62,506 nt of DNA, from positions 1 through 62,506 of the forward strand of contig DATAXU010000018.1 of assembly GCA_036272955.1 (NCBI GenBank). Direction: 5' to 3'. The notes under the pieces are model-generated. The model worked only from the letters and a program-made list of their open reading frames with translations, searched no databases and was not told the origin of the DNA. Source of the stretch: Verrucomicrobiia bacterium (lineage in GTDB: Bacteria; Verrucomicrobiota; Verrucomicrobiia; Limisphaerales; Palsa-1400). The translations under genes and the position numbers were made by a program. Below, in pieces: positions 1 to 62,506 of this stretch (positions are counted from its first letter, which is position 1; each line of letters opens with the position of its first letter).

Positions 1-1808
1 ATCGCCAATCCGATCCCCGTCCCCGGATATGCTTCGCTATGAATCCTTTGAAACATCTGAAATAGCCGAGGTTTCCCATCGGCGTCAATGCCGATCCCGT
101 TGTCCTCAATCCAAAGACGGACCCCGCCGTCCCTGCGTTCAGAATAAATGCGCACCCGGGGAATCGTGTTTGGCGCTACAAATTTCACCGCATTGTCCAA
201 TAAATTTGTGAAGCACTGCGTCAGCGAAGCTTCATTTCCTCTCACTGCCAGCAGCGGCGTTTCTATTTTGACCTCCGCTCGTGGCGGCTGAAATTCCTCC
301 CGCTCGTGAATAATGCTTTGGATTATTTTTTGCACATCGGCGGACTCGGTGGTGATCGGCGCGCGCGCCACGCGCGTGAACTCAAGCAAATCCAGGATCA
401 ACTTGTCCATCCGTTTGGCCGCGCCGATGACCTTTTTGAGCAAGTCGGCCCCTTTGGTCTCAATTTTTTCACCGTAATCCTTCAACACGATTTCTGAAAA
501 GCTTTCAATTGTGCGCAGCGGCGCGCGCATGTCATGGGACAGGCTGTACGAAAAAGCTTCGAGTTCCGCGATGGTTTTTTCGAGCGTGGATGTTCGCTCG
601 CAAACCTGCCGTTCCAATTCTCCGGCATAAGATTGGAGTTTTTCCTTCGCCTCAGCGAGCGCCTGCTCCGCTTGCTTGCGTTCGGTGATGTCGCGGGCAA
701 TTTTGGATGCTCCAATAACGTTCCCCTCGTGATCTTTAATCGGCGAAATGGTCAGCGAAATCGGAATGTGGCGCCCGTCTTTAGCCACCCGAATCGTTTC
801 AAAGTGATAAACGCGCTCGCCCCGCCGTAATCGAGCGAGAATCTCATCCTCCTGTTGCCGAAGTTCCGGGGGGATTAACACTTTGATAGATCGCCCGATT
901 ATCTCGCTGGGTAAATAACCAAAGATGCGCTGCGCTCCTTCGTTCCAAGTCGTGATAATCCCATGCAGATTCTTGCTGATAATTGCATCATCGGAATTTT
1001 CCACAAGCGCCGCGAATCTCAGCGCCGTCAATTCCGCGGCACGGCGCTCGGTAACATCCCGGAAAACCAACACCACCCCCATCAAGTCCCCCGCGCTTCC
1101 ACGTATCGGCGCTCCGCTATCGTCAATGGGCCGTTCGGTTCCGTCCTTTGAGATGAGCACAGTATGATTGGCCAACCCCACGACCTTTCCTTCCTGAAGA
1201 ACTTTATTCACGGGGTTTTCAGCCGTTTTTCGGCTAAATTCGTTGACGATTTTGAACGCCTCGTCCAATGGAACGCCGAGAGCCTGTCGCGTTTTCCACC
1301 CGGTCAGATGCTCCGCCGCCGAATTCATAAACGTCATGCGACCATCCCGGTCCGTCGCGATCACCGCATCGCCGATACTTGCCAGCGTGACACGAAATTG
1401 TTCTTCACTCTGTCGCAACCGTCGATGGACATGCTCTTCACGGCTGATGTCTCTCGCGATTTTCGATGCTCCAATGATCTTTCCTTCTGAATCAACCAGG
1501 GGCGAGACGGTAAGGGAAATTTCCACAAGCGCGCCATTTTTGGCCCGTCGGACAGTTTCGTAATGTCGGATGCGTTCGCCCCGTTTAATTCGCTCCAGAA
1601 TGAGCGGTTCCTCGTCCACCCGTTCAGGGGGCATAAGCATAGTGACCGACTGCCCAATGGCCTCCAGGGGCGAATAACCAAAAATCCTCTCCGCCCCTTG
1701 ATTCCAACTGGTGATGATTCCATTGAGATTCTTGGTAATGATGGCATCGTCGCTGGACTCCACAATGGCTGCCAGCAGCGCGCGGGATTGTTCGTCGAAT
1801 GGACTCAT
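1..1808 (-). CDS. PAS/PAC multi-domain sensor histidine kinase (3 PAS modules + HisKA + HATPase_c); the C-terminus runs off the window edge
   Basis: Absent from the supplied ORF track because it has no in-window stop. My own reverse-strand translation from the ATG (complement of 1806-1808) reads MSPFDEQSRALLAAIVESSDDAIITKNLNGIITSWNQGAERIFGY... PAS modules 1 and 3 are near-duplicates (DDAII(T/S)KNL.GIIT.WN.GA.RIFGY ... IGASKIARDI(S/T)). The H-box is FSYSLSHDMRAPLR. ATPase boxes are NLLDNAVKF, EDNGIGI, and GTGIGLAI at position 1. Confidence 0.85.
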   Translation of the reverse strand, partial: MSPFDEQSRALLAAIVESSDDAIITKNLNGIITSWNQGAERIFGYSPLEAIGQSVTMLMPPERVDEEPLILERIKRGERIRHYETVRRAKNGALVEISLTVSPLVDSEGKIIGASKIARDISREEHVHRRLRQSEEQFRVTLASIGDAVIATDRDGRMTFMNSAAEHLTGWKTRQALGVPLDEAFKIVNEFSRKTAENPVNKVLQEGKVVGLANHTVLISKDGTERPIDDSGAPIRGSAGDLMGVVLVFRDVTERRAAELTALRFAALVENSDDAIISKNLHGIITTWNEGAQRIFGYLPSEIIGRSIKVLIPPELRQQEDEILARLRRGERVYHFETIRVAKDGRHIPISLTISPIKDHEGNVIGASKIARDITERKQAEQALAEAKEKLQSYAGELERQVCERTSTLEKTIAELEAFSYSLSHDMRAPLRTIESFSEIVLKDYGEKIETKGADLLKKVIGAAKRMDKLILDLLEFTRVARAPITTESADVQKIIQSIIHEREEFQPPRAEVKIETPLLAVRGNEASLTQCFTNLLDNAVKFVAPNTIPRVRIYSERRDGGVRLWIEDNGIGIDADGKPRLFQMFQRIHSEAYPGTGIGLA

Positions 1809-1940
1809 ATTATCCCAACCTACGTCAGACGCCCGACACTCGGTATGAGGTGTCCTCCTACGCCCCGAATCAGCAAAATGGAGCGGATTGGTGAGCCAGC
1901 AAAGCCCGCCGCGGTCGTCAAAGCCACTTTCCCGCTTGAC

Positions 1941-1961
1941 ATACATAGCGCCAATATGCAT
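1941..1961. promoter_or_regulatory. Imperfect inverted repeat ATACATA-N7-TATGCAT next to a TTGACA box; possible PadR operator
   Basis: Sequence gcTTGACATACATAgcgccaaTATGCATag sits immediately upstream of, and overlapping, the first candidate padR ATG. The half-sites match 6/7 as a palindrome. PadR operators are typically AT-rich inverted repeats containing ATGT/ACAT. Confidence 0.25.
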
Positions 1962-2303
1962 AGTCCCGCCACGATGACGAAGGAACTTGTGGCTGCCTCC
2001 ACCGAACCGCTAATCCTGTCCCTCCTTTCCAGGGGCGAAAGCTACGGATACGAATTGATCCAGGAAATCAAGCGTCTCTCCGGGGACAAACTCAAATGGA
2101 CCGACGGAATGCTTTACCCCGTCTTGCACCGCATGGAGGACAACGGCTGGATCAAATCCCGTTGGGTGGAAGTTGAGAGCGGGCGCAAGCGCAAATACTA
2201 CTCACTCAAAAAGGATGGCCGCCAGGCCCTTCAGGAAAAGCGCGAACAATGGACCGTGATTTACTCCGTTCTCCGCGGTCTGTGGAAAGGCCAACATGTT
2301 TAA
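1956..2303 (+). CDS. PadR family transcriptional regulator
   Basis: This is the C-terminal part of ORF 1563..2303. It carries the winged-helix PadR signature LSRGESYGYELIQEI...WTDGMLYPVLHRMEDNGWI...RKYYSLKKDG. The upstream 130 codons overlap the divergent kinase start and are not protein-like. The start is ATG 1956 or ATG 1974. Confidence 0.85.
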   Translation: MHSPATMTKELVAASTEPLILSLLSRGESYGYELIQEIKRLSGDKLKWTDGMLYPVLHRMEDNGWIKSRWVEVESGRKRKYYSLKKDGRQALQEKREQWTVIYSVLRGLWKGQHV

Positions 2304-3138
2304 TCTCGAACGCGCTTTCTCCGATTGGCGTCGGGCGATGTTGGCCGCCGGTGTCAAAGCGCCCGTGCCATTGGAAGAATTGGAAAGTCACTTACGCGAG
2401 GACTTTCTAAAACTCGTGTCAGCCGGAAAGCCAGAGGCCGAGGCCTTTCAACTTGCCGTTTCGCGCCTGGGAAACCCCGCTTCCGTACGAATGGAATTCG
2501 ACAAGATTAAGCGCACGCCAATCACGCCCGTGAAAATCGGCTCAACGCTCTGGATCGCCGCGACCATTCTGACGGCGGCGTTACTATCAAGACGCCTGTT
2601 TAACGGAAGGCTGGACCTGGTTCTATACGCACACATCGTCACCGTCACCGCGGGCTATTGCGCCGTCTATCTGATAGGCAGCTTCGGCATTTGCTATGTC
2701 TGCTACCGATCGTTTCATGCGTTATCGCCGGTTCGTCAACAATCATTGGATCATGCCGTCCAACTATTCAGTTATCTTGCCACAGCCCTGGTAATCGTAG
2801 GGACGGTGCTGGGGATGATCTGGAGCAAACAACATTGGGGCAAATATTGGGGATGGGACCCGCGCGAAATCGGAGCTTTGTCCCTGTCTGTCTGGCTCGT
2901 CGCCCTGACTGCCATGCAACGATTTCGCCAAAAAAGCGATCGCGCCACAATGCTGATGTGCATTGGCGCAAACGTCATCGTCAGTCTGGCCTGGTTCGGC
3001 GCCAACATCATTGTCAACAATTCCGCCAAGCACGGTTACGGATTAGGACACTACTGGCCCCTCGGAGTCTTCCTAGCCCTCCAGTTTTGTTTCCTCATAA
3101 TGGGCTTCGCCCCCTCCGACGAAGTCCCCGCATCGTAA
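2296..3138 (+). CDS. PadR-coupled membrane protein: N-terminal permease-prefix/HAAS-like cytoplasmic domain fused to a CcsA/ResC-type cytochrome c assembly (heme-handling WWD) domain
   Basis: 8-nt overlap with the padR stop. The N-terminus PLEELESHLREDF...AEAFQLAVSRLGNPASV resembles the prefix domain of PadR-associated permeases. Roughly 6 TM segments follow. The Trp-rich motif IWSKQHWGKYWGWDPREIGALS aligns by eye with ResC/CcsA WG.YW.WDPKE, followed by ...AKHGYG (compare GLHSY). Confidence 0.7.
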   Translation: MFNLERAFSDWRRAMLAAGVKAPVPLEELESHLREDFLKLVSAGKPEAEAFQLAVSRLGNPASVRMEFDKIKRTPITPVKIGSTLWIAATILTAALLSRRLFNGRLDLVLYAHIVTVTAGYCAVYLIGSFGICYVCYRSFHALSPVRQQSLDHAVQLFSYLATALVIVGTVLGMIWSKQHWGKYWGWDPREIGALSLSVWLVALTAMQRFRQKSDRATMLMCIGANVIVSLAWFGANIIVNNSAKHGYGLGHYWPLGVFLALQFCFLIMGFAPSDEVPAS

Positions 3139-3284
3139 AATATTTTTCAAAAACCGCGAATAACCAATTGCGGACTGGCGACCAGCGGTGCCAGCCACCA
3201 CGGCCAATCTCGCTTCGCGCGTGAATTCAAATCCTATCCGCGGGCTTGACGCACCAGGAAGACCGCGCTAAGACTCTTCTTACG

Positions 3285-5705
3285 ATGGGCGTTAAATTCA
3301 TTAACCTTCGCCGCAAAGGTGCCGTATCCGCCTTCCTGCATCCATGTGTCCTTAGGCTAATGCCGCTGCTGGCGCTATTGACGCTGCCCGCAGTGGCGAA
3401 AGCCCAGTTTCTTTACGCCACCACTAACGGCGCCATCACCATCACGGGATACACCGGTCCCGGCGGCGTTGTAACAATCCCCAACTCGACCAATGGGCTG
3501 CCCGTCACAACCATCGGTGCTCTTGCCTTCTTCGACCTCTACAAATTGACCAGTGTCGCGGTGCCCGATAGCGTCACCAACATTGAGTCCCAGGCGTTTT
3601 CCAATTGCGGTGGCTTGACCAACGTAATGATCGGCACCAACGTCATCTGCATCGGCGAAGAGGCGTTTGAATACTGCTCCAGCCTTCCGAGCGTTACCAT
3701 CCCCGATAGTGTCACCAGCATCGGAGACGGAGCATTTTCATACTGCGCCCTGACCAATTTCACGATCCCCGATAGCGTCACCAACATTGGGGTTTCCGCG
3801 CTCTACTGCGCCAGCCTGACAACGATAACGGTGGATGCCGAAAATTCGTTTTATAGCAGTTTGAATGGAGTGCTGTTCAATTCGAACCAAACAACGCTCC
3901 TTGAATATCCCGCCGCCAAAGCAGGAAACTTTCTGATTCCCGGCAGCGTCATCAACATCGGGCCAGGCGCGTTTGTCGAATGCTCTGGCCTGACCAACAT
4001 GACGATCCCCGACAATGTCACCAACATCGGTGAAGCAGCCTTCCAATACTGCCACGAACTGGCGAGCGTCACGATCGGCGACGGCGTTACCTCCATCGGG
4101 AACTCGGTCTTTTTCGGTTGTTCCAGCCTCACCAACGTCACGATTCCCACCAACGTCACCAGCATCGGGGTTTCCGCGTTCTCTTACTGCTCGACCCTGG
4201 GCAGCGTCGCTCTTCCCGCCAGCATCACCGACATCGGCGACGCCGCGTTCTCCAACTGCGGTTTGACCAATGTTACGATTCCACTCAGCGTCACCAACTT
4301 CGGAGAGGGCCCGTTTGCCGGGTGCAACGGGCTGAAAGCGATAACTGTGGATCCACAGAACCCCTTTTATACCACTGTGAATGGAGTCTTGTTCGACAAG
4401 AGCCAGACCACGCTGGTTGAATACCCATGCGGCATCACGGGAAATTACACCATCCCTGACAGCGTCACCACCATCGCAGACGGAGCGTTCGGTAACTGCT
4501 CGAGCCTGACCAGTGTCACGATCCCAAACAGCGTCATCACCATCGGAGACGACGCGTTCACTTACTGCTCTCTCCTGCCCCGGGTCACAATCCCCAACAG
4601 CGTTACCAACCTCGGAGCCGATGCGTTCTATTTCTGCTCAGACCTGACCAACCTCACGCTGGGAAACAGCGTCACTAGCATTGGAGACGACGCGTTTGAG
4701 GAATGCACTCTCCTCACCAGCATCACAATCCCAAACAGCGTCACCAGCATTGGCGACTACGCATTTGAGGCTTGCTTTGCCGTGACCAACGTCACGATTG
4801 GCTCCAACGTCACCAGCATCGGCGACTGGGCGTTCGGTCAGTGCAACATGACCCGCGTTACGGTCCCGGACAGCGTCATCACTATCGGAAACGAAGCGTT
4901 CGCTTATTCCAGCCTGACGAACGTCACGCTGGGCGACAACGTGACCAACCTTGGAGAGGGCGCGTTTGAATACTGCGACCTGACCAGTGTCACGATCCCA
5001 AACAGTGTCATCACCATCGGAGACGATGCGTTCTATTACTGCGATACGATGACCAGCGTCGCTATCGGCGATAACGTCACCACTATCGGAGACCAGGCGT
5101 TTGAGTATTGCACTCACCTGGCCAGTGTCGCCATCCCCGTCACCGTCACCAGCATCGGAAACGATGCATTTTACAACTGCGACAGGCTGGCCAGCGCAAC
5201 AATCGGCAATGGCGTCACCAATATCGGAAACGATGCGTTCGCCGTCACCAGCCTGGCCAGTGTCACGATCCCCAATAGCGTCACCACCATCGGAAGCAAT
5301 GCGTTTTATTATTGCCAAAGCCTCGCCAGAATCTATTTTGCGGGTAACGCTCCCATGGCCGCTTCGATTGTCTTCGAATATAACACCACTAACGCGACCG
5401 TATATTATTTGCCAGGAACCACTGGTTGGGGTTCAACTTATGGCGGACTTCCGACAGCGCTGTGGTTCCTTCCAACCCCGGTGATTTTAAACAACAGCCC
5501 AGGCTTTGGTGTGCAAGCCAACCGGTTCGGTTTCACGATCTCCTGGGCGACTAACAGTTCCGTAGTCGTCGAAGCTTGCACGAATCTGGCCAATCCGATT
5601 TGGGTTCCGATCCAAACCAACACGCTCGCCGACGGCTCGTCCTATTTCAGCGATTCCGAATGGACAAATTACCCCCGTCGTTTCTACCGTCTCTCCACCC
5701 CGTAA
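3285..5705 (+). CDS. Secreted BspA/TpLRR-type leucine-rich-repeat protein with a PVC-type C-terminal beta domain
   Basis: Signal peptide LMPLLALLTLPAVAKAQ. More than 25 tandem repeats of about 23 aa of the form IP(N/D)SVT.IG..AF..C..LT.VT. The C-terminal tail is TNLANPIW...RRFYRLSTP. The start is uncertain: the ORF track begins at TTG 3246, the first ATG is 3285, and there is another ATG near 3360. Confidence 0.85.
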   Translation: MGVKFINLRRKGAVSAFLHPCVLRLMPLLALLTLPAVAKAQFLYATTNGAITITGYTGPGGVVTIPNSTNGLPVTTIGALAFFDLYKLTSVAVPDSVTNIESQAFSNCGGLTNVMIGTNVICIGEEAFEYCSSLPSVTIPDSVTSIGDGAFSYCALTNFTIPDSVTNIGVSALYCASLTTITVDAENSFYSSLNGVLFNSNQTTLLEYPAAKAGNFLIPGSVINIGPGAFVECSGLTNMTIPDNVTNIGEAAFQYCHELASVTIGDGVTSIGNSVFFGCSSLTNVTIPTNVTSIGVSAFSYCSTLGSVALPASITDIGDAAFSNCGLTNVTIPLSVTNFGEGPFAGCNGLKAITVDPQNPFYTTVNGVLFDKSQTTLVEYPCGITGNYTIPDSVTTIADGAFGNCSSLTSVTIPNSVITIGDDAFTYCSLLPRVTIPNSVTNLGADAFYFCSDLTNLTLGNSVTSIGDDAFEECTLLTSITIPNSVTSIGDYAFEACFAVTNVTIGSNVTSIGDWAFGQCNMTRVTVPDSVITIGNEAFAYSSLTNVTLGDNVTNLGEGAFEYCDLTSVTIPNSVITIGDDAFYYCDTMTSVAIGDNVTTIGDQAFEYCTHLASVAIPVTVTSIGNDAFYNCDRLASATIGNGVTNIGNDAFAVTSLASVTIPNSVTTIGSNAFYYCQSLARIYFAGNAPMAASIVFEYNTTNATVYYLPGTTGWGSTYGGLPTALWFLPTPVILNNSPGFGVQANRFGFTISWATNSSVVVEACTNLANPIWVPIQTNTLADGSSYFSDSEWTNYPRRFYRLSTP
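4507..5033 (+). repeat. Near-identical 53-nt intragenic repeat copies inside the LRR gene (4507-4559 and 4981-5033)
   Basis: tgaccagtgtcacgatcccaaacagCgtcatcaccatcggagacgaCgcgttc versus the same string with T at the two capitalised positions, giving 51/53 identity. Confidence 0.8.
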
Positions 5706-5856
5706 CGTTTCCATTCTGCGACTAAACAACCTGGGAAGACGGCTTGCAAATTCGTGGATAAGGGTCAATTTAAATGAAAGGCCCGCGCCGTTCGTGGGCA
5801 AGAAATCAAATGGGAAATCCCGCTCGTGAAAATGATAATCCGAACCACGGTATCAT

Positions 5857-6801
5857 ATGCCATCTAATCACCCTTCGAACCTTCGCTTGGCAAAAATACC
5901 CCTTAATTCCGGGACTGGCGCCATCCCCGCTCTGGGTTTCGGAACGTTGATCCCGGACCCTGCTGAAACCAGGAGTGCCACCACGAACGCATTAAAGGTT
6001 GGATTTCGCCACTTTGATTGTGCGGAACGATATCGGAATGAGCGCGAGGTAGGTGAGTCATTGCAGGCAGAATTCGCAACCGGAGCTATCGCCCGTGAGG
6101 AAGTATTCATCACCACGAAGCTATGGAATACCAATCATCGCCCAGAACGCGTCGAGCCGGCGTTCGACGCGAGTCGCGAGCGCCTCGGAATCAGTTACAT
6201 AGATCTTTACCTCATCCACACCCCCTTCGCGTTTCAACCAGGAGACAACATGGACCCGCGAGACCAAAGTGGTAATATCATTTACGACCGAGACGTCAAT
6301 CTCCTTGAAACCTGGAGAGCTATGGAAAGTCTCGCCGATCAAGGTAAGTGTAGAGCCATAGGATTATCCGACGTCGTTCTTGAAAGCTTAGTGCCTCTCT
6401 ACGAAGCCGCAAGGATCAAACCCGCCGTGGTCCAGGTTGAATCGCACCCGTATCTGCCTCAAAGCGAGCTATTGGACTTCTGTAAGCAGAAAGGCATTGT
6501 TTTTTTGGCCTTTGCGCCCCTGGGTCATGGACTACGACCTGGCCCGCTTGAAGATCCCACCGTTCTGGCAATTGCCCGACAAACTTCCCAGACCCCAGCC
6601 CAAGTCCTGCTCGCCTGGGCCATCCAACGTGGAACCGCCGTCCTGACCACCGCGAAAACTCTGGATCGAGCACGCGAGAACTACAACATCTCTGAGATAC
6701 CAGAAGCTGCCGTTGAGGAAATCAACCGAATTCAAACCAGAAGCAGGCTCAACTCGGTGATAGAGACCGGCGTCCCAGGTTTCATTGCGAAAGGTGGCTG
6801 A
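5857..6801 (+). CDS. Aldo/keto reductase family oxidoreductase
   Basis: 314-aa ORF with AKR hallmarks: GFGT..., GFRHFDCAERYRNEREVG (catalytic Asp/Tyr region), TTKLWNTNH, DLYLIHTPF, LSDV. Confidence 0.9.
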   Translation: MPSNHPSNLRLAKIPLNSGTGAIPALGFGTLIPDPAETRSATTNALKVGFRHFDCAERYRNEREVGESLQAEFATGAIAREEVFITTKLWNTNHRPERVEPAFDASRERLGISYIDLYLIHTPFAFQPGDNMDPRDQSGNIIYDRDVNLLETWRAMESLADQGKCRAIGLSDVVLESLVPLYEAARIKPAVVQVESHPYLPQSELLDFCKQKGIVFLAFAPLGHGLRPGPLEDPTVLAIARQTSQTPAQVLLAWAIQRGTAVLTTAKTLDRARENYNISEIPEAAVEEINRIQTRSRLNSVIETGVPGFIAKGG

Positions 6802-6863
6802 AATGCAAGCCTCGTAAGGAAAGAGCGGCGCCAGTGGTAGAAGCTAGAACCCGCGCGATGCGA

Positions 6864-7268
6864 CTAAACTAAAACCGGATTAGGGACCAATTGCCCCGCG
6901 GCAGCCGCTAACTCCTGAGCGCGAATTTTCTGCCCCGGTTTATCAGAAGGCCATCCAATAATTCCCGCATGATTTACATTTTCAGGTACAGGCTGCGCTT
7001 CAACTCGGAGCATCGCCGCGTGGACAACTCCGACGGTTACGTCGGCTCGCCCGTATAATGAGGGCGGCGGTTTTCGAAAGCGGACAACGTCTTCGCCGAT
7101 CTTCCACAATTGAGACTCACTCAGGTCCCTGTGCCGCGTGACGGAAAGATCAGGGTAAGGATGGGGAATAAATGCGTCGGGCCGGACGGTCCTGTCGCTC
7201 CGAACCCATCGGCTGAAGGTTATAAAACGAGCCAGCTTCTCGGATTCAGGAAGCACACCTGCGTTCAT
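6864..7268 (-). CDS. Hypothetical 134-aa protein, third gene of the TIGR04255-like cassette
   Basis: Its ATG (complement of 7266-7268) lies 1 nt after the stop of the upstream gene (tgaAatg). No TM segment or signal peptide. There is a conserved-looking C-terminal motif NVNHAGIIGWPSDKPGQKIRAQELA. I recognise no named family. Confidence 0.65.
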   Translation of the reverse strand: MNAGVLPESEKLARFITFSRWVRSDRTVRPDAFIPHPYPDLSVTRHRDLSESQLWKIGEDVVRFRKPPPSLYGRADVTVGVVHAAMLRVEAQPVPENVNHAGIIGWPSDKPGQKIRAQELAAAAGQLVPNPVLV

Positions 7269-7269
7269 T

Positions 7270-7770
7270 TCACTTGGCCAAAACTTCCGAAACCAATTCC
7301 AAAACGACTCCTGGAACTTCGCCGAAAAATGGCTCGGTTCCGTACCGCTTCCGCAATCCTAGTGACGCAGCGTAGTGCAGCTCACCCTGTGGACCAATGC
7401 TTACCGATAGAAGGCGTCGCGAACTGCGAAACCATTCAAATGTCAGGTGGCCGTCAGGCTCCGCACTAATCGAAAACACCGGAATTCCAATTGGCAACGC
7501 CTCAATAAACTTATAAGCCAATAGGTAGGTTTCACTTGAAATCGCCGCCGCCCCTTGCCCATCCCAGTTCGGCTTTTTGCATTCTTCCGCCACCGAAGAA
7601 AGTTCCTCAAGACTGGCCCGGTGCGACGCACCAAAAGACTGGGACGCACACAAATGGCGGCAGCTATCCTGGAAGGCGGAGGCGATTTGGCCCGCTTCCG
7701 CACTCGTTGCGGGACTACGCGAAAACCGCCAGGAACAAAGAAACGCTGACGTTGTCATCTCCAATATCAT
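7270..7770 (-). CDS. Hypothetical 166-aa protein, middle gene of the TIGR04255-like cassette
   Basis: Its ATG overlaps the stop of the upstream gene in an ATGA (7767-7770). The C-terminal half NWDGQGAAAISSETYLLAYKFIEALP...SAEPDGHLTFEWF...LSVSIGPQGELHY looks like a compact alpha/beta domain. The N-terminal ~55 aa are low complexity. I recognise no named family. Confidence 0.6.
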   Translation of the reverse strand: MILEMTTSAFLCSWRFSRSPATSAEAGQIASAFQDSCRHLCASQSFGASHRASLEELSSVAEECKKPNWDGQGAAAISSETYLLAYKFIEALPIGIPVFSISAEPDGHLTFEWFRSSRRLLSVSIGPQGELHYAASLGLRKRYGTEPFFGEVPGVVLELVSEVLAK

Positions 7771-8543
7771 TTAAAACTTTGCTTAACTTTCTCCGTAATA
7801 GTACCAAAGAACGCCTTGTTTTTCAACCATCGCATTTCGGCGAGGCGATCCTCAACCCATTTAATATCCGAAGAATCCGCCGCTTGTAAAACAGAAACGT
7901 CGATATCCACGATCAATGCCGGACTGCTCGTGCCCAAAGGCTGAGGCGGTTGTAACGCGCGAACAACGTTCATCGTATAAGGCTGTCCCGGCACCCTGAA
8001 AGTGTCCATATGCAGAAAACCGCTAAATGGCAGATCCAAATTCACGGGAGTCTTGGGATGTGGTTCGATATAGTCCTCAAGTTGAACCGCGCCCGTGGGC
8101 AATTCAATACGGTTAATAAATCGGACTCCGAGTCTCTCGATTTCCGGCGGCCTTGCCACCTTCGCGTGAATCCTCCATAACCGCATTGCCTCAACTTGCA
8201 AACGGCTCCAGTCCTGATACGGTTGCAACCGGCTGAAAGTGAAGCCATCCCGGTCGAATGTCGCTACGTTACGCCCGTCCCCAGATTTAAATTGCAGCCC
8301 CTTCCATAAATCCTGTTGATTCGTTGTCGCCAGCGGACCCGGCATGATCGTAAAGCCAACCACTAATGAGTTTTGCACCGCCATTTGCGGATAATCCGCT
8401 AGCTGAGGCTTTAATACGTTCGCTATTGTCGTCTCATCCCATGGGACAGTGGCTCTTGCCCGCAAGGCGATGATGGCCTCCACGATTGGCGCGTGTGGCA
8501 AGTGCTCGAAGGTTTGAGTGGCGTCAATCTTGAATTCGCTCAT
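7767..8543 (-). CDS. TIGR04255-like conserved hypothetical protein (a family I recall as sporadically distributed)
   Basis: Part of ORF 7767..8630. The likely start is the internal ATG at 8543 (MSEFKIDATQTFEHLPHAPIVEAIIALR...). The N-terminal 'API.EA.. .. .' motif and the central 'ERLGVRFINRIELP' motif match my memory of TIGR04255. No search was run. Confidence 0.6.
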   Translation of the reverse strand: MSEFKIDATQTFEHLPHAPIVEAIIALRARATVPWDETTIANVLKPQLADYPQMAVQNSLVVGFTIMPGPLATTNQQDLWKGLQFKSGDGRNVATFDRDGFTFSRLQPYQDWSRLQVEAMRLWRIHAKVARPPEIERLGVRFINRIELPTGAVQLEDYIEPHPKTPVNLDLPFSGFLHMDTFRVPGQPYTMNVVRALQPPQPLGTSSPALIVDIDVSVLQAADSSDIKWVEDRLAEMRWLKNKAFFGTITEKVKQSFK

Positions 8544-8674
8544 CGCTGGAGACACCGAATACAACCTAAAGGATGGAAAATGCCAGAAAATTATATTCGG
8601 CCACATTTCAGGCCGTCGATCACACGCCATTTTTGCTTCGGACGATTCAATCTCAATGCGGAGGCGAATGAATT

Positions 8675-9214
8675 TTACCCTTTACAAAACTCCCCCAGCT
8701 TTTCCCAAAGCTCCTCCACCGACCCGCTATTATCCACCGTGCAGTCCGCCAGCGCGATGACTTTATCGACTTCCTGCGCACCGGAAGCCGCCGACCGCTC
8801 GTAATCTTCGATCCGCCGAAATTCTTCAAACGAAATATCGTCCCCCGTCCGGTTGCGTGCCCGCGCCCGCGCGTACCGCGTCTCCAGAGGAGCATCAATG
8901 GCGAGCAGCGTGAAATCAGGGCCGAACCGCCGTCGAAAAAACTCCACTTCCGCCGTTCCGCGAATCCCGGAAATAACGGTGTTGCCAGACACCTGGTTGG
9001 CGGCCAGTTCCCCCAAATAACTCATGCCGCGCGTCCTCTTGGCGTCGGCGGCAAAAACGCTCATATGCGCCCGATCTGTGGCCAAGCCTTGCTTGCGCAT
9101 TTCCGCCCGCAAGGTATCCCCCAGCGAAACGTGCGCGAAGCCCTTCGAAACGAAAAAATCCGCCGCGGTATCTTTGCCCGAAGCCGGTTGCCCGCATAAG
9201 CCAATGATCTTCAT
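8675..9214 (-). CDS. Small P-loop nucleoside/nucleotide kinase-like protein (UPF0200 / CoaE-like AAA ATPase)
   Basis: 179 aa. Walker A is MKIIGLCGQPASGKDT. The overall pattern (...VSLGD.LR.E....GL...R......A...R...G.....L........ISG.R...EVE.FR..FG.DF.L.A.DA..E.RY.R...R.R..DD.S.EEF...D..E) resembles archaeal UPF0200/dephospho-CoA-kinase-like kinases. Confidence 0.6.
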   Translation of the reverse strand: MKIIGLCGQPASGKDTAADFFVSKGFAHVSLGDTLRAEMRKQGLATDRAHMSVFAADAKRTRGMSYLGELAANQVSGNTVISGIRGTAEVEFFRRRFGPDFTLLAIDAPLETRYARARARNRTGDDISFEEFRRIEDYERSAASGAQEVDKVIALADCTVDNSGSVEELWEKLGEFCKG

Positions 9215-9291
9215 ATCCCACGTGCCATTGCGTCACCCGTCGCCGTCAGACCCGGCCACGGCCCCACGCCGCGCCGCCCCCTTGCAAGGTT

Positions 9292-10311
9292 CTACGAAAG
9301 CCCTTTGACCCTCCACGCCGCGTCCAACAGGTTCTTGTCGTACGGGTCGGGCACGGTTCCTTCGGCGGCAAAAAGATAGAGGGCACATCGGAAAACATGC
9401 CCGGCCACACTAACAACGTAGGCCATGCACATCAACGAAAAAAGCCAGAGGACTCCACCGATGCCGAACGTCCACCAACTCTTGAAAATCCACGCAAACG
9501 CGCCCACCGCCAGCAACGGCACCAGCGAGACCATAAATATCACGGCGTTCGCCGCCGAAAACCCAATGTATCCAATCAGCCCCTCGCCCCACGTCCGCTT
9601 CAAGGTCGTCGCGGATTGCTGGAGGATCTTTACCGGGTTGTGCATGGATTGTTCCTGGATGATCACCGGAATCGCAAACACCGCCGCGACGCTCCACGCC
9701 ATTCCGACCAATCCCATCATAATTCGCCCCGCGAACGGCAAACGCTCCTCAATGCTGCGAATGATCCATCCGACCACTCCCGCCAATAGCGACCACGCGA
9801 GAATCGCGCGCAGCCGCCCCCGCGCAACGCCAAACCCGCGCCGAAGCGAAACACCCTTGCCGTTGAGCGCCGTGATGATCTCGCTGTAAAATGCCACGTT
9901 GAAAAAAGTCGCCAGGAACATCGACCCAAGATAAAGCGGAAGCACCCAAACCGAATTCCAGAACGAGGGATGCGGCGCCATCGAATTTCCAGGACCCGCC
10001 GTGCTCGTGGGATGGCCGGTTATTATCCTGCTCAGGGCATTGCGCAGGCTGGTTGGCGGTTGATACTTGGGTACAACAACAGGTTTCGGAAAATACAGGT
10101 TTTCCAATGCCTCCCAATGTTGCTTTTGGGTAATATGGTAACCGGTATCATGCAAAACCATCGGCAGAGCCATCGCCGAGATAAATACAAGCGCTATGAC
10201 AGACGTCAGCAGCGTGATTACAAGCGGAAAGCAGAGCAGTTTGGGGTGGCGAAAGACGATAGTTGCGGAAGCCCTGAAAAGCTGCCAGCTAACAGTAAAT
10301 TTCTTGTTCAT
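9292..10311 (-). CDS. Polytopic inner-membrane protein of unknown function, translationally coupled to gntR
   Basis: 339 aa with about 6-7 hydrophobic helices (for example LLCFPLVITLLTSVIALVFISAMALPMV and VIFMVSLVPLLAVGAFAWIF). 4-nt overlap with the gntR stop (10308-10311). Confidence 0.7.
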   Translation of the reverse strand: MNKKFTVSWQLFRASATIVFRHPKLLCFPLVITLLTSVIALVFISAMALPMVLHDTGYHITQKQHWEALENLYFPKPVVVPKYQPPTSLRNALSRIITGHPTSTAGPGNSMAPHPSFWNSVWVLPLYLGSMFLATFFNVAFYSEIITALNGKGVSLRRGFGVARGRLRAILAWSLLAGVVGWIIRSIEERLPFAGRIMMGLVGMAWSVAAVFAIPVIIQEQSMHNPVKILQQSATTLKRTWGEGLIGYIGFSAANAVIFMVSLVPLLAVGAFAWIFKSWWTFGIGGVLWLFSLMCMAYVVSVAGHVFRCALYLFAAEGTVPDPYDKNLLDAAWRVKGLS

Positions 10312-10715
10312 AGTGTTGATGGGTCCCTTTCTTTGATGAAGTTTAACAATTCGCTTTCGGTGACACCGCTGGTGCCCGCATCGCCCAGCAGCCGGTGATA
10401 AAGTTCCTCGAGTTTGGCCCTCTTCTCTGCCACGGTCGCCTCCGGCGCGCTCGCGGGAGTTTGAGGCTGGATGAACGAACCGCTGCCCCGCTCGCTAAGG
10501 ATGATTCCCTTCAATTCCAGCTCCCGATAAGCCTTGGCAACGGTATTCGGATTCACATTCAAATGCCCGCTCAGCGCCCGAATCGTCGGCAATTGGTCCC
10601 CCGCCTTCAGCGAACCATCCGCCAAAGCCGCACAAGCGTGATTGATGATCTGTCGATAAACCGGAATCCCGGAATTATACTCGACCTTCCACTGATTCGT
10701 TCCCTTATCATTCAT
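10308..10715 (-). CDS. GntR family transcriptional regulator, short YtrA-like subfamily
   Basis: 135 aa. Winged-HTH signature IPVYRQIINHACAALADGSLKAGDQLPTIRALSGHLNVNPNTVAKAYRELELKGIILSERGSGSFI, followed by a short helical C-terminus as in YtrA-type members. Confidence 0.85.
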   Translation of the reverse strand: MNDKGTNQWKVEYNSGIPVYRQIINHACAALADGSLKAGDQLPTIRALSGHLNVNPNTVAKAYRELELKGIILSERGSGSFIQPQTPASAPEATVAEKRAKLEELYHRLLGDAGTSGVTESELLNFIKERDPSTL

Positions 10716-10718
10716 ACA

Positions 10719-10788
10719 TATTTAACTATTACACTAGTACACTATTACACGTCAAGGCGTTTTTTAGACGTATTTATGCGAATTTTTC
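10719..10788 (-). promoter_or_regulatory. Bipartite conserved upstream element, copy 1 (block B 10719-10750, block A 10761-10788); putative GntR/YtrA operator-promoter
   Basis: Block B, TATTTAACTATTACACTAGTACACTATTACAC, contains a direct repeat of ACTATTACAC and a central ACTAGT palindrome. It ends 3 nt from the gntR ATG. Both blocks recur at 49656-49734 in the same orientation relative to the downstream gene (28/32 and 25/28 identities). Confidence 0.55.
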
Positions 10789-10819
10789 ACTTACAAATTC
10801 AACGGAAAGAAATAAGTTC

Positions 10820-13543
10820 ATGCAATCGGCCATGAAAGCGCTTCCCCTGTCCATTGCGATCCTTCTCCTTTTCGCTTCCTCGCTTTGGTCCGCACCTGCC
10901 TACAGCCTCGTCCAAGGCATCGACAAGTTCGACGGTTCCCTCCGCGCCTGGCACTTGTTGGAAACCAACGGCTTCGTCGTCGCCGATCCTTCGTACCAAC
11001 AAATCTTCGAGCCGTACCTCGACGCCTCGCTCCCACCCTTCATCACAACCGACTCCGCATGGCAGACCTACGAAGCTCTGCTGGCCGGCGGCATCAAACA
11101 ATTGGGCCTGCGTCAAATCCCATGGCGTTGCACAACGTCAGGCCTGGAGTTCCTGATGGCGCACCCCGAAACCCGTTCCGTCGCCGCCGAGAAAGTGCTG
11201 CGGGAAATCTCCGGGAACAAAGCAGTGGACGCGATTAAAAATCTCAACGAGACCCTGCCCGCCGATTCGCTGACAGGCGAATCGCTGCGCGTGCTCGCGA
11301 CCCTCCAACAACCATTGCCCGACCAACTCGCGCCCGCGTTCCATTCCGAGGCTTGGGCGGCGAAGCAACTTTGGACGCAACTCGCCGGAGCCATCACACA
11401 AAGTCATTCCCGCAAAGCGACTGACGAGATTCCCATCGGCGCCGACGACCGAAGTCAGGATTGGTCGAAGAAAGGCGTCGTGGCGCCGTATCCGGATTTT
11501 TTCGCCGGGCTGGCCAGGTTGTCCCGTGAAACCGCCGGCGCAATGGACAAGGTGGGACTCGACGAATCATTCGACGCCAGAGCGCTCGCGCAGAGATTGC
11601 TCGACGGCGTTTTTATTCAACAAGGTGTCGCGGCAGTCGTCCCGGAAGAGACGGTGAAAATGGCGAGGGAGAGCGCCGAGTTCGCCCAATTCTTCGCGCA
11701 GTATTCCGAAGCGCATCCCTCTCAATCCGATCCCGCCGGCAGCGTGGCGGCAGCGCAGCGTTCGTTGAAAGATTTGGAGACGATCGCGCGCCGATGCCTC
11801 AACGCCGGCGTCCCCACCGAGGACGACACCAAGGTATTGCAAAGCCTTTTTGATCAGCGCCTCACTTCGCCACGATTGCTCCGCGACTTCGCCGACACCT
11901 GCGACAAACTCGCCAAACTGGCGCGGGACTATCGCGACGGCAAAGCATTGAGCGACGACGACGAAAAATGGATGGCCGCCTACGGAATGCTATTGGCGGG
12001 ATACTCGATTGTCCCCGGCCAGGCAGCGAACGATCTCTCGACAATCACGGCATTGGGAACGAACGCCGCGAACAATTCCATTCTCTGGGCGGCATTGGGC
12101 CAGCCGCAGGCCCTGTACATTATTTTGCCTTCGGAAGGGCGATTGCAACTTTACCGCGGCGCGGTGACGACCTACCGCGAATTCACACGCCCCGCCTCGG
12201 ACTCGTCGGATGACAAATGGTGGCAAGAGCAGTTGCAAAGCGGCAGTGTCCCCGCGCCGCCCGCTTTCACCGGGAGTTTTCGCGCGGAAAAAAACGCCCT
12301 GGACATCCTGGATACGGTGAATTCTCAGGGGCCTGATTCCCAGGACTTCCAGGCGATTCAGCAAAGCATGACGGCCTTGCAATTACGGGTGACGGATGCC
12401 GATTTGCCCGCGCTCATCGACGCGCTCGCAAAGTGCGACATCCGATGGAACGGCGGTGTTTCGGCGGGAATTACCGCGGCCATTGCAAAGTTGAACTGGA
12501 AGCCGGAAGAAAAAAACCTTCTCGCGCTCCTTGATGCGGACGACGGCATTCATATCGGCCCCGTGGTTTCGATTCTGTTGCAGCATCCCGAATGGCTCGA
12601 CGCAGCTTTTCTGACGGACAACTTCGAGCATGGTTCGTCGCGTTCTCGTCGCGTCTTCACTCTCCTTTTGGGACACGCCGCGGTAACGGATCGGACCCGG
12701 CCGATACTCTTGCAGGCTTTGGCGGATGAATCTCCCGGTGTGCGTTGGCAGGCGGTCCTGGCCATCGGCGATGTCTCGTGGGACACCGCCGAAAAAATTT
12801 CACCACTCCTGGACAGGCTCAGCGACAGCAACGAAATGGTGGGCGCGGCGGCCGCGGCCACACTGGGAAAAATCGGGGCCACAAATGTCGCGCAGCTTCT
12901 ATTCACAAATTTGCAGAAGCGGTTGCAATCACCACGTCCGTCCGCCGCCGCCCTGGAGGAACAAACTGAGGCAGTGCGGGAGAATTTTCCGTCAGTCTTT
13001 AGTCCGCAGTCCAATCCTTTCGATCCTGGCAATCTTCTGGCTCGCGTGCAAATGGGAGGAATGCGCCGGTTTGGTTGGGACGCCCGGCGCGACTCGTTCA
13101 GCATCATTACCGCCCTCGTCGAATCGTTGGGAGAGCTTAAGTATGAACCCGCCACGGAAACGATCGTGGGACTGGTCGGCAGTCCCAATACAATTGCAGC
13201 AGTGAATGCGTTGAAAAAACTCGCGCCGGCGGAACTCACGAAACGTTTGCTCGCCGTGGCCGACGACAAAAACGCTCTCGCGCAAGCCCGCGACGAAGCG
13301 TTGACCCTGCTCAGCGACGCCCCCGGCGCAAACGCCTCCGATCTGGTTCCGCTGCTGGACGATCACACAGCGATTCCCGGGATGCGTCCGATGCCGGGAC
13401 GGGAATGGCGAATATGCGACCGAGCCGCGATGACGCTCGCGGCATTATTGGGACGCTCAGTGCGACTGGCGCCGATGATGCCCGTCGAGGAACGCGACCA
13501 GCAAATCGACCAGGTAAAGCAATGGTTGAAATCGGCGTACTGA
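10820..13543 (+). CDS. Secreted DUF3160-like protein with C-terminal HEAT/armadillo repeats
   Basis: 907 aa. Signal peptide ALPLSIAILLLFASSLWSAPA. PPFITTDSAWQTYEALL resembles the DUF3160 core. The C-terminal third has HEAT-like repeats (LLQALADESPGVRWQAVLAIGDV..., LLDRLSDSNEMVGAAAAATLGKIG). Confidence 0.6.
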   Translation: MQSAMKALPLSIAILLLFASSLWSAPAYSLVQGIDKFDGSLRAWHLLETNGFVVADPSYQQIFEPYLDASLPPFITTDSAWQTYEALLAGGIKQLGLRQIPWRCTTSGLEFLMAHPETRSVAAEKVLREISGNKAVDAIKNLNETLPADSLTGESLRVLATLQQPLPDQLAPAFHSEAWAAKQLWTQLAGAITQSHSRKATDEIPIGADDRSQDWSKKGVVAPYPDFFAGLARLSRETAGAMDKVGLDESFDARALAQRLLDGVFIQQGVAAVVPEETVKMARESAEFAQFFAQYSEAHPSQSDPAGSVAAAQRSLKDLETIARRCLNAGVPTEDDTKVLQSLFDQRLTSPRLLRDFADTCDKLAKLARDYRDGKALSDDDEKWMAAYGMLLAGYSIVPGQAANDLSTITALGTNAANNSILWAALGQPQALYIILPSEGRLQLYRGAVTTYREFTRPASDSSDDKWWQEQLQSGSVPAPPAFTGSFRAEKNALDILDTVNSQGPDSQDFQAIQQSMTALQLRVTDADLPALIDALAKCDIRWNGGVSAGITAAIAKLNWKPEEKNLLALLDADDGIHIGPVVSILLQHPEWLDAAFLTDNFEHGSSRSRRVFTLLLGHAAVTDRTRPILLQALADESPGVRWQAVLAIGDVSWDTAEKISPLLDRLSDSNEMVGAAAAATLGKIGATNVAQLLFTNLQKRLQSPRPSAAALEEQTEAVRENFPSVFSPQSNPFDPGNLLARVQMGGMRRFGWDARRDSFSIITALVESLGELKYEPATETIVGLVGSPNTIAAVNALKKLAPAELTKRLLAVADDKNALAQARDEALTLLSDAPGANASDLVPLLDDHTAIPGMRPMPGREWRICDRAAMTLAALLGRSVRLAPMMPVEERDQQIDQVKQWLKSAY

Positions 13544-13605
13544 GTCGGGAGCGGGGATGCGGCATTGCTTTTTCGACTGGGATTTTGCATCTTATTACCG
13601 GCACA

Positions 13606-14958
13606 ATGATGCAAAGGTCCCATTCCATTTGCGTGGCGCTGTTCCTTTTAACGGCAGCGCTATCGCTCAATGCCGAAACCGATATCCGGCGGGATGCGGT
13701 CGTGCAGGTCGTCCAGGATGTCATGCCGTCGGTGGTCAACGTGGCGACAGAAAGCATTGTGGAATCGCGTGATGTCTTTGATGAGCTTTGGCGGCGATTT
13801 TACGGATACCCAACCGGGCCGGAGGTGCATAGTTCGCTGGGTTCCGGCGTCATTATTTCAGACGATGGATATATTTTGACCAATCTTCACGTCGTCAAAC
13901 GCGCCAGCCGCATCCAGGTGAAACTTTCGGACGCCGCGGGCGGGGGTCTTTATGACGTGCAGCCGATCTATGTTGGAACAACGAAAGTGGACGTAGCGCT
14001 GCTGAAGATCATTCCCAAAAAGAAAGGCGAGAAGTTTAAGGCGATCAAGTTTGCGAGGGACAACGATCTATTGCTGGGCGAGACAGTGGTGGCGCTGGGC
14101 AACCCGTTTGGGTTGGGCGAATCAGTGAGCAGAGGCATTCTCAGTTCCAAACGCCGGGCCGCTCCCAAAGAGAACGAGGATTTGAAGATGGAAAACTGGC
14201 TGCAAACCGATGCGTTGATCAATCCCGGCAACAGCGGCGGTCCGCTGGTGGATCTGCGCGGTGAAATGATCGGAATCAATGTCGCCATTTACCAGGGAGC
14301 GCAAGGGATCGGGTTTGCGATTCCCGTCACGGACGTGCGGGAAGCCTTAAGCGAGGTTTTCAACCCCGAAACCGCCTCGCGCTGGTTCGGCGCGCATGTC
14401 AGTGTCGCCCCGCCATTGCTCGTTAAAAAAATCGATCCCGGCAGCCCCGCGGAGGTGGCCGGACTCGAAGTTGGGGACAATATTTTATCCGTCAATGGGA
14501 CGGCCGCAGGCGATTACATCAATTTCAACCGGACGTTGCGGGAAGGCCCGCAACTAACGCTTGTTTTGTCGGTGCAACGGGATGGGGAGTTGCGGGACAT
14601 TCATGTGCGGATGGTGCCGTTCAAGGAATTATTTCAGCGACGGCTCGGGTTGGATTTGCAGGAATTGACCGGCGAACTGGTCGATCAACTTGGACTTGCG
14701 CGGCTCGGGGGACTGGAGTCGGGCCTGCTGATTTCTCGGGTGGAAAAAGACAGCCCGGCCGAAAAAGCAGACCTGCGGGAGTATTATTTGGTCAATGGGA
14801 TTGATGACCGGCCGGTGCGAAATTATCTCGATGCGTTCGAAGCGTTGTCCGGTTTGAAGAGTGGAGCACCGGCGGATTTGACGGTCCTCGTGCCGCGCGT
14901 CCGCAATAATTTGATTTTAGGCTACCAACAGGGAGAAACCGAGGTTAAGCTCAGGTGA
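13606..14958 (+). CDS. HtrA/DegP-family trypsin-like serine protease with PDZ domain(s)
   Basis: Internal ATG of ORF 13405..14958 followed by a signal peptide (MMQRSHSICVALFLLTAALSLNA). Catalytic motifs are ILTNLHVV, DVALLKI and NPGNSGGPLVD. The PDZ-like region is GSPAEVAGLEVGDNILSVNG. Confidence 0.9.
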   Translation: MMQRSHSICVALFLLTAALSLNAETDIRRDAVVQVVQDVMPSVVNVATESIVESRDVFDELWRRFYGYPTGPEVHSSLGSGVIISDDGYILTNLHVVKRASRIQVKLSDAAGGGLYDVQPIYVGTTKVDVALLKIIPKKKGEKFKAIKFARDNDLLLGETVVALGNPFGLGESVSRGILSSKRRAAPKENEDLKMENWLQTDALINPGNSGGPLVDLRGEMIGINVAIYQGAQGIGFAIPVTDVREALSEVFNPETASRWFGAHVSVAPPLLVKKIDPGSPAEVAGLEVGDNILSVNGTAAGDYINFNRTLREGPQLTLVLSVQRDGELRDIHVRMVPFKELFQRRLGLDLQELTGELVDQLGLARLGGLESGLLISRVEKDSPAEKADLREYYLVNGIDDRPVRNYLDAFEALSGLKSGAPADLTVLVPRVRNNLILGYQQGETEVKLR

Positions 14959-14977
14959 CCGAGGCGCCCTGTTAGGA

Positions 14978-15931
14978 ATGATGATCGAAGTTTCCAATTT
15001 GACGAAACGCTACGCCGGAAATACCGCGGTGTCCGATCTCTCTTTTACCGTCAAAAGCGGCGAGGTCGTTGGCTTGCTCGGTCCCAACGGGGCGGGGAAA
15101 AGCACCACGATGCGCATTTTGTCCTGCTTTATCCCGGCCACTTCGGGCAGCGCGCGTGTGAGCGGCCTGGATGTTTTTACGCAAGCTGACGACGTGCGCC
15201 GCCGTATTGGGTATATGCCGGAGAATAACCCGTTGCATCCAGATATGCGCGTGCGCGAGTATCTAAGATTCCGCGCCCGCCTCAAAGGGCTTGGCCGAAG
15301 CCGGACGCGCCAGCGCGTGGAAGCCGTCATCGCCCAATGCGGATTGACGGACGTCAGCAAGAGAATCATTGGACAACTTTCCAAAGGGTACCGGCAGCGT
15401 GTTGGCCTGGCCGATGCGTTGGTGCATGAGCCGGAACTCATTATTTTGGACGAACCGACCATCGGGCTGGACCCAAGCCAGATTCGAGTCGTGCGGCAGT
15501 TAATCAAGGAATTGGCCCAGCGGCATACGGTGCTGATTTCGAGCCACATTTTGCCGGAAGTGGAGATGACGTGCAACCGGGTGATGATCATGCGCGAAGG
15601 GCGCATACTTGCGGCCGATACGCCTGAGAACCTGGAAAAGTCGATGGGCCGCAGCGGCCACATCATCGCGGAGATCGCCGCGCCAGTTGAGGAATTGCGG
15701 GCCTGCTGGGACCAGATGCCCGAGATCGCGCATTACAACATCGCGCCCGCCGAGGGCGAGTATCACCGTTGTTCTCTGACGGCGGCAGGGAGCGAAGACC
15801 TACGCCCGAAAATCTTTGCGGCGGTGCGGCAGCGCGAATGGAAACTGCGCGAACTGTTTCGTTTGCGCCATTCGCTGGAGGATGTCTATATTCGGCTGAC
15901 GCGGCCGGAAAGTGAGGAAGAGTCGCACTAA
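14978..15931 (+). CDS. ABC transporter ATP-binding protein (ABC-2/GldA-like)
   Basis: Walker A GPNGAGKST, signature LSKGYRQRV, Walker B LIILDEPTIGLD. Confidence 0.9.
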   Translation: MMIEVSNLTKRYAGNTAVSDLSFTVKSGEVVGLLGPNGAGKSTTMRILSCFIPATSGSARVSGLDVFTQADDVRRRIGYMPENNPLHPDMRVREYLRFRARLKGLGRSRTRQRVEAVIAQCGLTDVSKRIIGQLSKGYRQRVGLADALVHEPELIILDEPTIGLDPSQIRVVRQLIKELAQRHTVLISSHILPEVEMTCNRVMIMREGRILAADTPENLEKSMGRSGHIIAEIAAPVEELRACWDQMPEIAHYNIAPAEGEYHRCSLTAAGSEDLRPKIFAAVRQREWKLRELFRLRHSLEDVYIRLTRPESEEESH

Positions 15932-16680
15932 TGCAGGCTTATATGACGCTGACCCGGCGTGAGCTGGGAAGCTTCTTCTATTCGTGGATTGGGTACGTCG
16001 TTATTGCAGGCGCGGTTTTTTTGACGGGACTCAGCTTTGTCATCCTCCTGGACAAACTGCAGGGAGAAGCCACGCAATTGCCGATCACCGAGATTTTTTT
16101 AAGCCTTTGCTTCTGGCTGATCCTCCTCTTCTCTTCGCCGATCATCACAATGCGGCTTTTCGCGATGGAAAAGTATTCCGGGACTTTTGAAACTCTTATG
16201 ACGGCGCCGGTGAGCGACCTGTCGGTGGTGCTGGCAAAATTCACGGCGGCGCTTGTGTTTTACATGGTGCTGTGGGTGCCGCTACTGGCCTGCATTTTGA
16301 TTTTGGGCTGCTTCAGCAACGGCTCCAATTTGATGGATGCCGGGACTTTGGGGAGCACGTACCTGGGGATATTCCTGCTGGGCGCGCTTTACATGTCAAT
16401 CGGCTGCTTTGCGTCATCGCTGACGCGCAACCAGATAGTGGCGGCGATGATTAGTTTTGCGGCTGGGCTTGCGTTTTTTCTCGCCAGTTACCTGAGCGAC
16501 CAGCTTGCGGTGGAAAAGACATGGCAGGTGGAAACGCTCAACTCGATATGCATTCTCGAACAAATGAAAGATTTCGCGCGTGGCGTGGTGGACACCCGTT
16601 ACATTGTTTTTTATTTGACGGTGAGCGCTTTCTTTTTATTCCTGACTTACCGGGTGATTGAAAGCCGGCGCTGGAAATAA
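15931..16680 (+). CDS. ABC-2 type transporter permease (GldF-like)
   Basis: 249 aa with 6 predicted TM helices. Its ATG overlaps the ATPase stop (TAATG). Confidence 0.8.
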   Translation: MQAYMTLTRRELGSFFYSWIGYVVIAGAVFLTGLSFVILLDKLQGEATQLPITEIFLSLCFWLILLFSSPIITMRLFAMEKYSGTFETLMTAPVSDLSVVLAKFTAALVFYMVLWVPLLACILILGCFSNGSNLMDAGTLGSTYLGIFLLGALYMSIGCFASSLTRNQIVAAMISFAAGLAFFLASYLSDQLAVEKTWQVETLNSICILEQMKDFARGVVDTRYIVFYLTVSAFFLFLTYRVIESRRWK

Positions 16681-16681
16681 A

Positions 16682-18184
16682 ATGCCCCCTCCCAACCACT
16701 CTGAACCGAGTTTTTCTCGAGCGCACCGATGGGTGATCGGACTCAACACGGTGCTCGCCGTGGCGGCCGCCCTGGGCCTGGTCGTGATGGCCAATTATCT
16801 GGCCGGCGGCCACTTCGAACGTTACCAGTGGTCGCGCGATGCAGCCTTCAAATTATCCGAGCCGACAGTGCGGGTGCTCGATAACCTGACGAACGATGTG
16901 AACGTCACCATCTTTTTCCAGGCCAGCGGCCAAAACCCGGAAATCTACGAACTGACAAAGGCGCTCCTGGCGGAATACCAACACGTCAATCCCCGGCGAA
17001 TCCACGTCAAAAACCTCGATTACACGCGGCTTGTCGGAGCGGCCAAGGAGTTGCTGGCGACCAATTCCCTTGTTGGACTTCAGGAAAAGGATTTTGTGCT
17101 CTTTCAATGCGGCGGGCGCTCGAAGATCGTGTTTGCCCGCGACCTGGCGGATTATGATTTCAGCGACTTGCTGGCCGGTCGCAGCCAATATGTCCGCCGA
17201 AGCGCATTTCGGGGCGAAATGTATTTCACCGCGGATATTTACGCGGTCAGCTATCCGCAGACGCTCAAGACGTATTTCCTCTACGGCCACGGTGAGAACA
17301 ATCCGGGCGACCCGCACGGCGGCGACAGCAAACTTGGGCAAACGGGATATTCCACGATGGCGTCCATTGTGAAGAATGAAATCACCAGCGACTGGGACCG
17401 CCTTCTCCTGCAAGGCACCAACGGCATCCCGGCGGATTGCCAGTTATTGATCATCGCCGCCGGAGCGCACGAAGGAAAGATTTTGCCCGAGGAACTGGAC
17501 AAGATCTCCACTTACTTAAAACAGGGCGGACGGCTGCTCGCACTCCTGACTGTGGATTGCGGGCTGGAGCCGGTCCTCAAGCAGTGGGGAGTTATCGTGG
17601 GGCCCTACCGGGTTGTGGACACGGATCCGAAATATTACGTCGAAAACCACACCTTCTACAGCGCCAACTGGGTTCCAGGCCATATTATCGTTAACCCTCT
17701 GGCCAGCGAAAAACAGTCCCTTCTCATGGTGTGGCCGCGGCCAGTTTTCAAGGTTACCCCGGAAGGGAAGGTCCCCGGTGCGCCGGAAGTCAGTTATCTT
17801 GCCCTTACCAGCACCAATGGAGTTGATGAAAAGAATCGCAGGGGCGAGTATCCGCTTCTCGCCGCCGTCGAGCAGGGCGTGATTAGCGGCGTCAGTTCGC
17901 CGCACGCCGGCGGGACGCGTATTGTCGTGGCTGGAGATTCAGATTTTTTGGATGATACGGTCATCCAGTTGGGGGGAAACCACTACTTCGCGGCGCGGGC
18001 GTTGAATTGGCTTTTGGACCGTCCACAACTTCTGCTGGAAGGCCTCGGACCCAAGCCGATCACGGAATACAGGTTATACATGAGCCGCTCGCAAACCAGA
18101 AAGGTCCAATGGCTATTCCTGGCGGCGATGCCGGGCGCGGTCCTTGCCCTTGGCGCTTTGGTCTGGCTGCGCCGCCGAAGCTGA
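16682..18184 (+). CDS. GldG-like ABC-transporter auxiliary protein (Gldg family)
   Basis: N- and C-terminal TM anchors flank a large periplasmic domain. The gene order ATPase-permease-GldG-DUF4340 is the canonical arrangement. The start is taken at ATG 16682, 1 nt after the permease stop. Confidence 0.7.
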   Translation: MPPPNHSEPSFSRAHRWVIGLNTVLAVAAALGLVVMANYLAGGHFERYQWSRDAAFKLSEPTVRVLDNLTNDVNVTIFFQASGQNPEIYELTKALLAEYQHVNPRRIHVKNLDYTRLVGAAKELLATNSLVGLQEKDFVLFQCGGRSKIVFARDLADYDFSDLLAGRSQYVRRSAFRGEMYFTADIYAVSYPQTLKTYFLYGHGENNPGDPHGGDSKLGQTGYSTMASIVKNEITSDWDRLLLQGTNGIPADCQLLIIAAGAHEGKILPEELDKISTYLKQGGRLLALLTVDCGLEPVLKQWGVIVGPYRVVDTDPKYYVENHTFYSANWVPGHIIVNPLASEKQSLLMVWPRPVFKVTPEGKVPGAPEVSYLALTSTNGVDEKNRRGEYPLLAAVEQGVISGVSSPHAGGTRIVVAGDSDFLDDTVIQLGGNHYFAARALNWLLDRPQLLLEGLGPKPITEYRLYMSRSQTRKVQWLFLAAMPGAVLALGALVWLRRRS

Positions 18185-18191
18185 CGAAGGC

Positions 18192-20024
18192 ATGAATTGG
18201 AAACCCACATGGGTTCTATTGACAGCAACGGCTGTTGTCTTCGCTTTCATCGTCTTGGTCGAACGGCCAATTCGCCTGGAGCGATTGCGGCAGGCCAGCC
18301 GGTCAGTTCTTCCCGGCCTTGACCCGGCGACCGTCACAAATGTCGAAATTCAACCGTGGGGCCAGTCCTCCATCCATGCCGAGCGCCGTCTCGGGAGTAA
18401 GGTTTGGCGGCTGACAGCGCCGATCGAATATCCGGCGCGCGGGGCGCAGATCGATGCCTTGCTTGATAGCCTGGCGAAATTGGAATGGAAGGACCGCATT
18501 TCCGACCAGGAACTCCGGGACCGCCCGGACGCCCAGGAACAGTACGGGTTCGTCAAGCCGCGTTTTTCCATCCTGCTGCAAGCCGGCGGCGTGGATCGAC
18601 GGCTGGAAATCGGCGATCTTTCGCCATTGGGCGACGAAGTTTTTCTGAATCTCGTCGGCAGCACGGCCATTTGCCTGGCGAACGCGGATTTGATGAAGAT
18701 GATTCCGCAAGACAAAGACCAGTGGCGCGACCTGTCACTGCTCGATGTGACGAATATGCCGTTTGATGAACTGACAGTGCGAACGGCGGCGAAGGAAAAA
18801 CTGGACCTGCGGCGCGACCCCACCAATCATCTCTGGTTCATGAATCGTCCGTGGCTGGCGCGCGCTGACAGCGACGTGGTCAACGCGCTGCTCAACGAGC
18901 TTCAACACCTGCCTGTCGTAAGCTTCGTCTCGGATGATCCGCAGGCGGATTTGGAATCGTTTGGCCTGCAATCTTCCCCGCAAACGCCCACCCTGACATT
19001 GGTTTTTTCCAACGGCGCGAACCTTGCCGCCGTTCTGCAAATCGGCGCCAGTCCCACAAACCATCCGGAGTTCGCATATGCACGCCGCCGGGATCCCAGC
19101 AACGTCGTGCTGGTCGCGCGCGGGCCTTTCCGGGCCTGGCAGGCTGACAATACCAATTTTCTCGATCAACACCTTATCAGTTTTTCGCCCGACTGGATTG
19201 AGTCGATCGAAGCCCGCGGCCAGAATGCCTTTGCCGTCCGCAAACAAACCAACGGGCAATGGGACGTCGAGGCGCCGCACGGAAAAAGCTTCCCCGCCGA
19301 CGCCGAGCTGATGAAGGATTGGCTGGAAGGACTGTCCGGCATTCCGACTTCAATCGAAAAGACCGTGGTGGCGGACCTGTCGCCGTACGGATTGAGCAGG
19401 CCTGCCCTCCGCTACTCGATCAAATTTGGACCCAAGGCTGGAAGCCGCGCGGTCGCCCACGTCGAGTTCGGAACCAACCAAAATGGGCAGGTTTTCGAAC
19501 GACGGACGGACGAGGATTTTGTCAACACCATCGGGCTGGACGAATTTGGGCGCCTCCCTTACGCATCGTGGCAGATGCGCGACCGGCGGATATGGAATTT
19601 TGCCACGAGCAACGTCATTAGCGTGACGATTCATCAACTGGGAGGCACGCGCAAATTCATGCGCGACCCGGATGGCGCGTGGACATTCGCGCCGGGTTAC
19701 AAGGGCCCACCCTTTATCAATTCACCGGAACTGGAGGAAGCGGTCCACCGGATTGGCCGCTTGACCGCCATCTATTGGGATGGACACGGCGATACTCATC
19801 TCGAACGTTTCGGATTTGCGCAGGCGGACCACAACATCGAATTCGAAATCAAAGGACCAAACGGCAGCAAAACGCTGCGGATCGCGTTCGGCAGTCGCTC
19901 GCCTTATACACACCCTTACGCGACAGTGGTAGAGGATGGGGAGCGCCTCATATTTGAATTTCCCGCGGACCTATACGAGAATTTTGTTGAGCATGACCTC
20001 ATGATACCGGCAGCGCTACGCTAA
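18192..20024 (+). CDS. DUF4340 domain-containing protein
   Basis: N-terminal TM (WVLLTATAVVFAFIVLV) followed by repeated beta-rich modules. Its position directly after the GldG-like gene is typical for DUF4340. The internal ATG 18192 is preferred over the track start 18144, which overlaps the GldG-like gene. Confidence 0.65.
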   Translation: MNWKPTWVLLTATAVVFAFIVLVERPIRLERLRQASRSVLPGLDPATVTNVEIQPWGQSSIHAERRLGSKVWRLTAPIEYPARGAQIDALLDSLAKLEWKDRISDQELRDRPDAQEQYGFVKPRFSILLQAGGVDRRLEIGDLSPLGDEVFLNLVGSTAICLANADLMKMIPQDKDQWRDLSLLDVTNMPFDELTVRTAAKEKLDLRRDPTNHLWFMNRPWLARADSDVVNALLNELQHLPVVSFVSDDPQADLESFGLQSSPQTPTLTLVFSNGANLAAVLQIGASPTNHPEFAYARRRDPSNVVLVARGPFRAWQADNTNFLDQHLISFSPDWIESIEARGQNAFAVRKQTNGQWDVEAPHGKSFPADAELMKDWLEGLSGIPTSIEKTVVADLSPYGLSRPALRYSIKFGPKAGSRAVAHVEFGTNQNGQVFERRTDEDFVNTIGLDEFGRLPYASWQMRDRRIWNFATSNVISVTIHQLGGTRKFMRDPDGAWTFAPGYKGPPFINSPELEEAVHRIGRLTAIYWDGHGDTHLERFGFAQADHNIEFEIKGPNGSKTLRIAFGSRSPYTHPYATVVEDGERLIFEFPADLYENFVEHDLMIPAALR

Positions 20025-20034
20025 CAACCATAGG

Positions 20035-23000
20035 ATGGGCCTCTTTTCTCAACACAAGGGTATTCGCAGAGCGCGGAAGGTTTTTCGCTGGTGCCGGTTG
20101 GTCGTCTGGTTTGTATTGTTGTTGGTGGTTGCGGAACTCGCGTACCTTCATTTGGTCGGCCTGCCGGATTTTCTCAAGCGCCCACTGTTGCGCAAGATAC
20201 GCGAGCGCGGATTCGAGGCGCGGTTCACCAACGCGCACCTGACGTGGGGTCCCGCGATTCTCATCGACAACGCTTCCTTCAGCGGGACGAACGAAGCCGG
20301 CGCACGCCTTTCCGCGGGCATGACGGATATTCGGTTGAATTGGGATTCGCTTCTTCATGGCCGGTTGAAAATCGATTCCGTCGAGGTAGTCAGCGGGACG
20401 GTGCAGATTCCGGTGTCGCGACGTTACGGAAAGCGGCTTTCGATGGACAACGTCTATATGAAGATGAATTTGTCCTCCAATGATTTCGCCCACTTCGCCG
20501 AATGCACCGCATGGCTTCACGGGCTGCAAATTCGCGTCAACGGCGACGTCGCGAATTTTTCTTCCCTGCAGAATTGGAGGCTGCCCGCCCGGCTGCGGTC
20601 AAACACCAACCAACCGCCCGAAAACCCCAGCGAGTCCGTAACAAACATTCTTGAACAAATACACTTTGCTGAAAATCCAAGGCTGGAGGTTCATTTTTTT
20701 GCGGATGGCAGCAACATGAACACGTTCCGCAGCGAAGCACTGTTCACCGCGCGCGGGATGGAAACGCCGTGGGGCAGAGCCGGAGTGCTTGAAGTGCGCG
20801 GGGCTGGGGCGCACTTGCTCGATCCCACTAATCAGCCAGTGATGCAGGCGTCCGCAGCCGCGGATAAGATTACCACACGCTGGGGATCAGGCAGGGATAT
20901 TTCGGCGTCAGTATCGTTTTTTCCGGATCCTACAATGCCTTTGAACACATGGTTGACCGCTTCCGTCACCGACTTGCGGGGAAGCAATTGGGTTCACGCA
21001 AAACGTGTGTCGTGGGATGGAAAGGCATTTCTTTCTCCGACCAATTTCGCGCCGTCGGCCGTTGTCGGAACTTTACGAGTTGACGGAGCCGGTTCTGAGT
21101 GGGGTTCGGCCGGCGCCCTTTCGCTACGGCTGAATGCCAGGCGCACGAACGCTCCGCCACCGGTCGATCCGGCGCTGGGAATTTGGACGCATTTTTCGCC
21201 TTATCTGGCTTCGTGCCACCTTGACGCGACCAACATCGACAGCCCAAAACTTCAATTCGAAAACCTGGCGGTGGACGCATCCTGGCAAGCGCCGCAGGCA
21301 ACCATCGAAAAGATCGAGGCCCATTTGTATCACGGCCGATTGGGCGGTAACGCCAGCCTCAATATTGACTCACGGGAGATGTTTTGCCACGCCACAACGG
21401 ATTTCGATCCCCACAAAATTTCCCAATTAATGACGCCAAACGCCCAACGATGGATTTCCGAATACACCTGGAGCAATCCTCCCGTGGTCAATGCCAGGAT
21501 CCGCATGGTAGTACCGCCATGGACCAATCGACCTGACGATTGGCGCAACAGTTTAAAGTCGAGCGTGCAGATCGCTGGTGACTTTCAGGTTGGAGCGGCC
21601 TCATTTCGCGGCGTTGAGGTCATTTCGGCGAATTCGGCTGTTTTCTACACCAACCGGATCTGGCATTTGCCGGCGCTTCACGCCGAGCGTCCCGACGGCT
21701 CCCTCCAGGTCGATTACACAGGCAACGAAGTGACGCATCAATTTGACGTCCGCTTTGAAAGCCATTTGAACCCGGACGATGCGCTGCCGTTACTCAAACC
21801 GATGCAGCAAAAAATCCTGGGCGAGGCGCATTTTCCGACTCCGCCGGCGGTCCACGGAGAACTGAGCGGGCTCTGGCAAAATCCCGAAACGTTCTCCTTT
21901 GTCGGGACAGTTGCGGCGAGCAATTTTGTCGTTCGCGGCGAATCGATCGATGCGTTTAGCGGAAAAATAGAATACACGAATCACCTTTTGACCGGCAGCA
22001 ATCTCGGCCTTTCTCAGGGGAAGGGCCGGCTCGATATTCCGCTGGCTTCGGTCGATTTTGTGTCAAAACGACTTTTCGTGACGAATGCGCAATCCACGAT
22101 GGACCCGGCGATGCTGATCCGCCAAATGGGAACAAAGACCCCGGGGTTTTTGAAGATCGTTCATTTCGATACTCCGCCGAAAGTGCGCGCCAGTGGTTCC
22201 TTCGTTTTGGGAGATCCGTTGGCGACGGACATGCGCTTTTACGTCCAGGGCACCAATTTTCACTGGACGAACCTCGGAGCGGACACCATATCGGGCACGG
22301 TCCTGTGGGTTGCGCGAGACGTTGCTCTGACGAACATCGAAGGGCGTATCTATGGTTCCGGCAAACTTAACGGATGGCTTGCCTTTGATTATGTGCCGAA
22401 GCACGGAGCCGGCTTCCGCAGCCAATTCGCGGTCAAAGACATCAGCCTTTCGACGTTGAGCCGAAGCTTGACCGGAAAGAATAGCCGGATAGACGGAAAG
22501 CTGGATGGTTCGTTGTTGCTGAACGCGCCCTCTTCCACCAACAAGGAAACCTGGACCGGACGCGGATACGTGAACGTCCACGACGCCCTGCTGTGGCAGA
22601 TCAAGCTCTTTGGGATATTCTCGCCGGTCCTCAACGCGATCGCGCCCGGCGCGGGCGACAGTCGAGCAAAATCGGCCACGGCGCATTTCACGATTGGGCA
22701 AGGGAAAGTCGCCAGCGACAACATGGAAGTTCAAGCCACAGGGATGCGCCTGATGTACCGGGGGAACATTTCCATGGATAAACAAATCAATGGACGCGTC
22801 GAAGCAGACCTATTACGCAACACTCCGTTATTTGGGGAAGTTTTGAGCATGACGCTTTCTCCGCTGAGCAAGATATTTGAATATCAAATAAAAGGGCCGA
22901 TGAGCAACCCCGTAATCGAGCCGCTCTATGTGCCAAAGTTTTTAATGATGCTGCTCCGCCCTTTTCATACGCTAAAAAGCATATTGCCCGAAGCCCCAAG

Positions 23001-23037
23001 CGCTCCGAGCGCTCCGCCGGCAAACCCGGCGAAATAA
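20035..23037 (+). CDS. AsmA/TamB-like large envelope protein
   Basis: 1000 aa. It has an N-terminal TM anchor (LVVWFVLLLVVAELAYL) and AsmA-like N-terminal strands (LKIDSVEVVSGTVQIP). The body is long and beta-rich. The C-terminal AsmA_2-like region is GKLDGSLLLN...GRGYVNVHDA...GKVASDNMEVQATGMRLMYRGNISMDKQINGRVEA. Confidence 0.6.
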   Translation: MGLFSQHKGIRRARKVFRWCRLVVWFVLLLVVAELAYLHLVGLPDFLKRPLLRKIRERGFEARFTNAHLTWGPAILIDNASFSGTNEAGARLSAGMTDIRLNWDSLLHGRLKIDSVEVVSGTVQIPVSRRYGKRLSMDNVYMKMNLSSNDFAHFAECTAWLHGLQIRVNGDVANFSSLQNWRLPARLRSNTNQPPENPSESVTNILEQIHFAENPRLEVHFFADGSNMNTFRSEALFTARGMETPWGRAGVLEVRGAGAHLLDPTNQPVMQASAAADKITTRWGSGRDISASVSFFPDPTMPLNTWLTASVTDLRGSNWVHAKRVSWDGKAFLSPTNFAPSAVVGTLRVDGAGSEWGSAGALSLRLNARRTNAPPPVDPALGIWTHFSPYLASCHLDATNIDSPKLQFENLAVDASWQAPQATIEKIEAHLYHGRLGGNASLNIDSREMFCHATTDFDPHKISQLMTPNAQRWISEYTWSNPPVVNARIRMVVPPWTNRPDDWRNSLKSSVQIAGDFQVGAASFRGVEVISANSAVFYTNRIWHLPALHAERPDGSLQVDYTGNEVTHQFDVRFESHLNPDDALPLLKPMQQKILGEAHFPTPPAVHGELSGLWQNPETFSFVGTVAASNFVVRGESIDAFSGKIEYTNHLLTGSNLGLSQGKGRLDIPLASVDFVSKRLFVTNAQSTMDPAMLIRQMGTKTPGFLKIVHFDTPPKVRASGSFVLGDPLATDMRFYVQGTNFHWTNLGADTISGTVLWVARDVALTNIEGRIYGSGKLNGWLAFDYVPKHGAGFRSQFAVKDISLSTLSRSLTGKNSRIDGKLDGSLLLNAPSSTNKETWTGRGYVNVHDALLWQIKLFGIFSPVLNAIAPGAGDSRAKSATAHFTIGQGKVASDNMEVQATGMRLMYRGNISMDKQINGRVEADLLRNTPLFGEVLSMTLSPLSKIFEYQIKGPMSNPVIEPLYVPKFLMMLLRPFHTLKSILPEAPSAPSAPPANPAK

Positions 23038-23040
23038 GAG

Positions 23041-24273
23041 CTACCGCCTCCTGGCGGGCCCAAAAAAGTATCCGCCCCGAACACGAGCGCCTCGAACCTT
23101 GCCGGGGAACGACGGCTTCTGCCCTTGTTTTTCCTCTTCGAACAAGGCCGTGTACTGGTAATCGAAGTTGTCGAGTTTGATGCGCGGTATTTTCTTTCCT
23201 ATGAAACGCTCGATGGCATAGACGTGGGAACCGTCCGCAGCTACCATCAATGTCAGAGCGTCGCCCGTTTGCTCAGCACGGCCAGTGCGGCCAATGCGGT
23301 GAATGTAATCTTCGGGATGCTGCGGGACATCATAATTGACAACATGGCTGACGTCCGCAATATCCAGCCCGCGCGAAGCGATGTCCGTGGCCACCAACGC
23401 TTCGTAATGCCCATTGCGGAACCCTCGCAATGCGTCCTCACGTTCGCGTTGCGTACGGTTGGAGTGCAGGACGGCCACGGCATGCTGATTCTTCTTGAGC
23501 AAATGCGCGATCTGGTCAGCCCGATGTTTGGTCCGGCAGAAAATGATCACCGAGTCGTACTTGATCCGTTCCAACAATTGCAACAGCAGGGAAGTCTTCT
23601 GGGTTTCGGCCACCGGGTAAATGACGTGTTCGACCGTTTCCGCCGGGGTCCGCCGCGCGCCGATTTCAACCGTTTGCGGCGTGTGCATTGCCCACTGAAT
23701 TAGCGTCGCAATCTCCGGCGGCACCGTGGCGGAAAAAAGGGAAGTGTGCCGGTCTCGCGGGATTTTCTGGACGATTCGCTTCACGTCCGGCAGAAAGCCC
23801 ATATCCAACATGCGGTCCGCCTCGTCTAGCACCAAATATTTGACGTGCTCAAGCCTGCAAGCCCCGCGTTCCATGTGGTCGAGCAATCGTCCCGGCGTGG
23901 CGACAATGACGTCGGCTCCCGCCCGCAATGCATCGATTTGTTTGCCATAGCCGACACCGCCGTAAAGGACGGCTGTGCGGAGATTGGTGAAGCGAGCGAA
24001 ATCGTGGATCGCGGTTTCGACCTGGGCGGCCAATTCGCGAGTCGGTTCGAGCACCAGGGCGCGGGTGGTCGCTCCGTGCTGGCCAAGAAGCGACAAAATA
24101 GGAAGGGCGAAAGCGGCGGTTTTTCCCGTGCCTGTTTGTGCGCTGCCGATAACATCGTTGCCAGCCATGACCAATGGGATTGCGCGCAATTGGATTGGAG
24201 TGGGTTCGATATAGCCCATAGCCTTCACCCCTTCCAAAACCTGCGGGGATAGCCCGAAATTTGTAAACGACAT
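23041..24273 (-). CDS. DEAD-box ATP-dependent RNA helicase
   Basis: Q-motif region FTNFGLSP...PTPIQ, then AQTGTGKT, PTRELA, DEAD, SAT and HRIGRTGRA. The start is taken at the internal ATG (MSFTNFGL). Confidence 0.92.
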   Translation of the reverse strand: MSFTNFGLSPQVLEGVKAMGYIEPTPIQLRAIPLVMAGNDVIGSAQTGTGKTAAFALPILSLLGQHGATTRALVLEPTRELAAQVETAIHDFARFTNLRTAVLYGGVGYGKQIDALRAGADVIVATPGRLLDHMERGACRLEHVKYLVLDEADRMLDMGFLPDVKRIVQKIPRDRHTSLFSATVPPEIATLIQWAMHTPQTVEIGARRTPAETVEHVIYPVAETQKTSLLLQLLERIKYDSVIIFCRTKHRADQIAHLLKKNQHAVAVLHSNRTQREREDALRGFRNGHYEALVATDIASRGLDIADVSHVVNYDVPQHPEDYIHRIGRTGRAEQTGDALTLMVAADGSHVYAIERFIGKKIPRIKLDNFDYQYTALFEEEKQGQKPSFPGKVRGARVRGGYFFGPARRR

Positions 24274-24336
24274 AACGTAAAATCGTCCGCCCGAGCCTCT
24301 AATGCAAGCTTTGGTTTCGTTTCCCTTCATCCAACT

Positions 24337-27300
24337 TCATTGAAGTTGGGCTTTGTAAAATGTCTGTGGTGCGGCTGGGTTGATCGTCGTTATGAACGTG
24401 AAATTGCCACTCGCGTCGAATTGATTTGTGAAGATCGCTTTCCATTGCGGCGTGGCGAGGTTTGTTGAATGGAGAATATAATAGGTCCAATATGGGATTC
24501 CCGCGCTGCCCGCCATGTGCAGAGTATTTCCGATGATGGCAGACTGGTTTATCTCAGGAGGAAGATATGCGGCGACTGAAAGAATGCCGAGGTTCTTGAC
24601 CGTATTGGTGTTCCATACCAACCCGGCGGACAAGGGTGGAAGGATGAAATTCGTGACGCTGCCGCTGTAGGTGGCCGCGTTGAACAAGTTAAAGGTGTCG
24701 CCTGCGGCAAAGGCGGATGTTCCCGCGTTGGTCACGTTGAGCGTTCCGCCTTCTGTCAAAGCGCCGGCAATATGAAACGAATCGTTCGTTAGCGGCGAAT
24801 GTTGAACACGGACTTTGGTCGTGGATTCGGCAAGCAAAGTCAGATTGTTGCTTATCGTTAGAGCGCTGAAAGGAACATCAGACAGCGTACTACCCGCATT
24901 TACGGTGACCGGGCCGAGGATCGGGCCGCCAAGGATGACATTGCCATAAATGGCGATTCCGCCAGTCGCACCAGAAACGCCGCCGGACACCGTGAGGGGG
25001 TTGACCGACACATTGCTGATGCTCAAACTGCCGTTGTTGGTCAGCGGAGCGGAAATGGTGTCGCCTTTGCTGGAAGCTACCTGAGTCAGGAGCGCCCGGC
25101 CGGGTGTGTTATCCAAAGTAAGCACACCGCCGTTGGCTGCGACGGTGAGTGAACCCAAACCGCTGGAAGCGCCAAGATTCAGAACGCCGACGGTCACGGG
25201 CTGGTTTAAATTAATCGTCTGGTTGGCGGTAATGGCGGGCGTGATAAAAACCGGAAGCCGCGAGCCGTTGGGAAAAGCGGCGCTGCTCCAGTTAGCGTTA
25301 GCATTCCAACTTTGGGCGCCACTTGTCGTAGTATCGATCCAATAGGCAGCCGTCTCGGCGTTGACGGTGGAAGTGGGCGAGACTCCACCGGAGTTGACCG
25401 CCTCCACTTTGTAGTAATAGGTTGTATTCGTTACCAAGCCAACATCGGCATACGTGGTTTCAGTGATGCTCATCACGTAGAGATACGGGCCATCGGGGCT
25501 CGTAGAACGCAGGATGACATAACCAACAGCACCCGACACGGCGGACCATGTCAATGTGATGTTGGTCGTGAGCGTGACATTCACAGTGAGCGCACCGGGG
25601 GCGGACACGGGAGAGGCTGACAAGGGAGTTGCGATAAGCGCAAGCGAATCGGGGCTTGCGCCACCGGCATTATAAGCTGTGACGACGTAGCTATAAGTGC
25701 TTCCGTCGGTTGGAGTGGTATCGGAGTAACTTGTGTTCGTGATGGCGTTGCCAAGCATAATTGTGCCAAGGGTAACGTTGGTGCCGACACCGTCATTTAC
25801 AATCGTGGACCGCTGAACAGAGTAGTAGTTCGCGTTCGGATCCGCATTCCACGTGAGCACAACTTTGTTATTCCCCGCGACAGCCGCAAGGCCGGCGGGC
25901 GCCGCTGGTTGGGTTGTGGACAAGGAGGAGGAAGGAGTTGCGCCAGCGCTTGGCGGAGAATTTGTGCTGACACCAACCGGGTTCACCGATTGCACCACGT
26001 AATAATAAGTGGCCGCATTAACGGCGTTGGTATCCAAGTAAGTTGCGTCGTTCGTGCCGCTGCCACAGACGGGACCTGGCACATTCGTAGCCAGCGTGCC
26101 GTAATTTGTGCCGGAATTCGTCGAAACGAGAAGGTTGTAGCTTGTAGCTCCGGGCGTGACGGGCCACGCAAGCAGGTTACAGTTATTGCCAGGGTAAGCG
26201 GTAATACTCTCTGGCGGAGGCGGGGTGTAGCCCGAAAGTTCCAGTCGGATATAGTCGTACATTGCATGGTTGGCAAAGTAACCGCCTTTGCGCATGTTGA
26301 TGGTGATGGTATTCTGCTTTTGCTTGAGCAGGGAACCTGCGAAATTAATCCGATTATCCGAGAATATGCCGTGCCTTCCCTGGCGGATGGTTGTGTCGCT
26401 TTCGTTGGTGGAGCTGCTGTCATTCGGAAAATAGCCCGTGCTGCCCGCGATGGCAGTTCCGTTGACTTGAATGATAAGCGGCCCCTGGAAATCCGACGCC
26501 AGCGCCACGTAAAGGGAAGCACTGGAACCGGAAGCCGGCGCTTGGAGCAGGGTGAAGTTTATCGTGGAAGTTGATCCGTCGAAATTGCCCTGGCTATCGG
26601 TAACGATCGGCTGGACGAAATTCCAGTCGGTGCTCCATCGGCTTTGGCCAACGGTGTAGTCAGGGCCGTTCGGAAAATCGACCTGGTATTCGAGATGCTT
26701 GGCCCAAATCGGGCTGGGAGCGGTTGGACTTGGACCTATGTCGCCGACCCAAAAATCGTCCCCGTGTCGAAATTTTTCCGTATTGCGATCGGGATAGCCG
26801 ATTTCAAAAACAGTGGCGCCAACGCGAAAGGGTTTCCATGTAACGACGCCGAGGTCATTCGTCGCGCCAGCGGTCACAGTAACGCTGAACGGCGTCGCCG
26901 GAATGTCCAGTTCGTTCACCGCAACTGGAAGCGCCTGCGATTGGAATGTGCCGGCCGCGCCCGGGCCGAAAGCGTATAACGTATAGTTTGCGCCCGCGAT
27001 GACATTGGAGATAGTAAAGTTGCCGTTGGTATCCGTATTCACCCAAAACTGGTACGGCTTCATCCATTCTTGAAAATCATAGTCAATACCGGTCGAGGAC
27101 GGCGTTTGCACAACTCCGACCCACAATCCAGCGGCTGAGGCATTCGGGTTGTAGCTATCCTGGATGACGAATTGCCCGGAAACTGCGCCACGTTTGGTGG
27201 CGGGCGCGTAATTTGCATTGGTGAACCAGGTGTACGGCCATGCGGATTGTTCGACGGCGGCCTGCGCAAGGGCGTCGTTATAAAGCGCCTGGCTCGCCTG

Positions 27301-28266
27301 CACTGGGTTCGTGATGTTGTTCGAAACGTTATTGCAGTAAATAAACCACGGGCCGGAAACGCGGCTCCAAACTTCGTTGGCGGCAAAGCCGGTGTCCGTC
27401 CCTCCGCCATAATGGCTGCCGTTGAGCATATTGAGAATGGTGGTGCCGATGTGGCACATCAGTTCGCGCTTCATGGGACCGCCGTTATAATATTCGGCGC
27501 TGGCGATGATGTTCCAGAGTCCGACGTTCAACCCGGCGTTGCCATTGGCGGTGACACTGCTCCAGCCCCAGGCCCTTTGGACGCCAAGATCGGCGCTGTA
27601 CTTGTACTTGTCTTCGTACTGGCCCTGGTAAATGCCGTTGGTCCAGAGCGAAACTTCGACAGGCGCGTTCAAAACCCCGACGGCCGTCCCGCCTGAAACC
27701 TCCATCAGCCTGTTGCGCGTGGCATCGACACTCATCCAGTTAAAGGTTGCCCCGGCGTAAATATTGTCGCGTGTCTCTCCCATCCTCATCGCCACGTCGC
27801 CATTCCGATGACTCCAAATCGCAGCCACGTAAAACCCAGGTGATCCGCGAAGCATCGAGAAATGAACATCGACGGTGCCGTTAGTCGTGGAAGTGGTAAG
27901 CATGTCTATTTCAGCATAATCGCCGCCGGTATCCGCCGGAGTGGCGACGACGGAATAGGAAAATGCGCCGGTGCCAAAGCCGCCCAATTCCCAATAAAAC
28001 ATGCCGCCGTCGAAACCGCCGCTGAGCAATTGTTTTGTCACCGTACCGCCGCCGTTATTGTAGGTGTAATTGATCTGATTGAGGACGGCGCCGGCGGTCG
28101 TGCAGAGAACGGAAACGATTCCATTGCCGATCGTCACAGTGCCGTTGCTGTTGTTGACCAATGTGACGTTGGGGCCTGTGCCGGTTCCACCGCCGGGAAT
28201 GTTGGCCATTGCGCTGGAACAAATCCAGAAGGCGGCCAAAAAAATAAATGAGTTGGATTGGCCCAT
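24337..28266 (-). CDS. Giant secreted polysaccharide lyase family 4 (rhamnogalacturonan lyase-like) protein with 3 FN3-like modules, an autotransporter-associated beta-strand (PATR-like) region and a PVC C-terminal domain
   Basis: Signal peptide FIFLAAFWICSSAMA. The N-terminal ~650 aa end in GRHGIFSDNRINFAGSLLKQKQNTITINMRKGGYFANHAMYDYIRLELSGY, which matches the conserved C-terminal 'YDYIRLE' block of PL4 RG lyases. Three ~90-aa repeats follow (P..L.A..GN..V.L.W......YY.V.RS). The protein then has GTLTL/NTPG-type beta-helix repeats. The tail is STNLATPQW...QTFYKAQLQ. Confidence 0.7.
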   Translation of the reverse strand: MGQSNSFIFLAAFWICSSAMANIPGGGTGTGPNVTLVNNSNGTVTIGNGIVSVLCTTAGAVLNQINYTYNNGGGTVTKQLLSGGFDGGMFYWELGGFGTGAFSYSVVATPADTGGDYAEIDMLTTSTTNGTVDVHFSMLRGSPGFYVAAIWSHRNGDVAMRMGETRDNIYAGATFNWMSVDATRNRLMEVSGGTAVGVLNAPVEVSLWTNGIYQGQYEDKYKYSADLGVQRAWGWSSVTANGNAGLNVGLWNIIASAEYYNGGPMKRELMCHIGTTILNMLNGSHYGGGTDTGFAANEVWSRVSGPWFIYCNNVSNNITNPVQASQALYNDALAQAAVEQSAWPYTWFTNANYAPATKRGAVSGQFVIQDSYNPNASAAGLWVGVVQTPSSTGIDYDFQEWMKPYQFWVNTDTNGNFTISNVIAGANYTLYAFGPGAAGTFQSQALPVAVNELDIPATPFSVTVTAGATNDLGVVTWKPFRVGATVFEIGYPDRNTEKFRHGDDFWVGDIGPSPTAPSPIWAKHLEYQVDFPNGPDYTVGQSRWSTDWNFVQPIVTDSQGNFDGSTSTINFTLLQAPASGSSASLYVALASDFQGPLIIQVNGTAIAGSTGYFPNDSSSTNESDTTIRQGRHGIFSDNRINFAGSLLKQKQNTITINMRKGGYFANHAMYDYIRLELSGYTPPPPESITAYPGNNCNLLAWPVTPGATSYNLLVSTNSGTNYGTLATNVPGPVCGSGTNDATYLDTNAVNAATYYYVVQSVNPVGVSTNSPPSAGATPSSSLSTTQPAAPAGLAAVAGNNKVVLTWNADPNANYYSVQRSTIVNDGVGTNVTLGTIMLGNAITNTSYSDTTPTDGSTYSYVVTAYNAGGASPDSLALIATPLSASPVSAPGALTVNVTLTTNITLTWSAVSGAVGYVILRSTSPDGPYLYVMSITETTYADVGLVTNTTYYYKVEAVNSGGVSPTSTVNAETAAYWIDTTTSGAQSWNANANWSSAAFPNGSRLPVFITPAITANQTINLNQPVTVGVLNLGASSGLGSLTVAANGGVLTLDNTPGRALLTQVASSKGDTISAPLTNNGSLSISNVSVNPLTVSGGVSGATGGIAIYGNVILGGPILGPVTVNAGSTLSDVPFSALTISNNLTLLAESTTKVRVQHSPLTNDSFHIAGALTEGGTLNVTNAGTSAFAAGDTFNLFNAATYSGSVTNFILPPLSAGLVWNTNTVKNLGILSVAAYLPPEINQSAIIGNTLHMAGSAGIPYWTYYILHSTNLATPQWKAIFTNQFDASGNFTFITTINPAAPQTFYKAQLQ

Positions 28267-28327
28267 GGTTAGTGCTGACAAACGACACTACACCTTGGGC
28301 GAAGAAACTGCCTATCACCAATTCTGT

Positions 28328-29560
28328 CTATGGCAGACTTGGCGCGTCGGGGTTTGCCTCCGGCCCGAAATAACGGAGCACTACCAGCGGCTCAACATCA
28401 CTTGTATTCTCGAAAACAACCCCGGCGCGGGCGGCGCTTTCCGTGCAAAACACCTCGTCCTCCGTCAATTCGTGGAAACGAATGAGCTTTGGGCAATCGA
28501 GCCTGAGCCGATTCATGAGGCCACTCCCCTGGACAGTGATCAAACCGTAAGCGCCGGTGTCCTTGATCGTGCATTTTTCCCGCGGTTGGAGAGTCAATTC
28601 TTTCGCGCTGAAAAGTTGTTCGCCGGCAACTTTGCCGTACACAATCCATTTGTCACCAGGAACGCCTTTGACGGGAGCGGGCTTGAGGTAATGGTTCTGC
28701 TTGAAATGGTCGTCTGTGTTGCCTTTCCAATCGAGTTGATCGACCAAATAATCGAGATCGTGATGGTGTTTTTTGGGCACATCCTTGACCAGGAGCGACC
28801 AAGGAACTTCGCGGCCTTCGACCAGCGATTGATACATCCCAAAAACGTCGCTGCCCCATTGCGGCTCATATGTGCAAATGGAACCGGGCGCGTGTAAAAT
28901 ACACGGCGGGATCAGCCAGCCTGTGCCAGGCTTAAGGCGGTAGGCGCGGCTGAGATCCAGAATGCCGTTGTCGCCCTTGTTCCAATTCTCAAGGCAGCGG
29001 CGGACATCGGCTTTGGTCGTGCCCGGCTCAAGGCCCATGAACGTGTACGGGAAATTGTTCCCGACGTTGTTGTGCTGCGGCGGAAAATAATAGGACTCCG
29101 GTTTTCCCTCCAATCCGAGGAGGGCGGCCTGCCTGGCGTTTTGGTGCATGTGGTGCGGGATCGGACCCATGTTGTCGAAAAATTTGGAATAGACGGGCCA
29201 TTTTTTATATTTTCGCCAAATACGGCCGCCAATCAGGTCCGCCCCACACTCCGCGACAGCCTGTCGCAAAGTAAAGCGCCGTTTGCCGACGACAACGTAG
29301 CTAAGGCCCTCATCGGGCGTGCGATTTTCGTTGGCGGCGGGAGTGGTTGAAGCGAACCACCGTTCATCGATTCCGCCGCGATTGAGACCAAAGGCGTAAA
29401 GATCATCAGGATGGAGTTTGAGACGTTTGCCGGGATGAAGAAAAGAGCGAGGCACCCAGCAAGGCGCGAGGCGAAGCAGGCCGCCGGTTTCGGCGAGCGC
29501 ACCTTCGACGAGGGAGGCGACGCTGCGTTTGGCAGTCTTAAGAGACGAGACAGTGTTCAT
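28328..29560 (-). CDS. Cupin-fold sugar isomerase-like protein (class I phosphomannose-isomerase-like)
   Basis: 410 aa. The putative metal-binding pattern PIPHHMHQ ... GKPESYYF ... PPCILHAPGS is reminiscent of type I PMI (Q.H / E / H ligands). This call is by eye only. Confidence 0.45.
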   Translation of the reverse strand: MNTVSSLKTAKRSVASLVEGALAETGGLLRLAPCWVPRSFLHPGKRLKLHPDDLYAFGLNRGGIDERWFASTTPAANENRTPDEGLSYVVVGKRRFTLRQAVAECGADLIGGRIWRKYKKWPVYSKFFDNMGPIPHHMHQNARQAALLGLEGKPESYYFPPQHNNVGNNFPYTFMGLEPGTTKADVRRCLENWNKGDNGILDLSRAYRLKPGTGWLIPPCILHAPGSICTYEPQWGSDVFGMYQSLVEGREVPWSLLVKDVPKKHHHDLDYLVDQLDWKGNTDDHFKQNHYLKPAPVKGVPGDKWIVYGKVAGEQLFSAKELTLQPREKCTIKDTGAYGLITVQGSGLMNRLRLDCPKLIRFHELTEDEVFCTESAARAGVVFENTSDVEPLVVLRYFGPEANPDAPSLP

Positions 29561-29668
29561 GTGGCAAGTGAAATAACGGTTTTTCGGGACCGTGTAAAGC
29601 CTTCGGAAAACCTTGAATTCCGGCTTGCCATCGTTCGTCTGTTCATGGCTTGCTGTAGGATATTGCGC

Positions 29669-31060
29669 ATGAATGAGAATGATCCATTGCCCGACTCCAA
29701 TCGCCGGAACTTCCTAAAGACGACGTCGCTGGCTACGTTGATGACGATGATGGGCGGCGTCGAATTGCGGGCCAGCGATTCGACCAATACGGCAGCAGGC
29801 GGCAGCGCCCTTACCAAGGAACCGCCGCCTCCGAATGTCAATTTCGGCGTTATTGGATTAGGCGATTGGGGACGCGAGATACTCCACGAACTTTCGATCA
29901 TGCAAGTCAGCGGCACGCATTTCGCGCCGGTTGTGGCGATTTGCGATAATTACCCCCACTCCCTTCACAAAGCCAGCGAGGACCTCCCGGCAGCCAAAAC
30001 TTACGACGATTATAAAAATTTGCTGGCCGACTCCAATGTCCAGGCGGTGATTGTCGCCACGCCGACGGGGACGCACCGCGAGATCGCGCTGGCGGCGATC
30101 GCGGCGGGAAAGCATGTCTATTGCGAAGCGCCGCTGGCAAACAGCATCGACGACGCCAAAGCGATCGCCACGGCAGCGCGCGATGCCGTGAAAATTGTTT
30201 TTCAAACCGGGTTGCAGGAACGGTCGCATCCGCAACGGAATTTTCTGGTGCCGTTTATCCGGGGCGGCGCGCTGGGAACAGAGGCGATGGCCCGCGCGCA
30301 ATGGCACGAATTCACAAGTTGGCGGCGGGATTCGCCGAATCCGCAACGGGTCGTGGACTTGAATTGGCGGCTGACACAGCAATCCAGCACGGGGCTCATC
30401 GGCGAGGCGGGGGTGCATTTGATCGACGTTGCTTCGTGGTTTCTGAGGAACCGGCCGGTGGCGGTGACCGGATTCGGTTCTTTGAATTTTTGGAAGGACG
30501 GACGCGACGTGCCGGACACGGTGCAGGCCGTGTATGAGTTTCCGGGCGGGATCAATTATATGTTTGACGCAACTCTTTGCAGTTCGTTCGACGACGTGTA
30601 TGAGCTTTATTACGGGACCGATTCGACAATCATGGTGCGCGATTCCAAGGCATGGCAGTTCAAAGAAGCCGGCTCGCCGCTGGGAGGCTGGGAAGTTTAT
30701 GCGCGCAAAGACACGTTTTACAAAGAGGCGGGCATCATGTTGATCGCCAACGGCAGCCACCAAACTGCCCTTATTGGCGATGCCGCCACGATGAAACCGT
30801 ATGAAAATGCGCCGCTGTATTATGCGTTGCAGGCGTTCGCCAAAAACGTTGGGAGCGTCAGCCAAACGGTCAAGGATTTCGTCGATCTTTACGGCGACAG
30901 TGACCCCAAGGCGCTTCAGGACAAGGTAACGGCGTTAAAGCTGGAACCCGCCGCAACGTGGAAGGATGGGTTGGAGGCAACTGTCATGGCGATCAAGGGC
31001 AATGAGGCTGCTGTCAAACACCAGAGAATAATGTTGGAAAACGAATTGTTTGAATTATGA
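29669..31060 (+). CDS. Tat-exported Gfo/Idh/MocA family oxidoreductase
   Basis: Internal ATG of ORF 29411..31060. Twin-arginine signal SNRRNFLKTTSLATLMTMMGG. Rossmann motif VNFGVIGLGDWGRE. EAPLA motif YCEAPLA. Confidence 0.85.
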   Translation: MNENDPLPDSNRRNFLKTTSLATLMTMMGGVELRASDSTNTAAGGSALTKEPPPPNVNFGVIGLGDWGREILHELSIMQVSGTHFAPVVAICDNYPHSLHKASEDLPAAKTYDDYKNLLADSNVQAVIVATPTGTHREIALAAIAAGKHVYCEAPLANSIDDAKAIATAARDAVKIVFQTGLQERSHPQRNFLVPFIRGGALGTEAMARAQWHEFTSWRRDSPNPQRVVDLNWRLTQQSSTGLIGEAGVHLIDVASWFLRNRPVAVTGFGSLNFWKDGRDVPDTVQAVYEFPGGINYMFDATLCSSFDDVYELYYGTDSTIMVRDSKAWQFKEAGSPLGGWEVYARKDTFYKEAGIMLIANGSHQTALIGDAATMKPYENAPLYYALQAFAKNVGSVSQTVKDFVDLYGDSDPKALQDKVTALKLEPAATWKDGLEATVMAIKGNEAAVKHQRIMLENELFEL

Positions 31061-31701
31061 AAGTTTGCGCACTGGCCTTCGGGACGCTTTTGGGAATTTC
31101 GTTAATCACTGCACAAGCCCAGACGAGCTATAGTACCCAGCCGACAGGCTGCGACATCAAAATCGACGGCACTTCGAGCCTGCATGACTGGGAGATGGAA
31201 GGTTCGTTGATCGGCGGATTCATTGAGTTTGGCCCTGGTGTGGTATTGGACCCGACCCAGACCGGCATCACGGGAATTCAGGGAAACACAGTTTCGGCAA
31301 AGGCGAAAATCATCATACCGGTCGATGCCATTCACAGCAAAGCCGACCACATGCCGGACACGATGGATCGTCTTATGCAGCAAGCATTGAAAGAGTCGGA
31401 TTTTCCCAGAATCGTATTCGTGCTGACGGGTTTGACGTTCAAGGGGCCTCATGCAGTGGGAAAACCGTTTAATTTCGACGCCACGGGGAACCTCGCCATT
31501 GCGGGCAAAACCAATGTGGTAACGTTTCCGGTCAAAATCGAATGCCCCGAGGAAGGCAAACTCAAGATCAGCGGCTCTGTGCCAGTCAAGATGACCGATT
31601 ACGGCGTGACGCCGCCTGCACCGAATTTCGGACTGGGCCTGATGAAAGTCGGAGAGGACGTGCAAATAATTTTTGACTGGATGGTCCACAAGAGGAAGTA
31701 A
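31057..31701 (+). CDS. YceI-like periplasmic (polyisoprenoid-binding) family protein
   Basis: Signal peptide, then DGTSSLHDWEMEG and VKMTDYGVTPP motifs typical of YceI-like lipocalin-fold proteins. ATGA overlap with the preceding oxidoreductase stop. Confidence 0.7.
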   Translation: MKVCALAFGTLLGISLITAQAQTSYSTQPTGCDIKIDGTSSLHDWEMEGSLIGGFIEFGPGVVLDPTQTGITGIQGNTVSAKAKIIIPVDAIHSKADHMPDTMDRLMQQALKESDFPRIVFVLTGLTFKGPHAVGKPFNFDATGNLAIAGKTNVVTFPVKIECPEEGKLKISGSVPVKMTDYGVTPPAPNFGLGLMKVGEDVQIIFDWMVHKRK

Positions 31702-31777
31702 GTGAGCAAGACCCGGACAAGCCTTGACGTTTTTCGCTCGCGGAAGACGCTGCAATAGAGTCCTTTGCGATCTGCGT

Positions 31778-31803
31778 TTTGACTGGGTTTGACCCACTTT
31801 GAC
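31778..31803 (+). repeat. Three perfect TTTGAC hexamers at exact 10-bp phasing, with degenerate copies at ~31807 and 31852
   Basis: gcgTTTTGACtgggTTTGACccacTTTGACcggccTGACggcc ... cggTTTGACcgag, inside the 370-nt non-coding gap 31702-32071. Confidence 0.6.
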
Positions 31804-32071
31804 CGGCCTGACGGCCCGAAAGACGCCGAGCAAGCAAACCATTATCCACGGTTTGACCGAGCGCCGGGCGCAAGAACCGACGCGCCAAACTTTCAAAGAA
31901 CAAAGCCTTACGGCAATTACCTTTGGACAATAGTGAGACCGTTTGCATTCAAACGAATTTGTGTTGTCCCGTCTTATAATGGGACATTGACATTTCTTTG
32001 GAGATGAATCAACCTCATCGTTTAGGTTACAAAACGATTGCATCGTCAATGCTTTTGAGGACAATAACGCC

Positions 32072-33256
32072 ATGCGCTCGAGGCTCTGGCTGATCCTTTC
32101 ACTGGCCTTCAACGTGTTCGCGGCGGTTTGTCTCTATGTCGCTATAGAACCGTACCGCAAGCCGCCTCCACCCCCTGCCCCAACTTACGTCGGCACCGTT
32201 ATAAAAACCAACGTGGTCGTGCGCCACGAAAATTTCACGTGGGACCAGGTCTCCGCGACCAATTATGTGGAGTTTATCAAAAACCTTCGCGCAATCGGCT
32301 GCCCGGAACAAACAATCCGTGACATTGTGCGGTCTGAAATCGACCGTATTTACGCCCGACGGCGCGTGACTGAAGTCATTTATCCAAATTATCAGTGGTG
32401 GCGCTCAGACCCTGATCCCGACCTTGTCCAGGCGGCAAACGCCAAAATCCAGAGCCTCGATAGCGAACGGCGGGACTTGTTGACGAGCTTGCTCGGCGCG
32501 GGTTGGGACGCGGAGAGCAAGGCGGTTATTGCGGCGCGCGGTGGGATAACGTTGACCGGGCCAATTCTCGGCGACATGTCCGCACCGGCCAAAGAAGCGG
32601 TCTTCATCATTTTTGCGGCGGCCCAGGAAAAAATCGAGGCCTACCAGGAGGACCAGGCGCGCCAGGGGAAAACCGTCGATCCCATGCAAATTGTCCGGTT
32701 GCGCGAAGATCCGTTCGTCCAACTGGTGACGATCATGACGCCAGCACAATACGACGAGTTCGTGCTTCGCTATTCGCCGGGGGCGCAGCAGTTGCGCGAT
32801 GAGATGCGCGGTATGGATTTGTCGGCGGATCAATTTCGCGGCTTATTCAACGCCGTCGGCGCAATCCTTGGACAGCCGGTTTACTTTTACAACGGTAGCG
32901 ACCCGCAAATGCTCCAGCAGCAGCAGCAGCTTCAGGCTCAAAGCCAGGCCTTGATAAAAAACACGCTGGGCGCGGGTGTTTATGCGGGGTATCAGCTTAA
33001 TCAAGACCCGCTTTACCGTTCCTCGAAGTCAACAGTGGAGCAGTTGGGCGTGCCGGCGGCAGACGTCGCTCCGGTGTATGAAATCAACCGCGCAACGCAG
33101 GCGGAAATGGACCGCATTCGCAAGGACGACACGATGACGAACGACGAAAAAGTGGAAGCTCTTGCGCAGACACAAGTGCAGCAACAGGAATCCCTGGAAC
33201 AAGTGCTGGGGGCGGATGCTTTTGAGCGCTGGCTTCAATCACAGGAAAGCAAGTAA
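32072..33256 (+). CDS. Hypothetical membrane-anchored protein with a Gln-rich segment
   Basis: 394 aa. N-terminal TM (LWLILSLAFNVFAAVCLYVAI), Pro-rich linker, helical body, QQQQQLQAQSQ tract. I recognise no family. Confidence 0.6.
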   Translation: MRSRLWLILSLAFNVFAAVCLYVAIEPYRKPPPPPAPTYVGTVIKTNVVVRHENFTWDQVSATNYVEFIKNLRAIGCPEQTIRDIVRSEIDRIYARRRVTEVIYPNYQWWRSDPDPDLVQAANAKIQSLDSERRDLLTSLLGAGWDAESKAVIAARGGITLTGPILGDMSAPAKEAVFIIFAAAQEKIEAYQEDQARQGKTVDPMQIVRLREDPFVQLVTIMTPAQYDEFVLRYSPGAQQLRDEMRGMDLSADQFRGLFNAVGAILGQPVYFYNGSDPQMLQQQQQLQAQSQALIKNTLGAGVYAGYQLNQDPLYRSSKSTVEQLGVPAADVAPVYEINRATQAEMDRIRKDDTMTNDEKVEALAQTQVQQQESLEQVLGADAFERWLQSQESK

Positions 33257-33267
33257 CGCGGGATTTC

Positions 33268-34524
33268 ATGCTCTCATCCAATGCTTCAGACGGGCGGCTG
33301 CGCGATCTATCGCCTTTGCAATGGAAATCCGGCATCGCGGCGTGGATGGGGTGGTTTTTCGACGGACTGGACATTCATCTTTACACGTTGGTGGCCGCGC
33401 CTTTTGTCGCGCATCTGCTCAACGTCGCGGATGCCGGCGGTCCGCTTGTCAAAAAATACAGCTCATGGATCCAGGCGTCCTTCCTGATTGGATGGGCACT
33501 GGGCGGGGGAATTTTTGGGCGGCTGGGCGACCGTCTTGGACGGAGCAAGGCGTTGAGCCTGACGATTCTGACGTATGCGGCGTTCACCGGTCTTTCCGTG
33601 CTGGCGCACACATGGTGGCAATTGTTGATATTTCGATTTGTCTCCGCGCTGGGAATCGGAGGCGAATGGGCGGTGGGCGCGTGCCTGCTTTCCGAGACGT
33701 GGCCCAGGCGCTGGGGGCCGTGGATTGCGGCGGTCCTTCAGTGCGGCGTCAATGTCGGCATTCTGTGCGCCTGCCTGTTTGCTTACGTTCTGGCTGCTTA
33801 CCCGGCGCGGTATCTTTTTTTGGTCGGAATCATTCCTGCTCTTATCGTCTTCTGGATCCGCCGACACGTTCCGGAACCGGAGGAATGGCGAGCAGCCCAG
33901 AAAGTTTCCACAGTGAAACCGTCCATCATGGATCTTTTTCGCGGAAAGCTCGCGACGACCACGCTGCTGACGACAGTGGTTTGCTCACTCACGCTCACCG
34001 GATGGTGGGCATTTCTTTTTTGGAATCCGCAACATTTACAAAGCCTGCCGGAACTCGCGGGCTGGAGCAGCGCTGAGAAACGGCAATTGGTGACCAAGGC
34101 GTTTTTTCTCATTATTTTCGTTTCGATGGCGGGCAATTATTTTGTGTCATGGCTGGCGACGTTTTTCGGTTATCGCCGGGTCATCCTTGGCGGATCGCTG
34201 GCGTTCGCAGTTTCGTTTTACCTGACGTATCATGTTCCGCGCGGCTACGGGGAGTTGATGTTTTGGCTGCCTGTCATTGGATTTTGGTCCGGAATATTCG
34301 GACTGTTCACGATGTATCTGCCACCCTTGTTTCCCACTTTGTTGCGCACGACGGGCACGGGGTTTTGCTTCAATATCGGACGAATCGCGGCCGCCGTCGG
34401 CACCGTGATTTTCGGGCTTTACCTGCAAGTGGGAGATTTTCGAATCGCCCTCATGGCCATTGGAGGCTTGTTCGTGCTGGCGGCGATCGTTTCCTTTTTC
34501 CTGCCGGAATCACAAAGCCATTAG
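33268..34524 (+). CDS. MFS transporter
   Basis: 418 aa, 12 TM-like segments, MFS loop motif [11 protein letters not shown] between TM2 and TM3. Confidence 0.85.
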
Positions 34525-36561
34525 CTGCTTAACCGTCTCCGGGTCGCTGCTCGGCGGTTGGCATGATTTCCCCGCGCAGACGAATACCATCGGACCGCCT
34601 TTGGCAGGCAACGTTTTGGCGTATGCCTCGACAGCGCCGCTATTGCCCATGACAACTTTGTTGGGTTGATAAACCCCATGAATGGCGCGAAGCAACGTCC
34701 CGGTTTCGGCGCAAGCGGGGTCGCCCGCCACAACGACCCGGAGAGGGTGTGTCAAAAAAAAGTCCAGCCCGCTCAACAGGTACGGCACCGCTTGCGGAAG
34801 CTGATGCAATCGCGGAGCGAATAGCCGCAATGTCTTTTCAGCCGCGGCGGCAAATTCCGTTTCGCCGGAAATTTCCGAAAGACGCAATAGCGACAAAACG
34901 GCGACCGAATTCCCCGAAGGCTCCGCGCCGTCGTAGTCATCCTTAAAGCGCAGGATCAGTTCTTTTTCGCCGGCGGCGCTGTCGTAAAAGCCGCCGTGGG
35001 CGGGGTCATAAAACTTCGCCATCATTGCGCGAGCAAGGCGAAGGGCAAAATCCAGATGCCGGGATTCCAGCGTGGCCTCGTAGAGGTCAATCGCTCCGCC
35101 GCAGACATTGGCGTAGGCCGCAAGCAATTGCACCGCATCCCGTTCTCCCTCCCGCCACCGATGATGCAGCGTGCCGGTTTTTGCGTCCCAAAGTTTCTCG
35201 CGCAAAAATTCGATGTTCCGTTCGGCGGCGGTTCGAAACGCTTCGTCGCCGAGGACGGAATACGCGCGCGACAAGGCGCCCAGCATCATCCCGTTCCACG
35301 AGGCCAGAACCTTATCGTCCAAATGCGGACGGACACGGCCCGCCCGCGCCTTGAGGAGCTTCGCCTTGGCCGACTTGATAATCGCTTCCTCGTCTCCCGT
35401 AAGATTCGGATCCGCGATGCTCAGCACGTTCTGATTGGGAAGAGGATTGGGGTCGCTGTGATCAATGAAATTGCCGTCCTCCGTGACTCCGAAGTAACGC
35501 ATTGCGATTGCGGCTTCGCCCGGCGTTAACAATTGGGATAACTCGGCGGACGTCCAGCAGTAGAATTTTCCCTCTTTGCCTTCGCTATCAGCATCCTCGG
35601 CGGAATAAAATCCGCCTCCGGGATGCGTCATATCGCGAAGGACGTATTCGATGATGCCGCGCGCCACCGCGGCGTGGCGGTAATCGCCGCTGACGAGCCA
35701 GGCGTCGAGATAGAGATTGAGCAATTGCGCGTTGTCATAAAGCATCTTCTCGAAATGCGGCACCAGCCATTGGGCATCGACCGAATAGCGGGAGAATCCG
35801 CCGCCAAGCTGGTCGTAGATTCCGCCCGCCGCCATCCGCTCGCAGGTATGGAGCACCATTTTCACCGCCACGCCGTCCTTCGTGCGGACCGCGTGGCGCA
35901 GTAAAAACAACGGCTCGCTCGGACGTGGAAACTTCGGCGCCCCGCCAAAACCGCCGAACTGCGGATCATACTCCCGCTTGAACGCGGCGGCCGCATTATC
36001 AAGCACCGCGGGCGACAGCACGAGATCGCCCTGCTCCCGCGCGGCGGCGGCCTCAAGCTGCTGATGAAAATCGGCGGCTGTTTCCAATATTTTGTCGCGG
36101 CGATTTTCCCAGAGTTGCGCGATTTGACGCAGGACCTGGATAAAACTCGCGTGGCCGTACTTATTCTCCGGCGGAAAATAGGTCCCGCCATAAAATGGCT
36201 TTAAATCATGCGTCAGGAAACAATTCAACGGCCAGCCGCCATGGCTCGTGAGGGCCTGAACGGCTGTCATGTAGAGTTTATCCACATCCGGGCGTTCCTC
36301 CCGGTCCACCTTGATGCTGACAAAGCGGGCATTGAGAAACTCCGCAATTTTGGCGTCCTCGAAGGATTCCCGTTCCATAACGTGGCACCAATGGCATGTG
36401 GAATAGCCGATGCTGAGGAAAATCGGCTTGTCTTCGCGACGCGCCTTCGCGAATGCATCTTCGCCCCAGGCAAACCAATCGACGGGGTTATGCTGATGTT
36501 GCAACAAGTAGGGCGATTTTTCCCGCGCCAGGCGGTTGGTGTGAGCGTGCCGATCCGACAT
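34510..36561 (-). CDS. Thioredoxin-domain protein of the DUF255/YyaL (SPATA20-like) family with an (alpha/alpha)6 N-acylglucosamine-epimerase-like domain
   Basis: 683 aa. [47 protein letters not shown] is the family hallmark. Confidence 0.9.
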
Positions 36562-36635
36562 TGCGGCAACATACCGCCGGTGAATGAACGCGCAACCTTT
36601 TTGCGTCCGCCACGGTTTTGGCCTACAGTGGCCGG

Positions 36636-37877
36636 ATGCGTGTGGAACCAGTTGCGGTGCGGGATAGCACGGAGATCGCGGAGAGCACAGTTTTGTCTGT
36701 TCTCCTTGCGATCAGCTTTTGCCATTTGCTCAACGACACAATGCAGTCGCTTATTTCGGCAATCTATCCCGTCGTCAAGAATGTGTTTCACCTCAATTAC
36801 ACGGAGGTGGGGCTGATCACACTGACCTTCCAGATGACAGCCTCGTTGCTGCAACCGATCGTCGGTTTTTATACGGACAAACGGCCGCATCCGTACTCGC
36901 TCGCAATCGGAATGTGTTTTACTTTGTGCGGACTAATATTGCTCTCAAGGGCGCCCGATTATCGAATTTTGCTGGTTTCAGTGGCGCTGGTGGGAGTCGG
37001 ATCGTCCGTCTTTCATCCGGAGGCATCGCGCATGGCGTACATGGCGGCTGGCGTTCGGCATGGATTTGCGCAGGCAGTTTTTCAAGTGGGCGGGAACGCG
37101 GGCAGTTCCCTGGGACCGTTGATGGCGGCCCTGATCGTGGTGGGAGATCATGCGCAGGCCCGCGTGCTGTGGTTCTCGGCGGCGGCGGTGTTCGCGATCG
37201 CCATTTTGTGGAATATCGGCCATTGGTACAAGAAAAACACATTTCGGCTGAATCCAAAAGCCCACAAAGCGAAGCCGCACGGCCATGTGGAGCTGTCGCG
37301 GCGCAAAGTGGTCTTGTCATTGGCCATATTGGTCATTTTGGTTTTTTCCAAATATTTTTATTTGTCGAGTTTGAGCAGCTACTTCACTTTTTATCTCATG
37401 GCAAAGTTCAATGTGTCGATTCAAAGCGCGCAGCTTTACCTGTTTTTGTTTCTTTTCTCCGTCGCGGTGGGGACATTTATCGGTGGACCCGTTGGCGACC
37501 GGATTGGCCGGAAGTACGTCATCTGGGTGTCAATATTGGGCGTGGCACCGTTCACGTTGTTGATGCCGCACGTGAACTTGTTCTGGACGGCGGTCCTGTC
37601 GGTGGTCATTGGATTGATCTTGTCGTCAGCGTTTACAGCGATTTTGGTTTTTGCGCAGGAACTTGTGCCTGGAAAAGTCGGAATGATCGCAGGGTTGTTC
37701 TTCGGCCTAGCTTTTGGGATGGGCGGGTTGGGGTCGGCCGTGTTGGGGCGCCTGGCGGACGTTACCAGCATTCGGTTTGTTTACCAGGTATGCGCTTATC
37801 TTCCGCTCATTGGGCTGCTGGCCGGCTTTTTGCCGAATCTCGAACCCGCACGCGCAAAGGGAAATGAGAAGGAGTGA
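36636..37877 (+). CDS. MFS transporter, Fsr (fosmidomycin-resistance)-like
   Basis: [26 protein letters not shown] and a 12-TM layout. The start is ATG 36636; the track begins at TTG 36618. Confidence 0.8.
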
Positions 37878-37925
37878 ACGCAACTTTGGTTTTGAATTGG
37901 TGTTCATCCAAGAAGCTCATTATAT

Positions 37926-38453
37926 TTGAAGACGATGAACTTGAAAGCACCGGCCTGGTTGCTGGGACTTCTTTTGTTGGCGGAAGGAGGTCTGGTTATG
38001 GCCGCCTCTTCCGCCGAGAATCCGTACGCCGTGATCGGCGAGCGCAATGTTTTTCATTTAAATCCGCCTCCGATTCCGCCGCCTCCGGAAGCGCCGAAAA
38101 CGGAGTTGCCGGACATCAAACTTTCGGGATTCCTAAAAATCGGAAAGACCACACACGCGCTTTTCGTTTACACTCCCAAGGACAAAAAGGAGCCGCCGAT
38201 CTATTATGATTTGGTCGATGGCGAGAAACAGGGCATCCTGGAAGTGGTGAAAATCCGCGAGGACGAAGAGGAGGTGGAGGTCATTAATAGCGGTACTCCT
38301 ACAACGCTCAATTTGAAGGAAAACAGTCTTGAATCCAAGGCGCCCGTCGCGGCGAACACTGCGTCGGAGGGTCGTCGTCGGCCTTCGGTCTTTTCTCAAA
38401 GGGGCAATCCCTTTGCCTTTCCAATACCGCAACGCCGAACGCGAATGCAGTAA
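37926..38453 (+). CDS. Hypothetical secreted protein with a Pro-rich linker
   Basis: 175 aa. Signal/anchor WLLGLLLLAEGGLVMAAS, NPPPIPPPPEAP linker, small beta domain. I recognise no family. Confidence 0.5.
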   Translation: MKTMNLKAPAWLLGLLLLAEGGLVMAASSAENPYAVIGERNVFHLNPPPIPPPPEAPKTELPDIKLSGFLKIGKTTHALFVYTPKDKKEPPIYYDLVDGEKQGILEVVKIREDEEEVEVINSGTPTTLNLKENSLESKAPVAANTASEGRRRPSVFSQRGNPFAFPIPQRRTRMQ

Positions 38454-38467
38454 GATTCGTTCATACA

Positions 38468-39313
38468 ATGCCTGCAAATTCGGAGCCACAACCGACCCAG
38501 TTCGAGATTTTCGCCGGGGATTGTGTTCGGGGAATGAAAAGCTTAAAGGAGCAGTCCGTCGATGTGGTGGTGACCTCGCCACCGTATAACCTTGGGAAGG
38601 AATACAGCACCTACGAGGACAATAAAACTCCCAGGGAATATCTTAAGTGGTGCGGGGAATGGCTCCGGGAATTGCGGCGCGTGATCAAACCTGGCGGTTC
38701 TTTTTTCCTCAACCTTGGCAGCACATCGGCTAATCCGTTTTTCGCATTTGAGGTTGCCGCGGTGGCGAAGAAGCGGTTTGAATTGCAAAACACGATTCAT
38801 TGGATCAAATCCATCTCGATTGATAAAGACGATGGCACCGAGTCTTCCGGCCATTTCAAGCCGATCAATTCGGCCCGGTTTCTCAATGATTGCCATGAAT
38901 ATGTATTTCACTTCACGCCCGAGGGGAAAACTCCGCTGAACCGCCTGGCCATTGGCGTTCCTTATGCCGACAAAAGCAACATCAAACGATGGGCGCACAC
39001 GGCGGGGCGCGATAAACGATGCAGGGGCAATACCTGGTTTATTCCTTACAAGACAATTCAACGGAGAGCAAAGGAACGCCCGCATCCCGCAACATTTCCG
39101 ACGGAACTCGCGGTCAAATGCATCCGGCTACATGGCAGAAAAGAAGCCATTGTCCTCGACCCATTTCTTGGAATCGGCCATTCCGCATTTGCGGCAAAGG
39201 AATGTCCCGACCTCGTTTCGACTTTTATCGGATTTGATATCGACGAAGAGTACGTGCGTGTCGCCTGCGAGGTCCTGGGTTGCCAGTCAAAAACTCTAGC
39301 CGGTCCGTTTTAG
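38468..39313 (+). CDS. Beta-class DNA methyltransferase (N4-cytosine or N6-adenine; SPPY motif), apparently orphan
   Basis: Motif IV VVVTSPPYN lies near the N-terminus. The AdoMet motif I VLDPFLGIGHSAFAA lies near the C-terminus, which is the beta permutation. HPATFP is also typical of the N-4/N-6 methylase family. Confidence 0.85.
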   Translation: MPANSEPQPTQFEIFAGDCVRGMKSLKEQSVDVVVTSPPYNLGKEYSTYEDNKTPREYLKWCGEWLRELRRVIKPGGSFFLNLGSTSANPFFAFEVAAVAKKRFELQNTIHWIKSISIDKDDGTESSGHFKPINSARFLNDCHEYVFHFTPEGKTPLNRLAIGVPYADKSNIKRWAHTAGRDKRCRGNTWFIPYKTIQRRAKERPHPATFPTELAVKCIRLHGRKEAIVLDPFLGIGHSAFAAKECPDLVSTFIGFDIDEEYVRVACEVLGCQSKTLAGPF

Positions 39314-41032
39314 TATCGCCACTGACTCGGCCGGAAGCACCACCGACGGGGAAGCGCCAGTGATCCCCACGTCGGAGGCGAGGACCAATTGGTGCGTCCC
39401 TTCGCGCAGGGCCACAGAAGCAGGCTTGGTCGCCAAATTACACGCAATCGTCCAGTCCCCCCGCTCCACCAACAACCAGGAATCCTCCTCACTAAAATGA
39501 GTGCGCACGGCTTCTAAACGTCCGTCGGACAAGGATTGTTCAGACCGCCGCAATCGAATGAGCTGCTTATGCCAGGAGAGCAAATCCGCGTGCGTCGGAC
39601 GGCTCAATTCCGTCCAGTCGAGCTTGGATCGGGTGAACGTTCCGGCATCTTGCGGATCGGGAATTTCATCGGGTTTCCATCCGAAAGCGGCGAATTCCTT
39701 GCGCCGGCCTTCCCGCACAGCTTCGGCCAGATTTTTGTCTTCGTGATCGCAAAAATAAAGAAACGGGGTGGACGCGCCCCATTCTTCACCCTCAAAGAAC
39801 ATTGGCAAAAAAGGAGAAGTGAAAATAAGAGCGGCGCCGATTTTCAGGCGTCCGACGTTCATCAGGCGATTGCTGCGATCGCCGAGGGCGCGATTGCCGA
39901 CCTGGTCATGGTTCTGCAAATACGCCACGAAATGGTGGCCGTCCAAACCAGAGGGCGAACGCCCATGCCGCCTTTGTCTGAATACGGAATAGCGCCCGTC
40001 ATAAACATAGACTTGACGCAAGGCTTTGGCGAGATCGGCAATAGGGCCGAAATCGGCGTAATAGCCTGTGCGCTCGCCGGTCAGAACGCTGTGTAATGCA
40101 TGATGAAAATCGTCGTTCCAATGCGCGTTCAAGGCAAAACCGCCCCGGCCCGGCGATCGCAGGATGCGCGGATCATTTCGCTCATCCTCGGCAATCAACG
40201 AAAGATGCCGTCCAACCTGCGCCTCCAACTCCCTGACCTCCGCGGCCAGTTGCTCAAGAAACGGTGCGGCGGAAAGATCAACAATGGCATGCACTGCGTC
40301 CAGGCGAAGGCCGTCAAAGTGATAATCGCGCAACCATTGCACCGCGTTGTCGCAGAAAAAACGCCGCACTTCGTCGCTCCAGGAGCCGTCGAAATTGATC
40401 GCCGGTCCCCACGGGGTTGAATAACCGGGTTTGAAGAAAGGGGCGAATTTTTTCCAATGATGTCCCGCCGGCCCAAAGTGATTGTAAACAACGTCAAGTA
40501 TAACGGCCAGATGTTTGACGTGGCACGCATTGACGAGGCGCTTCAATCCTTCCGGCCCGCCATAGGCGTGATGCGGCGCGTACACGGTGACGCCGTCGTA
40601 ACCCCACCCGCGGTTTCCGACAAATTCGTTCACGGGCATTAATTCCAGATGCGTCACGCCCAGGTCGATGAGATGGTCGAGTTTCTCGATGGCAGCCTCG
40701 AAGGTTCCAGCGGGTGCGAATGTGCCGACGTGCATTTCATAAAGCACAGATGACGAGAGCGGCGGCGCCTGCCAGCCGGCGTCAGTCCAGGTAAACGTAT
40801 GATGATGGACGCGGCGCGAAAGCCCCAACGCGCCATGCGGCTGGCTGGCCGACCGCGGGTCCGGCAGCGGCCCCTCCCCGTCGAGGATAAAGCCATAATC
40901 GCCGTCGGCATCCAGTGAGGAAACCTCGGCGATACACCAGCCATTGGCATCGCGAGTCATCGGCACGCAGCGCGAGCCGAGTTGCAGTTCGACTTTTTTT
41001 GGGATTGGCGCCCAGACCCGAATGTTTTCCAT
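39296..41032 (-). CDS. treZ: Malto-oligosyltrehalose trehalohydrolase
   Basis: 578 aa GH13 enzyme. Motifs: GVTHLELMPVNEFVGNRGWGYDGV, FDGLRLDAVHAI, EDERN, YLQNHDQVGNR, and a C-terminal TreZ beta domain. Confidence 0.88.
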   Translation of the reverse strand: MENIRVWAPIPKKVELQLGSRCVPMTRDANGWCIAEVSSLDADGDYGFILDGEGPLPDPRSASQPHGALGLSRRVHHHTFTWTDAGWQAPPLSSSVLYEMHVGTFAPAGTFEAAIEKLDHLIDLGVTHLELMPVNEFVGNRGWGYDGVTVYAPHHAYGGPEGLKRLVNACHVKHLAVILDVVYNHFGPAGHHWKKFAPFFKPGYSTPWGPAINFDGSWSDEVRRFFCDNAVQWLRDYHFDGLRLDAVHAIVDLSAAPFLEQLAAEVRELEAQVGRHLSLIAEDERNDPRILRSPGRGGFALNAHWNDDFHHALHSVLTGERTGYYADFGPIADLAKALRQVYVYDGRYSVFRQRRHGRSPSGLDGHHFVAYLQNHDQVGNRALGDRSNRLMNVGRLKIGAALIFTSPFLPMFFEGEEWGASTPFLYFCDHEDKNLAEAVREGRRKEFAAFGWKPDEIPDPQDAGTFTRSKLDWTELSRPTHADLLSWHKQLIRLRRSEQSLSDGRLEAVRTHFSEEDSWLLVERGDWTIACNLATKPASVALREGTHQLVLASDVGITGASPSVVLPAESVAILKRTG

Positions 41033-41040
41033 ACCACCTC

Positions 41041-43602
41041 CTATTCCCTTATCAAGAAGGCCACCGGAAAATGCGCGGTCAGCACAGACATATCGCCGTT
41101 CGAAACGTCCTCATTGGTGAGCGCATTGTGCCAACGGCCAGCCGGCAGTTTTACGGTCGTGTTGGACCAATGTCCTTTTATTCCTCGAACCAATCTCGGG
41201 GCAATTGTCACAACATTTCCGCCGCGGGCAAATGCCACCACGTGTGCCGCCTTTGCGCCTCGAACGGTCAAGGCCGCGTAGCGCCCCGCCGCGCTAAAGC
41301 AAGCCGCAAACCGGCGGCGCGTCTCCAGGACTTTCCAGATGAGCCATAATTTTGACATTCCACTTGGACGCTGCTGCCACGCCTTGTCCGCGTCGAGCGT
41401 TTGGGCGGTTGCGAGCATTTGTTTGCGGCGCGCAAGATCGACTGGGCGGCGGTTATCGGGATCGGCAAGCGACAAGTCCCATAATTCGCCGCCTTGATAA
41501 AGATCCGGCACGCCGGGGGCGGTTAACTGCACAAGCGTTTGCGCCAGGGAAGTGACGCGCGCGTCATCTTCGAGGCTAGAAACAAATCGTTTTAAATCGG
41601 CCATGAAATCGGAATTGTCGAGGGCGCCTTCGATGAACGACCTCAACGCCTGCTCGTATTCCGGGACCTGCCGGTTCCAATCCGTATGCTCCTTTGCTTC
41701 GCGGACGGCTTTTTGCATGTAGTCAACAATCCGTTGCCGTGAAAGCGGCCACGCGCCTACCAATGTTTGATAGAGGAAGTATTCCGTTTTTTGATCGGGC
41801 CAGTTTCCCGTGCGGTTGTGGTCATTCAATTTAGCCCAGCGCCGGACTGTCTGCGCCCATTCCTGCGGCATTTGAGAGAGAAGACAGAGTCGGGCGCGAA
41901 CGTCCGCGCCTCGCTTGGTATCGTGCGTTGAAACGGAATTCATGGAATGCGGCCATGCCTCCTGTCGGCGGCGGCACATCTGGTGAAACGCCGCCACGCT
42001 TAACCCGAAACGCCCGGGATCTCCGCCCACTTCATTAAGGACGATAAACCGGTTATAACAATAAAATGCGGTGTCCTCAGCGGCTTTGGCCATGATGGCG
42101 CCGGTCAATTGTTGGAAGCGCCGGACAAAATCATCCTCGATCATTCCTCGCCGCCGAAACAGCAGCAGTTCCTCAATAAAATCAAAAAGTTCCGGAGGCA
42201 ATTCGGGCCGTGCCTTTCGGGCGGCTGTCGCGGCGTCGTGAATGACGCGCAAATCGCGTTCCGCCACTTCCGTCGTACCTGTTCCCACGTAAGTTCGATA
42301 AACGGGCAGCCCGATGGCCACCTCCGTCCACCCCTGGCAAAGTTCAGTGCGGGTAAAATCGCGGCAACGCCAATGAGCTGCCGCGATCTCGAGCAACAGT
42401 TCGGTCAAACGATTTGTTTCCGCCGCGAAATCTCCTTGGATGATTTGCCGTTTCTTTTGATGAACGATCGTGGAATATTTCGCGCGGTCGCCTGTGAAAT
42501 CGCGATATAATTTCGAGAACCGTTTCTCCCCGAGCGGATCTATGAACAGTCCGCAGACATCATTTAGAAAATCGTAGCCGGTGGTGCCGCTGACCGGCCA
42601 TGACGGACACAAACCCTCGCCTGGCCCCAGGATCTTTTCGATCACGATCCATGCCCCCGGCACGGCTTGCCGCAGGCGTTGCAAGTACTGTTCGGGATTG
42701 CGCAACCCGTCAACGTGGTCCACGCGAAGTCCATTTACCCAGCCCTTTTCCAGCCACTGTTTGACAAGTGAAAAACTTTGCTCAAAAACCGACGCCTCCT
42801 CGATCCGAAGCCCCGCCAGTCCTGTGATCGTAAAAAAGCGACGGTAATTCAGCACGGTCTCGCCGGTGCGCCAATACATCGGCACGTAATTTTGCATTCG
42901 GACAATTTCGTCGATTCTATCGGGGCTTTTGTTGATTTTTTCCACGACGGCGCTGGAGTTGGAATCGCCCACGCGTTGAAGAGTCGCGGGACTAACGAGC
43001 AGCCTCACCTCTCCGCATTGAAGTTGAAGCACGCCGTTATGGTGCGCCAGCCGAATGGCTCCGCGCTGCAATTCACGGTGATAATAATCCGGGAGAATCG
43101 GCAGCACGACTTTACCCCTCAGACGCGGATCGCTGGAGTTCCAATCAATGTCAAAAAATCCGGCGTAACGGCTCGCCTTTCCCCGGGCCAGGACGTCCTG
43201 CCACCATCGGTTTTCGGGGCCTGCGATTCCCATGTGATTTGGAACGATGTCCAGTATGAGGCCCATGGAGTGTCGGGCCAATTCCTCGTGCAACGTCTCG
43301 AGATCCCTTTCCGTTCCCAGCTCGGGATTTAACATTTGAAAATCGCAAATGTCGTAGCCGTGGGTACTGCCGGGACACGCTTTAAGCAATGGCGAGGCAT
43401 ACACGTGGCTGATGCCCAGTTGAGACAAGTAGGGCGCCAATTCGCGCGCATGGGTGAGAGTAAATTCAGAGTTGAATTGGAGCCGGTAAGTGGCGCGCGG
43501 CACACCACGTAAGTGGCCTTTTCCGACGTGACTCGCCGTTTCGCGGCGCTTTGCGAAGGATTTCGCGGGAGCATATTGTTTGGTTGCAGCGGAAGACGTC
43601 AT
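41041..43602 (-). CDS. treY: Malto-oligosyltrehalose synthase
   Basis: 853 aa. ATYRLQFNSEFTLTHARELAPYLSQLGISHVYASPLLKACPGSTHGYD and GLRVDHVDGL are classic TreY blocks. Confidence 0.88.
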   Translation of the reverse strand: MTSSAATKQYAPAKSFAKRRETASHVGKGHLRGVPRATYRLQFNSEFTLTHARELAPYLSQLGISHVYASPLLKACPGSTHGYDICDFQMLNPELGTERDLETLHEELARHSMGLILDIVPNHMGIAGPENRWWQDVLARGKASRYAGFFDIDWNSSDPRLRGKVVLPILPDYYHRELQRGAIRLAHHNGVLQLQCGEVRLLVSPATLQRVGDSNSSAVVEKINKSPDRIDEIVRMQNYVPMYWRTGETVLNYRRFFTITGLAGLRIEEASVFEQSFSLVKQWLEKGWVNGLRVDHVDGLRNPEQYLQRLRQAVPGAWIVIEKILGPGEGLCPSWPVSGTTGYDFLNDVCGLFIDPLGEKRFSKLYRDFTGDRAKYSTIVHQKKRQIIQGDFAAETNRLTELLLEIAAAHWRCRDFTRTELCQGWTEVAIGLPVYRTYVGTGTTEVAERDLRVIHDAATAARKARPELPPELFDFIEELLLFRRRGMIEDDFVRRFQQLTGAIMAKAAEDTAFYCYNRFIVLNEVGGDPGRFGLSVAAFHQMCRRRQEAWPHSMNSVSTHDTKRGADVRARLCLLSQMPQEWAQTVRRWAKLNDHNRTGNWPDQKTEYFLYQTLVGAWPLSRQRIVDYMQKAVREAKEHTDWNRQVPEYEQALRSFIEGALDNSDFMADLKRFVSSLEDDARVTSLAQTLVQLTAPGVPDLYQGGELWDLSLADPDNRRPVDLARRKQMLATAQTLDADKAWQQRPSGMSKLWLIWKVLETRRRFAACFSAAGRYAALTVRGAKAAHVVAFARGGNVVTIAPRLVRGIKGHWSNTTVKLPAGRWHNALTNEDVSNGDMSVLTAHFPVAFLIRE

Positions 43603-43616
43603 GAAGAATCGCGTCC

Positions 43617-46106
43617 CTAACCCGCCTGAGCAAGCGCGGGCTCACCAGCCTTCTCCGAACCTTCGGTCTCGGACGGTATAGCCTTATCCGTAATGAATTC
43701 CAACGATTCGCCCAATTCCACGTACAGCGCATCCAGCGCCTTCGCGCTTTCGTCTCCCTCGGCAATCCGTTTTGCCAACTGCGGACGCAGCTTGCGCGCA
43801 ATTTCAAAAAAGACATTTTGCGGTTTCCAAAGATTTGTTTCGCCAAGGACCTCATGGACCAGTTTCGCCGCGGCGATAAACTGCTTGAGGATATCCATAT
43901 CCTCCGGTGCCTGCACGAACCGATCGGTCAGCCTGTCGAAGTAGCCTTTGAATGAATATGCCAGCGATTCGTGGTCCAAATCGACGTGAGTCGCCTGGCA
44001 TTCCGCAACAAGGCTGCGGACCCGCTCCACGTCCAAATGCCCATTTTCGAGTTGACTGCGGATTTCATTATTGAGCACCACTTTGACGGCCATTTTCAAT
44101 TCATCGAGCGCCGGAGCGCGAACGTCAGCCAGATACCTCAACAGCGGCGCGTGACGCTCCACGATTAGCCGGTACGCCGCGTATATTTCATTTCGTGTTT
44201 CCGACATGATTTGATTGAGCAACTTGCGCTGCTCATCGCGAAAGAGAGTCTTGAGCGAATACTGCGCATGGCCGAAATGGCGATCCATGAGCCGGATAAT
44301 TTCGGCGAAATCAGCCCGCTCAAAAGCGCCCTGGGTCTCGGCGACCAACTCTTGGTAAGAGGCAGGATCCTGGTTGAGATGGACCCAACAATTCAGGTTA
44401 TGCCCCCCCAAATAGAGGACGGCGTACGTTAACGTGTCCGAAGCGAGAGTCACCACAAACGTAACGCGGGCACGGCCGATGGCCAACCGAGCGGCCCCGG
44501 ATGTAAGCATTTTTCGCTCCTCCTGATGAAACACGAAAGAATAGACCCGGGCATCGACGGGATAAGATTCAAATACAGAACTGACCGCATAATGGGCGCC
44601 CACGGTATCGCGAGTCACGATCGCGGGCTTGACGAATTTTTCATAGATCAAGCGGCCATCGCGATTTTCAGGAATATTGCTTTTGGCGCGGCTCAGCAAT
44701 TCGAGGAAGTGAGGCTCAAGGTCTTCGTTCCAGGTATCCAGAACAAGTTGCACAACGCGGGCGGCATATTGGATCACCTGCACGGTTTCGAGTCCCGAAA
44801 GTTCGTCAAAGAACCAGCCGCAACTGGTGTACATTAACATGGCGTGGCGCTGGGATTCGAGCATTCGCAAGGCGCGAATACGCTCGGCTTCATCCAATTT
44901 ATGCGTTGCGTGCGCGTCAAAAAAGCGATCCAGATTCTCCGGCGAACGATCCAGGATGACCTGGATATAGTCGTCCCGAGCTTTCCACGGGTCCTTGAGC
45001 AATTCGCGAACGTGGGACTCGTATTTGGGCGCGATTTCATCGCGCAGCCAATCCAACGCCTGCCGCAAGGGTTCGCGCCAATTCTGGTTCCAGTCGGAGT
45101 GTCCGCCGGAATTGCAGCCGCAGTTCTTTCGCCAGCGATCCACCCCATGCGAACAACTCCACGCGCTGGGCTGGTGAATTTCCACTTCATGCGTCGGCGG
45201 ATGGGTTTCGAGAAATTCGCCATACACCGTCAACTTGACGTCGGGAGTTTCTTCGATCGTTTTCAACGCGTATGCCAATGCCATGTCCCCATATTTAAAA
45301 TGGTGACCGTAGGATTCGCCGTCAGTCGCAACGTTTGTCAACTGGTCCCACGTCCGACTGTCGTTAAACGCGCCCATCAAACGTTCCGCAAAACGTCCGC
45401 CGTCCGTAAGCAATCGTTCAAACGCCACAGCCTGGGCGATGGGAGCGTCATAAAAAAAGACAGCGATGGAACGCCCCGACGGCAGCTTTACCAGATACGG
45501 CATCGACGGATCCAGCTTGCCTCCATTGACGTCCTGCCAATCTCCGCCCGCAATGAGCCGCACGCGGCTTGCCTGGAACGGCGAGAGAATGGTGAATTGA
45601 ATTCCGAACTGCGCCAACGCTTCCAACGACTCGGTATCCGCGCCGCATTCGGGCAGCCACATGCCTTCCGGAGCGCGTTTGAAATGATTCTCAAAATCAG
45701 CAATTCCCCACGCCACCTGTGTGAGTTTGTCGCGCATGTTGGCCAAAGGCATGATCAAATGGTTGTAACATTGCGCGATGGCGGAGCCGTGGCCGGAAAA
45801 GCGCCCCTGGCTTTCGAGATCGGCAGCCTGTATCGCTTCGAGGATATCCGGACACTTTTCTTTCATCCACGAAAGCAGCGTCGGGCCAAAATTGAAACTG
45901 ATGCGCGAATAGTTATTGACGATCCGCGCAATCCGGTTTCCGTCGAGGCCCCGGCAATGGGCATTTGGGGCGTAACATTCGGTCATGATCCGCTCATTCC
46001 AATCGTGGTAGGGATTGGCCGAGTCCTGCAATTCGACCGCTTCCAGCCACGGGTTCTCGCGCGGCGGCTGGTAAAAGTGTCCGTGAACACAAAGAAATTT
46101 CTTCAT
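43617..46106 (-). CDS. Glycoside hydrolase family 57 protein with a DUF3536-type C-terminal region
   Basis: Internal ATG of ORF 43617..46268. MKKFLCVHGHFYQPPRENPWLEAVELQDSANPYHDWNERI is the GH57 N-terminal signature. Confidence 0.85.
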   Translation of the reverse strand: MKKFLCVHGHFYQPPRENPWLEAVELQDSANPYHDWNERIMTECYAPNAHCRGLDGNRIARIVNNYSRISFNFGPTLLSWMKEKCPDILEAIQAADLESQGRFSGHGSAIAQCYNHLIMPLANMRDKLTQVAWGIADFENHFKRAPEGMWLPECGADTESLEALAQFGIQFTILSPFQASRVRLIAGGDWQDVNGGKLDPSMPYLVKLPSGRSIAVFFYDAPIAQAVAFERLLTDGGRFAERLMGAFNDSRTWDQLTNVATDGESYGHHFKYGDMALAYALKTIEETPDVKLTVYGEFLETHPPTHEVEIHQPSAWSCSHGVDRWRKNCGCNSGGHSDWNQNWREPLRQALDWLRDEIAPKYESHVRELLKDPWKARDDYIQVILDRSPENLDRFFDAHATHKLDEAERIRALRMLESQRHAMLMYTSCGWFFDELSGLETVQVIQYAARVVQLVLDTWNEDLEPHFLELLSRAKSNIPENRDGRLIYEKFVKPAIVTRDTVGAHYAVSSVFESYPVDARVYSFVFHQEERKMLTSGAARLAIGRARVTFVVTLASDTLTYAVLYLGGHNLNCWVHLNQDPASYQELVAETQGAFERADFAEIIRLMDRHFGHAQYSLKTLFRDEQRKLLNQIMSETRNEIYAAYRLIVERHAPLLRYLADVRAPALDELKMAVKVVLNNEIRSQLENGHLDVERVRSLVAECQATHVDLDHESLAYSFKGYFDRLTDRFVQAPEDMDILKQFIAAAKLVHEVLGETNLWKPQNVFFEIARKLRPQLAKRIAEGDESAKALDALYVELGESLEFITDKAIPSETEGSEKAGEPALAQAG

Positions 46107-46173
46107 TAAATATAAAACCCAAAAATCCGGCGGACGCCGCGCCCCATCGGCGTCCCGCCAGGATGGACACGGA

Positions 46174-46524
46174 CTACTTGAGGCTGATCTCGTCTTGCAC
46201 GTTTTGGACACCGTCCGTGTTTTTGGCCAATTCCTCGGCGTGCTTTTTGGCATCCTCGGAAGCGACAAAGCCGCTCAATTGCACGGTGCCTTTGAAGGTT
46301 GTCACATGAACGTCATCATATTTGAATTGGGAGTCTTTGCCGAGGGCGTCCTTGACCCTGGCCGTCGTCGCAGTGTCGTCAATGCTTTCGCCGGTGCTTT
46401 CATGATAACGATCCCCGGCGCATCCGGTCACCAGATACCCGGCCAAAATCGGCGCCAAGCCGACGCAAACCAAAGCAAAAGGCCGCTTGAGCGAATCTTT
46501 CCAATTTCCGACAGTCCTTTTCAT
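46174..46524 (-). CDS. BON-domain lipoprotein (OsmY-like)
   Basis: Lipobox LVTGC. BON core DDVHVTTFKGTVQLSGFVASEDAKKHAEELAKNTDGVQNVQDEI. Confidence 0.8.
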   Translation of the reverse strand: MKRTVGNWKDSLKRPFALVCVGLAPILAGYLVTGCAGDRYHESTGESIDDTATTARVKDALGKDSQFKYDDVHVTTFKGTVQLSGFVASEDAKKHAEELAKNTDGVQNVQDEISLK

Positions 46525-46717
46525 AATTTTTCCTTTTTGTTCCGTTTTTTCTTTTAGGTCATTTCCTAGCTTACCCGCGCTGAATATCCCTTAAGCCCAC
46601 CCGATTTCCCATAGGGTATTTCCCCCGATATTGGGGGTTTTTACCCCATTTCCCGCCAAGTTGTTCCCTGCCTAGATTGGGTGTCTTGGGCTAACGCTGT
46701 TTTTTATTAAGAGGAAA

Positions 46718-47854
46718 TTGCGCATATTGATGGTCGAAGACGAGTCGGGTGACGCTAAACTCGTGCAGCATGAATTGGACAAGGCCGGTTTTAACTTTGT
46801 CTTCAAGCGGGTCGATTCCGAATCGGAGTTCGTGGATGAGCTTGCCGAATTCCGGCCCACGGTGATTTTGTCCGATCACGGAGTGGCCGCCTTCGATGGC
46901 TTCGCCGCCCTTTCGATTGCCCAAAGCCAATGTCCGGATGTCCCCTTTATCTTCGTTACCGGCTCCCTCGGGGAAGAAATGACCGCCATGGCGCTGAAAA
47001 AAGGCGCGACGGATTTCGTCCTTAAACATCGCATTTCCGCCCTGGCGCCTGCGGTCCACCGCGCGTTGCGCGAAGCGCAACTTCGCCATCAACGTCAGCA
47101 GGCTGAACAGGAAATCCGCCGGCTCAATGAAGATTTGGAGCAGCGCGTCGCAAAGCGCACCGCGGAATTGGAGGCTGCCAACAAGGAACTCGAGGCGTTC
47201 AGCTATTCCGTTTCCCACGAATTGCGCGCGCCGTTGCGGCAAATTGAAGGTTTTATCGACATTCTGCAAACCACAAAAAGTTCGACCATGGACCAGGAGG
47301 CCAATCAACACCTTGCGACAATCGCCCGCGCCGCCGGACGTCTGAGCCGGCTCATCGACGACCTGCTCGCTTTCTCGCGCGCCGCGCGCACCGGGATGCG
47401 CAAAAAATTGGTCAAGCTCCACGAAATATGCGCCCGCACAATAGAGGAATTGGGTCAAGATGCCGAAGGGCGCCGCGTGGAATGGGCCGTCGGCCCTCTG
47501 CCGGAGGCGGTGGCCGATCCCGCGCTGCTGCACCAGGTTTTTCTCAACCTCATTGGCAACGCGCTCAAGTACACAAAAACCCGCGAAATAACCCGCATCG
47601 AAATTGGCAGCCATGAGGCCAAGGAGGAGCATGTTATTTTCGTGAAGGATAACGGGGTTGGCTTTGACATGCGTTACGCAAAGAAACTATTCGGCGTTTT
47701 CCAACGCTTGCATTCCCCCTCGGAATTTGCCGGCACTGGCATCGGACTGGCCAATGTGCGCCGCATCATTCACCAGCACGGGGGACGCACCTGGGCGGAA
47801 GGCGTCCCCAATCACGGGGCGACTTTTTACTTTTCCCTTCCAACATCGACGTGA
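46718..47854 (+). CDS. Receiver-first hybrid histidine kinase (REC + coiled coil + HisKA + HATPase_c)
   Basis: REC: MRILMVEDE...VILSDHG...FIFVTG. H-box FSYSVSHELRAPLR. ATPase boxes LIGNALKYT, DNGVGF and GTGIGLANVRRI. The track start is TTG 46718; ATG 46730 is the alternative. Confidence 0.85.
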   Translation: MRILMVEDESGDAKLVQHELDKAGFNFVFKRVDSESEFVDELAEFRPTVILSDHGVAAFDGFAALSIAQSQCPDVPFIFVTGSLGEEMTAMALKKGATDFVLKHRISALAPAVHRALREAQLRHQRQQAEQEIRRLNEDLEQRVAKRTAELEAANKELEAFSYSVSHELRAPLRQIEGFIDILQTTKSSTMDQEANQHLATIARAAGRLSRLIDDLLAFSRAARTGMRKKLVKLHEICARTIEELGQDAEGRRVEWAVGPLPEAVADPALLHQVFLNLIGNALKYTKTREITRIEIGSHEAKEEHVIFVKDNGVGFDMRYAKKLFGVFQRLHSPSEFAGTGIGLANVRRIIHQHGGRTWAEGVPNHGATFYFSLPTST

Positions 47855-47873
47855 GCGCGCTGTCCAAATTTGG

Positions 47874-49040
47874 ATGAAAAAGGAAATCCACATTCTGATG
47901 ATCGAGGACGAAGCGGCGGACGCTGAATTGTCCCGCCTGGCCCTGCGTAGAGGCGGCTTCCATTTTTCCCTCGTCCGCGTCCAGACCGAGGAGGAGTTTC
48001 TGCGCGAGTTAAGCGGTCGGCGCCCGGACGTCATCTTGTCCGATTATTCGCTTCCCAGTTTCGACGGTTACGCCGCATTGCGAATCGCGAAGGAAAAGTG
48101 CCCGGAAATCCCATTTATTTTCGTGACGGGAACGATGGGAGAGGAAGTCGCCATCGAAACATTAAAAAACGGCGCGACTGATTACGTGCTCAAGACACGG
48201 CTGACCCGCCTGGCGCCTTCGGTGCATCGCGCTCTGCGCGAAGCGCAGGAACGGCTCGACCGCCAGCGCGCCGAGGATCAATTGCGGGAATCGCACAAGC
48301 AACTTCGCGCGCTTTCCGTTTATCTCCAGCACGTTCGCGAGGAGGAACGCACGCGCATCGCCCGGGAGGTCCACGATGAATTGGGCCAGGCCCTGACCAG
48401 TTGCAAACTGGATGTCTCCTGGCTCGCGCATCACTTGTCGCCCGGACAAAAGGAACTTCGGGAGAAAGCCATTGGCCTGTCCGCCCACATTGATTCGACC
48501 ATCCAAACCGTTCGCCGGATTTCCACGGAGTTGCGGCCCGGAATTCTGGATCATCTCGGTTTGGTCGCGGCGCTGGAATGGCAGGCGCATGAATTCCAAT
48601 TGCGAACCGGCATCCGTTGCGAAGTTTCAACCCGTCTCGACGAGTCCCGCCTGGATCCTGAATTGACCACCGCGTTTTTCCGGATTTTCCAGGAAACACT
48701 CACCAACGTGATCCGCCATGCGGCGGCGACGCGCGTCAATGTCCAGTTGAAGGAGGAGGCCGCCCGCATTATCCTTGAAGTGCGGGACAACGGACGCGGC
48801 ATTGGACGCGACGAAATTTCCGATCCCAGGTCGATGGGATTGCTCGGCATGCGCGAACGGGCTGCGCTGCTCGGCGGGGATTTTAGCATCCGGCGATTGA
48901 GCGCCGGGAAAGGCACCCGGGCGCGTGTGGCCATTCCGCGCCGCGAGCAACCCGCGCAGTCACCAGCAAACGATGAAGATACTTTTGGCAGACGACCACG
49001 CCGTCGTGCGTCACGGGTTAAAACAAATTCTGACGGATGA
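47874..49040 (+). CDS. Receiver-first histidine kinase of the NarX/LiaS type (REC + HisKA_3 + HATPase_c)
   Basis: Internal ATG of ORF 47658..49040. The REC domain (IHILMIEDE...VILSDYS...FIFVTG) is a paralogue of the preceding gene's REC. HisKA_3 H-box RIAREVHDELGQALT, then NVIRHA, DNGRGI and GLLGMRERA. The last ~68 nt overlap the next gene. Confidence 0.85.
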   Translation: MKKEIHILMIEDEAADAELSRLALRRGGFHFSLVRVQTEEEFLRELSGRRPDVILSDYSLPSFDGYAALRIAKEKCPEIPFIFVTGTMGEEVAIETLKNGATDYVLKTRLTRLAPSVHRALREAQERLDRQRAEDQLRESHKQLRALSVYLQHVREEERTRIAREVHDELGQALTSCKLDVSWLAHHLSPGQKELREKAIGLSAHIDSTIQTVRRISTELRPGILDHLGLVAALEWQAHEFQLRTGIRCEVSTRLDESRLDPELTTAFFRIFQETLTNVIRHAAATRVNVQLKEEAARIILEVRDNGRGIGRDEISDPRSMGLLGMRERAALLGGDFSIRRLSAGKGTRARVAIPRREQPAQSPANDEDTFGRRPRRRASRVKTNSDG

Positions 49041-49599
49041 GTTCAAGCGGGCGACCTTCGGCGAGGCTCGCAACGCCCAGGAAGCTCTTGACCTCGTCTG
49101 GAAGCAGGATTGGGACGTCGTTGTCCTCGACATCACAATGCCGGGGCGCAGCGGACTGGATGCGTTGCGCGAAATCAAAAAGTCGAAGCCGCGCATCCCC
49201 GTTCTTGTATTGAGCATGCACCCGGAAAATCAATTCGCGATGCGCGTGCTCAAAACGGGCGCGTCGGGTTACATGACCAAGGAGAGCGCGCCGGATGAAT
49301 TGGTGGGCGCCGTAAAAAAAGTCCTCGCTGGCGGCCGATACGTCAGCGCCGCGCTGGGCGAGACGCTGGCGGCTTCATTGTCCACTAATCAGCGGGCGCC
49401 GCAGGAGAAACTTTCCGATCGCGAGTTCCAGGTTTTGAGGTTGATAGCATCGGGCAAAATGGCGACTGAGATCGCGAAGGAATTATCCTTAAGCGTCAAA
49501 ACGATCAGCACCTATCGCACACGCATCCTGGAAAAAATGGGGATGAAGAATAACGCGGAGTTGATGCATTACGCGATTCAACATCGTTTGGTGGAGTAA
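48973..49599 (+). CDS. NarL/LuxR-family response regulator
   Basis: MKILLADDHAVVRHGL, DVVVLDITMPGRSG, and C-terminal HTH LSDREFQVLRLIASGKMATEIAKELSLSVKTISTYRTRILEKMG. Confidence 0.9.
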   Translation: MKILLADDHAVVRHGLKQILTDEFKRATFGEARNAQEALDLVWKQDWDVVVLDITMPGRSGLDALREIKKSKPRIPVLVLSMHPENQFAMRVLKTGASGYMTKESAPDELVGAVKKVLAGGRYVSAALGETLAASLSTNQRAPQEKLSDREFQVLRLIASGKMATEIAKELSLSVKTISTYRTRILEKMGMKNNAELMHYAIQHRLVE

Positions 49600-49655
49600 C
49601 GATTGCGCCCCGACGTGCTTTTGGTGGTCAAAATAGACACGATATCGATTTAACC

Positions 49656-49734
49656 GAAAAATTCGTATAAATTCGTATAAAAACGTCGAAAAATGGTTCG
49701 ATGTGTAGTACTGTAATAGTGTATTAGTTAAATA
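49656..49734 (+). promoter_or_regulatory. Bipartite conserved upstream element, copy 2 (block A 49656-49683 including a perfect tandem ATTCGTATAA x2 at 49661-49680; block B 49703-49734)
   Basis: GAAAAATTCGTATAAATTCGTATAAAAA ...19 nt... GTGTAGTACTGTAATAGTGTATTAGTTAAATA. It matches the reverse complement of 10719-10788 and sits 60 nt upstream of the S41 peptidase ATG. Confidence 0.55.
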
Positions 49735-49794
49735 GCTTTTTAATGTCGCGCTTTCAGCTATACAAAGCCGGTGCTCGCCGGTGTCTGTTTATTG

Positions 49795-51240
49795 ATGAAA
49801 TCTCGACGTAATGCACTTTGGATAGCCCTGATAATCTCGCTGGCTTCCGGACTCGCCTTACCTCACTCGGCGCGTGGTCAAGAAATTCCAACCAATCTCC
49901 TTCAGCAAGATTTCCAAATCATGCGGCACACCCTGGAGGAAGCGGATGGGGGACTTTACCGTCACACCAGCAAATTGGATATGGATCGCACCTTCGATCG
50001 TGCTTATGGAGAAATTGATCACCCCATGACGGCTATTGAATTCTGGGCTTTGGTTGCGCCTGTGGTTGCTCACATCAAAGACAGCCACTTGTTGGTTTGT
50101 TGGCCAAAAGATTTTCCACTGGATCACATCCCCTTGCTACCGCTGTCTGTAAGAGTATTTGGCGGCCGTCTGTTCGTTTATCGGGACTTTTCAAACGATG
50201 ACGGCACCCTTGAGGGAAGCGAGATTTTATCCATTAACGGCATTCCGGCGAAACAGATCACAGGGAAAATGATGACCAGCTACAACGGCGAAGGCAACTC
50301 AACCACTGCGGCGCCGTATCGCATCGGTTACTATAACTGGTTCAGGAGAACGCTTTATGGATTGATGAAGATTGAAAGTCCGTTCCGGATTACCTATCGC
50401 AATTCAGGAGGAGAAGAGAAGGGCGTGACGATGGTTGGGAAAAGTCTATCCGACATAAGTGCCGCATCAGGGGCGAGGGATTCACAGCCAACGACAACCG
50501 CCGATCTTAAGTTCCTGGATGGCGGTAAAATTGCTGTGCTCACAATCCGCCACTTTTACCAGTATGTCGATGCCAAACAGAAATTGATGCTCCACGACTT
50601 TCTTCAGGAGTCGTTCGCAAAAATTCATCGAAAAGGATCGAGCGCCTTGATCATCGACTTGCGCGGCGACTCCGGCGGCCTGGACGCGCCGGGGGCGCAA
50701 TTGTTTTCATATCTCTGGGACAAACCTTTTGAATATTACCGAGACATGGTTGTCAACGCCCGTGAATTTGATTTTTTTAAGTATTGCCCGGGAGCGAAAC
50801 CGATCCCGGCGGACGTCGTTGAGAAGCGGCGGGGCGGAAAGTTTCATTATCTCAACCACCCCGGTTTAGGTTTGCAACAGCCTTGCCAACCCCATTTCGG
50901 AGGCAAAGTTTTAGCGTTGATGAACGGTGGCACCGATTCAACAAGTTGCGAATTCCTCTCCATGCTCAAGCTTCACGAGCGCGGGACATTGATTGGCGAA
51001 GAAGCAGCGGGCAGTTATTATGGCTGCCAAGCCGGACCTTTCGTCGTGGATCTGACTCTCCCAAATTCCAAAGTTTGGTTACCTATTAACCTGACAACTT
51101 ATTATTATGTGGCGAGTGATTACAAATACGCAGATCGCGGCATGATTCCAGACTATCCCGTCGCTCATACAATCGGTGACCTTTTGGCTGGCAGAGACCG
51201 CGATATGGACATGGCGCTCTCGCTGACCGGGACGAAGTAG
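49795..51240 (+). CDS. Secreted S41-family (tail-specific/C-terminal processing type) peptidase
   Basis: Signal peptide MKSRRNALWIALIISLASGLALPHSARG. S41 catalytic-region motif LIIDLRGDSGG. This gene is noticeably more AT-rich than the surrounding genes. Confidence 0.75.
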   Translation: MKSRRNALWIALIISLASGLALPHSARGQEIPTNLLQQDFQIMRHTLEEADGGLYRHTSKLDMDRTFDRAYGEIDHPMTAIEFWALVAPVVAHIKDSHLLVCWPKDFPLDHIPLLPLSVRVFGGRLFVYRDFSNDDGTLEGSEILSINGIPAKQITGKMMTSYNGEGNSTTAAPYRIGYYNWFRRTLYGLMKIESPFRITYRNSGGEEKGVTMVGKSLSDISAASGARDSQPTTTADLKFLDGGKIAVLTIRHFYQYVDAKQKLMLHDFLQESFAKIHRKGSSALIIDLRGDSGGLDAPGAQLFSYLWDKPFEYYRDMVVNAREFDFFKYCPGAKPIPADVVEKRRGGKFHYLNHPGLGLQQPCQPHFGGKVLALMNGGTDSTSCEFLSMLKLHERGTLIGEEAAGSYYGCQAGPFVVDLTLPNSKVWLPINLTTYYYVASDYKYADRGMIPDYPVAHTIGDLLAGRDRDMDMALSLTGTK

Positions 51241-51370
51241 TTGTTGTTATCCAGCGGAATACACAACCACTTCCAAATAATGGGGAATCAATCGTGGCAG
51301 GGTCATAAAGGAAAAGTGTTTCGAAGAAAACCGCATTGCCGCGTGAGTTTGGCTCTGCTAAATTCGTAGG

Positions 51371-51631
51371 GTGAAGCCTGAAAAGTCCGCGCTCTCGAAC
51401 TGGACTCCTGAACAAATTGCCAACGGCAAACGGTGGGTTCGGGCATGGAAGGGCGCGGGTCCAGCCTTGGAGGCGATTCGGCGGCGGGAATTGCGCGAAC
51501 TCGACCCGGTCCGCAGTCTGGCGGCATTGTGCGGCCCGGCGGATTATCATCAGCCTCCGCGCGCCCCAAAACCCACATCGGGGCTCGTCCAACAGCAACG
51601 ATGGTTTATGAAGGCCCTGATTCGTGATTGA
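51371..51631 (+). CDS. Hypothetical 86-aa protein, upstream partner of the nucleotidyltransferase
   Basis: GTG start. 8-nt overlap (GTGATTGA) with the next gene. Helical basic N-terminal half (ANGKRWVRAWKGAGPALEAIRRRELREL) and C-terminal SGLVQQQRWFMKAL motif. I recognise no named family. Confidence 0.5.
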   Translation: MKPEKSALSNWTPEQIANGKRWVRAWKGAGPALEAIRRRELRELDPVRSLAALCGPADYHQPPRAPKPTSGLVQQQRWFMKALIRD

Positions 51632-52190
51632 GGTCATCAAGGCGGCCGCCGAGCTCCAAACCTATTGCGCGGCCCAAAAGTGGAGGTTTTGTTTTATTGG
51701 CGGGCTTGCTCTCCAACGCTGGGGCGAACCGCGCGAAACTGTGGACGTGGATTTGACCTTGCTGACCGGGTTTGGAGCGGAAGAGCCTTACGCGAGGTTG
51801 CTGCTCGAACGTTTTCAGCCTCGAGTGGATGGCGCGCTTGAGTTTGCGTTAACCCATCGCGTGCTGTTGTTGCGGGCGCAATCCGGCGTGGGGCTGGACA
51901 TTGCGCTCGGCGCGTTGCCATTTGAGGAATCTGTCGTCGCCCGATCCGATCTCTTTTCCTATCCCGGTGGCGAGCCATTACGCACTTGTTCGGCAGAAGA
52001 CTTGATTGTGCTAAAAGCATTTGCGGCCAGGCCCAAAGACTGGATGGATATCGAGGGAGTCATCATTCGCCAGACGGGCAAACTTGACTGGCCTTACATT
52101 CGCGAGCAACTGGCTCCGCTGGCAGAACTGAAAGAGTCTCCCGGTATTGTTGACGAACTGGAACGACGCAGACTCGAACTTGAAGCGTAA
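51624..52190 (+). CDS. Minimal nucleotidyltransferase-fold protein (Pol-beta superfamily; AbiEii/MNT-like)
   Basis: 188 aa. The NTase core is FIGGLALQRWGEPRETVDVDL (GG...G..R.T.D[VI]D pattern). C-terminal AEDLIVLKAFAARPKDWMDIEGVI is typical of small NTases found in toxin-antitoxin-like pairs. Confidence 0.65.
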   Translation: MIEVIKAAAELQTYCAAQKWRFCFIGGLALQRWGEPRETVDVDLTLLTGFGAEEPYARLLLERFQPRVDGALEFALTHRVLLLRAQSGVGLDIALGALPFEESVVARSDLFSYPGGEPLRTCSAEDLIVLKAFAARPKDWMDIEGVIIRQTGKLDWPYIREQLAPLAELKESPGIVDELERRRLELEA

Positions 52191-52377
52191 GTATTTCCCG
52201 CAGCCGAGCCAGGCGCCGTTCGTGGTCGCGGGCTTGCGGCAAGCCGAACCGATACTCTCCCATGACAATCACTGGAAGATAAGGCCCCGGTCCCCCGCTG
52301 ATCTTTTCGCGAATACTTGGGTTGCCTTCCGTGAAAGCGGAAACCGCGTTTGTATCCAGAAGCCGATGGCGCGCTCA
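52189..52377 (-). pseudogene. vapC-like PIN-domain remnant (N-terminal ~60 codons only, no in-frame start)
   Basis: My own translation of the minus strand gives (stop)ARHRLLDTNAVSAFTEGNPSIREKISGGPGPYLPVIVMGEYRFGLPQARDHERRLARLREIL. This fits the PIN N-terminal LLDTN...(I/V).GE...G pattern. The only nearby ATG (52376-52378) is one nucleotide out of frame. Similarity stops where the NTase gene ends (52190). Confidence 0.45.
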
Positions 52378-52553
52378 TCGCCATTCCAATTCATTAGAGT
52401 GGTTGTCAACAATACTTTACGAAACAGCGGGAGCGGGGATGGTTTTGTCCTCGAGCAAGCGGGAAGGTCACCACGAAGAGCACAGAGAGCACGAAGAAAA
52501 CGAATGGAAAACTTGAAAACCGCGATTCAACATCCCCTGATGGAGTTTGCTTT

Positions 52554-53177
52554 TCAACGGCGCGTGAAGATTGCGACGGCTTCGGTGCGCGAATGGACGT
52601 GGAGCTTTTCGTATATCCGGCGAACGTAGGTGCGCACACTGTCCAAACTGATGTTCAGTTGATTGGCGGTTTCCTGATATGTCAAACCTCTGGCAAGACA
52701 TTCAAGAACCATTTCTTCGCGCGGCGTCATCCGCTGCGGTTCCGCGGAGGGCAACGGAGTTTTTTGAAAGGAGGCGAGAACTTTGCGCGCGATAGAATGC
52801 GACATCGGGGATCCGCCGGCGTGAACTTCCACGATGGCTTCCAGCAGTCGCGCAGGTGTAAGGCGTTTTAACATGTACCCGGTCGCGCCCGCTTTTAACG
52901 CGGCGAAAATCTGCTCGGGATCTTCATAAACCGTGAGCATGACAATCTGGACTTCCGGCTTGATTGCCTTCAATCGCCTGACGCATTCGATCCCGCTTAT
53001 CCCGGCCATGTGGATGTCCATAAGAATGACGTCGGGCCATTCGTTTGGAAGTTGCTCGAGGGCGGCTTCGCCACTGGGAAATGTGCTGACACATCGGAAA
53101 CCGGGAGAGCCGTTGACAAATACGGCGATGGAGTTCCGCAGACTGCTTTCGTCATCCACCACGGATACGGTGATCAT
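52554..53177 (-). CDS. NarL/LuxR-family response regulator (paralogue 1)
   Basis: Internal ATG of ORF 52554..53264. MITVSVVDDES..., DVILMDIHMAGISG, HTH MTPREEMVLECLARGLTYQETANQLNISLDSVRTYVRRIYEKLHV. 4-nt overlap with the kinase stop. Confidence 0.9.
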   Translation of the reverse strand: MITVSVVDDESSLRNSIAVFVNGSPGFRCVSTFPSGEAALEQLPNEWPDVILMDIHMAGISGIECVRRLKAIKPEVQIVMLTVYEDPEQIFAALKAGATGYMLKRLTPARLLEAIVEVHAGGSPMSHSIARKVLASFQKTPLPSAEPQRMTPREEMVLECLARGLTYQETANQLNISLDSVRTYVRRIYEKLHVHSRTEAVAIFTRR

Positions 53178-56100
53178 CGCACGGCCTTTCCGTTGGCGAC
53201 GTGATGGAGAGGCAGGCTGAAACCGACAACGGTTTCGCCGCCTGGCTTGGATTTTACGGAGCAATCCCCGCCGATCTCGGTCAAACGCTGGCGCATGTTG
53301 CGCAATCCGTTGCCGGTGTCTCCATTGGTGGGAGCGGCGAAGCCTTTCCCGTTGTCGGAAACGATGACCTCCAGCAAGGAGTCCTCGCAGACGACTGAAA
53401 TTCTGGCGCGACTCGCGCCGGAGTGTTTAAGGACGTTGGTAAAAGCTTCGTGAACAGCGAGCAATAAATGATGCCGCAATTGCGACGACAGGGGATACGC
53501 CGGCAATTGGGCGGGCATGTCTAATTCGCAGTCAATGCCGGTTTCCTGAAAATATTCGCGCGCGTAATGTCCGATATACGACACCAAATGCTCGAGCATG
53601 TCATTCTGCGGATTGATCGCCCATACGATTTCGTCCAGCGACGAAAGCACTTCGCGGGTGGAATCGGAAATCGAAACAATTTGGCGCTTGATCTCGGATG
53701 ACATGTCCGGGCTGCGCCGCGCGTGTTCGCTCAAATACGAAATGCGGCATAATTTGGCGCCCATTTCGTCGTGAAGATCCTGCGCGATTCGGGTCCTTTC
53801 GCGTTCCAGGGCTTTTTCCTGTTCCAGGCGTTTGAGGCGGTCCTGCGATTTTCTTTTTTCCAGGAGTCGCACGGCGGCGGCGACGGAGATCAATATTCCA
53901 AGGGCGGCGAGCCAACGGACCCACCATACCTGCCACACATGAGGCGAAGCGGTCATTGGCAGCACTACCGCGGCTTCGGACCATGGACCGTCCCCATCGC
54001 AGGCCGCGAGGCGAAAACCGTATTGCCCAGGCGGAATGTAATTGTAGAGGGCGGAGCGATGCGTTCCGGCTTCCACCCAATCCGCATCCAACCCATCGAG
54101 CCGATAGCGAAAGCGAACCCGTTCGGGAGAATCAAAATTCACACCGGTGTAGCGAAATTCGACGCGATGATTGCCGGGAGGAATCCGCAACAACGCGGGT
54201 TCGGCGGCGGGGTGGAAGTCCGGGTCGGGCGCGCCGTCCAACAGGACCTCCTCAAGGAGGATCGGGGGCGGTGTGGCATCGGGGGTTTGAGCGCGCGGGT
54301 CAATCACGACGACTCCCTTCAGGGTGGGGAACCAGAGCAAGCCGGAATTCGCGGCCATGCCCGCCGGCGAAAATCCGCCCGTGCATTCCTCGGAGAGCAT
54401 CCCTTCGGTGCGTCCGTAAACAAGCGGGTAAACGGCTGGGGTTTTTCCCGCCGCCAATTTCTCAAACTCACCCTTGCCAACGCACGCAATGCCGCGGCTG
54501 GTCCCGAGCCACAACCGGCCTTGATGATCTTCGAGGATTTGCGAGATGGTATTGTCCGGCAATCCCTCGCGCGTTGTAAATGTGACAATCTGTCCATTGC
54601 GCCATCGGCTCAAACCCCCGCCCGCAGTGCCAATCCAAACCACTCCTTGCTCATCGAGATACAGAGTGCGGATCAGGTCGCTCAACAATCCGCTTTGGCG
54701 GTCATAGTGAAAGCGCTGTTCGCCGTTGTAACGGTCCAGCCCACCGCCCTCTGAGCCAATCCACATGGAACCGTCGCGGGCCTGGCCGACCGCAGTGACG
54801 GGATGCGTCTGCCAGTGATTGGTTTCACCGATCCAGGAGTCGTGCCACCGGCGCCAAATTTCTCCTTCACGCGTGCCAACCCACACTGCCCCATCGTTCG
54901 CCTGCGTCATGGCGGTTCCGTGGACATCCGTGAACAATTCCGCATCATCGCCGCCGGAGGCCGGATCTTCGAAATGCAATAATCCCCGCGCCCCCGCAAC
55001 CCAGCAACTGCCGTCGCGGGCCATGAGCACCGAATTGATCTCAGGCCCGGCCAGCAGCAATCCGGGAGGCGAGAGACGGCGGAAATTTCCGCCTTGCGAT
55101 ACATACAATCCATCGCTTGTCTTGCCCGCCCAAATGATTCCGGGGGCAATCTCCGCGATACTCTGCACGGCGCCATAACCCAGCCCCTCCTTCTGCCCAA
55201 ACGCGAAGAGATTTCTGGGATGAAGCCTGTTTAGACCGCCATGAGTACCCACCCACAACGCGCCTTCGCGATCCACCAAAAGGGATTCAATTAAATTATC
55301 GGACAAGCCGCTGCTGGCATTGATCGGATGGATTTTTCCATCCTGGAACTCGAACAGCCCTTCGGTTTCTGATGCGGCCCAGACGGCGCCGTCGGGGCTT
55401 TCGGCCAGGGCGTTGATGTAGAGCTTGGACTGATGGGACGGAATCCGGTACGGCTGCCAGTGCGTGCGGTCGCGACAGAGCACGACGTCGTTCGCCACAC
55501 CAATCCAGAGGCGGCCCTTGTGGTCCACCAAAAGGCAATGAGGGTCCTGGAGCAGTCCTTCGACGCTGGCGTCCTGGACCGGAATAAAATGGCCCGCCTG
55601 AAATCGAAACACGCCAACTCCCGCGACTCCCAACCACATTGTTCCAGTCCGGTCTTTGCACAAGGAGGTGATTGTTTTGCCTTTAAACTCTTCACCTGTG
55701 GTTATTGCCGATCGTTTGCGATTCCGCCAAACCGAGAGGCCCGCGTCGGTCCCGATCCACAACCGCCCATCCTTGTCTTCCGCAAGCGCGGTGATGGAAT
55801 CCGAGGGAAGGCCATCGCGCATCGTGTACGTTGTAAATTTTCCGTCCTTCCAGCAAGCCAGTCCGCCACCCGCCGCGCCAATCCAAAGAGCGCCGGCCTT
55901 GTCGCCAAGAAGAGTTTGCACCGGACCGCTATCGAGACCCTCGCGCAATCCGAAAGAGACGAAGCGCAGCCCGTCGAAACGAACCACCCCGTCGTCGTTG
56001 CCCACCCACAAGTAACCGTCGGCCGTCTGGGCCATGGCGCGCACGGAGTTCTGCGGCAAACCTTGCTCCCTCTGCCACGACCGAAAAGTAACGGGCGGTT

Positions 56101-56821
56101 CGCCGCGGCCCAGATGCCCAATGGCCCCGTCGGATTCGTTGCTGTCGGATTTCACGAAGTCGCCGAAGGAGGTTGCGATTGCCATGTCGCTGAACACCCA
56201 TCCCGCCCCGCCGCCGCCATGACGGAGGTGGATTTCGTCGAAGGACGCGTGGGCGTGGAAACGGGTGATGAGACTTTCCGGTTGGGCGGTTTCAGATGCC
56301 CCGGGGCCAAGATCAGGATTCAACCAGACGGTGATAAGATCATCGCCGCCGGCGACATATTGGACCTTGAAAATGATGGTGCTCTCCAGGCCCCGATGGG
56401 GATTCTCATAATCATAGAACGTGCCATGACCGGAAGCCTCCGGACGCGATGAATGAAGATCGATGTAATCGGAACTCTTATTGACGTCGCCCGGGCCGTC
56501 CGCGCCGAATGCGCTATAAGCCCACGCCTTCAATGCGTTGCCGACGCCCAACCGTTCCTCGTCGCGATCATATAACTCGAACGCCGCAAAATATTCCTCA
56601 GTGCTGGTATCGGAAAGCGGGTCAATGTGAAATTTAAAATAAAGTGCGTCGGTGGAGGAATCGTCCCGCTTCACGGCTCCGCCAAGAATGTCAGTGCCAT
56701 CGCCGGTCTGACAAACCAGGGTCGCGCTCAGGTCGCTCCACAGAACCGAGGCGCGGCAAACGATCGTCCCCCAGCACGCTATCAGGAACAGCAGAAGTCC
56801 GATGGTGGGTTTCCGGGACAT
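53174..56821 (-). CDS. Large periplasmic-sensor histidine kinase (two beta-propeller 'Reg_prop' arrays + Y_Y_Y domain + TM + HisKA_3 + HATPase_c)
   Basis: 1215 aa with a signal/anchor. There are many ~45-aa repeats of the type DG.LW(I/V)GT..GL..(F/W). The Y_Y_Y region is FRYRLDGLDADWVEAG...YNYIPPGQYGFRL. A TM segment follows. H-box RIAQDLHDEMGAKL, then NVLKHS, DNGKGF and GNGLRNMRQRL. Confidence 0.85.
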   Translation of the reverse strand: MSRKPTIGLLLFLIACWGTIVCRASVLWSDLSATLVCQTGDGTDILGGAVKRDDSSTDALYFKFHIDPLSDTSTEEYFAAFELYDRDEERLGVGNALKAWAYSAFGADGPGDVNKSSDYIDLHSSRPEASGHGTFYDYENPHRGLESTIIFKVQYVAGGDDLITVWLNPDLGPGASETAQPESLITRFHAHASFDEIHLRHGGGGAGWVFSDMAIATSFGDFVKSDSNESDGAIGHLGRGEPPVTFRSWQREQGLPQNSVRAMAQTADGYLWVGNDDGVVRFDGLRFVSFGLREGLDSGPVQTLLGDKAGALWIGAAGGGLACWKDGKFTTYTMRDGLPSDSITALAEDKDGRLWIGTDAGLSVWRNRKRSAITTGEEFKGKTITSLCKDRTGTMWLGVAGVGVFRFQAGHFIPVQDASVEGLLQDPHCLLVDHKGRLWIGVANDVVLCRDRTHWQPYRIPSHQSKLYINALAESPDGAVWAASETEGLFEFQDGKIHPINASSGLSDNLIESLLVDREGALWVGTHGGLNRLHPRNLFAFGQKEGLGYGAVQSIAEIAPGIIWAGKTSDGLYVSQGGNFRRLSPPGLLLAGPEINSVLMARDGSCWVAGARGLLHFEDPASGGDDAELFTDVHGTAMTQANDGAVWVGTREGEIWRRWHDSWIGETNHWQTHPVTAVGQARDGSMWIGSEGGGLDRYNGEQRFHYDRQSGLLSDLIRTLYLDEQGVVWIGTAGGGLSRWRNGQIVTFTTREGLPDNTISQILEDHQGRLWLGTSRGIACVGKGEFEKLAAGKTPAVYPLVYGRTEGMLSEECTGGFSPAGMAANSGLLWFPTLKGVVVIDPRAQTPDATPPPILLEEVLLDGAPDPDFHPAAEPALLRIPPGNHRVEFRYTGVNFDSPERVRFRYRLDGLDADWVEAGTHRSALYNYIPPGQYGFRLAACDGDGPWSEAAVVLPMTASPHVWQVWWVRWLAALGILISVAAAVRLLEKRKSQDRLKRLEQEKALERERTRIAQDLHDEMGAKLCRISYLSEHARRSPDMSSEIKRQIVSISDSTREVLSSLDEIVWAINPQNDMLEHLVSYIGHYAREYFQETGIDCELDMPAQLPAYPLSSQLRHHLLLAVHEAFTNVLKHSGASRARISVVCEDSLLEVIVSDNGKGFAAPTNGDTGNGLRNMRQRLTEIGGDCSVKSKPGGETVVGFSLPLHHVANGKAVR

Positions 56822-56896
56822 GGTTCAATTGTAGAAGTGAAGAGGTTCAGAGACAAGCCAGCACTTCGCGGTTCGCCACGGTTGCATCACACGACG

Positions 56897-57523
56897 CTAC
56901 GGGTTGAGATATCGCGCCACCGCTTCGCTGCGGGTTTGCACGTGCAGCTTCTCGTAAATACGCCGCAGATACGTGCGGATCGTGGTGACGTTAATGCCCA
57001 GTTGATCCCCAATTTGCTTGTGGGCCAAACCCTTCGCCAAACAATCCAGCACCATCCGCTCGCGCGGCGACAGCGCAGCCGGTTGCTCACCTCCCTGCCG
57101 GGCGGCATTCTGGAAGGAGGCCACAACTTTGCGCGCTATCGAATGCGACATCGGCGAACCGCCTTCGTACACTTCCTGAATGGCCTCCAGAAGTCTTTCG
57201 GGATTGAGGCGCTTTAGCAAATACCCGCTGGCCCCCGCGGCAAGCGCGCGGAAAATCTGCTCGGTGTCCTCATAAACCGTAAGCATCACAATTTGAAGTT
57301 CCGGCGCCAGCTTTTTCAACCGCTGCACGCATTCGATTCCGCTCATGCCACCCATATGGATGTCCATCAATACGACGTCTGGACGCTCGGCCACCAGGCC
57401 TTGCATGGCCGCTTCCGCGCTTCCGTACGCGCTAAGACAACGAAACCCAGGCGAGCCGTTGATAAACAGCACGATCGATTGCCGCAATTTGCTTTCGTCG
57501 TCAACAATAGATACCGTGATCAT
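56897..57523 (-). CDS. NarL/LuxR-family response regulator (paralogue 2)
   Basis: MITVSIVDDESKLRQSIVLFINGSPGFRC..., DVVLMDIHMGGMSG, HTH LSPRERMVLDCLAKGLAHKQIGDQLGINVTTIRTYLRRIYEKLHV. Roughly two-thirds identical by eye to the regulator at 52554-53177. Confidence 0.9.
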   Translation of the reverse strand: MITVSIVDDESKLRQSIVLFINGSPGFRCLSAYGSAEAAMQGLVAERPDVVLMDIHMGGMSGIECVQRLKKLAPELQIVMLTVYEDTEQIFRALAAGASGYLLKRLNPERLLEAIQEVYEGGSPMSHSIARKVVASFQNAARQGGEQPAALSPRERMVLDCLAKGLAHKQIGDQLGINVTTIRTYLRRIYEKLHVQTRSEAVARYLNP

Positions 57524-57597
57524 CTCTTATCCAAGCTTGCTCTCCGCGTCGCCGCGCGGATAGTCCCATGAAATGACGACACCGGCCTTGCCCGCCT

Positions 57598-58710
57598 TTA
57601 CTGGTCCGCGCTCGGCTGAAAATCAATCCGGCGGCCTGTGCGGGCGGAGTCCCGGGCGGCATCCAGGATTTCTGTGACGGTGAGATTCATTTCCAGCGAA
57701 GAAAGACCGGAAGGCTGGGTCTCGCCGCGAACCACCGAAACCAGGTAGTTGAGCTGGTCGCGGTCCGGACTCGCGTTGGGCGGCACGGGCAATTTCAATT
57801 CGCTTTCCTCGCCGCCGATTTTGCGGATGCGCAGCAAGTCCCTGCGCGGCGCGAGCACATAACCAGTCGCGCCATAGACTTCCATGTCTTTGCGGTCAAT
57901 GGGCCAGTTCCACGATGCCTGGATAATCCCCTGCGCTTTCGGATAGGTGATAACGACGGTCGCCTCATCTTCAACCTTGGGATAAATCTCGGGCTTGATG
58001 TGCTGGGTGACGGCAAAGACCGACGTCGGCCGCTGCCCCCCCATCAACCATGTAATGAGATCCGCGCCGTAGCAGCCGAAATCCGGCAATGCGCCGCCGC
58101 CATTCAATTTGGGGTCCGTCAACCATTTTAGAAACGTCTCGGAGCAGCCGATCTCCTTTGGGCCGCGATGGCCGTCGTGGACCACGATCTTGCGCAAATC
58201 TCCGATGGCGTGTTCCTCGTCCACCAGTTTGTAGGCCGTTTGATTAGCGGGGTACCATGTGGTTTCATAGTTGACAATGACCTGGATCCCTCCGCCTTTG
58301 GCCGCGGCCTGGATTCGCCGCGCTGCGTCCATATCGACCGCCAACGGTTTTTCCATCATCACGTCGATGTGGAGCGGGGCGCACATCTCAACGACACGCG
58401 GATGGTCGTAAGTCGAAGTAAATGTTGCGACGGCATCGACATTCGTTTTTGCAAGCAGGTCCGGCAAGCTGGTGTAGAAAAGACTGCTGTTCAAATTGAA
58501 CCGCTTGGCAATCGCCGCCGCCCGTTCCGCGTCCGGCTCGACGATGCCCACCAATTGGGCCTCCGGATGATTTTGAAACATCGGAATAAACCCGTAGGCG
58601 TGATCATGCACCAAACCGAAAATCGCAATATGCACGGGCGGTTTTGCATTCTGCGACCAGACTGCGTGAATGGAAAAGACAAGACAAAGGCCGGCAATTA
58701 ATTTTTTCAT
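57598..58710 (-). CDS. Secreted Gfo/Idh/MocA family oxidoreductase
   Basis: Signal peptide MKKLIAGLCLVFSIHAVWS. Rossmann IAIFGLVHDHA. MMEKPLA motif. Confidence 0.8.
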   Translation of the reverse strand: MKKLIAGLCLVFSIHAVWSQNAKPPVHIAIFGLVHDHAYGFIPMFQNHPEAQLVGIVEPDAERAAAIAKRFNLNSSLFYTSLPDLLAKTNVDAVATFTSTYDHPRVVEMCAPLHIDVMMEKPLAVDMDAARRIQAAAKGGGIQVIVNYETTWYPANQTAYKLVDEEHAIGDLRKIVVHDGHRGPKEIGCSETFLKWLTDPKLNGGGALPDFGCYGADLITWLMGGQRPTSVFAVTQHIKPEIYPKVEDEATVVITYPKAQGIIQASWNWPIDRKDMEVYGATGYVLAPRRDLLRIRKIGGEESELKLPVPPNASPDRDQLNYLVSVVRGETQPSGLSSLEMNLTVTEILDAARDSARTGRRIDFQPSADQ

Positions 58711-58763
58711 GACGACCGGAGAATATCAGCCGGAAGCGTGCGAATCAACCACGCCGTGTCGCG

Positions 58764-59936
58764 CTAACGAACCAAAGGCACCTTGACCCACCGCCGCGAC
58801 TTGCTCGATTCTTCCACGGCTTCCATCACCGCGAGACATCGCGCGCCATCGAGAAAATCCGGGTGAACAGGCGCCTTGGCAACGACCGCCGCGACAAAAT
58901 CCGCGAAGGTGTTCACGAAAGTATGCTCGTAGCCGACGATGTGTCCGGGCGGCCACCAATTGCGGGCGTAGGGATGCACTTCGCGGTCCGTCACGATGAT
59001 GTCGGCGAAACCGCGACGGCGTTGCGCATCCGCCGTGCTGTAAAATTTCAGGCGGTTCATGTCCTCGAAATCGAAATAGAGACTGCCTTTGTCCCCGTTG
59101 ATTTCGAATGCGATGTGATTTTTGCGGCCCAGTGCAAAACGAGTCGCCTCAAGGTTCGCCATGGCGCCGTTTTCGAAGCGGCCGATCCAGCTCACCGCGT
59201 CATCCACAGTCACCCGCCCCTTCTTTCCCCCGGCGGCGGCGCGCGGCGGGACACTCCCAGGCTCCATAAATGGACGCTCCTTGATAAACGTTTCCATCAT
59301 CCCGGACACCTCTTTGACTTCGCCCAGCAAATATCGCCCCAAATCGATGATGTGCGCGTCGATGTCGCCGTGAGCGCCGGAACCGGCGAGATCTTTTCGC
59401 ATCCGCCAGGTCAATGGAAAATTCGCATTGACAAGCCACTCCTGCGCGTAACGCGCGTGAAAATGCCGGATGTTCCCGCCCAGTTCACCGCTGTCAATCA
59501 TTTGTTTCGCCAGCGCCACGGCCGGGATCCGGCGATAATTATGGCACACCATGTTCACCGTTCCCGCGCGCCGGGCAGCCGCCAGCATTTGCCGCGCTTC
59601 GGCCAGGTTGCGGGCCAGCGGCTTCTCGCATAAAACGGCCTTGCCGGCCCGCAGCGCCGCCACGGCCATTTCGCAATGCGTGTCGTTGCCAGTGGAAATA
59701 TCAACGATGTCGATTTCGGGCGACTCGATGATTTTGCGCCAGTCCGTCTCCGCCCGTTCCCAACCAAAAGTCTCGCGCGCGCGTTCGACCGCAACAGGGT
59801 CCCGCCCGCAAATGGCTGTCAACTCAACACGCGCCGGCAACTCCGGAAAGAAATGATTGATCTGCCGCCAGGCGTTCGAATGCGCCTTCCCCATGAACTT
59901 GTAGCCGATCAACCCGACACGCAGCCTCTTAGTCAT
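58764..59936 (-). CDS. Gfo/Idh/MocA family oxidoreductase
   Basis: Internal ATG of ORF 58764..59966. LRVGLIGYKFMGKAHSNAW, LCEKPLA. Confidence 0.85.
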   Translation of the reverse strand: MTKRLRVGLIGYKFMGKAHSNAWRQINHFFPELPARVELTAICGRDPVAVERARETFGWERAETDWRKIIESPEIDIVDISTGNDTHCEMAVAALRAGKAVLCEKPLARNLAEARQMLAAARRAGTVNMVCHNYRRIPAVALAKQMIDSGELGGNIRHFHARYAQEWLVNANFPLTWRMRKDLAGSGAHGDIDAHIIDLGRYLLGEVKEVSGMMETFIKERPFMEPGSVPPRAAAGGKKGRVTVDDAVSWIGRFENGAMANLEATRFALGRKNHIAFEINGDKGSLYFDFEDMNRLKFYSTADAQRRRGFADIIVTDREVHPYARNWWPPGHIVGYEHTFVNTFADFVAAVVAKAPVHPDFLDGARCLAVMEAVEESSKSRRWVKVPLVR

Positions 59937-59944
59937 CGCCAGCC

Positions 59945-61108
59945 TTAAACGTTTAACGTTGTCCACCGCGCATTTTTGGCCGACGACTTGAGCACCGCGT
60001 CGATAAACGCCATCCCACGCACCCCCGCGTCGATCCTCGGATAATCAAGCGCCGGATCATCAGCAGCCAGCTTGCGGCCTTCCTGATAAGCGCGAACGTG
60101 ATTGGCGAAATTGCGGTAAATATTCGCAAACGCCTCCAGGTAACCCTCCGGATGCGCCGCCGGCGTGCGCGTGGCGGATTGGGCGGCGGCGCCAAGGTAA
60201 CCATTGGCCGTGCGATAAATCTCTGTCGGCCGATCGCGCCATTTGACGAGCATCGTGTTCGGCTCCTTCTGATGCCACTCCAAACCGCCCGTCTCGCCCC
60301 AAACGCGGATATTCAAATTGTTCTCCTCGCCCACCGAAATTTGGGAAGCGTGCAAAACGCCCTTCGCGCCGTTGTCAAGTCGAATCAACACATTGATGTC
60401 ATCATCCAACCGCCTGCCCTTGACGAATATCGTCGCATCCGCCGCCAATTCCTTGATTTCCAGGCCGGTAATATATTCCACAAGATTTTCCGCATGGGTG
60501 CCGATGTCGCCGACGCACCCGCCCGCGCCGCACTGTTTCGGGTCCGTGCGCCACACGGCTTGTTTCTGACCCGTCGCTTCCAGCAGCGTCGCAAACCATC
60601 CCTGCGGATACTCCACCACAACTTTGCGCACCTTGCCTAATTTACCCGCGCGCACCATCGCCCTGGCCTCCTTCACAATCGGGTAACCCGTATAGGTGTA
60701 AGTCAACCCATAAAGCAGCCCCGTTTTGGCCACCAAATCCCGAAGCTTCTTCGCCTCCGCCAAATTCAAAGTCGCCGGCTTGTCGCTCAAAACATGAAAA
60801 CCCTGCCGCAAAGCCAATTGCGCCGCCGGCCAATGCACATGATTAGGCGTCACAATCGAAACAAAATCCATCCGTTGCGCCGCCGGAAGCGCCGCCTCCT
60901 GGCGGATCATTTCCCCATACGACCCATAGCACCGTTCCGGTGGCAGAAAAAGGTCCTGCCCGCTGGCACGGCTGCGTTCGGCGTCCGAGCTGAACGCCCC
61001 GCAAACCAACTCGATCTGTTGATCCAACGCCGCCGCTATTCGGTGGACCGCGCCGATAAAAGCCCCTCTGCCTCCGCCGATCATTCCATACCGGATTTTC
61101 CGCCTCAT
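59945..61108 (-). CDS. Gfo/Idh/MocA family oxidoreductase
   Basis: IRYGMIGGGRGAFIGAVH, VLSDKPAT (EKP-like), 387 aa. Confidence 0.85.
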   Translation of the reverse strand: MRRKIRYGMIGGGRGAFIGAVHRIAAALDQQIELVCGAFSSDAERSRASGQDLFLPPERCYGSYGEMIRQEAALPAAQRMDFVSIVTPNHVHWPAAQLALRQGFHVLSDKPATLNLAEAKKLRDLVAKTGLLYGLTYTYTGYPIVKEARAMVRAGKLGKVRKVVVEYPQGWFATLLEATGQKQAVWRTDPKQCGAGGCVGDIGTHAENLVEYITGLEIKELAADATIFVKGRRLDDDINVLIRLDNGAKGVLHASQISVGEENNLNIRVWGETGGLEWHQKEPNTMLVKWRDRPTEIYRTANGYLGAAAQSATRTPAAHPEGYLEAFANIYRNFANHVRAYQEGRKLAADDPALDYPRIDAGVRGMAFIDAVLKSSAKNARWTTLNV

Positions 61109-61133
61109 AAAAAATAAAGCATTAAAGTTGGAG

Positions 61134-61163
61134 TTGAATTGTCAAATTGCGGGCATTTATAGT
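61134..61163 (+). promoter_or_regulatory. Possible sigma70-type promoter for lpxD (TTGAAT-18 nt-TATAGT)
   Basis: gagTTGAATtgtcaaattgcgggcattTATAGTgac, 55 nt upstream of the lpxD ATG. Based on motif match only. Confidence 0.25.
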
Positions 61164-61217
61164 GACACCTGAATTTCAAGTCAATCGGCGACTTGGAAAA
61201 CCTGAATCAAAACTAAC

Positions 61218-62258
61218 ATGTTCACCGCCAGCGAAATTGCAAGCGAACTCGACGGCCAGGTCATCGGCGATCCCGCAACCCCCCTCGCCGGTTTTGCTCC
61301 CGCGACCTCCGCAAAAGCCGGCGACCTCACGTTTGCCGAAAACGAAACCTTTTTCCTCAAAGCCGAACAGAGCGCCGCCTCCGCCATTCTCATTGACGGC
61401 CCCTACATCTCCGCGCGCAAAACGCTCATTCGCGTCGCCAACGCGCGCATCGGGTTTGCCCGCGTGCTGCCCCTGTTTTTCCCGGAGCGCGCCTACGCCC
61501 CCGGCATCCATCCATCCACGATCCGCGCCGCCTCCTCGGAAATCGATCCCTCCGCGCACATCGGCCCCTTCTGCGTCATCGGCGAAAAAGTCAAAATCGG
61601 CCCAAACGTAGTCCTGCAAGGCGCCAACCATATTGGCGATAACGTGGTCATCGGCGCCGGCTCGCACCTGTTCCCCCACGTCGTACTTTACAGTCAAACA
61701 CAAATCGGCCAACGCGTGCGCATCCATGCCGGCTCCGTGCTCGGCTCCGACGGCTTTGGTTATGTATTCGACGCCGGCACGCATCGGAAAGTGCCGCAAG
61801 TCGGCCAGGTCATCATCCACGACGACGTCGAAATCGGCGCCAACGTCACAATCGACCGCGGCGCCCTCGGCCCGACCATTGTGGGCAAAGGCACGAAAAT
61901 TGATAATTTGGTCCAAATCGCGCACAACGTCATCATCGGCGAGCATTGCCTTATAGTCGCCCAGGTCGGCATCGCTGGAAGCACCAAGATCGGCAATTAC
62001 GCAACGCTGGCTGGGCAAGTCGGGATAGCCGGCCACCTAAGGATCGGCGACAAAGTCATCGTGGCGGCGCAATCCGGCGTCATGCACGACATCCCGGACG
62101 GGGGCAAATGGCTTGGTTCCCCCGCGCAACCTGACCTCCAGGCCAAACGCCAAATGATATTGCTGCGACAGCTCCCTGAGCTGCTCCGTCGAATCAGCCA
62201 ATTGGAAAAGCAACTGGCGAAATCGCAATCGGGAAAAGAAGGAAAACAGGGACAGTGA
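61218..62258 (+). CDS. lpxD: UDP-3-O-acylglucosamine N-acyltransferase
   Basis: 346 aa. LpxD N-terminal domain (IASELDGQVIGDP...), long left-handed beta-helix hexapeptide repeats (IGPNVVLQGANHIGDNVVIGAGSHL..., VGIAGSTKIGNYATLAGQVGIAGHLRIGDKV), and a C-terminal helix. Confidence 0.9.
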   Translation: MFTASEIASELDGQVIGDPATPLAGFAPATSAKAGDLTFAENETFFLKAEQSAASAILIDGPYISARKTLIRVANARIGFARVLPLFFPERAYAPGIHPSTIRAASSEIDPSAHIGPFCVIGEKVKIGPNVVLQGANHIGDNVVIGAGSHLFPHVVLYSQTQIGQRVRIHAGSVLGSDGFGYVFDAGTHRKVPQVGQVIIHDDVEIGANVTIDRGALGPTIVGKGTKIDNLVQIAHNVIIGEHCLIVAQVGIAGSTKIGNYATLAGQVGIAGHLRIGDKVIVAAQSGVMHDIPDGGKWLGSPAQPDLQAKRQMILLRQLPELLRRISQLEKQLAKSQSGKEGKQGQ

Positions 62259-62303
62259 AGGCTTGCCAACGAAGATTGTGCGGATAAAATGGCGACGAGA
62301 AAA

Positions 62304-62377
62304 GCGGGTGTGGTTCAATGGTAGAATGTGGCCTTCCCAAGGCTGAGACGAGGGTTCGATTCCCTTCACCCGCTCCA
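62304..62377 (+). tRNA. tRNA-Gly (anticodon CCC), CCA encoded
   Basis: Hand-folded cloverleaf: acceptor GCGGGTG/CACCCGC, D arm GTTC-AATGGTA-GAAT, anticodon arm TGGCC-TTCCCAA-GGCTG (anticodon CCC), variable AGAC, T arm GAGGG-TTCGATT-CCCTT, discriminator T, then CCA. Confidence 0.9.
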
Positions 62378-62506
62378 TTGACAATCAATGACTTACAAAG
62401 CCGTGCAGTAAAAGTGCAGTAGAATCAAACTGGAAGAACCAATCGCAAGAAGAGCGAAGATCAGGAAAGAGGAAGAGCTTTCAATGGGAAGCGCCTAAGA
62501 AAATCC

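What the first reader, a model, noticed from the sequence alone, without database searches (positions are those of the whole stretch)
6864..8543. Translationally coupled three-gene cassette built around a TIGR04255-like protein: best candidate here for an undescribed system
Seen in sequence:
- Three minus-strand genes are packed with almost no spacing. The 258-aa protein's stop overlaps the 166-aa protein's start in an ATGA at 7767-7770. The 166-aa stop is followed after 1 nt by the 134-aa start (tgaAatg, 7266-7272). This implies obligate co-expression and probably a stoichiometric complex.
- None of the three has a signal peptide, a TM segment or a catalytic motif I can name.
- The first protein matches my memory of TIGR04255 (API.EA N-terminus, central R.G.R(F/Y)INRI block). 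As far as I recall, that family is described only as sporadically distributed and has no known function.
- The two small partners carry sharp, conserved-looking motifs: NWDGQGA...PDGHLTFEW in the 166-aa protein and NVNHAGIIGWPSDKPGQK..A.ELA in the 134-aa protein. I have seen such motifs only in unannotated small proteins.
- The block looks more AT-rich than its neighbours. It is bounded by a convergent housekeeping-type aldo/keto reductase on one side and a small P-loop kinase on the other.

Inference: sporadic distribution, tight coupling and unnamed small partners fit a conflict, defence or toxin-immunity type module, not a metabolic one.
Basis: partly seen in the sequence, partly recalled or inferred. 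Interest (0 to 1): 0.7.

Follow-up and report, generated by a model that had tools for sequence, protein, structure and literature searches.

The report
Mobile three-gene toxin–antitoxin-like cassette
Three tightly coupled small genes form a horizontally mobile cassette found in over a hundred loci from at least a dozen bacterial phyla, often inside restriction-modification operons; it looks like an uncharacterised three-part toxin–antitoxin or phage-defence module made of protein families with no known function.

Summary
Three minus-strand genes lie at 6864-8543: A (258 aa), B (166 aa) and C (134 aa). A/B share an ATGA overlap and B/C are 1 nt apart.

- **Family hits.** A scores 120 bits on TIGR04255 (cut-off 30). 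B and C match nothing in Pfam, NCBIfam or PDB sequences.
- **Conservation.** The A-B-C order recurs in 61/80 genome loci and 54/60 informative metagenome loci from at least 12 phyla. The 4-nt overlaps are conserved, dN/dS is 0.05-0.44, and the three genes co-evolve.
- **Context.** Neighbours are otherwise unrelated. However, 19/80 loci have type I R-M genes within 6 kb, and at least 8 sit exactly between hsdS and hsdR. One lineage has the cassette inside the ribosomal-protein operon.
- **Core pair.** About 10% of loci lack A, so B-C is a self-sufficient core. B is acidic and C is basic.
- **Structure.** C has a confident model (pLDDT 93) with no PDB fold match. A is a TBP-like double β-α saddle with family-wide invariant Y/R/DxD residues.
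- **Wider family.** Distant TIGR04255 genes on 12 plasmids also lead tight same-strand operons. One ends in a zeta toxin.

Best reading: a tripartite toxin–antitoxin or abortive-infection-type module, with C as toxin, B as antitoxin and A as accessory controller. Function is untested.

The parts
8590..8619 (-). Promoter-like site (TCGACG, 18 nt spacer, TATAAT) upstream of gene A. A small inverted repeat CGGCC-N8-GGCCG lies at 8598-8615.
   Evidence: 10/12 consensus matches; 4 sites found against 1.6 expected in shuffles. It lies in the 131-nt gap after the upstream kinase gene. This is a consensus match only, not proof of function.
7767..8543 (-). Gene A: TIGR04255-family protein, 258 aa. Predicted TBP-like double (β-α-β4-α) saddle. 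Family-wide conserved E22, Y109, R141, D213-x-D215.
   Evidence: TIGR04255, 120 bits. (pLDDT 92). (best PDB match TBP 1qn6_A, prob 0.89, TM 0.27/0.35). (invariant residues at 15-25% identity).
7767..7770 (-). ATGA stop/start overlap between A and B, implying translational coupling.
   Evidence: The same 4-nt overlap occurs in 43 of 66 related loci.
7270..7770 (-). Gene B: 166 aa, acidic (pI 5.4-5.6). It has an N-terminal extension of about 45 aa and an 'NWDGxGA...EPDGxLTxEW' domain. Putative antitoxin or adaptor.
   Evidence: 366 cluster homologues, all unannotated. (18/21 members hit PADLOC candidate PDC-M32A, best E=1.7e-5). (family median pI 5.1). (the N-terminal extension is replaced or absent where A is absent).
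7266..7272 (-). B stop / C start junction (tgaAatg, 1-nt spacer).
   Evidence: In relatives the usual form is a 4-nt overlap, seen in 58 of 72 loci.
6864..7268 (-). Gene C: 134 aa, basic (pI 9.6). Near-invariant R14, S42 and H100, plus E10, R23, R45, R74, D76 and K110. Confident model with no PDB fold match. Putative toxin or effector.
   Evidence: (2,660 clusters at 50% identity with E<=1e-3, all small stand-alone proteins). (conservation). (pLDDT 93). (best PDB E=0.4, TM<0.33).

Best explanation
This is a horizontally mobile, self-contained three-gene operon of the toxin-antitoxin / abortive-infection type.

Shown:
- The three genes are transcribed together and translationally coupled.
- They are inherited and transferred as one unit.
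- All three are kept under purifying selection.
- They land in unrelated chromosomal sites, preferentially inside type I restriction-modification operons.

Inferred:
- C is a small basic protein with a new fold and an invariant R/S/H-centred polar cluster. It is the growth-inhibiting effector (toxin), probably an enzyme acting on a phosphate-containing substrate such as a nucleic acid or nucleotide.
- B is acidic and encoded just upstream. It binds and neutralises C through its NWDG/EPDG domain (antitoxin).
- A (TIGR04255) is a third, accessory component. It controls the antitoxin through the roughly 45-aa N-terminal extension that B carries in this form only when A is present.
- A presents a metal- or ligand-binding site (E22, Y109, R141, D213xD215) on a TBP-like β-saddle. 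That site is conserved across the whole TIGR04255 family whatever the partner genes.
- A therefore more likely acts as a sensor or enzyme that switches the B-C pair on or off than as a passive chaperone.
- Release of C on phage attack, or on loss of the cassette, would arrest the cell.
For: Synteny and inheritance:
- A-B-C in the same order and strand in 61 of 80 genome loci (nearly all with enough upstream DNA) and in 54 of 60 informative metagenome loci.
- 4-nt overlaps in 43/66 A/B junctions and 58/72 B/C junctions.
- dN/dS of 0.05-0.44 for all three genes in 27 pairs. Mantel r of 0.74-0.82 between the genes' distance matrices, with 0 of 999 permutations reaching the observed value.

Mobility and context:
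- At least 12 phyla.
- Neighbours are unrelated, except that HsdS/HsdM are the top upstream families and HsdR the top downstream family.
- Type I R-M genes lie within 6 kb in 19/80 loci, and the arrangement is hsdS-[ABC]-hsdR in at least 8. It is also seen next to Fic, RhuM and DUF1016 in L081-83.
- One lineage has the cassette inserted between rpsQ and rplN. Another sits beside a TIR protein and a BrnT toxin.

TA-like anatomy:
- B median pI is 5.1 and C median pI is 8.3, 9.6 in the window.
- The order is small acidic gene, then small basic gene.
- B-C occurs without A in about 10% of loci. There B is either shortened to the NWDG domain or carries a different N-terminus.
- Orphan short-B copies occur in L033.
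- C is interrupted by an IS in L037 and frameshifted in L042, and A is frameshifted in L047 and L049. B is never broken.

TIGR04255 as a recurrent first gene of tight operons:
- 12 of 12 plasmid examples have a same-strand gene 2, usually with a gene 3.
- Gene 2 is an Xre-type HTH protein in several.
- Gene 3 is a Zeta_toxin/AAA_33 kinase in Vibrio CP063527.
- Divergent A-B-C copies occur in a Ralstonia P2-like phage record and as a second cassette in L019.

Other:
- B is remotely related to the PADLOC defence candidate PDC-M32A.
- Invariant polar residues in A persist at 15-25% identity.
Against: - No toxicity, binding or defence has been tested.
- Neither B nor C shows detectable homology to any known antitoxin or toxin in Pfam, NCBIfam, PADLOC (except the partial PDC-M32A match), PHROGs or PDB.
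- The C model matches no solved toxin fold.
- The RHH-like look of alternative B N-termini could not be confirmed. The best result is MazE6 at E=0.15; Pfam, NCBIfam and hhalign were negative.
- The cassette is absent from sequenced plasmids, and from IMG/VR in the one pattern scan run. That is unusual for addiction modules.
- In this window, and in about three quarters of loci, no defence genes are nearby.
- The role assigned to A rests on correlation with B's N-terminal extension and on a weak fold match.
Confidence: 0.48

Rival explanations
1. A (TIGR04255) is the catalytic effector or signal-generating enzyme of the system. B and C are its regulator and adaptor or sensor, rather than an antitoxin-toxin pair.
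For: A is the constant element across many operon types, while genes 2 and 3 vary. It keeps an invariant Y/R/DxD (+E) set at 15-25% identity, which suggests catalysis. Weak fold matches include triphosphate-tunnel enzymes and guanido-kinase catalytic domains.
Against: B-C exists and is conserved without A in about 10% of loci, so A is dispensable for the core. In a distant operon the third gene is a bona fide toxin family (zeta). All fold matches are weak (TM 0.35 or lower), and the best is the non-enzymatic TBP.
Confidence: 0.15
2. The cassette is an accessory of type I restriction-modification systems. It would be a guard or back-up that works physically with Hsd proteins, like the PrrC anticodon nuclease embedded in EcoprrI, or it would modulate restriction.
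For: 19/80 loci have Hsd genes within 6 kb, and at least 8 have the cassette exactly between hsdS and hsdR. That PrrC lies in this position in EcoprrI is established knowledge, not tested here.
Against: About 76% of loci have no R-M genes in the flanks. These include this window, the ribosomal-operon insertion and the dcw/queA site. The hsdS-hsdR gap is a general landing site for many unrelated TA/Abi genes; Fic, RhuM and DUF1016 are in the same gap. There is no similarity to PrrC/RloC.
Confidence: 0.1
3. The cassette has a non-conflict cellular function, for example a stress, translation or small-molecule-handling module. It would be spread by HGT but would be neither toxic nor defensive.
For: In the window it sits among ordinary genes. 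One lineage carries it inside the S10/spc ribosomal operon. A resembles ligand-binding TBP-like/START-type folds. The cassette is not found on plasmids or in phage databases.
Against: The distribution is sporadic and crosses phyla, with no conserved neighbourhood. It is enriched in R-M operons and near TIR, BrnT, PIN and Fic genes. It shows TA-like charge asymmetry and gene order. Interrupted C genes (IS insertion, frameshift) occur in two loci. Related TIGR04255 operons carry a zeta toxin and Xre-type genes.
Confidence: 0.1
4. B and C are an immunity protein and a secreted polymorphic toxin used in inter-bacterial competition.
For: Extra orphan B-like copies lie downstream in L033, resembling immunity-gene arrays. 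The Ralstonia copy lies next to PAAR/DUF4123-like ORFs, identified by eye only.
Against: There is no signal peptide, TM segment or secretion-associated N-terminal domain. C is a 130-aa stand-alone protein in all of the 150 best representatives. The order is immunity-like gene before toxin. No secretion-system genes recur in the flanks.
Confidence: 0.03

Closest known systems
Tripartite toxin-antitoxin-chaperone (TAC) systems, e.g. M. tuberculosis HigB1-HigA1-SecB-like chaperone (Bordes et al. 2011, cited in PMC10440598)
   Same: A two-gene TA core plus a dedicated third protein. The presence of the third protein goes with an extra segment on the antitoxin; here that is the ~45-aa N-terminal extension of B that accompanies A. 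Two-gene versions without that segment also exist.
   Different: A is not SecB-like. It is TIGR04255, a TBP-like double saddle with a conserved polar or metal-type site. It is encoded first, not last, and the extension is N-terminal, not C-terminal. The toxin and antitoxin families are unrelated to HigBA. The analogy is inferred, not tested.
omega-epsilon-zeta three-gene TA operons
   Same: A three-gene operon with an accessory first gene, then the antitoxin, then the toxin. A distant TIGR04255 operon on Vibrio plasmid CP063527 actually ends in a Zeta_toxin/AAA_33 gene.
   Different: The window's C is not a zeta kinase (no Pfam hit). A is not an RHH repressor like omega. Its conserved acidic DxD/E residues argue against a purely DNA-binding role.
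Abortive-infection or TA genes embedded in type I R-M operons (PrrC in EcoprrI; RloA/RloB families, Miller et al. 2005 as cited in PMC10440598)
   Same: The same genomic niche. The cassette lies between hsdS and hsdR in at least 8 loci and near Hsd genes in 19/80.
   Different: No sequence or domain similarity. The window copy and most other copies are not next to R-M genes.
PADLOC phage-defence candidate PDC-M32 (component A)
   Same: 18 of 21 B-family members match the PDC-M32A profile over the NWDG...EPDG domain, profile positions 269-333 of 375, with best E=1.7e-5.
   Different: Only a 65-residue domain is shared. The window protein itself scores E=0.015. No counterpart of PDC-M32B was found, and A and C have no PADLOC hit. 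PDC-M32 is itself only a candidate with no known mechanism.
TIGR04255 family (NCBIfam 'sporadically distributed' protein of unknown function)
   Same: A is a full-length, high-scoring member.
   Different: Nothing functional is recorded for the family. No paper in the searchable library mentions it. The operon context described here is new information about the family.

Membership tests
TIGR04255 (NCBIfam) | Whole-protein score above the curated cut-off (30 bits) over the full profile | tested here: met
   120.4 bits, E=1.1e-34, profile positions 2-252 of 252, protein residues 15-258.
Type II toxin-antitoxin system | Two adjacent, co-oriented, tightly coupled small genes (antitoxin first), sporadic and horizontally mobile | tested here: met
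   (B then C, 4-nt overlap in 58/72 loci). (at least 12 phyla). (B-C alone in about 10% of loci).
Type II toxin-antitoxin system | Homology of either partner to a recognised toxin or antitoxin family | tested here: not met
   no Pfam, NCBIfam, PHROG or PDB match for B or C. There is only a partial PADLOC PDC-M32A match for B.
Type II toxin-antitoxin system | Antitoxin carries a DNA-binding domain and autoregulates the operon | tested here: inconclusive
   The window B has no recognisable DNA-binding domain. Alternative N-termini in A-less relatives look RHH-like by eye, but the only signal is MazE6 at E=0.15. Pfam, NCBIfam, PDB-profile and hhalign tests were negative.
Type II toxin-antitoxin system | Toxin arrests growth, and antitoxin binds and neutralises it | not testable with these tools
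   Only indirect evidence: acidic B and basic C; C but never B found disrupted; orphan B copies.
Toxin-antitoxin-chaperone (TAC) | Third component is a SecB-like chaperone | tested here: not met
   A has no SecB Pfam hit. Its model is a TBP-like two-repeat saddle, and there is no SecB among the PDB matches.
Toxin-antitoxin-chaperone (TAC) | Antitoxin bears an extra segment that co-occurs with the third component | tested here: met
   All A-containing loci have a B with an N-terminal extension of about 45 aa or more. A-less loci have a short B (119-127 aa) or an unrelated N-terminus.
omega-epsilon-zeta | Toxin is a zeta-family kinase | tested here: not met
   C has no Zeta_toxin/AAA hit. Only the distant Vibrio TIGR04255 operon has one.
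PADLOC PDC-M32 | Both components (M32A and M32B) present at full length | tested here: not met
   only a 65-residue part of M32A matches B, and there is no M32B match.
Type I R-M-embedded abortive-infection module | Located within an hsdM/S-hsdR operon | tested here: not met
   Not in this window, where the neighbours are AKR, a P-loop kinase, DUF6159 and GntR. It is met in 8-19 of 80 related loci.

The most novel reading that the evidence does not exclude
TIGR04255 proteins are a widespread, previously unrecognised class of 'third components'. They would be ligand- or metal-binding sensors or enzymes on a TBP-like scaffold that plug into many unrelated two-gene toxin-antitoxin or effector pairs and gate them through an extension on the middle protein. 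Known partner pairs are the NWDG/C pair here, an Xre-HTH + ~278-aa pair on Acinetobacter, Klebsiella, Vibrio, Pseudomonas and other plasmids, and a zeta-toxin pair. C would be a toxin with a new fold and a new R/S/H active site.
Probability: 0.3. Interest if true: 0.75.

Novelty: new variant of a known kind. Interest (0 to 1): 0.6.

Why it matters
If the model holds, three results follow.
1. It gives a first functional context to TIGR04255. This large 'sporadically distributed' family has no literature, yet it also sits on clinical Acinetobacter, Klebsiella, Vibrio and Pseudomonas plasmids.
2. It adds two sizeable orphan families. C has about 2,660 clusters at 50% identity, and B has hundreds. 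They would be a new toxin fold and a new antitoxin domain.
3. It adds a new kind of three-component control to the TA and phage-defence repertoire, conceptually parallel to SecB-type TAC systems but with a different and possibly catalytic third partner.

The cassette is small (1.7 kb) and self-contained, so all of this is directly testable by cloning.

Tried and rejected
- **Library scans.** Pfam, NCBIfam, PADLOC and PHROGs scans of the three proteins gave only TIGR04255 for A and a weak PDC-M32A match for B. Family-wide Pfam scans of B and C gave nothing consistent.
- **PDB sequence searches.** Single-sequence and profile searches for A, B and C found nothing.
- **Fold searches.** C against PDB gave no match. 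C against BFVD gave one unnamed phage protein (E=5e-4). A against PDB gave only weak TBP/START/TTM-like hits.
- **Suspected A-B fusion (P0243, 407 aa).** This is an internal duplication of A, probably an assembly artefact, not a fusion.
- **Apparent loss of C in L093 and L097.** This is a gene-calling omission; tblastn finds C intact.
- **RHH or 'addiction-module' identity of alternative B N-termini.** Not confirmed.
- **Upstream P-loop kinase as a fourth member.** Rejected. It recurs only in near-identical contigs of the same organism and is not among the recurrent upstream families in other loci.
- **Flanking repeats or att-like sites around the cassette.** None found.
- **C and B in plasmid, phage and IMG/VR collections.** None found.
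- **Literature.** There are no papers on TIGR04255, and only one incidental mention of PDC-M32.
Full report
**1. What is in the sequence**

Three minus-strand ORFs occupy 6864-8543.
- A: 7767-8543, 258 aa.
- B: 7270-7770, 166 aa.
- C: 6864-7268, 134 aa.

A's stop overlaps B's start in ATGA (7767-7770). B's stop is followed after one base by C's ATG. A 287-aa version of A starting at 8630 is possible. However, a sigma-70-like promoter (TCGACG-18-TATAAT, 8619-8590, 10/12 matches) lies inside that extension, in the 131-nt gap after the upstream gene. This favours the 8543 start and an own promoter.

The flanks are a convergent aldo/keto reductase and, upstream on the same strand, an AAA_17/AAA_33 P-loop kinase. 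Beyond that come a DUF6159 membrane protein and a GntR regulator. None of the three proteins has a TM-like hydrophobic stretch.

Cassette GC is 0.527 against 0.560 for the window, the 5th percentile of same-size windows. The 'AT-rich' remark is therefore only weakly true.

**2. Family assignments**

A is a full-length TIGR04255 member at 120 bits against a cut-off of 30. B and C hit nothing in Pfam, NCBIfam or PHROGs, nothing in PDB sequences even with profiles, and nothing consistent when every family member is scanned.

The one exception is PADLOC. 18 of 21 B-family members match the defence candidate PDC-M32A over the NWDG...EPDG domain, with a best E of 1.7e-5; the window protein scores 0.015. 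The library holds no paper mentioning TIGR04255 and only an incidental mention of PDC-M32.

All three have hundreds of unannotated homologues. A full HMMER scan finds about 2,660 clusters at 50% identity for C. The best 150 are all small stand-alone proteins.

**3. Is the three-gene unit real?**

I baited 80 genome loci with C. They come from beta-, gamma-, delta- and zetaproteobacteria, Verrucomicrobiota, Planctomycetota, Acidobacteriota, Nitrospirota, Binatia, Ignavibacteria, Bacteroidetes, Zixibacteria, Sumerlaeota and others. I then searched them with profiles of A, B and C.

- A-B-C occurs in the same order and strand in 61 loci, which is nearly every locus with enough upstream DNA.
- A second, independent metagenome scan baited with the most divergent C proteins gave 54 A-B-C loci and 6 B-C-only loci among 60 informative ones.
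- The 4-nt overlap is the commonest junction: A/B in 43 of 66 loci and B/C in 58 of 72.
- dN/dS in 27 moderately diverged pairs is 0.06-0.24 for A, 0.05-0.25 for B and 0.06-0.44 for C.
- The three genes' pairwise-identity matrices are strongly correlated (Mantel r 0.74-0.82, with 0 of 999 permutations reaching that value).

The cassette is therefore coding, constrained, and moves as one unit. Close cassettes occur in different phyla, for example L011 (Deltaproteobacteria) and L013 (Brocadiaceae), which indicates horizontal transfer.

**4. Where it lands**

The two ORFs on each side of the cassette in all loci were scanned against Pfam. Most families appear once or twice and are ordinary housekeeping genes. 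The top upstream families, however, are HsdS (10) and HsdM (8), and the top downstream families are HsdR domains (6-7).

- A direct tblastn count gives type I R-M genes within 6 kb in 19 of 80 loci. The exact arrangement hsdS-[A-B-C]-hsdR occurs in at least 8.
- In L081-83 the same gap also holds DUF1016, Fic, RhuM and a 23S-IVP protein. That is the classic mixture of TA and Abi passengers of type I R-M operons.
- Other sites are next to a TIR-domain protein and a BrnT toxin (L022), and between mraZ and queA near a PIN toxin (L097).
- Remarkably, one site is between rpsQ and rplN inside the ribosomal-protein operon (L084-86).
- The window copy recurs with 99.6-100% nucleotide identity in four other contigs of the same organism, with the same neighbours.
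- No flanking repeats were found.
- C and B are absent from the plasmid and phage databases, and from IMG/VR in the one pattern scan run.

**5. Anatomy that points to a toxin-antitoxin core**

- In about 10% of loci A is missing, so B-C stands alone.
- In those loci B is either cut down to the NWDG domain (119-127 aa; L022, L023, L080) or carries a different N-terminus (L074, L077, L079, L098-101). In every A-containing locus, B has an N-terminal extension of about 45 aa or more.
- B is acidic (median pI 5.1; 97% of members below 6.5). C is basic (median 8.3; 9.6 in the window).
- Orphan short-B copies follow the cassette in L033.
- C is interrupted by a transposase in L037 and frameshifted in L042. 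A is frameshifted in L047 and L049. B is intact everywhere.

These are the habits of an antitoxin (B) and a toxin (C), but none is proof.

I read the alternative N-termini as RHH-like and 'addiction-module-component'-like by eye. The tests did not confirm this. The best result is antitoxin MazE6 at E=0.15, and Pfam, NCBIfam, a PDB profile search and hhalign were all negative.

**6. Structures**

C gives a confident model (pLDDT 93, pTM 0.85) with the order β-β-α-β-α-β-β-α. Foldseek finds no PDB match (best E 0.4, TM below 0.33) and one unnamed phage protein in BFVD (E 5e-4).

Across 149 diverse representatives (34-53% identity to the window protein), R14, S42 and H100 are 99-100% conserved. 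E10, R23, R45, R74, D76 and K110 are about 90% conserved. This suggests an active site, but its chemistry is unknown.

A gives pLDDT 92. Its topology is two repeats of β-α-β4-α. The best PDB match is TATA-box-binding protein (prob 0.89, but TM only 0.27/0.35), followed by START/PYL, triphosphate-tunnel and guanido-kinase hits at low probability.

In an alignment with TIGR04255 proteins of 15-25% identity, Y109, R141, D213, D215, F245 and T250 are invariant, and E22 nearly so. A site conserved irrespective of partner genes argues for ligand, metal or catalytic function rather than a partner-specific chaperone. The acidic residues argue against a purely DNA-binding role.

**7. TIGR04255 elsewhere**

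Twelve distant TIGR04255 genes on plasmids were inspected.
- All are followed on the same strand by a closely spaced gene 2, overlapping in 6 of 12, and usually by a gene 3.
- A second conserved type is TIGR04255 + Xre-type HTH protein + a ~278-aa protein. It occurs on plasmids of Acinetobacter baumannii, Klebsiella pneumoniae, Vibrio furnissii, Pseudomonas luteola, Gloeocapsopsis and Meiothermus, and probably Rhizobium etli, whose gene 3 has the same length but gave no BLAST match. Genes 2 and 3 are homologous within the type but unrelated to B and C.
- On Vibrio parahaemolyticus plasmid CP063527 the third gene is a Zeta_toxin/AAA_33 kinase (E 3e-12).
- Divergent A-B-C cassettes, with the WDGxG motif in gene 2 and the 'P..NP.HA.I' motif in gene 3, occur in a Ralstonia P2-like phage record. 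That record may include host flank.
- A partial second cassette occurs in L019. Its gene 2 has the WDGY motif. Its gene 3 runs off the locus and was not detectably related to C.

TIGR04255 thus looks like a recurrent first component in front of variable two-gene modules. At least one of those modules contains a known toxin.

**8. Synthesis**

Shown:
- The operon is conserved, co-evolving, translationally coupled and horizontally mobile.
- It has a preference for type I R-M operons.
- B-C is an autonomous core, and A is an add-on correlated with B's N-terminal extension.

Inferred:
- C is the toxin, B the antitoxin, and A a sensor or enzyme that controls B.

The nearest concept is the toxin-antitoxin-chaperone system, but A is not SecB-like. 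The ω-ε-ζ analogy fits the gene order, but C is not a zeta kinase. I therefore file the cassette as a new variant of a known kind (a multi-component TA or abortive-infection module), not as a member of any named family other than TIGR04255 for A.

Confidence that it is a real mobile three-gene unit is above 0.9. Confidence that it is a conflict or TA-type system is about 0.6-0.65. Confidence in the specific role assignment is about 0.5 or less.

Rivals, listed with their tests in the rival-explanations section:
- A is the effector.
- The cassette is an obligate R-M accessory.
- It has a non-conflict function.
- It is a secreted toxin-immunity pair.

Noticed in passing
L084:8710-10423 (also L085, L086): The A-B-C cassette is inserted in the sense orientation inside the ribosomal-protein operon, between rpsQ (S17) and rplN (L14). 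It is seen in three independent assemblies. This is an unusual landing site for a putative toxin module.
   Followed up: partly
L019:10632-12345: A second, divergent cassette lies 4 kb downstream of the first. It consists of a TIGR04255 paralogue (E 5e-31), a 181-aa protein with an 'NGWDGY' motif overlapping it by one base, and then a third ORF that runs off the locus.
   Followed up: partly
L092, L173-L178 (plasmids of Acinetobacter, Vibrio, Klebsiella, Pseudomonas, Rhizobium, Gloeocapsopsis, Meiothermus): A different conserved three-gene type was found: TIGR04255 + Xre-like HTH protein (156-231 aa) + an unannotated ~278-aa protein. Genes 2 and 3 are homologous across these plasmids; the R. 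etli gene 3 has the same length but gave no BLAST match. None has a Pfam or NCBIfam name beyond the HTH.
   Followed up: partly
L088:158-2105 (Vibrio parahaemolyticus plasmid CP063527): The operon is TIGR04255, then a 179-aa unknown protein, then a Zeta_toxin/AAA_33 kinase with a 4-nt overlap between genes 2 and 3. A known toxin family therefore occupies the position that C has in the window.
   Followed up: yes
L071 versus L010, L026, L028: A and B are close (dN 0.10-0.18), but C is far more diverged (dN about 0.40-0.42). This suggests that the C gene was exchanged between cassette lineages.
   Followed up: no
L037:4335-5998; L042:2009-2401; L047 and L049 (gene A): Damaged copies were seen. 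C is split by a 1.6-kb insertion encoding a DDE transposase in L037 and frameshifted in L042. A is frameshifted in L047 and L049. B is intact in all loci.
   Followed up: partly
L033:4112-4507, 7878-8027, 9353-9625: Extra short B-like genes or fragments without an adjacent C lie downstream of a complete cassette, within a type I R-M island that also holds DUF1016 and Fic genes.
   Followed up: partly
L093:4276-4677; L097:8500-8871: Public gene calls miss gene C in these contigs, although tblastn shows it intact. C-family genes are probably under-annotated in databases.
   Followed up: yes
L179:194-2061 (Ralstonia phage YO139_2 record ON170239, UNVERIFIED_ORG): A divergent A-B-C cassette lies at the end of a P2-like phage record. 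It is followed by ORFs that look like PAAR/DUF4123 (by eye), so the record may include host DNA. Whether the cassette is phage-borne is unclear.
   Followed up: partly
window:8675-9214 (-): A small AAA_17/AAA_18/AAA_33 P-loop kinase lies 131 nt upstream of gene A on the same strand. It recurs with the cassette only in near-identical contigs of the same organism, so it is probably not part of the system. Its weak AAA_33 similarity echoes the zeta-type third gene of the Vibrio operon.
   Followed up: partly
window:3246-5705 (+): An 819-aa protein is made of many ~23-residue leucine-rich 'BspA-like' repeats (…VTIPNSVTSIGDxAF…). It has an N-terminal signal-like segment and lies two genes from the cassette.
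   Followed up: no
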